Below are positions 1 to 23,855 of a DNA stretch of 23,855 nt, piece by piece (position 1 is the first letter of the stretch; each line of letters starts with the position of its first letter). Position numbers and translations under genes: made by a program. The stretch is from the NCBI GenBank assembly GCA_002898395.1, contig BEHE01000021.1:1-23855 (forward strand). The letters run 5' to 3'. Below the pieces are notes generated by a model, which was given only the letters and a program-made list of their open reading frames with translations, searched no databases and had not been told where the DNA came from. The DNA comes from Candidatus Calditenuaceae archaeon HR02 (GTDB taxonomy: Archaea; Thermoproteota; Nitrososphaeria_A; Caldarchaeales; Calditenuaceae).

Positions 1-133
1 CTTTAACATCAACAGACTGGCATTCTCGCCAGTCATGTCCTTAAATAAAACAGCCGGCCTCTCTTGGGTTTCCTAAATGTTGTTGGGATGGTTGTCCGCT
101 GGCTTCCGCCGGCTAACCCCTCCCCCATTTTTC
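1..133 (+). repeat. Copy 1 (left-truncated) of a dispersed non-coding hairpin element
   Basis: 1-99 is the exact reverse complement of 6354-6452. Similarity continues with a 10-bp tandem duplication (95-104 TCCGCTGGCT, 105-114 TCCGCCGGCT) and CCCCCATTTTTC versus CCCCCATCTTTC. Confidence 0.93.
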
Positions 134-146
134 TTAGTTTTGTGTT
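130..146 (+). repeat. 17-bp repeat TTTCTTAGTTTTGTGTT, copy 1
   Basis: Exact reverse complement of 6919-6935. Confidence 0.75.
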
Positions 147-364
147 TCCAATATGTTAAAGTGAGAACAGTAACATAGATTAAATCTTAACGTGGATTCA
201 ACAAGCTTGGGAGATGAAGCTGAGGCCGACAACCCTCATATTGGCAATTGAGACGACCGACCCACACCTATGTTAAAACTGCTGACATCAAGCCCTCTTG
301 GCCTATCCACGCCCCCAGCTACAGAAAGGGTGCCTACAGGATTTTAGTATGCCTAGCTCCCACC

Positions 365-400
365 TACACTGAATGCTTTACAGTGTAAAAATATTTTTAG
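365..400 (+). promoter_or_regulatory. Putative promoter/operator of the HTH gene, with overlapping palindromes
   Basis: TACACTG-N9-CAGTGTA (365-387), TTTACA-G-TGTAAA (377-389) and TAAAAATATTTTTA (386-399). The AT-rich tract ends about 22 bp before ATG 422. Confidence 0.45.
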
Positions 401-421
401 ACGGAGCCCACTCCTCAAGGC

Positions 422-1147
422 ATGCCGAGTAGGGTGGAGCAGCTAGTCCCAGCCCTAAGGGCGGCGCTGGCCGTCAGGCTCGTAGATAAGTATGGGTTGA
501 AGAAGAGCCATGTTGCCAAGGCCCTCGGGGTCAGCCCAGCCGCAATTACCCAGTATGTCGCCGGGTCTCGTGGGGTCCGCCTCTCAACTGGAGGCATCTC
601 TGTAGTGGAGATAGACGCACTTGCTGATCGTATCGCCAGAAAGATCTCCCTAGGCATGATTGACTCGGCCTCAACCGAGTTTACAGTCTTCCTCAACCAG
701 CTGATAGCACCGCGCATGCCTCAGGAGTTCAGAGCGGGGGCCGGGATAGATACCTCTGTTATTAAGTCCCTGATGGACCGCATCACACTGGAGGAGGAGG
801 CTGCAAAGCGAGCCCTCGAGCTTTCGACCAGTGCCAACTCACAGCTCTCGAAAATGGTCTTGAAGCAGATGGCCGTCGACAGTATGAGGCACGCTGACAT
901 CCTGGCGACACTCATCCACATAATCGAGAATAATGAGGACGTCAGCCTAACCAAGGACGATCTCGCACTCATAGCCGAGATGTCCAGGTTTGAGAGTAAG
1001 GCGGAGGAGCAGAGGCTCGCCGAAATACCGCTGGGAGAGATGAAGCCCGTCATCAAGGCTCTCCTAACCTCGATCGACATGGACGAGGAGAAACACGAGA
1101 TGCTCCTGAAGATCATCGTAGGTGAAGAAGATAAATTAGGCGATTAG
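422..1147 (+). CDS. Transcriptional regulator: N-terminal XRE-like HTH fused to a ferritin/rubrerythrin-like four-helix domain
   Basis: HTH: GLKKSHVAKALGVSPAAITQYVAGSRG. C-terminal helix pairs carry LEEEAA...DSMRH and FESKAEE...DEEKH, resembling carboxylate/His metal-ligand motifs. Confidence 0.75.
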   Translation: MPSRVEQLVPALRAALAVRLVDKYGLKKSHVAKALGVSPAAITQYVAGSRGVRLSTGGISVVEIDALADRIARKISLGMIDSASTEFTVFLNQLIAPRMPQEFRAGAGIDTSVIKSLMDRITLEEEAAKRALELSTSANSQLSKMVLKQMAVDSMRHADILATLIHIIENNEDVSLTKDDLALIAEMSRFESKAEEQRLAEIPLGEMKPVIKALLTSIDMDEEKHEMLLKIIVGEEDKLGD

Positions 1148-1167
1148 GATCGTGTGTCTAGGGGTCT

Positions 1168-1677
1168 TTGGACAGGCTTTGGTCTCCATGGCGGATGGAG
1201 TACATCCAGAGGGCCGCTAAGAGTAGTGGCTGTATTTTCTGTGAAAAGCCGCGAGAACGCAGGGACCGCTCAAACCTCATACTCGCTAGGGGCAGATATT
1301 GTTTCGTCATGCTTAACGCCTATCCCTACAACTCTGGGCACCTCATGATAGCCCCCTATCGCCACGTAGGCCAGCCCACCCTTCTCAGGGAGGCTGAGTT
1401 CGTAGAGATATTCCGCCTCCTCAGAACCTTCCTGACCGCATTAGACAAGGCATACTCCCCGTCGGGCTACAACATTGGAATGAACGTGGGGAGGGCTTCA
1501 GGCGCGGGGATTCCAGGCCACATTCACCTACACGTAGTGCCCCGTTGGACAGGCGACACAAACTTCATGCCCGTAATATCAGACACCAAGGTCCTACCAG
1601 AGACGCTCGACCAGACCTATGAGAAAATCTACTCTACCCTCCACGACTCCGTAAAATCTAGGTTAGTAAACCAGTAG
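1168..1677 (+). CDS. HIT family hydrolase (Ap4A hydrolase/phosphorylase, FHIT-like)
   Basis: LWSPWRMEYI, CIFC, NAYPYNSGHLM, histidine triad HIHLHVVPRW, GDTNFMP. TTG start. Confidence 0.92.
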   Translation: MDRLWSPWRMEYIQRAAKSSGCIFCEKPRERRDRSNLILARGRYCFVMLNAYPYNSGHLMIAPYRHVGQPTLLREAEFVEIFRLLRTFLTALDKAYSPSGYNIGMNVGRASGAGIPGHIHLHVVPRWTGDTNFMPVISDTKVLPETLDQTYEKIYSTLHDSVKSRLVNQ

Positions 1678-1683
1678 TGGGCT

Positions 1684-2736
1684 TTAGAGGATATTCTCGC
1701 CGCAAGAAGCCGCCGGAACCTCGACGTTGCTGGTTTGTGCCCGAGCAAGTCTTTCTCTTGCCTCAATGTAGTAGGGTGACGTAGGGTTTGCCAGTAAAAC
1801 TACCTTGCTGACTTCGTCGTGGGTTGCGTAGACATATCCAGTTAGGCGGGCGAGCTCTTGGCTGAATTCCATAAGGTCCTCGATTGAAGGCATGTGTTCT
1901 TTCCTGAGCCGTTTCTGTGACTCTCCAACATGGACATAGCCCTTACACTCTACGAAGTCGGGCTTAGCGGTCCTGATCGCCTCAGCATACTTCTCGGGGG
2001 ATTTTAGGTTAAGATACTTGACGAGTGTTAGCCTGATTACTTTTCTACACTTGAACCGCGGCATGATGCTGAGGCTTCTCCAGACCCTCTCCCAGCTATC
2101 AGGTATCAGCGGCTTGTTGACGCTTAGGTGGGTCTCCTTGTCAGGCCCGTAGAAACTGATGTAGAGATTAGTGGGCTCCGCATCCTTCTCCAAGAGCTCC
2201 TGCAACCTCTCAGGCATCGTCCCATTCGTGACTAGGAAGGTAGTCATGCCGTGGCTCCGAGCAAGCTTGATAAACTCTGCTAGGTAGGGGTAGATGGTTG
2301 GCTCGCCGTCCAAGCTTATAGCGATATTCGTCGGCGTCATAGCCTCTATAAACTTTCTTCTCTCGACGAGTGGATTACCTTTGAATCCTGAGAGGAGCTG
2401 TCTCTGCTCCCTAATCATTGCGTCGAGGAGGGCTTCTGGTGGGTCCCACTCGCCCAAGTAGGGCTGTCCCCGGTTTATCGTGTGGAACCTCCAGCAGAAG
2501 ACGCAGGCCATGTTACAATACTGGAGGCTGGGGGTCATCTGGAGGCATCTATGACTCTCAACGCCGTACCAGGACTTGTAGCAGGACTTTCCACCTCTAA
2601 GGGCCGACTTGGTCCAGTGGCAGATCTTCACCGCGCTATGCCTGCCAACCAGCCGATACCCGCTACGAATGAATTTCTCAACCCCCCTAACCTCCAGCCT
2701 AACTATCCTCCTCGGCTCAGAAAGCTTCTCAGCCAT
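1684..2736 (-). CDS. taw1: 4-demethylwyosine synthase (radical SAM tRNA modification enzyme, TYW1/Taw1)
   Basis: HSAVKICHWTK, CYKSWYGVESHRCLQMTP, CNMACVFCWR (CxxxCxxC), SLDGEPT, FLVTNG. Confidence 0.95.
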   Translation of the reverse strand: MAEKLSEPRRIVRLEVRGVEKFIRSGYRLVGRHSAVKICHWTKSALRGGKSCYKSWYGVESHRCLQMTPSLQYCNMACVFCWRFHTINRGQPYLGEWDPPEALLDAMIREQRQLLSGFKGNPLVERRKFIEAMTPTNIAISLDGEPTIYPYLAEFIKLARSHGMTTFLVTNGTMPERLQELLEKDAEPTNLYISFYGPDKETHLSVNKPLIPDSWERVWRSLSIMPRFKCRKVIRLTLVKYLNLKSPEKYAEAIRTAKPDFVECKGYVHVGESQKRLRKEHMPSIEDLMEFSQELARLTGYVYATHDEVSKVVLLANPTSPYYIEARERLARAQTSNVEVPAASCGENIL

Positions 2737-2765
2737 CGCTAATAGTCAACTTGCGTGGAAGCGGG

Positions 2766-2813
2766 ATTTAAGCTTGGAGGAAGAGCACACAGCCATGTAG
2801 ATTAGATATAAAG
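2766..2813. promoter_or_regulatory. Divergent TATA-like boxes for taw1 and lysC
   Basis: TTAAAT on the minus strand (2766-2771), about 30 bp before taw1 ATG. ATATAAA near 2807-2813, upstream of lysC ATG 2849. Confidence 0.4.
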
Positions 2814-2848
2814 CGTGGACAATACATCTGAGCAGCGCCTCATAGGGC

Positions 2849-4243
2849 ATGCGGCTTGTCTTCAAGTTCGGGGGGACCTCGCTAGGAGACGGCGAGCGTA
2901 TCAGGAACGCTTGCAATATTGTCCGCACATATCACAGGCGGGGGGACAAAATAGTTGTAGTCTGCTCAGCAATGGGGGATACGACTGATATTCTACTCGA
3001 ACTGATGGAATCTGCCGCTAGAGGAGAGAGGGGGAAGCTTGATGACGGCCTCGAGAGGCTCAGGTCCGCCCACATAGCTGCCGTAGAGTACGCAGTAGAT
3101 GGGGATGGCTTGAGAAATGAGGCTCTGACAGTGATTGAAAAGCGGCTGAATGACCTCACCTACATCCTATCAAGCATCTACTTCCTCCGCGAAGTCACCC
3201 CCAGGAGCAGGGACCTAGTATTATCCTTCGGCGAAAGACTGTCAACATGGACTTTCACATGCACGCTCCGCGGGCTAGGAATCGCCGCCAAGTATCTCGA
3301 GGGTGGCGACGCCGGCATAATTACCGACTCGGACTTCGGATATGCCACACCACTCATGGAAGAGACGCTTAACAACATCAAGAATACGATACTGCCACTG
3401 CTTAGTCAGGGCGTTGTCCCAGTAGTTACAGGGTTTATCGGGCGTACACGCGACGGGGCCATCACTACGCTGGGGAGGGGAGGGTCCGACTTCACAGCAA
3501 CGCTACTCGGAAGCGGTATCAAGGCGGACGAGGTTGTGCTATGGAGTGATGTTGATGGACTGCTTACCGCAGACCCCAAAATAGTCAGGGATGCTAAGGT
3601 TATTCCCCAGCTATCTTACGAGGAAGCGCTCGAGATGGCTGTCTTTGGGGCCAAAGGACTCCATCCCCGCGCAATAGAGGCTGCGCAAAATGGGGGAGTA
3701 AAGATCCGCATAAAGAACACCTTCAACCCCTCCGCTCCAGGAACACTCATCACGGACCGAAGCCTAAGCACCGACTCCATAGTCAAGGGAGTGCTCCTAG
3801 TGAGGGACGTCGCCATGATTACTGTTAAGGGTGCATCGGCGGTTGGAAAGCCGGGCAGCGCCGCCCGAATACTTCAGAGCATATCCAGCCGAGGAATAAA
3901 TGTGATGATGATTTCGCAGAGCGTCTCCGAGTCAAGCATATCACTTATAGTCAGGCGCGAGTCTGCAGACTTGGCTCTGGAGGCGATTAGGGAGTCGAGT
4001 CCGCCTGGCGTAATCAGAGGGATTGAGTGTGAGAAGGATGTGGTGGTGGTTGCAGTTGTTGGTGAGGGGATGAAGGGGACGCCAGGTGTAGCTAGCAGGG
4101 TCTTCGGTGCGGTGGCTCGGAGGGGGGTAAATGTAAGAATGATAGCACAGGGCAGCTCAGAGCTCAACATCTCCTTCGTAGTCAAAGAGGCGGATGGTGT
4201 AGAGGCGGTCCGCGCAATACATGAAGACTACGGACTAGGCTGA
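2849..4243 (+). CDS. lysC: Aspartate kinase with two C-terminal ACT domains
   Basis: KFGGTS, VVCSAMGDTTD, SFGERLS, TTLGRGGSDFTA, DVDGLLTADP, and ACT repeats (VVGEGMKGTPGVASRVF...QGSSELNISFVV). Confidence 0.95.
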   Translation: MRLVFKFGGTSLGDGERIRNACNIVRTYHRRGDKIVVVCSAMGDTTDILLELMESAARGERGKLDDGLERLRSAHIAAVEYAVDGDGLRNEALTVIEKRLNDLTYILSSIYFLREVTPRSRDLVLSFGERLSTWTFTCTLRGLGIAAKYLEGGDAGIITDSDFGYATPLMEETLNNIKNTILPLLSQGVVPVVTGFIGRTRDGAITTLGRGGSDFTATLLGSGIKADEVVLWSDVDGLLTADPKIVRDAKVIPQLSYEEALEMAVFGAKGLHPRAIEAAQNGGVKIRIKNTFNPSAPGTLITDRSLSTDSIVKGVLLVRDVAMITVKGASAVGKPGSAARILQSISSRGINVMMISQSVSESSISLIVRRESADLALEAIRESSPPGVIRGIECEKDVVVVAVVGEGMKGTPGVASRVFGAVARRGVNVRMIAQGSSELNISFVVKEADGVEAVRAIHEDYGLG

Positions 4244-4262
4244 GACTCGCCGCCCATTGACA

Positions 4263-5504
4263 TTAGGTCTCTAACGTTGCAAGCCCTCTCGATATTAGAT
4301 AAACAGCAGCATATACCGGAAGCTCAGTCGAGCGTGGCTCAACTACCTCGTCAAACTCCTCGCCTCCAAGCCTGAAGGCGGGTGAGTAGGCAATCCTCAC
4401 CCTCACCCTCCTGCCGCGAGGAAGGACGACACACTCAGTGAGCGGGTCGAAATCATCCAGCATCTCCAATGGAACCCGCCTGGCGAGGAGCCCTGTCTTT
4501 CCATTCAGCGTACCCGAGAGCCTCAACAGCCTGTGAATATCTGTGGTGACTACAGGGTCTATCCTAAGGGCTTCCTGTCTAATCGCCTCTTCGATAAGAG
4601 TTGTCCAGAATCCAAGCGGGGCCACGCCCCATTCAGGTTCTGTGGACCAAGACTCTCTAACATCTTCGGCTAGGTCGCCGTATTTTGCGAGGCCGTGGAC
4701 TACATCCGGCCTCTGCAGTATTGAGTAAATCCTTCTGACTATCCTGCCGCGCCACCCAGGTTGTTGGAGCATAGGCGGCGGCAGAAGGTCAAGCCTAGGC
4801 CTCCCCCGCCCCTCACGCCTCCAAGGTAGCCCCAAGAGCCCTGGAACAAGCCCCACACACGTCAAATACCCTACTAAATCTTTGCGGGCCATCTGGTCGA
4901 GGGAAAGGTGGTCTGGCGAGTAGGCCACTATGTGATATCCCCTGTTCCCCGAAAAGCCAACCTCAACCTCCTCCTCACCCACGCCCAACTCCTCAACAAG
5001 TATATCGACAAGCCTCACCGCCTCAGCCTTAGCCGCGCCAAGACAAGTGTCGCAGACCCACTCAACCTCCCTGCCAACCGAGCCGCATCTAGGACATGTC
5101 TTGGCCCCCGCTTCGAGGAGCCCGTGAACAATACAGACCCTATAAACATGTTGCGATACGCACGGCACGTCCAGATGGTCGGCGTCGATGTCGAAGATCA
5201 GGTCTGCAGCCGTCCAGCCTTTCTCCTCCATGGGCGCCGAGGGATACTGGTAATAGGCGGCTGAGCGATAGGCATGTAGCGGGGCGACTCTCGCCACCTC
5301 AGACCTGACCTCTTCAGAAGACCTGAAAGACAGGTGCCTAATCATCTCGCCCCTCTCAAACGACCAGTATCCGAACTCCCTCGCCTCAGGTTTTGGGGGC
5401 GGTGAGATCAGGTTGGCGTTTTCCCTGTAAAAATCTTTGAAAACCTGCCTCACAAAGGCCGACGATCGGTCGACTATAGCCGACAACCCTGAGAGAACAA
5501 GCAA
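4263..5504 (-). CDS. priS: DNA primase catalytic (small) subunit, with Cys/His-rich Zn-binding insert
   Basis: AREFG, HAYRSAAYY, DLIFDIDADHL, FSGNRGYH, IDPVVTTDIHRLLRLSGTLNGKTG. Exact start uncertain. Confidence 0.93.
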   Translation of the reverse strand: MLVLSGLSAIVDRSSAFVRQVFKDFYRENANLISPPPKPEAREFGYWSFERGEMIRHLSFRSSEEVRSEVARVAPLHAYRSAAYYQYPSAPMEEKGWTAADLIFDIDADHLDVPCVSQHVYRVCIVHGLLEAGAKTCPRCGSVGREVEWVCDTCLGAAKAEAVRLVDILVEELGVGEEEVEVGFSGNRGYHIVAYSPDHLSLDQMARKDLVGYLTCVGLVPGLLGLPWRREGRGRPRLDLLPPPMLQQPGWRGRIVRRIYSILQRPDVVHGLAKYGDLAEDVRESWSTEPEWGVAPLGFWTTLIEEAIRQEALRIDPVVTTDIHRLLRLSGTLNGKTGLLARRVPLEMLDDFDPLTECVVLPRGRRVRVRIAYSPAFRLGGEEFDEVVEPRSTELPVYAAVYLISRGLATLET

Positions 5505-5520
5505 GCCTGCAGAATAAAAA

Positions 5521-6195
5521 TTAGGCCTGGTGGCCTAGGCGGGTCAAGATTCTCTGCCAGTCAAGTCGCGTAACGATATAGGCAAGGCACATAGCTGCTA
5601 TTGCGCTTGAAACAGCAAGTATGATGGCTGACTCCGGGTGGAGTCCCGCTGGTCCGCACTCAACCAACATACAGGCCAAACCCGTCCAATACAAAGCTGT
5701 ATACGCGATGACCGAGGTTATGAATAGCTTCCCAGCGAAGACAAGCGGCCAGAAATACGCATTACGATATCCACCCACAGCTATTAGAAGGTAAACAACA
5801 TCATCCGGCACAGGCGTGGCGGCGGTCAATAGTATTGCTATCCAGCCATATTTTTTGATGAGCTTTTCAAGGGGGGCGAGCCTCTCGAGCGACTCCCTAC
5901 TCAGAAGCCTTCTACCACCCTTGAAGACGTTGAAGAGTATGAGCTTACCTGAGGCCGCGCCAGCAGCACTTATGAGTGCTGTGGGAATTGGGTCAAGCCT
6001 CCCCGCTATAATTCCGATGAGTATCGGCGGGATGTATGGTCCTGAGACGAAGGGCAGCATGCTGCCCAAGAAGCTCGCGGAAAAAACACCCGCGTATCCG
6101 AGCATGGCCAGACTAGTCCAGAACTCGGGGTCAAAAAGGCTCAAACACTTATGAACGGCCTGTCCAGACCAATATTTACTGTTATCCCTTACCAC
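5521..6195 (-). CDS. DedA/VTT (SNARE-associated) family membrane protein
   Basis: Hydrophobic helices; GYAGVFSASFLGSMLPF, KKYGWIAILLTAATPVPDD, FAGK. True start is probably downstream of 6195. Confidence 0.8.
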   Translation of the reverse strand: MVRDNSKYWSGQAVHKCLSLFDPEFWTSLAMLGYAGVFSASFLGSMLPFVSGPYIPPILIGIIAGRLDPIPTALISAAGAASGKLILFNVFKGGRRLLSRESLERLAPLEKLIKKYGWIAILLTAATPVPDDVVYLLIAVGGYRNAYFWPLVFAGKLFITSVIAYTALYWTGLACMLVECGPAGLHPESAIILAVSSAIAAMCLAYIVTRLDWQRILTRLGHQA

Positions 6196-6332
6196 TACTA
6201 CCTTATTCAGAGAGTTGACGGGCGAAGAACCATCAGTTGCGAGAAGGCTCTCTAAGCGGGGCTGAGGAGGATCGGCTTAAAACATTCAATACCATCTGAC
6301 AACCACAGTGAAGGATTAAACACCCAAAGGAT

Positions 6333-6520
6333 GGAAAGATGGGGGTTTAGCCGGCGGACAACCATCCCAACAACATTTAGGAAACCCAAGAGAGGCCGGC
6401 TGTTTTATTTAAGGACATGACTGGCGAGAATGCCAGTCTGTTGATGTTAAAGACATACCGGCCCCTTGGGTTTTATCCCTGCTGCTGGGCCGCAACGTCC
6501 GCCGGCCTCCATGTCTCCCC
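6333..6520 (-). repeat. Copy 2 (complete) of the hairpin element; candidate structured ncRNA or MITE/REP-like element
   Basis: Nested stems on the minus strand: GGCCGGCGGACG/UGUCCGCCGGCU, CCCAGCAGCA/UGUUGUUGGG, AAACCCAAG/CUUGGGUUU, GGGCCGGU/GCCGGCCU, and apical GACUGGC-AUUCUC-GCCAGUC. 99 bp identical to 1-99, inverted. Confidence 0.85.
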
Positions 6521-6918
6521 TCGGAACACCAGCCAGACTCTCATCAACACATCCCCCTGTTCTCTTGCTCTCGACTTATATTTACTAATTACCGCTATCG
6601 CAGGTCTTTCTAATGCTTCACATGCCTCACGTCCATACCTCTTACTATTCGACCGTTCTCGATACAGCCTCAAATATCAACGAACCCTTCATAGCACAAC
6701 TAAAGCCTCCCCAACCAATACATGATTATCACCTGTTTATTATAGGGAGAGGCCAATCAAGGTAAGACTACTCCCCAGACACCCTTAAAGTAAGGCTTGA
6801 AAATGTGAGCCTCAGATACTACCCAGCCGCGGGAAGCGGTGCATACAATAAGGGATTTAAATACTGCTCAAAACACCAACAATACATAAACACAGAACAG
6901 GCTAGATGCCATAGATGC

Positions 6919-6935
6919 AACACAAAACTAAGAAA
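6919..6935 (-). repeat. 17-bp repeat, copy 2
   Basis: AACACAAAACTAAGAAA is the reverse complement of 130-146. Confidence 0.75.
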
Positions 6936-6969
6936 CAAGTCAAGAAGATAAGGGGGCTGAAGAGAGGCT

Positions 6970-7899
6970 ATGGGCCTCTACAATCCGTGTGGTGTTAGGG
7001 CTGGAGCCTGTTTCCGAGAGGTCTATTCGTTTAGACGGCAGCCCTATCCATTGTTTACCAGTGAGGTTGCGGTTGACCTGCTGTCCGCGGCAGAGAGGGG
7101 TGGGGGGGTAGTAGAGACCACCATTGACCTGTGGAGGAGTCGGGAGAAGGTGGAAGTGTCTGGGGGAGGCGTGATGGTTAGGGGTGAGGCCGTCCCTGTA
7201 GAGGATTTTAGAAGGGTTGCCAGGGATGAGAGGTCTGTATACGCGCTGGTCTCGGGAGAGTTAAGGAAGGTTGAGGTGAGGGCAGAGCACTTCTATAAGC
7301 TGGTTAAGAGTGGGGTAGGGCACGCCCCCACCTTGGAGATTGACGGTATACACATGCATAGGGTTAAGGACGTTTACCCCGAGGAGGATGCATATCTGAA
7401 GGTGAAAAACGCCTCTAGCAGGTTGAGGAACAGTGTCGTCTTGGATACCTGTACGGGTCTTGGGTACACGGCGATCTGGGCTGCAAAGCTGGGGGCCTCA
7501 ACGATCATAACAGTGGAGAAGGACGTGAATGTGCTCAAAATCGCGGAAATCAATCCATGGTCATGGGAGCTTGATTCTGGGAATATAACAATTGTGAATG
7601 ACGATACCTCGCGGCTGATATACAGCCTCCCGGAGGAGGCCTTCCACGTAGTTATCCACGACCCGCCCAGGTTCTCTCTAGCGGGTGAGCTATACTCAGG
7701 CGAATTCTACGCCGAACTCTTCAGGATCCTCAGGCCTGGGGGGATTCTGATCCACTATGTTGGGCAGCCTGGTGCGAGGTCTAGAGGTCTAAGACTATAT
7801 AGGGGCGTGGTGGAGAGGCTCCGGGCAGCCGGCTTCGAGGCTAGGTGGAGTCAAGAGCAAAGAATAGTCGTAGCCTACAAGCGGAGGGGTGCTCCGTGA
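6970..7899 (+). CDS. Class I SAM-dependent methyltransferase (archaeal COG2521-like)
   Basis: PTLEIDGIHMHR, VLDTCTGLGYTAI (motif I), VEKD, NPWS, HDPPRFSLAGELYS. Confidence 0.85.
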   Translation: MGLYNPCGVRAGACFREVYSFRRQPYPLFTSEVAVDLLSAAERGGGVVETTIDLWRSREKVEVSGGGVMVRGEAVPVEDFRRVARDERSVYALVSGELRKVEVRAEHFYKLVKSGVGHAPTLEIDGIHMHRVKDVYPEEDAYLKVKNASSRLRNSVVLDTCTGLGYTAIWAAKLGASTIITVEKDVNVLKIAEINPWSWELDSGNITIVNDDTSRLIYSLPEEAFHVVIHDPPRFSLAGELYSGEFYAELFRILRPGGILIHYVGQPGARSRGLRLYRGVVERLRAAGFEARWSQEQRIVVAYKRRGAP

Positions 7900-8825
7900 C
7901 TGAGCCCAGAACCTTCTCCCAATGGGCGCTAGAGGTTGCGAGGTGCTTTACCACTGGCCTCATCTTAGAAGCCGCAGCCTACCCCAAGCCTGGGCTCGTC
8001 GACCGCGTTAACCCACTCAGAGAACTAGACATTTTCAGGTTCTCCGCAAGCGCCACTTCACTCTACCCCCACTTCGCCAAGGCCGCAGCGATGGGGAGGA
8101 GGGGGAGGACGAGCGGTACTTTGGGACGGCTAGTCTTTGAGGCTGTGAGGGAGACGCTGAGAGTTCAGGCGGGTGGAAACACTCACCTCGGCGCGGTACT
8201 GCTGACTATACCCCTCGCAGCTGCAGCTGGAAGCCTCGATGGAAGGATTGTAGCTAGAGACTTGAGACGCGCCGCTGTCACGGTAGTCAAAGGCCTAGGC
8301 GCTCTCGACACCATCCACATCTTCAAAGCGATAGAGTATGCTAGGCCAGGCGGCCTCGGCCGCGTCCCATTCCTAGACGTCACAAGCCAAGAAACCTACG
8401 AGTATCTGAGAAGACATAGAGTGGGGCTTTTAGAGGCTCTTGAGCCATATCGTGGGAGGGATATGGTGGCTGATGAGCTCATCGGAGGCTATCCGCTCGT
8501 CTTCGACGTCTCCCTGAAAAGGCTCGTGGGGTGGAGGGAGGAGGCAAGTTCCTTCGAGAAGGCGTGTGTTAATGCGCTGCTCGCCGTGATGGCCTGTAGG
8601 CCTGATACGCACATTGTTAGGCGTAGGGGGGTTGGTGTTGCCCGTATTGCACAGTCAATGGCTGAGACGGCTCTCGGCCTCGGCGGAGCCTCTACATCTG
8701 AGGGCCTGGAGGCTGTTTTAGAGCTCGACGGCTATCTTAGGCGTATCGACGCGAGGCCCGGGTCCTCTGCCGACGTCCTAGCAGCCTCTATAGGCGTTAC
8801 ACTATTGCTGGGTTGCAGGGTCTAG
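7896..8825 (+). CDS. citG: Triphosphoribosyl-dephospho-CoA synthase (CitG) family protein
   Basis: LEAAAYPKPGLVDR, GGNTHLGAVLL, PDTHIVRRRG, RPGSSADVLAA. GTG at 7896 overlaps the upstream stop (GTGA), so it is preferred over 7845. Confidence 0.85.
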   Translation: MTEPRTFSQWALEVARCFTTGLILEAAAYPKPGLVDRVNPLRELDIFRFSASATSLYPHFAKAAAMGRRGRTSGTLGRLVFEAVRETLRVQAGGNTHLGAVLLTIPLAAAAGSLDGRIVARDLRRAAVTVVKGLGALDTIHIFKAIEYARPGGLGRVPFLDVTSQETYEYLRRHRVGLLEALEPYRGRDMVADELIGGYPLVFDVSLKRLVGWREEASSFEKACVNALLAVMACRPDTHIVRRRGVGVARIAQSMAETALGLGGASTSEGLEAVLELDGYLRRIDARPGSSADVLAASIGVTLLLGCRV

Positions 8826-10961
8826 CTTCTCAAGCGCCTTCTTGATCTTACCTGCAATAGCCGTTCCGATGCCAGGTACCCTTGCAAGGTCATCGATGCC
8901 TGCCCTCTTGACGTCTTCAAGCGTCCTGAAGCCGGAGCGCCACAGCATTCTACCCCTGACGCGGCCTATGTCAGGGAGAGAGACAAGTTCTAGGAGCTCC
9001 TCCAAAACCCCGTGCCTCAGCCTCTCAGTCAATATCCTGTAGAAAGATGCGAGCTTTCTCCTACCCACCACCTCGAGGACGCTGGAGGCAGCGTAGGAGA
9101 TCCACTCAGCCCTCTCCCTAAGCGCTGCGAAGTCGCCCGGCTCCACATTAAACCTCTCATAGATCTCCCTCTCAGGTATCTCATTGACCCAGGCCCACAG
9201 AACCAGCGCATTCTTGAGACTATCGAGCTGTAGCTCATACTCCTCAGGATACTCCACAGGGTCTGGGAGCTTAACGAAGAGTTCCTCACCCACCTCGTCT
9301 AGGATACGCTTGACGGTAGAGGAGCGAATCCTCGAGACCCAGAGGTCTGACAGGTCTGGAGTGAGGCAGATTATCTGGAGGGCGCCCAGAGTGGAGAGAC
9401 TCTCAACCCCGGCCGTGTATTTTATGATCTCTACACAAGTTAGCGGGTCTATGTAGAGCTCTGAAACACGTGCCCCGAGCCTAGTCGCTTCCAAGCCGCC
9501 GTTAATGGAGATTAGGGAGTGGGTTTCGAGGAGTCGTAGGACAGAGCTTATCTTCTCCACAAGTCCCTGGGTGCCGAAGATGTGGGCGTAGAATGTCCTG
9601 CCGATGATCCTCCTCAATCCGAGCTCAGACCTGGCGAGGCCAGAGGAGATTAGGGAGAGTATGTGGCTTCGTAGGTGTTTCTCGCTGCCGAGGACAGAGT
9701 AGACCTTCTCCGGCATACCTTGGATATACTTTTCCATCAGATACTCGGCCTCAGTCCTGCTGCCAGCGACTAGTATCGAGTATCCTATGTCATCGTATAG
9801 CGGTCTCCCAGCCCTCCCGCAGAACTGTTTATACTCCGTCACGCTCAGGGCCCTCATCCCACTCCTCGAGTCGAAGCGGCGATACTCTGGTATCACCACC
9901 ATCCTCGCGGGCAGGTTGACGCCCGCGGCCAGAGTCGGAGTAGCACACAGCACTGGGATGACGCCCTCTCTGAAGGCGTCCTCTATCAGCCTCCTGTGAA
10001 TGTGCCCGAGGCCTGCGTGGTGGAAGGCAACGCCCCTCGAGACAAGTCTGGCCAGCCTCTCGGAGAAGGGAGACTCGGCCTCCTCCATCACCCGGCGCGA
10101 AGCGTCCTCCAGTCTCTCCCTGCTAGTGCTGTCAAGGAGGTTGAGGTTTACGAGGGTCTGTGCAAGCCTCTCCGCATAGCTCTCGGCCTTCCGCCTCGTC
10201 AAAGCAAAGACTAGGGCCTGACCACCATCAATGAGACACTCGGCCACAAGCCCGCTGATAGGGTCGGCTCCAGTCCTCAGCACACGCGTCTCGCCGTCTG
10301 AGAAGAAGATGCGGCCACCTTGGAGGACCCCCTCCCTAAGCGGAACGGGTCTGAAGTCGCTCTGGATTGGGACGGCTTCAAGCCACTCCGCTATGTCCTC
10401 TATATTCCTGACCGTCGCGCTGAGACATAGGATCTGCGGCGCCTCAAGAGTCTCGAGAAGCTTGGCTATCGTCATCTCGAGTGTGGGGCCGCGCTCCGGG
10501 TCGCCTATCATGTGGGCCTCGTCGACGACTATCAGCCCGATACTTGAGAGCCATTTGGCTCGGTGGCGTACGAGGCTGTCCGCCTTCTCATAAGTGGAGA
10601 CTATGACGTCGTTACTTCCTATCCATTCGCCTGGGTCGTCGTAGTCGCCTGAGACGGCCAGTACCCTAAACCCCGGGCCGTTCTCTGATAGGATCCTCCT
10701 GAACTCCACCGACTTTTCATAGGTCAGGGCCCTGAGGGGCGTAAGGTATAGTATCTTACGCCTATTCTCGAGGTGTCGGTGGGCTGCCATTATAGCTATG
10801 AGAGTCTTCCCAGAGGCGGTGGGTGAAGAGACCACGAGGTTTCGGCCCTGTAGGAGGCCTTTATGCAGCGCCTCGGCCTGAGGGGGGTAGAGGGTCTCTA
10901 TGCCCTCGCGCCTCAGGGATTCTCTAAGCCACTCCGGCAGTCCAGCCTCTTCAACCCTCAT
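8802..10961 (-). CDS. hel308: Ski2-like SF2 DNA helicase Hel308/Hjm
   Basis: LYPPQ, SPTASGKT, DEAH, LSAT, FHHAGL, ATPTLAAGVNLPA, QFCGRAGRP, C-terminal HhH (IGRVRGR; VPGIG). Confidence 0.95.
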   Translation of the reverse strand: MRVEEAGLPEWLRESLRREGIETLYPPQAEALHKGLLQGRNLVVSSPTASGKTLIAIMAAHRHLENRRKILYLTPLRALTYEKSVEFRRILSENGPGFRVLAVSGDYDDPGEWIGSNDVIVSTYEKADSLVRHRAKWLSSIGLIVVDEAHMIGDPERGPTLEMTIAKLLETLEAPQILCLSATVRNIEDIAEWLEAVPIQSDFRPVPLREGVLQGGRIFFSDGETRVLRTGADPISGLVAECLIDGGQALVFALTRRKAESYAERLAQTLVNLNLLDSTSRERLEDASRRVMEEAESPFSERLARLVSRGVAFHHAGLGHIHRRLIEDAFREGVIPVLCATPTLAAGVNLPARMVVIPEYRRFDSRSGMRALSVTEYKQFCGRAGRPLYDDIGYSILVAGSRTEAEYLMEKYIQGMPEKVYSVLGSEKHLRSHILSLISSGLARSELGLRRIIGRTFYAHIFGTQGLVEKISSVLRLLETHSLISINGGLEATRLGARVSELYIDPLTCVEIIKYTAGVESLSTLGALQIICLTPDLSDLWVSRIRSSTVKRILDEVGEELFVKLPDPVEYPEEYELQLDSLKNALVLWAWVNEIPEREIYERFNVEPGDFAALRERAEWISYAASSVLEVVGRRKLASFYRILTERLRHGVLEELLELVSLPDIGRVRGRMLWRSGFRTLEDVKRAGIDDLARVPGIGTAIAGKIKKALEKLDPATQQ

Positions 10962-10966
10962 AACCT

Positions 10967-12967
10967 CTACGCCAGCCTGTAGGCACCTGACTTGGGAGAA
11001 TAAATCCTACCTTCCGTTATCATCCGGTTGAGTATTCGATCAATCTCAGCTTTTGTGAGCCCCTGCTCCTGCAGCTCCTTCTTCAAAGCCTCATCATCGG
11101 CGTAGCCGTGCTGCTCCTGCAACTCCCTAATCACGTCTAGGACAAGGCTCAGCTTCTCTCGCACACTCCGAGGCTTCCCAGTCATGATGACATCAATGTC
11201 GGGCCTCCCAGTCTCAACGTCTATCCCAACTTCTGAGAGGCTCCTCTTCATGAGCCTAACAGCAACCTGTGCATCGTCAACAGTGACCACATTCCGGAGG
11301 CATGCCCTTGCACGGGCCTCTGCAAGCCTTATCAGGGATTCAAGCTGACGCGCAGTGATGGAGACAGTTGAGGTCTTCTCGTAGACAGCCCTCATCTGCA
11401 GGTAGAACTGCTGGAGAACCTCAGCGGCCTCCTGCGTCAGCGCAGGCTCTATCTTCTTGGAGTATGCAATGTATTTCTTCAGGATGTTTGGCGGGATGGG
11501 CGGCTCCTTCTTAACCCCTCCCTCTACGTGCAGGGAGACTATGTGGCTTGAGACCTTCTTATCTGCCTCTGGGCTCGGCTCATCCCTCAGGACGAAGATC
11601 AGGTCGAACCTCGAGAGGAGGGTTATTGGGAGGTTGACGTTCTCGTTGAAGGGCCTGTAGACGTCGTATCTCCCCAGCTCGGGGTTTGCAGCCGCGAGTA
11701 TGCTGCAGCGGGCGTTGAGTGTGGCGACTATTCCACCCTTAGCGATACTCACGGTCTGCTGGGCCATGACCTCGTGCATCGCCACCCTGTCCTCGGGCCT
11801 CATCTTGTCAATCTCATCAATCACGCATACCCCCATATCGGCTAAGACACTTGCACCCGCCTCCAGGACTAGACCACCACCCGCATCCCTAACAACTGCT
11901 GCAGTCAATCCAGCGGCAGTGCTCCCCCTCCCGGAGGTGTACACACCCCGGGGAGCTATCTGTGCAGCGTAGAGTAGTAATGTCGACTTGGCAGTCCCAG
12001 GATCTCCGACCAATAGGACATGCACGTCCCCTCTGACCCGGACTCCGTCAGGAAAGACCTTACTTCTCCCCCCGAACAGCAGTAGTAGGACCGCCTCTTT
12101 GATGTGTTCCAGCCCCTCAATCGAGGGTGCGACAGACTCTATCAGCCTCTGATAGTTTTGCGGGTCTGCAGCCATCTCCTTGAACATCCTCTCCTCTTCA
12201 GGCGTTATCAGGAGGGACTCCAGCTCCTTACCCCTAGGCTCAATCGAAACAGCGTCTAGGAAGACTCTCCGCGGTTGGGCCGCATGCTCACCCTGCTCAG
12301 CCGAGAGCATGAGTATGCCTGTTACAGTGACCCTGTCCCCCGGCGCCGCTACGTCTACAAAGTCGCCCTTGACCCTCACATCGACGATCCGCGGCAACTG
12401 TCCTGGCGGCAGGTCCTCAGGCTTCTCCTGGACGCCGAGTACCTGGAAATCGGCGAAGACAGAATCCTCCTCTACCAGCTCGAAGGAAGGTCTCTTCTCG
12501 AGGCATCTAGGGTTCTTGCACCGGGGCGGTGGCCTTGAGCCTTCAACTGTATAGAGGCTTCCACAGTATCGACACTTGAAGGCGCCACTTTCTAGCAAAG
12601 GCCGAACGGCTGAGGCCCTCACAACAATGCCATCCACGGCAATGAGCTTCCTGAGATGCTCTGAACGTATCTTCCTGATCGGGATTGACTCGGGGAGACC
12701 TCTGACCGCCGTCTTAAAAGACTTAACTAGGGAGGCATATTCAGGATACTCTAGCTCAAGCTGTTTGTATGCAGCGTTGTCGAGTAGTGGGAGGTAGTTG
12801 AGGGGCTCGGCCTGAACCTTCTCCGCAAAGTCCCTGTTGAATATCAAGAGGTCGCTGAAATCAACTGGGATCGTCTTTCGACCAGATACAACAGCCCTCG
12901 AGATCATGTCCCTATATTTCTCCTGCTTGAAGAAGCGGGCCAGCTCCTCTTCGATCGTCTCAGCCAC
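10967..12967 (-). CDS. mcm: Replicative helicase MCM
   Basis: Zn finger CRYC...CKNPRC, QEKPEDLPPGQLPR, Walker A GDPGTAKS, Walker B IDEIDKM, Arg finger SRFD, ITARQLESLIRL, C-terminal winged-helix region. Confidence 0.97.
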   Translation of the reverse strand: MAETIEEELARFFKQEKYRDMISRAVVSGRKTIPVDFSDLLIFNRDFAEKVQAEPLNYLPLLDNAAYKQLELEYPEYASLVKSFKTAVRGLPESIPIRKIRSEHLRKLIAVDGIVVRASAVRPLLESGAFKCRYCGSLYTVEGSRPPPRCKNPRCLEKRPSFELVEEDSVFADFQVLGVQEKPEDLPPGQLPRIVDVRVKGDFVDVAAPGDRVTVTGILMLSAEQGEHAAQPRRVFLDAVSIEPRGKELESLLITPEEERMFKEMAADPQNYQRLIESVAPSIEGLEHIKEAVLLLLFGGRSKVFPDGVRVRGDVHVLLVGDPGTAKSTLLLYAAQIAPRGVYTSGRGSTAAGLTAAVVRDAGGGLVLEAGASVLADMGVCVIDEIDKMRPEDRVAMHEVMAQQTVSIAKGGIVATLNARCSILAAANPELGRYDVYRPFNENVNLPITLLSRFDLIFVLRDEPSPEADKKVSSHIVSLHVEGGVKKEPPIPPNILKKYIAYSKKIEPALTQEAAEVLQQFYLQMRAVYEKTSTVSITARQLESLIRLAEARARACLRNVVTVDDAQVAVRLMKRSLSEVGIDVETGRPDIDVIMTGKPRSVREKLSLVLDVIRELQEQHGYADDEALKKELQEQGLTKAEIDRILNRMITEGRIYSPKSGAYRLA

Positions 12968-13483
12968 CTATCTCACCCCCAAGCCGATCGACTCGATCCA
13001 AGAATCAACAGCCCCCTTAACCCACAGATACAGCTCCCTCTCCTCTTCCACCATGTTACGGATTAGAGATGGATCGAGGCCACGCAGGGCGAAGGCTAGT
13101 AGTTTAGCCATCCTGAGCGAGACGATGTCGCGGTAAGCTTGTAATAGCGTCTTGTGTGACTCAGGGTCCTTCTGTCTCAACGATGACAGGGCGTAGATAA
13201 CGTTATAGTAGAAATTCTCGGGGAGCTCCACCAGCTCGGCTGGGCTTCTCCGCTCCCTCCAGAGAATCTGGGTCATCTTTGAAAGGTCTATGACGCCACC
13301 CACCGGCTCGGCTAGTCCTAATTCCCACAGCTTCTCCATCGCCCAGATCGGAAGAGTCACCTGCGACCCCTGCCTAAGGTCAGCTAACTCTCGGCCACCT
13401 ACTCTGAGCCGGGCAATGTCCCTAGTCAGCCTAACCCTAACGTGGGAGACAAGCTGCTCAATCCGGGCCGCGCCTTGTGGCAT
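12968..13483 (-). CDS. gins23: GINS subunit, Gins23 (Psf2/Psf3-like, B-A domain order)
   Basis: Abuts mcm, the typical position. N-terminal beta domain (VRVRLTRD...LPIWAMEKL), then ER...LVELPENFY and LRMAKLL...NMVEEERELY. Confidence 0.85.
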   Translation of the reverse strand: MPQGAARIEQLVSHVRVRLTRDIARLRVGGRELADLRQGSQVTLPIWAMEKLWELGLAEPVGGVIDLSKMTQILWRERRSPAELVELPENFYYNVIYALSSLRQKDPESHKTLLQAYRDIVSLRMAKLLAFALRGLDPSLIRNMVEEERELYLWVKGAVDSWIESIGLGVR

Positions 13484-13556
13484 ACCCTAAAAACGGTATG
13501 GGAGCTGAGTTATATCTGCCTATGGACACCTCGATGAAAGTAATCAATCCACGGTA

Positions 13557-14432
13557 TTACATGGGCCTAGCTTCAGCAACAGCCCTCTGGAAGAGCTTTA
13601 TAGTCAAGTCCCAGGGAGTTATTATCCCACGCCCATCATCCAGTATGCAACACTTGGCCTCGCTCGCGAGTAGGCGGTTTAAGACAGTCTCCAAGTTGTC
13701 CCCCGCACCAGCGAGTGCAGGTTCTTGGAGGAACTCAGCCAACTCGCCCAAAGGCAGGTTGAGAAGCCTTTCAGGGCTTTCACGGGCCAGCTCCATATTC
13801 TGAATCGACCCAAACAGGAATCTTATAATAGACCTATCACTCAAAATCTTGCGGCCGTCCTCGACAACCAGCCTCCTGACCCCCTTATTCAGCATCAAGT
13901 GGATGGATTCGAGGACCGTCTGGTCAATTCTAACAGATAGTACCTCAGGACCTGAGCGGATGTCGGATGCCAGATAGTTTCTGAGGATAGACCGTAGGGG
14001 CTTCTTAACGGCCATGTATCTGAGCACAGCCGAGAGACCGACCGCCTTTGGCCTAACGTCATTAATTAATGCAAGGCCAACCCCATAAGCCGACATCCTT
14101 TCGAAAAGCCCAGATAAGTCGTCACGCCTATCTAAAGAAGGCGCGGGACGCGATATCTCCCCCGAAGCCACCCTCATCACGTGCCTCCAAACATCACGAT
14201 CCCTGACAAGTAAACCCAGTATTTCACGCGCCGTTACAACACCTATTAAAGTATACTGCTCCCCTGATTGGCCATAGTCAGCGACAATCACACCGGCTGC
14301 CTCCTGAGAGGCCAGCAACGCAGCCGCCTCCAGGGCTGGCCGCCCGGAAGAAACGATAAAAGTAGACTCATATCCTTGGGAAAAACTCACTATCTCGTCA
14401 ACGGATACCCTATAGGCGTCAGGGACATTCAC
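13557..14432 (-). CDS. Tandem CBS-domain protein
   Basis: LIGVVTAREIL, TVLESIHLMLNKGVRRLVV, GIITPWDL. About four degenerate CBS motifs and no catalytic domain seen. Confidence 0.8.
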   Translation of the reverse strand: MNVPDAYRVSVDEIVSFSQGYESTFIVSSGRPALEAAALLASQEAAGVIVADYGQSGEQYTLIGVVTAREILGLLVRDRDVWRHVMRVASGEISRPAPSLDRRDDLSGLFERMSAYGVGLALINDVRPKAVGLSAVLRYMAVKKPLRSILRNYLASDIRSGPEVLSVRIDQTVLESIHLMLNKGVRRLVVEDGRKILSDRSIIRFLFGSIQNMELARESPERLLNLPLGELAEFLQEPALAGAGDNLETVLNRLLASEAKCCILDDGRGIITPWDLTIKLFQRAVAEARPM

Positions 14433-14661
14433 TGTTAATCGGGATAAACAGATTAAATTGCTCTACTTATTTTTTTCTTCCCATACGGATCGGGTCCGTT
14501 AAGTTGGTATTACTAAGATGCTGTTTGGCTGAATAAATAGCCCCGGCCATTGCCTATATTCGGTTTTAAGGCTTATAAATGAGCAACTCTTAATTAAAAC
14601 TCAACGATCCATACGGGTCATCCATAACTCTTAAACAATTAGGGGAGAGGGATGCCTGAAA

Positions 14662-17361
14662 GTGCTTAAATTTGCTCCGCATAGGGTGATTTACATGTGC
14701 GACGTGTCGAGGACTGGGGGTAGGGTCTCACACTACGTCTATGGAGCGTCTGTTGTAGTGGTCTTACTCCTCACCCTAGCATCTTTTCCATCCACTGCAA
14801 GAGCGCAGCCTCCACAGTGGAGCCTCCAAGTCTATTTTCTTCCACTGGGAGAACAGAGTCTCGGCGGAGAGGCCCGATGGCTCGACAGATACGATGACAA
14901 GTATTTTCCAGGCGAGACCGGCAACCTGACATTCCAGATAGTGAATACAGACTGTAGCTCGAGGGCTAGAGACCCCTATGTGCGTACTTTTACACAGAGG
15001 TGGGAGGATGAGCTGCGGCCCATCCTCGAGAGGCTTGATGCCATGAATAGGACTGGCTACATCTTAGGTTATGTAGTGGAGGATTCTAACGCTGTTGTCT
15101 ATGGTGATAGGAAGCTCGCGGACTGGGAGATTACTGTTGTCGGCCGATGCACTGGCCAGCCTATCCAGGTGGAGTCGGCCAAGATATGGTATGCCTGGCC
15201 CGGGTACGGGGAAGCCTTCAGCTCAACGATATCTCTGAAGAAGAAACTAGATGCCGTGGACCCCATCAAATACATCTTCGACGGCGAAGACAGAGGGGCG
15301 ACAATAGTATTCACCTTGCCGTTCAGCTTTCCCCCTGACATTCCACCACAGCTATTCGAGATGCAACCCATAATCACCCTCATGCTAAGATATCCCAGTG
15401 GATTCACCTACGAGTACAGGTACGGGCCCTTGGGCCCCGAAAGCCAGTGGTGGCTTTGGGGGCTGAAGGGTGCAGTATATGGGCCATTTAGGCTCAGCCC
15501 CTATAGAACCTTCAGCCTGAAAATAGCCGACCATGAGGGTGTAATCCCGCTTGGTGGAGCAAGACTTCTCCTTAAAGCACACATTTACACCTACTCTGTT
15601 AACCTAACGGCTGACAGTAGAGGTGTAGTACAGGTGAAGAGGCTTCCAGACTTTTACAGCTATGACGTGAGCATCACATACGCACCACCCCTCGTAGGTG
15701 AGGACATCACAGTCTACCGATCATCACATGATGCGATAGACCTAGCCTCGACGAGGATGATACACACAGCACTCTACACCCTCAGAGTCTATCCCATAGA
15801 CCTGGTCGGAAGACCACTCGAGAATGCTACAGTAGTATTGCAACTGGTTGAGGAGCTTCAGACAGGCAGGGTAGCCAGGGCCCTAAACCAGTCTAGCGGC
15901 GGTTACGCTAGCTTCTATCTTCTTCCGACTGGCAACTATTCAATCACAATCTTGTGGAGAGGAGTTGAGGTCTTCTCTACCCCGCGATATATAGGCTATC
16001 ACCCGACGCATGGATTTAGCGCACTCAGCTTCGAGGCGGAGACTATGGTTTCGGATCTGATTGCCTCGGCTGTGGACATGGCTGGAAATCCTGTTGGAGC
16101 AGTCTTTGATGTAAAGGGGCCAACCCGTGAGACGAGCTTCTCCAATCTTGCGAGGAGGGATGGCATACTGGTTATTCCCCAGCAACCCATCGCCACGTAT
16201 CTTGTATCAGCGATCAACGAGTCTGCCGCATTCAACTCGAGGGTAAGTGCAAGCTCAACTGTGATTCCAGGGGAGCCTGCAAAAATCAGTCTACCAATCT
16301 ACAGTGTTAGCATTAATATACTGTCAATGGACGGGAAACCAGTACCAGATGCGGAGATCACACTCCACACAATCCTGTTTAGTAGCGGACCATACGGCAG
16401 AATAACAATCCCCGGCGTTCCGAGGGGGACATACGGCCTAGCTGTACGCCATCAGAATGTCACTGTCTTCTCTGGGGAGGCGAGGATAGAGGGCATAACA
16501 GTCCTCGACATATATGTGCAGGTCTATGACGTAAATTTGACCCTCGTGGATGGTGACGGCTTACCCGTAGTGGTTGAATGGATCCTCAGCGGCCCCGGAG
16601 GCAGCTACAGTGGTACGGGAAGCAGGTTATACGCCCCTCTACTACCTGAAGCATCCCATAGGCTAACAGTCTATTTCCGCGAGGCGGGAAGGACGATACA
16701 GGCCCTTGACAGGGAGATACTACCATCGGAGTTCAGAGATAAGAACCTTACTCTACCAATAAGTACAGCAAAGTTAAGAGTCGTATGGGGTGATGGCGAA
16801 CTCTTCAATGGAACGATAGTACTTGACGGCGAAAGATACCCCGTCACCGGCGGAATACCCAGAATCGGAAAACTCGTCCACAGGACACTAAACATATCCC
16901 TGGAGACCGCGGGGGGCGTGGAGCTTCTCAGACGGGAGGTGCAGCACACAGGCAAAGAGATACAAATAGAAATCTCCCAGACATATATCACAGTAGTTGT
17001 GCAGGACGTGTTCCTGAGACCAGTTGAGGGAGCAAAAGCCCAAATCTACTCTCTCCGACGGCCGGGCCTATTGGTAGCGTCAGGAAATACTGGGAGCGAT
17101 GGAAAGGCATCATTCACTAAACTGCCTGAAGCCCTTGCACCATACCGGTTAGAGGTAAGATATGGAGGTGAAGTACTCGAGGCCTATGCGACGGCCGGTA
17201 TTATGAGATTCAGCCTAAACTCTCTCGTAGTCGGGGGAGTGGCAATCCCCGCCACCATGATCGTAGGGACTCTCGCGGTGGTGACGGCTCTGGCCCTGGT
17301 CGCCGCAATCATCGGTCGAGTTAGGGCGCGAATCGCTGAGAAGGGGGCTGAGGAGGAATAA
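14662..17361 (+). CDS. Large secreted, C-terminally membrane-anchored surface protein with carboxypeptidase-regulatory/prealbumin-like beta-sandwich repeats
   Basis: Signal peptide (VVVVLLLTLASFPSTARA-Q), about 7 repeats starting like 'V.D..G.P...A.V', many N-x-S/T sequons, C-terminal TM helix followed by a basic stretch. Start probably at or after ATG 14695. Confidence 0.8.
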   Translation: MLKFAPHRVIYMCDVSRTGGRVSHYVYGASVVVVLLLTLASFPSTARAQPPQWSLQVYFLPLGEQSLGGEARWLDRYDDKYFPGETGNLTFQIVNTDCSSRARDPYVRTFTQRWEDELRPILERLDAMNRTGYILGYVVEDSNAVVYGDRKLADWEITVVGRCTGQPIQVESAKIWYAWPGYGEAFSSTISLKKKLDAVDPIKYIFDGEDRGATIVFTLPFSFPPDIPPQLFEMQPIITLMLRYPSGFTYEYRYGPLGPESQWWLWGLKGAVYGPFRLSPYRTFSLKIADHEGVIPLGGARLLLKAHIYTYSVNLTADSRGVVQVKRLPDFYSYDVSITYAPPLVGEDITVYRSSHDAIDLASTRMIHTALYTLRVYPIDLVGRPLENATVVLQLVEELQTGRVARALNQSSGGYASFYLLPTGNYSITILWRGVEVFSTPRYIGYHPTHGFSALSFEAETMVSDLIASAVDMAGNPVGAVFDVKGPTRETSFSNLARRDGILVIPQQPIATYLVSAINESAAFNSRVSASSTVIPGEPAKISLPIYSVSINILSMDGKPVPDAEITLHTILFSSGPYGRITIPGVPRGTYGLAVRHQNVTVFSGEARIEGITVLDIYVQVYDVNLTLVDGDGLPVVVEWILSGPGGSYSGTGSRLYAPLLPEASHRLTVYFREAGRTIQALDREILPSEFRDKNLTLPISTAKLRVVWGDGELFNGTIVLDGERYPVTGGIPRIGKLVHRTLNISLETAGGVELLRREVQHTGKEIQIEISQTYITVVVQDVFLRPVEGAKAQIYSLRRPGLLVASGNTGSDGKASFTKLPEALAPYRLEVRYGGEVLEAYATAGIMRFSLNSLVVGGVAIPATMIVGTLAVVTALALVAAIIGRVRARIAEKGAEEE

Positions 17362-17419
17362 CATCTGTGAATCAGGTAGAAGGGTTAAATCTGATCCTAG
17401 TTGTTTAGGGTTCGGACCT

Positions 17420-18724
17420 GTGATGAGGATTATCGCAGACCTCCAGATACACTCAAGGTATAGTGGAGCCACCTCGCCGCGGATGATGCTTAATGAGATT
17501 GGGTACCACGCCTCTCTCAAAGGGGTTAACCTCTTGGGTACTGGTGACTCGCTGCACCCACAGTGGTTTAGGGAGCTTAGGAACGAGCTCCTTGAGATAG
17601 ACGACACAGGAGTCTATAGACTAAAGTCAGGTCCTAGCGACGTATTCTTCGTTATACAGACCGAGGTGGCAACAGTCCACAAGTTTAAAGGAAAGGCTAG
17701 GAGGATACACCACGTAATACTCTTCCGAGACCTTGAGACCTCAAAACAGGCAGCGGAGGCGCTTTCAAACTACGGCGACATATCCTCCGACGGGCGGCCT
17801 GTCCTTAACATCAGGCCCGTCGAGCTGGTGGAGAGGCTATTAGAGATTGACGAGGACTGTTTCATCTTTCCAGCGCACGCTTGGACTCCGTGGTGGTCGA
17901 TTTTCGGGGCTATAGGGGGTGTCGACAAGGTGGAGGAATGCTACGAGGATAGGGCCGACAAGATATATGCCATAGAGACCGGACTGAGCTCAGACCCGCC
18001 CATGAACTGGAGGGTAAGTAGCTTAGACAGGTATGTCCTCATAAGCTCTTCCGACTCCCACAGCCCCTACCCCTACCGGCTAGGGAGGGAGGCCGTCGTC
18101 CTCAACCTCGAGACACCGTCATATGAAGAGCTAGTCAAGGCTTTGAGGACCAAGGACAGGAGCAGAGTTTTGATGACGCTAGAGGTTCCGCCCAGCTATG
18201 GCAAATATCACTGGTCGGGGCATAGGAGGTGTGGTGTAGGCCCAATCCCTCCGGAAAAGGCTAGGGAGATGGATTACAGGTGTCCGCGATGTGGGAGGAG
18301 GCTTACTAAGGGGGTTGAAGATAGGGTGGAGGAGCTGGCGGACCGTCCCCGTGGATATCGCCCCCCAGACGCAATAGACTTTATTTACGTCCTGCCGCTT
18401 CAAGAGCTCCTAGCACTATCGATGAACATAGACTACACCTCTGAGACGCTGCTACAGAGCAAGAAAATCTGGAGTGAGTATAGCAGGCTAGTAAGCAAGT
18501 TTGGGAGCGAATACAATCTACTCCTAGAGACGCCTATACAAGAGTTAGCGAAGGCCTCAAACGAGCATCTAGCATCTCTCGTGAATGACATGAGGAGCGG
18601 GGAGCTGGAGATAGTGCCGGGCTACGATGGAGTTTATGGAAAAATTCTACCTAAAGCCAGGTCGCCTGTGAAGAGGGAGAAGACTGGGCAGAATAAGAGC
18701 AGTACGCTTGAGGACTATTTCTGA
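17420..18724 (+). CDS. endoQ: Endonuclease Q family (PHP domain, TIGR00375-like) DNA repair nuclease
   Basis: ADLQIHSRYSGATS, GTGDSLHP, PAHAWTPW, ETGLSSDP, SDSHS, LGRE, GKYH...HRRC...CPRCG, PGYDGVYG, C-terminal PIP-like TLEDYF. Confidence 0.88.
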   Translation: MMRIIADLQIHSRYSGATSPRMMLNEIGYHASLKGVNLLGTGDSLHPQWFRELRNELLEIDDTGVYRLKSGPSDVFFVIQTEVATVHKFKGKARRIHHVILFRDLETSKQAAEALSNYGDISSDGRPVLNIRPVELVERLLEIDEDCFIFPAHAWTPWWSIFGAIGGVDKVEECYEDRADKIYAIETGLSSDPPMNWRVSSLDRYVLISSSDSHSPYPYRLGREAVVLNLETPSYEELVKALRTKDRSRVLMTLEVPPSYGKYHWSGHRRCGVGPIPPEKAREMDYRCPRCGRRLTKGVEDRVEELADRPRGYRPPDAIDFIYVLPLQELLALSMNIDYTSETLLQSKKIWSEYSRLVSKFGSEYNLLLETPIQELAKASNEHLASLVNDMRSGELEIVPGYDGVYGKILPKARSPVKREKTGQNKSSTLEDYF

Positions 18725-18734
18725 GGACCAAAGC

Positions 18735-20648
18735 CTATCCAACCACGATTGTGTCGAGGTTCCTCGGAGTGTAGATAGAGGCTTCCAAGACCCTTCTGGC
18801 CGCCCCAGCAATCGAGTTCACCGCCTCCGGCTCACCATGGACAAATATGACATTCTGAGGCTTTGGAGAAACCCTCTTAAGATAGGAGAGTATCTGCTGC
18901 CTGCTAGAGTGTCCTGAGAAGCCGTCAACCTTCTCAACGGCTGCGGAGAGCTTAAACACCTCCTGCTTCCCCTCCTCATTTATTATGGTAACCTCCCTCA
19001 TCCCCTTCAGAATCTTCCTCCCCAGCGTCCCTTCAACCTGATAACTCACGAAAAGCAGAAGGTTCTTATCACTCTCCGACATGCTCCTTAGATAGGAGAG
19101 GACAGGGCCGCCCTCAAGCATGCCAGACGTGGCCATAACGATCATTGGCTCCCTGCTCTCAAGTATCTCCTCTCTGTGGTTCTGACTCTTCACGCTTACA
19201 AAATAGTCCGAGAAGAAGAGTGAGTCGCCACTCATGAATTCGTCCCTACTCTCAGTCGAGTAATATTCTGGGAAACAGCTATAGATGGATGTGGATTCTA
19301 TCAGTAGCCCGTCAAGTATGACTGGAACTTCAGGAATCATCTTAGACTCTATTAGGTTCTTAATCACCAGCATTATTTCCTGAGCCCTACCGACAGCCGG
19401 CACAGGGATCAAGACACTTCCACCCGAATTCACCGTGCGCGTAATATGTTCTGCAAATATACGTTCAGTCTCCTCCCGTGTGAACGGGATTGGCGTAGCC
19501 CCGTAGGTGCTCTCGATGATGAGAGTCTCCATCCTGGGGAATTTGGAAGTGGCGGGATCAAGCATACGCGTTCTCTCATACTTAAAGTCGCCGGTGTAGA
19601 CTATGTTGTGGAATCCCTCTCCTATGTGTAGGTGGGCTATGGCGGAGCCTAGAATGTGTCCCGCGTTGTAGAATGTTACTCTGATGTCGGGAGTGATATT
19701 GGTTACGACCCCGTATCGGAGTGGGACTACATGTCGTGCTGCAAGTCTGACCTCGTGCTCGCCATAGATGGGGTACTGTCCAGTCTTAGCCGCTAGGTTA
19801 AGATAGTCTAAGTGCTCCATAACCATTAGAGGCAGTGTGGGCTCGGTCATGTAGACTGGGCCTCGGTATCCATACTTGAATAGAAATGGCAGGGCGCCGT
19901 GATGGTCCATGTGTGAGTGTGTGATTATGACGGCGTCAAGCATATCGACCAAGTCGGGAAAGAAGTCCATCCTCGGCAGCATTTCCACCGGTCGGATAGC
20001 TCCAGCGCTTATACCGAAATCCATCAGGACACAGCTCTCCCGCGTCCTGACTAAGAGGGCTGAACGACCAACCTGCATCCCTCCCCCCAGAACAGTTATT
20101 GAGACTTCCCCCGGCTCAAAGAGCTGCTCCCTGAAAATCCTCTCCCCAATCTTTCGCAAAATTTCAATCCTCTCCTCCCCATCCCCATACAGATATTTCT
20201 TGACCTTCTCTAGTGTTTTGGAGGGGATGAGCGGTGTCCTTGAGACAGTGATTAGCCAGTTTATCTGCCTCTCTATGCCTGCCAGTTTATCAGGAGTCAG
20301 GAAGTTGAAGAGTTGCTGGTCATTGCTCTCAATCACAACCTCTCCCAGAATATTATCAAACGTGATATTTGCAGAATAGTTGTTAAGCGCCTCTCTCAAA
20401 AACTTCTTAGCCTCGTCCTGAGGCAACCTAATAGACTCGTCCGGCCGAATTACAACCCTTTTCTTAATCAAGTTCACAAGGTCTCTGGCAATAGAGTTCC
20501 TCTCAGCGAAGACGGAAGGCTCTGCGGTATAGATTGCGATCCTCGGCCCCTCGAAATCAATCCTTGTAACTACGCGCTCGCCCTTACCCAGCGTGACGAG
20601 ATAATTGAATATGTCTGCCCTCAGCTTGGATAGCATTCCATCTTCCAC
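18735..20648 (-). CDS. fttA: Beta-CASP ribonuclease aCPSF1 / transcription termination factor FttA
   Basis: N-terminal KH region (IDFEGPRIAIY), QVGRSA, THSHMDHHG, AGHILGS, YTGD, ESTYG, TSGMLEGGP, GFSGHS, VHGE. Alternative start at ATG 20636. Confidence 0.95.
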   Translation of the reverse strand: MEDGMLSKLRADIFNYLVTLGKGERVVTRIDFEGPRIAIYTAEPSVFAERNSIARDLVNLIKKRVVIRPDESIRLPQDEAKKFLREALNNYSANITFDNILGEVVIESNDQQLFNFLTPDKLAGIERQINWLITVSRTPLIPSKTLEKVKKYLYGDGEERIEILRKIGERIFREQLFEPGEVSITVLGGGMQVGRSALLVRTRESCVLMDFGISAGAIRPVEMLPRMDFFPDLVDMLDAVIITHSHMDHHGALPFLFKYGYRGPVYMTEPTLPLMVMEHLDYLNLAAKTGQYPIYGEHEVRLAARHVVPLRYGVVTNITPDIRVTFYNAGHILGSAIAHLHIGEGFHNIVYTGDFKYERTRMLDPATSKFPRMETLIIESTYGATPIPFTREETERIFAEHITRTVNSGGSVLIPVPAVGRAQEIMLVIKNLIESKMIPEVPVILDGLLIESTSIYSCFPEYYSTESRDEFMSGDSLFFSDYFVSVKSQNHREEILESREPMIVMATSGMLEGGPVLSYLRSMSESDKNLLLFVSYQVEGTLGRKILKGMREVTIINEEGKQEVFKLSAAVEKVDGFSGHSSRQQILSYLKRVSPKPQNVIFVHGEPEAVNSIAGAARRVLEASIYTPRNLDTIVVG

Positions 20649-20719
20649 CCTTACACAGTAAGACCTTTAACTCCCCAGGATATGCTCCGTGGGGTTCCTA
20701 AATCTGTTATCTGAGGCTC

Positions 20720-20727
20720 TATTTAAA
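20720..20727 (-). promoter_or_regulatory. TATA-like box upstream of aCPSF1
   Basis: TTTAAATA on the minus strand within the 106-bp gap. Confidence 0.35.
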
Positions 20728-20754
20728 GTGTCTCGAGACCGTATCCTCGCCCCA

Positions 20755-21543
20755 CTACTGCCCGGATACCCGCGGCTTTAGTGCCGCCTTCCAGAGGTGG
20801 ATGATGGCATAGGGTCTAGAAACTCCCTCGTCTTGCATAATCTTCTCAATCGCAGACGATACACGGGCCTCGTCCCTGTATTTGGCCACCAGCTCCCTAT
20901 ATAATGGCTCAGCTTCCTCGGTGCTTGTTGTGAGCTTAGCGATTGTCCGCGGTAGCGACCTGACATTGTCTATTTTCACTTGGAGATCGGATATTTGCTT
21001 CTTTATTTCCGCGATCTTGTTTCGATACTCTTCAACCTCGGCTTCCAGTGTTTTAAGCCGCTCGTTCTCGGCCCCGCTTAGAGTGCCTTCTCGCGATCTT
21101 AGAAATTCAACTTCTACGAGTCTGTCGAATAGCTGCTCTTCCAGCTCGCTCATCCTAGACTCCAGCTGGCCAAGGGCCTCGTTAAGAAGGTTCTCACAGG
21201 TCTGTGCCTCGCTTAGTAGAGCGTTCCTCTCGTCTGAGAGCTGGTTGAGCTTCTTCTTCACGGATCGGAGGTCAACCTCATCCCACTTCTTGAAAACCCT
21301 CTGGATTGAGCGGTCCATCTCCCGAATCTCCCTCAACTTTGCTTGAATGGCGTCAAAACTCTTCAGAGCCTCCTCATAGTTGTCTGTTGGCTGCTGGGAT
21401 GTTGGCTGAGCCTGCATTTCCTGTGGCTCTGGACCCTGCTTCTCAACCTCCTGAGCCTCCGCGAGCTCACTTACCTGCTGATCTTGCTGGACAGGCTCAG
21501 GTATTAGCCGCCTCCTAATGACTATCCGCTTCTTATCACTCAT
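20755..21543 (-). CDS. Hypothetical coiled-coil protein overlapping the JAMM gene
   Basis: ATG 21543 overlaps the JAMM 3' end by 8 bp. Basic N-terminal peptide, Q/E/P-rich linker, long heptad region, small C-terminal helical domain. Confidence 0.8.
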   Translation of the reverse strand: MSDKKRIVIRRRLIPEPVQQDQQVSELAEAQEVEKQGPEPQEMQAQPTSQQPTDNYEEALKSFDAIQAKLREIREMDRSIQRVFKKWDEVDLRSVKKKLNQLSDERNALLSEAQTCENLLNEALGQLESRMSELEEQLFDRLVEVEFLRSREGTLSGAENERLKTLEAEVEEYRNKIAEIKKQISDLQVKIDNVRSLPRTIAKLTTSTEEAEPLYRELVAKYRDEARVSSAIEKIMQDEGVSRPYAIIHLWKAALKPRVSGQ

Positions 21544-22147
21544 GTTTCTTAACACCCTCCGCCCTTAGGCCATGTAATAGAAAGTTACTGATAACTTTGA
21601 AGGGTTTAGGGACGGACATGTTATGTTCTTCATATTGGAAGATAGATGTCGTTGTGAGGCTGATGAGTGTTGATTCAAGCATCTTACGAGTTCCAGCCCC
21701 GAAGGTTACCGGAAGCTCAATTACCTGGTTATTGGCCCCAACTCTAAAGACCTTAAATAGCCCGTCTGAGATCTTTTTGGAGCCAACATATCTTGAAGGG
21801 TCAATTACTAGGGCAATGGCGTTCTGGTACAGTGCCTGATATGTTAGCTGGGTTCTAATATCTATGGGGGATAGGAATAGACCTAGTGATGGGTGGGAGT
21901 GGTACCATCCAACGATGAAGAGGGGGATTCTGTGATCGTGGAGGAATTCCGCAACCCTTGCCATCACCTCCTCACTGAGAACGACGAACCCGGGGGAGCC
22001 GGTCTGGCTTCCGGTAACAGCATCCCACACCTCGACAACCCCATTCTCCTCGGTTCCAAGCAGTAGGCCCGCCACCTCAATCTTGGGGTTGGAGAGGGCG
22101 TGGTTGATGATCTTTGCTAGTGCCGGCGGGAGCATCCTAACCCTCAT
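21536..22147 (-). CDS. rpn11: JAMM/MPN+ metalloisopeptidase, Rpn11-like
   Basis: EVAGLLLG and VGWYHSHPSLGLFLSPIDIRTQ (E...HxH-x7-S-x2-D), ALVIDP. Start placed at ATG 22147, after GGGGTGA and a TATA box (203 aa). Confidence 0.93.
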   Translation of the reverse strand: MRVRMLPPALAKIINHALSNPKIEVAGLLLGTEENGVVEVWDAVTGSQTGSPGFVVLSEEVMARVAEFLHDHRIPLFIVGWYHSHPSLGLFLSPIDIRTQLTYQALYQNAIALVIDPSRYVGSKKISDGLFKVFRVGANNQVIELPVTFGAGTRKMLESTLISLTTTSIFQYEEHNMSVPKPFKVISNFLLHGLRAEGVKKHE

Positions 22148-22175
22148 TTTCACCCCGTACCATGTAACTACCTGC

Positions 22176-22340
22176 CTATAAACCCCTAACCTACATACCT
22201 CCCGATTTCGCTCGTCCCCACTACCCAGCATCCTTTAAAAACAATTCAGACACCAACCCACACTGTACCATGTTTGCTGGGAGCGCGTATTTGTTACGTA
22301 TGTGTGCACACCACACTCACTACAGCTAATCTATTTATAG
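22176..22340. promoter_or_regulatory. Divergent promoter region between rpn11 and ubiquitin
   Basis: Identical TTTATAG boxes face outward: minus strand 22176-22182 (about 30 bp before rpn11 ATG) and plus strand 22334-22340 (about 36 bp before ubiquitin ATG). Confidence 0.55.
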
Positions 22341-22376
22341 CCCGTCCAATAAGCTGGATTAGGCGATGCGGGAATT

Positions 22377-22613
22377 ATGAAGATTAGAATAGTTCCTGCA
22401 GTGGGTGGCGGCCCACCAATAGAGCTAGATGTCCCGCCAAATGCGAGTATTGGTGCTGTGAAGATGAGGGTTTGCGCAATTAAGAAGTTGAGACCGGAGG
22501 ATGCGAGGCTCACTTTTAAAGGAAGGGCATTGAGCGACTCCGAGACCATCTCGTCCGCTGGAGTAACTGAGGGAGATAAGCTGGTTTTAATTACTAGGAC
22601 GGTTGGTGGTTAG
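22377..22613 (+). CDS. Eukaryote-type ubiquitin homologue (78 aa), ending in Gly-Gly
   Basis: Beta-grasp pattern aligns to ubiquitin with a +2 offset (RLTFKGRALSDSETI versus RLIFAGKQLEDGRTL). Ends LVLITRTVGG-stop and is followed by E2 and E1. Confidence 0.95.
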   Translation: MKIRIVPAVGGGPPIELDVPPNASIGAVKMRVCAIKKLRPEDARLTFKGRALSDSETISSAGVTEGDKLVLITRTVGG

Positions 22614-22615
22614 TT

Positions 22616-23119
22616 TTGGAGGCGTCGGAGGTTGGGTATCTGCCTGAGAGCAGGTGGGTCAGGCGCCTGGCCCAAGAATACCAGCTCATCAGGAACTATG
22701 AGCCCAACTTCGACGCTGTAGGGGGCGACCTAACACATTATAAGGGAATAATTATCGGCTCTGGAGCCTATGATGGTGGGGTATTCGTGGTGGAGATCAT
22801 TCTCCCACGCTCATTCCCCTTTGTTCCCCCCGAGGTTATCTGGCACACCAGGATATGGCATCCAAACTTCACCGATGAAGAGCCGGCCAGAATCTGTGAA
22901 TCAATACTGAACAAGGATTGGTATCCCAACATGCATATAGTCTCGGTTATTGAGGCTCTGAAAAACCTCCTCGCCAACCCAAACCCGGATGACCCGCTCA
23001 ATGTATGGGCGGCCCAAGAGTTGAAACTATATCCGGAACGTTTTATCGCCCGTGTTAGGGAGTATATCAGGCTCTACGCAACCCAGGAGCGGTCTCTTGA
23101 GAAGCTTGCCGGGATATGA
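22616..23119 (+). CDS. E2 ubiquitin-conjugating enzyme (UBC fold)
   Basis: RRLAQE, YDGGVF, FPFVPP, IWHPNF, single Cys94 in RICESIL, DWYP, LLANPNPDDPLN. TTG start. Confidence 0.95.
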   Translation: MEASEVGYLPESRWVRRLAQEYQLIRNYEPNFDAVGGDLTHYKGIIIGSGAYDGGVFVVEIILPRSFPFVPPEVIWHTRIWHPNFTDEEPARICESILNKDWYPNMHIVSVIEALKNLLANPNPDDPLNVWAAQELKLYPERFIARVREYIRLYATQERSLEKLAGI

Positions 23120-23855
23120 TAGATATGGAGAGGTACGACCGGCAGCTCCGCGTAGAGGGATGGGACCAGAACATTCTCCTATCCTCGACCGTATTTATTG
23201 CCGGTGTCGGCGCAATAGGCGGTGAAGTGGCGAAAAACCTCGCGATGATGGGTGTAGGCAAGCTAATACTCGCGGACTATGACTATGTTGAGCTAAGCAA
23301 TCTTAGCCGGCAGCTCCTATTCCGGGACCATGATATAGGCAAGGGGAAGGCTATTGTCGCAGCCGAGAGGCTACGCGAGATCAACCCTCACGTAGCAGTC
23401 GAGGCCTACGGACAAGACATCAGAGAGCTTGGAGAGGGGGTCCTCGGAGGGGTAGACGTAATCTTCTCATGCCTGGATAACTGGGCATCGAGGAGATGGC
23501 TGAACTCTGTTGCTGTCAGCCTTGATAAACCCCTGGTAGACGGCGCCATGAACGGGTTTTACGGAAACGTGCAGGTGGTTTTCCCAAGGAAGACGGCATG
23601 CCTCGAGTGTCAGAGCATCAACCTCATACCTAGGGAGGAGAAGCTGGCAGAATGCACGCTTAAGAGGAGGAAGCCTGAGCACCTAGTCAACGATCTAAAG
23701 GAGCATGGAATCACGGTAGGGCTGGAGGAGGCTGAGAAGCTCTTCCAACTCAATATAAAGACGATCTACGACATAAAATACACGAGGCTAGACATGATAG
23801 CCGAGCTGGCTGGTGACAAGACATTAAGACTGATAGAGGAGCTGCGCTCGAGGCT
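23116..23855 (+). CDS. E1 ubiquitin-activating enzyme (ThiF/UBA family), truncated by the window edge; absent from the ORF track
   Basis: Manual translation from ATG 23116 (ATGA overlap with the E2 stop; alternative start 23125): MIDMERYDRQLRVEGWDQ...AGVGAIGGEVAKNL...DYDYVELSNLSRQLLF...GKGKA...CLDNWASR...TACLEC...AECTLKRRKPEH. Frame is open to 23855. Confidence 0.95.
   Translation, partial: MIDMERYDRQLRVEGWDQNILLSSTVFIAGVGAIGGEVAKNLAMMGVGKLILADYDYVELSNLSRQLLFRDHDIGKGKAIVAAERLREINPHVAVEAYGQDIRELGEGVLGGVDVIFSCLDNWASRRWLNSVAVSLDKPLVDGAMNGFYGNVQVVFPRKTACLECQSINLIPREEKLAECTLKRRKPEHLVNDLKEHGITVGLEEAEKLFQLNIKTIYDIKYTRLDMIAELAGDKTLRLIEELRSR

Follow-up and report, generated by a model that had tools for sequence, protein, structure and literature searches.

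A clade-restricted helical protein encoded beside archaeal Rpn11: a candidate accessory of the Caldarchaeales ubiquitin system

The gene that follows rpn11 in the ubiquitin locus of Candidatus Calditenuaceae archaeon HR02 encodes a helical protein of 262 amino acids, for which the working name CC is used here and which represents an uncharacterised, clade-restricted protein family linked to archaeal Rpn11. Because CC is confined to one clade and is usually encoded immediately after the Rpn11 gene, it is a reasonable candidate for an accessory role in the ubiquitin system of these archaea, and we tentatively lean towards the reading that it is an Rpn11-linked accessory or adaptor, with a confidence a little short of even. 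The Caldiarchaeum-type set of ubiquitin, E1, E2, RING and Rpn11 is the reference minimal model for the origin of eukaryotic ubiquitin signalling, and CC is the most obvious candidate for a link from this set to substrates, receptors or downstream machines, as its codons overlap those of rpn11 and nearly all genomes with the system carry it. In the running text of the papers that were searched, CC is not mentioned.

Gene structure and neighbourhood

The window, that is, the whole stretch of DNA that was analysed, comprises 23,855 nt of contig BEHE01000021.1 (assembly GCA_002898395.1). The CC gene occupies positions 20755..21543 of the minus strand, stop codon included, and its translation is uninterrupted over 262 amino acids. 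Full-length, open and single-copy homologues were found in 71 of the 76 genomes of the class (the Aigarchaeota/Caldarchaeales group), which confirms that CC is a genuine protein and not a chance ORF. The preliminary description had placed the ATG across the end of rpn11 with an overlap of 8 bp, and this is borne out by the sequence: the octanucleotide ATGAGTGA (21536..21543, minus strand) is common to the CC ATG (21543–21541) and the rpn11 stop codon TGA (21538–21536). An alternative in-frame start, GTG at 21555, lies four codons upstream of the ATG; the ATG is supported as the start because the homologues open directly at the N-terminal motif, with M[SP]..KK[IV][IV][IL][KR] as their first residues. 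By eye, a putative ribosome-binding element, GGAGGGTG (21553..21560, minus strand as mRNA), is seen 9 nt upstream of the ATG and within the rpn11 coding sequence; it resembles the archaeal consensus of a Shine–Dalgarno site.

The neighbouring genes are those of a ubiquitin locus, as had been claimed, and each was identified by Pfam. The rpn11-like JAB/MPN+ deubiquitinase gene lies at 21536..22147 on the minus strand (PF01398, E 4.6e-16); its start is probably at MRVRML, which is supported by the orthologues and gives a product of 203 amino acids, in an ORF that is open up to 22231. Divergently from rpn11, on the plus strand, follow the genes for ubiquitin (22377..22613; PF00240, E 4.7e-12), the translation of which ends in GG and has no propeptide, for a UQ_con-type E2 (22616..23119; PF00179, E 4e-27) and for a ThiF-type E1 (23116..23853, truncated by the end of the window; PF00899, E 4.6e-55). 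A scan of 20500–22700 for promoters and terminators found none with its bacterial-type models, which are unsuited to archaea.

Phyletic range

Besides CC in 71 of the 76 class genomes, Rpn11 was found in 74 and E2 in 75. In a profile search across a sample of the phylum, all 60 class genomes were positive for CC and no full-length CC was found in the 341 genomes outside the class, while E2 was present in 60 of 60 genomes within the class versus six of 341 outside it. The range of CC therefore equals that of the eukaryote-like ubiquitin system of the clade, a point in favour of the preliminary interpretation. Within the class this co-occurrence is little informative, since nearly all genomes have both, and the same pattern would be expected of any clade-specific gene.

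Six other Thermoproteota genomes contain clusters of ubiquitin, E2 and E1 genes, and neither a CC gene nor a helical analogue stands alongside these clusters. A JAB gene adjoins five of the six, and in three of these ubiquitin operons the JAB protein is long, at 525–534 amino acids; the 534-residue JAB protein of one such operon has no similarity to CC.

Linkage to rpn11

Of the 71 genomes that carry CC, 46, from 11 of the 15 genera, have it directly after rpn11 and in the same orientation, as read from the coordinates. The earlier claim of a coupling to Rpn11 accordingly holds in the sense that CC is a conserved, unannotated, adjacent and co-oriented companion of rpn11. In one family (f1) the start and stop codons overlap by 4–8 nt at all 16 loci, across four genera, as they do in the window; at 13 loci of other families, from three genera, 12 have gaps of 15–50 nt and one has an overlap of 1 nt. 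The pair is also found away from the remainder of the ubiquitin locus. In one genus (g3) it is separated from the main E2 gene by at least 18 kb in the three genomes with both on one contig, and lies on a different contig from E2 in two further genomes, and it retains a 4-nt overlap despite this split from the ubiquitin, E2 and E1 genes. The gene downstream of CC varies by genus, being aCPSF1, a trio of HMG-CoA synthase, thiolase and DUF35 genes, LysRS or an AsnC regulator, and no neighbour other than rpn11 is conserved beside CC.

The linkage has exceptions. In four genera of another family (f4), CC is apart from rpn11, at a distance of 9.5–17 kb on the same contig in nine genomes and on a separate contig in 14, and in two of these genomes no gene of the ubiquitin system was found in at least 6 kb on each side of CC. 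Since CC is unlinked in these four genera, an operon with rpn11 is not required. This finding also agrees with the reading that CC is a helical protein of the clade with a structural or housekeeping role, such as part of the cytoskeleton, a membrane-associated protein or a stalk of chaperone-like type, and that it stands after rpn11 only because this gene order was inherited, the two being functionally unconnected. In favour of this reading, CC occurs once per genome throughout the class, as a core gene would, the ubiquitin–E2–E1 systems outside the class do without it, and the fold matches described below are to generic long-helix proteins at background level (Z 9–10.8). Such gene order by inheritance alone does not, however, sit easily with an overlap of 4–8 nt kept over four genera, with a pair in genus g3 that persists after leaving the ubiquitin, E2 and E1 genes, or with the lack of conservation of every other neighbour, and we consider a purely structural or housekeeping role unlikely, though by no means negligible. 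Even if it were unrelated to the ubiquitin system, CC would be a new clade-specific family with a small, mobile three-helix C-terminal module.

A complex of Rpn11 and CC was predicted from alignments of 27 and 35 rows and scored 0.25 and 0.12, where the mark is 0.32; the prediction, run without controls, weighs neither for nor against a contact.

Predicted architecture

The AlphaFold2 model of CC, calculated from an alignment of 35 sequences (pLDDT 84.2, pTM 0.70), reproduces the layout that had been proposed, namely a basic peptide, a disordered linker, a helical part and a tail. The N-terminal basic and hydrophobic, strand-like motif KKRIVIRRR (residues 4–12; 21508..21534, minus strand) has in the alignments the consensus [KR][KR][IV][IV][IL][KR] right after the start, with I7 nearly invariant. 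It is followed by an acidic linker rich in Gln, Glu and Pro (residues 13–51; 21391..21507, minus strand), which is predicted to be disordered, varies in length and is gapped in the alignment; residues 1–50 have a pLDDT of only 41–51 and are apparently disordered.

Three long helices (residues 52–86, 92–149 and 157–195) make up the central part (residues 52–195; 20959..21390, minus strand), and four short helices (197–205, 211–222, 225–239 and 243–255) follow this stalk. The term 'coiled coil', which had been used for the central part, is loosely right: the helices are long, but they are modelled as an intramolecular three-helix bundle, a form in which AlphaFold2 may also render genuine dimeric coils. 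E135 and E167 are invariant in the helical region, R106, L138 and R174 are nearly so, and Q81 is invariant in an alignment of 18 sequences only. The C-terminal knob (residues 211–255; 20779..20913, minus strand), delimited from the alignments and from the fold prediction for the isolated tail, contains IEKIMQDEGVSRPYAIIHLWK, in which Y245 and A246 are invariant. When folded alone, the tail is predicted as a three-helix unit of the size anticipated from the sequence, with helices at 16–27, 30–44 and 48–60 of the tail numbering and a pLDDT of about 90 over 16–60. Conservation is highest in the N-terminal motif and in the tail, and the protein also has conserved polar residues of surface type.

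Searches with the whole protein led to no curated family. Pfam, NCBIfam, PADLOC and PHROGs gave coiled-coil noise below their cut-offs, the best library match being Phage_scaffold, whose 25.3 bits fall short of its cut-off of 35, and no JAB/MPN domain was among the best 25 of 53 Pfam matches at E ≤ 1. One source names two homologues (P0002 and P0010) SMC/Rad50/SbcC, an identity that was rejected, as the matches are to the arms only, at 13–24 bits against cut-offs of 300–1000, and no ABC-type ATPase heads were matched; LmuB/JetC from PADLOC was set aside in the same way, its matches being likewise of the arm type and below the cut-off. A profile search of the PDB with the CC family returned only designed coils, prefoldin and tetherin, at E ≥ 0.002, and Foldseek with the whole model found no PDB match at E ≤ 0.001. 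In a wide VIA search the whole model matched many unrelated long-helix chains with Z of 9–10.8, which is the stated background; the best ESM Atlas score was 0.76, and CC has no similarity to known partners of deubiquitinases.

Identity of the C-terminal tail

The tail had been said to recall by eye the pattern of an NAC/HYPK-type UBA domain, which could make CC a ubiquitin receptor, with a UBA-like bundle of three helices at its C-terminus as the binding site. The tail, as predicted, and the UBA domains of archaeal NAC (1tr8) and of HYPK type are both small three-helix units, they have the motif helix–G[VI][SP].E.A–helix in common, and hhalign and hmmsearch align it in the register of helix 1, loop and helix 2 of the NAC UBA domain. 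The alignment of the tail with 13 NAC UBA domains of the class, however, reached hhalign probabilities of only 0.4% and 3% over 13 and 19 columns, and among PDB sequences the motif matched malic enzyme (E 0.037) better than 1tr8 (E 0.67). None of 28 CC tails matched the Pfam UBA, CUE, HYPK or NAC models at E ≤ 10, in a search in which matches above about E 0.1 may be filtered. The motif is also on the wrong helices: in the UBA domain it joins the first two helices, whereas in the tail it lies between the last two (2 and 3). The protein stops 7–10 residues past helix 3, so that CC has already ended at the position of the third UBA helix, which it lacks.

Structural comparison of the tail places other folds above UBA. 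The best match is the N-terminal AROD domain of Pyrococcus abyssi Rpa1 (8aa9, 8aaj), with a VIA Z of 6.4–6.6 and an r.m.s.d. of 2.0 over 49 residues, and an r.m.s.d. of 1.2 over 46 residues at an E-value of 3.5 in Foldseek; the identity is 15–17%, the Z is under the caution level of the tool and the context of AROD is a DNA-binding protein. According to the titles of the PDB entries, AROD is a protein–protein interaction module. ANTAR domains follow with Z of 5.2–5.6, ahead of 6xqi, a Vpr–hHR23A entry (Z 4.8, chain identity unchecked), and the UBA domain 1wj7 (Z 4.4), the last two being the matches that speak for a receptor. CUE domains had a probability of 0.06–0.08 in Foldseek, which gave no PDB match for the tail at E ≤ 0.001, and the ESM Atlas yielded no usable match.

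A tail-like module is also found outside CC. In two 99%-complete genomes it stands on YbjQ_1 or on a membrane protein, and UQ_con was not found in these two genomes, although the positive controls (G000 and G012) were matched, a distribution that argues against a ubiquitin-binding domain. A search of longer proteins with the tail profile, among the best 8000 candidates by shared words, gave 59 matches of 177–298 amino acids and no fusion to Rpn11. The identity of the tail as a UBA domain is not supported, and a role of CC as a UBA-type receptor is improbable.

Substrate and CdvA-like readings

CC may instead be what the ubiquitin cascade acts on, as a dedicated substrate or a regulated target that is modified, or whose processing is initiated, at its disordered N-terminal region. 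The operon position is compatible with this, as is the long, disordered, lysine-poor linker beside a lysine-rich N-terminal motif, and a passage of PMC5654768 describes the coiled-coil protein Rad50 as a good artificial substrate in vitro. The strong conservation of both termini nevertheless suits a binding role equally or better, and we attach only a small probability to CC being a substrate.

The alternative offered in the preliminary description, in which CC is CdvA-like or related to ESCRT and, as a helical hairpin, would replace the CdvA missing from the clade, is weakened and very improbable, although the CdvA profile PF18822 is above its cut-off in none of the 76 class genomes (the control, Sulfolobus acidocaldarius, is above it), CdvB/Snf7 is present in these genomes, and CC resembles CdvA in its length of about 260 residues, in a predicted hairpin of long helices and in flexible segments with short binding motifs. 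The CdvA filament of S. islandicus (9s9g_A; VIA Z 10.2, r.m.s.d. 3.3 over 130 aligned residues) and several ESCRT-III/PspA chains (Z 9–10.3) are among the fold matches, but the former is tied with many unrelated long-helix chains and these Z values are within the background for long helical models. PF18822 does not match the CC locus of the genome itself at E ≤ 0.1, the best 25 of 53 Pfam matches at E ≤ 1 include neither a PRC barrel, as CdvA would have at the N-terminus that is predicted to be disordered in CC, nor Snf7 or PspA models, CdvA is absent from the results of the PDB profile search, and hhalign of CC with CdvB of the same genome gave a probability of 0.4%. The weak CdvA signals in Pfam come from a separate family of about 270 residues with a Zn ribbon and a coiled coil, which is present in all 76 genomes (C1:23231-23950 in the genome of the window) and aligns with CC at an hhalign probability of 0.3%; this family is a better CdvA-like candidate than CC, and its presence in every genome weakens the CdvA-like reading of CC.

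Possible role beside Rpn11

If CC is an accessory of Rpn11, it would serve, as a clade-specific and non-enzymatic component, in that arm of the ubiquitin system of Caldarchaeales to which Rpn11 belongs. CC and Rpn11 would be made from one mRNA, with translational coupling in family f1, and CC would form an elongated three-helix stalk with a C-terminal knob and a basic strand peptide on an acidic N-terminal tether of about 40 residues. The stalk or the knob may dock on Rpn11 or on a complex of Rpn11, ubiquitin and substrate, and the tethered strand may pair with the edge of a β-sheet in a second partner. Through the physical contact with Rpn11 and the effect on it that we infer, CC would hold the deubiquitinase in position or regulate it, a task that unrelated scaffolds perform for eukaryotic JAMM enzymes.

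Eukaryotic JAMM deubiquitinases are positioned by non-catalytic partners in the pairs Rpn8–Rpn11, CSN6–CSN5, Abraxas/KIAA0157–BRCC36 and STAM–AMSH. This role of Rpn8 is described in a passage of PMC6043591. Such partners assemble through helical bundles, and CC is likewise largely helical; under the preferred reading as an accessory it would likewise be non-enzymatic and made with a JAMM deubiquitinase. CC differs from them in lacking an MPN domain and any likeness to them in sequence or specific fold, in being confined to one archaeal class, and in that its contact with Rpn11 is a proposed one. Passages of PMC5654768 and PMC6043591 describe C. subterraneum Rpn11 as cleaving pro-ubiquitin and conjugates in vitro on its own; this counts against an accessory role, as do the lack of similarity to known deubiquitinase partners and the six ubiquitin–E2–E1 clusters outside the class that have no CC beside them. 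A more specific and quite unlikely version is that CC is the missing non-enzymatic component, an adaptor that would hold Rpn11 by its helical body while the N-terminal strand and the knob recruit to it either clients that carry ubiquitin or one of the machines unfoldase, proteasome and ESCRT-III, which would make CC a functional forerunner or analogue, of unrelated fold, of the lid-type or ESCRT-0-type scaffolds.

A shared N-terminal targeting motif was also considered and was rejected, as no second protein of the same genome carries the motif N-terminally. Among 31476 candidate starts in this genome, only that of CC has the motif at the true N-terminus, and the other matches to the pattern fall solely in an internal strand of the KH domain of the neighbouring aCPSF1.

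A clade-restricted family of helical proteins

The 262-codon open frame translated from window 20755–21543 on the minus strand (CC) is a real gene, and the family to which it belongs is undescribed and clade-restricted. A word-indexed search returned nine close homologues (254–266 aa) out of 1712 candidates, and phmmer, run exhaustively against 1.84 billion representatives, gave 16 proteins at E ≤ 0.001, 14 of which (197–274 aa) cover most of the query and two of which are short and partial. The source labels on the homologues are Aigarchaeota, Caldarchaeales or Nitrososphaerota; two homologue clusters are labelled 'SbcCD ATPase subunit', which is a coiled-coil artefact. By six-frame search, 71 of the 76 whole genomes of the class (the Aigarchaeota/Caldarchaeales group) carry a single open copy at full length, among them members of all 15 genera and 43 of 43 high-quality genomes, and the five genomes without a match are 59–84% complete. 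When a profile of 35 members was searched in 401 phylum-wide genomes, full-length matches were obtained in all 60 genomes of the class (our own, G000, included), and only short partial matches in 16 of the 341 others.

CC falls short of every curated cut-off of Pfam, NCBIfam, PADLOC and PHROGs, all its matches being to coiled-coil arms, and neither a PDB sequence-profile search nor Foldseek with the CC model gave anything significant; a search of the ESM Atlas provided no lead. A Foldseek-independent structural search gave Z scores of 9–10.8 for IpaB, HP0958, PspA, prefoldin and others, with the CdvA filament and ESCRT-III chains in the same range, which by the tool's own statement is background for long helical models. 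The fold is generic, and any function of CC is a proposed one. In the text available to us the word 'coiled' does not occur in PMC3082918 or PMC6043591 and occurs once in PMC5654768, about Rad50. Since unlabelled CDSs are hypothetical proteins according to the legend to Fig. 3 of PMC3082918, the CC frame may appear there without comment. No description of the family was found in the literature passages searched; Supplementary Fig. 1 of PMC5654768 may also show the frame. The family has a specific, testable genomic tie to a well-studied model system.

In the alignments every genus has the motif M[SP](0–3 residues)[KR][KR][IV][IV][IL][KR] right at the start codon, followed by an acidic linker of varying length, a helical body in which Glu135 and Glu167 are invariant and Arg106, Leu138 and Arg174 nearly so (Gln81 is invariant in the 18-sequence alignment only), an LP..I...TT connector and a tail with invariant Tyr245 and Ala246. 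The AlphaFold2 model (35-row alignment; pLDDT 84.2, pTM 0.70) has low confidence for residues 1–50 and predicts body helices at 52–86, 92–149 and 157–195, followed by helices at 197–205, 211–222, 225–239 and 243–255; the isolated tail (28 rows) folds as a three-helix unit with its helices at a pLDDT of about 90. The coiled coil of the preliminary description thus stands as a helical body, modelled as an intramolecular three-helix bundle; in reality the body may form an intermolecular coil.

Coupling to rpn11

Directly upstream of CC on the same strand lies the JAB/MPN gene rpn11 (PF01398, E = 4.6e-16), from which ubiquitin (PF00240), E2 (PF00179) and E1 (PF00899) are transcribed divergently, and aCPSF1/FttA follows CC on the same strand. 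These are the neighbours named previously, and the 8-nt overlap is likewise confirmed, the CC ATG and the TGA stop of rpn11 sharing the string ATGAGTGA. By eye, GGAGGGTG, a putative archaeal Shine–Dalgarno site, can be read inside rpn11, 9 nt 5' of the CC ATG. Elsewhere in the window, at 14662–17361, an 899-aa frame whose translation has a hydrophobic segment at the N terminus and a transmembrane anchor at the C terminus probably encodes a large surface protein.

Coordinates were compared by eye in the 71 genomes with CC. Rpn11 is directly upstream of CC on the same strand in 46, comprising all CC-bearing genomes of genera g1, g2, g4–g10 and g14 and five of six in g3. The two genes are 9.5–17 kb apart on one contig and divergent in nine genomes (g11, g12 and g15), on separate contigs in 14 (g12, g13 and g15) and both at contig ends in one (G027), and one genome (G072, 74% complete) gave no match to Rpn11. 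A start/stop overlap of 4–8 nt is found in 16 of 16 loci of family f1 as well as in the window; in g5, g9 and g14 the genes are separated by 15–50 nt in 12 loci and overlap by 1 nt in one. In g3 the pair is split from the main E2, by at least 18 kb on one contig (three genomes) or on different contigs (two), and keeps a 4-nt overlap with no ubiquitin, E2 or E1 nearby. Conserved translational or operonic coupling to Rpn11 is the strongest signal on CC. Such coupling of genes usually means that both products are needed together, so an Rpn11-associated accessory or adaptor is the favoured, still tentative, reading of CC. The anatomy of CC fits such an adaptor: the stiff helical stalk would act as a rigid spacer for two distinct binding elements, the conserved knob and the conserved strand-forming peptide on its long acidic tether, each with putative partners.

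The main rival, that the adjacency is merely historical, is unlikely, though a serious contender. In the unlinked genera of family f4, Rpn11 remains with Ub–E2–E1 and CC is elsewhere, and in two g13 genomes CC is flanked on both sides by unrelated genes over 6 kb or more. The gene downstream of CC differs from genus to genus, and the sole other recurrent neighbour is a housekeeping trio of HMG-CoA synthase, thiolase and DUF35.

The ubiquitin product (window 22377–22613) ends at GG in translation, with no propeptide; since the gene stops there in our genus, precursor processing by Rpn11 is unneeded in this genome. Ubiquitin frames in g5, g9 and g14 encode 87–98 aa with C-terminal extensions past GG, and PMC5654768 describes a nine-residue propeptide for C. 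subterraneum. Apart from its main system, genus g3 carries a further, divergent pair of E2-like and JAB genes elsewhere in the genome (G022 contig C2:193699–194485, with equivalents in G024, G025, G026 and G028). In other genera, at L042:9730–10304 and the equivalent positions in L035, L036 and L043, E1 is followed downstream by the RING E3 srfp (PF13639, E = 3.2e-10) and then by a frame of about 103–116 aa that is conserved in size and position across loci. The single locus scanned gave no Pfam match for this frame, which may be a further unannotated operon member beyond the window end.

The tail and the ubiquitin system

That CC is a ubiquitin receptor acting through a UBA tail is improbable. 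The likeness seen by eye is real as a motif and is not evidence of a UBA domain. At E ≤ 10, none of 28 CC tails matched UBA-type Pfam models. Against the UBA ends of 13 NAC proteins taken from the class, hhalign recovered the register of the preliminary description, but over no more than 13 columns in one comparison (E = 0.17, probability 0.4%) and 19 in the other (E = 0.015, 3%). The top PDB-sequence match of the tail profile is a malic enzyme helix–loop–helix (E = 0.037), archaeal NAC 1tr8 being eighth of 12 (E = 0.67); because malic enzyme outscores NAC, the motif is a common helix-capping pattern. It occupies the final two helices of the tail, and the protein stops at the position expected for the third helix of a UBA domain. 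The best structural matches, the Rpa1 AROD domain (Z = 6.4–6.6) and ANTAR domains (Z = 5.2–5.6), rank above entry 6xqi (Z = 4.8; its matched chain A is either Vpr or hHR23A) and the UBA domain 1wj7 (Z = 4.4), all of these scores (4.4–6.6) being under the level that the search tool advises as trustworthy.

A profile search found the same C-terminal module, of roughly 50 aa and three helices, in two YbjQ_1 (PF01906) proteins and one small membrane protein (L059:3244–3792, L060:3916–4482 and L058:3927–4436), from two 99%-complete Thermoproteota genomes of other families (G371 and G406), in which UQ_con, the E2 family, was not found (positive controls G000 and G012 matched). The tail is thus an undescribed mobile C-terminal domain, a small interaction module not tied to ubiquitin systems. 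A dedicated substrate is another improbable reading of CC.

Within the class, Rpn11 is present in 74 and E2 in 75 of 76 genomes; in the phylum sample, all 60 class genomes and six of the 341 others have a UQ_con match above the cut-off. From these distributions CC is confined to the clade that has the eukaryote-like ubiquitin system; within the clade co-occurrence cannot discriminate, because both genes are nearly universal there. The six outside genomes (G136, G398, G308, G288, G283 and G108) have co-directional Ub–E2–E1 clusters (L065–L070), with no CC homologue or helix-rich neighbour. A recognised JAB gene (212–534 aa) is directly upstream in five, and the upstream frame in L067 gave no JAB match. 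The JAB protein has 525–534 aa in three clusters, and the one long protein scanned has weak Ig-like matches that stay under the Pfam cut-offs (E of about 0.005). Pfam scans of two loci (L065 and L069) show Zn-ribbon/B-box proteins flanking the cluster instead of a RING srfp.

The CdvA alternative

A CdvA-like identity for CC is now very improbable: unlike CdvA, it has no PRC barrel, it lacks profile similarity to CdvB (0.4%), and the weak CdvA Pfam signals come from a Zn-ribbon and long coiled-coil family (about 260–290 aa, 76 of 76 class genomes) to which CC has no profile similarity either (0.3%). PF18822 exceeds its cut-off in none of the 76 genomes (positive control S. acidocaldarius), and a Snf7 gene is present in our genome. 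Members of the Zn-ribbon family (G000 contig C1:23231–23950, L088:1031–1831 and L089:879–1658) have a C-terminal motif that we take to be SHOCT-like. They resemble the Zn-ribbon/CdvA-like families that PMC10936438 describes for Thermoproteales and are candidate CdvA-like partners of CdvB and CdvC in a clade said to be without CdvA. PMC3082918 gives CdvB and CdvC, and no CdvA, for C. subterraneum.

Repeat-borne fragments of the CC gene

Pieces of the CC gene (35–227 bp, 82–93% identical), derived from window 21047–21273 and 21416–21486, recur at nine further sites in the genome, most of them intergenic: window 6239–6284 and G000 contigs C9:23472–23680, C13:17291–17392, C20:114–184, C12:24148–24208, C3:108347–108413, C5:65820–65886, C9:47529–47578 and C6:7518–7552. 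The flanks of the copies are mutually homologous (77–94% over about 40–280 bp) and have no homology to the CC locus itself, and a 1.3-kb seed around one copy matched 36 more places on about 20 contigs. Rfam has no family in the window, the copy at 6239–6284 included, and the sole flanking frame overlapping the repeat has no Pfam family. The common flanks and the many seed matches therefore indicate a mosaic non-coding repeat family with a captured CC fragment, which may have arisen when a mobile element captured flanking sequence, or may be an antisense regulator. A similar fragment is found in another genome, at G038 contig C3:75948–76118.
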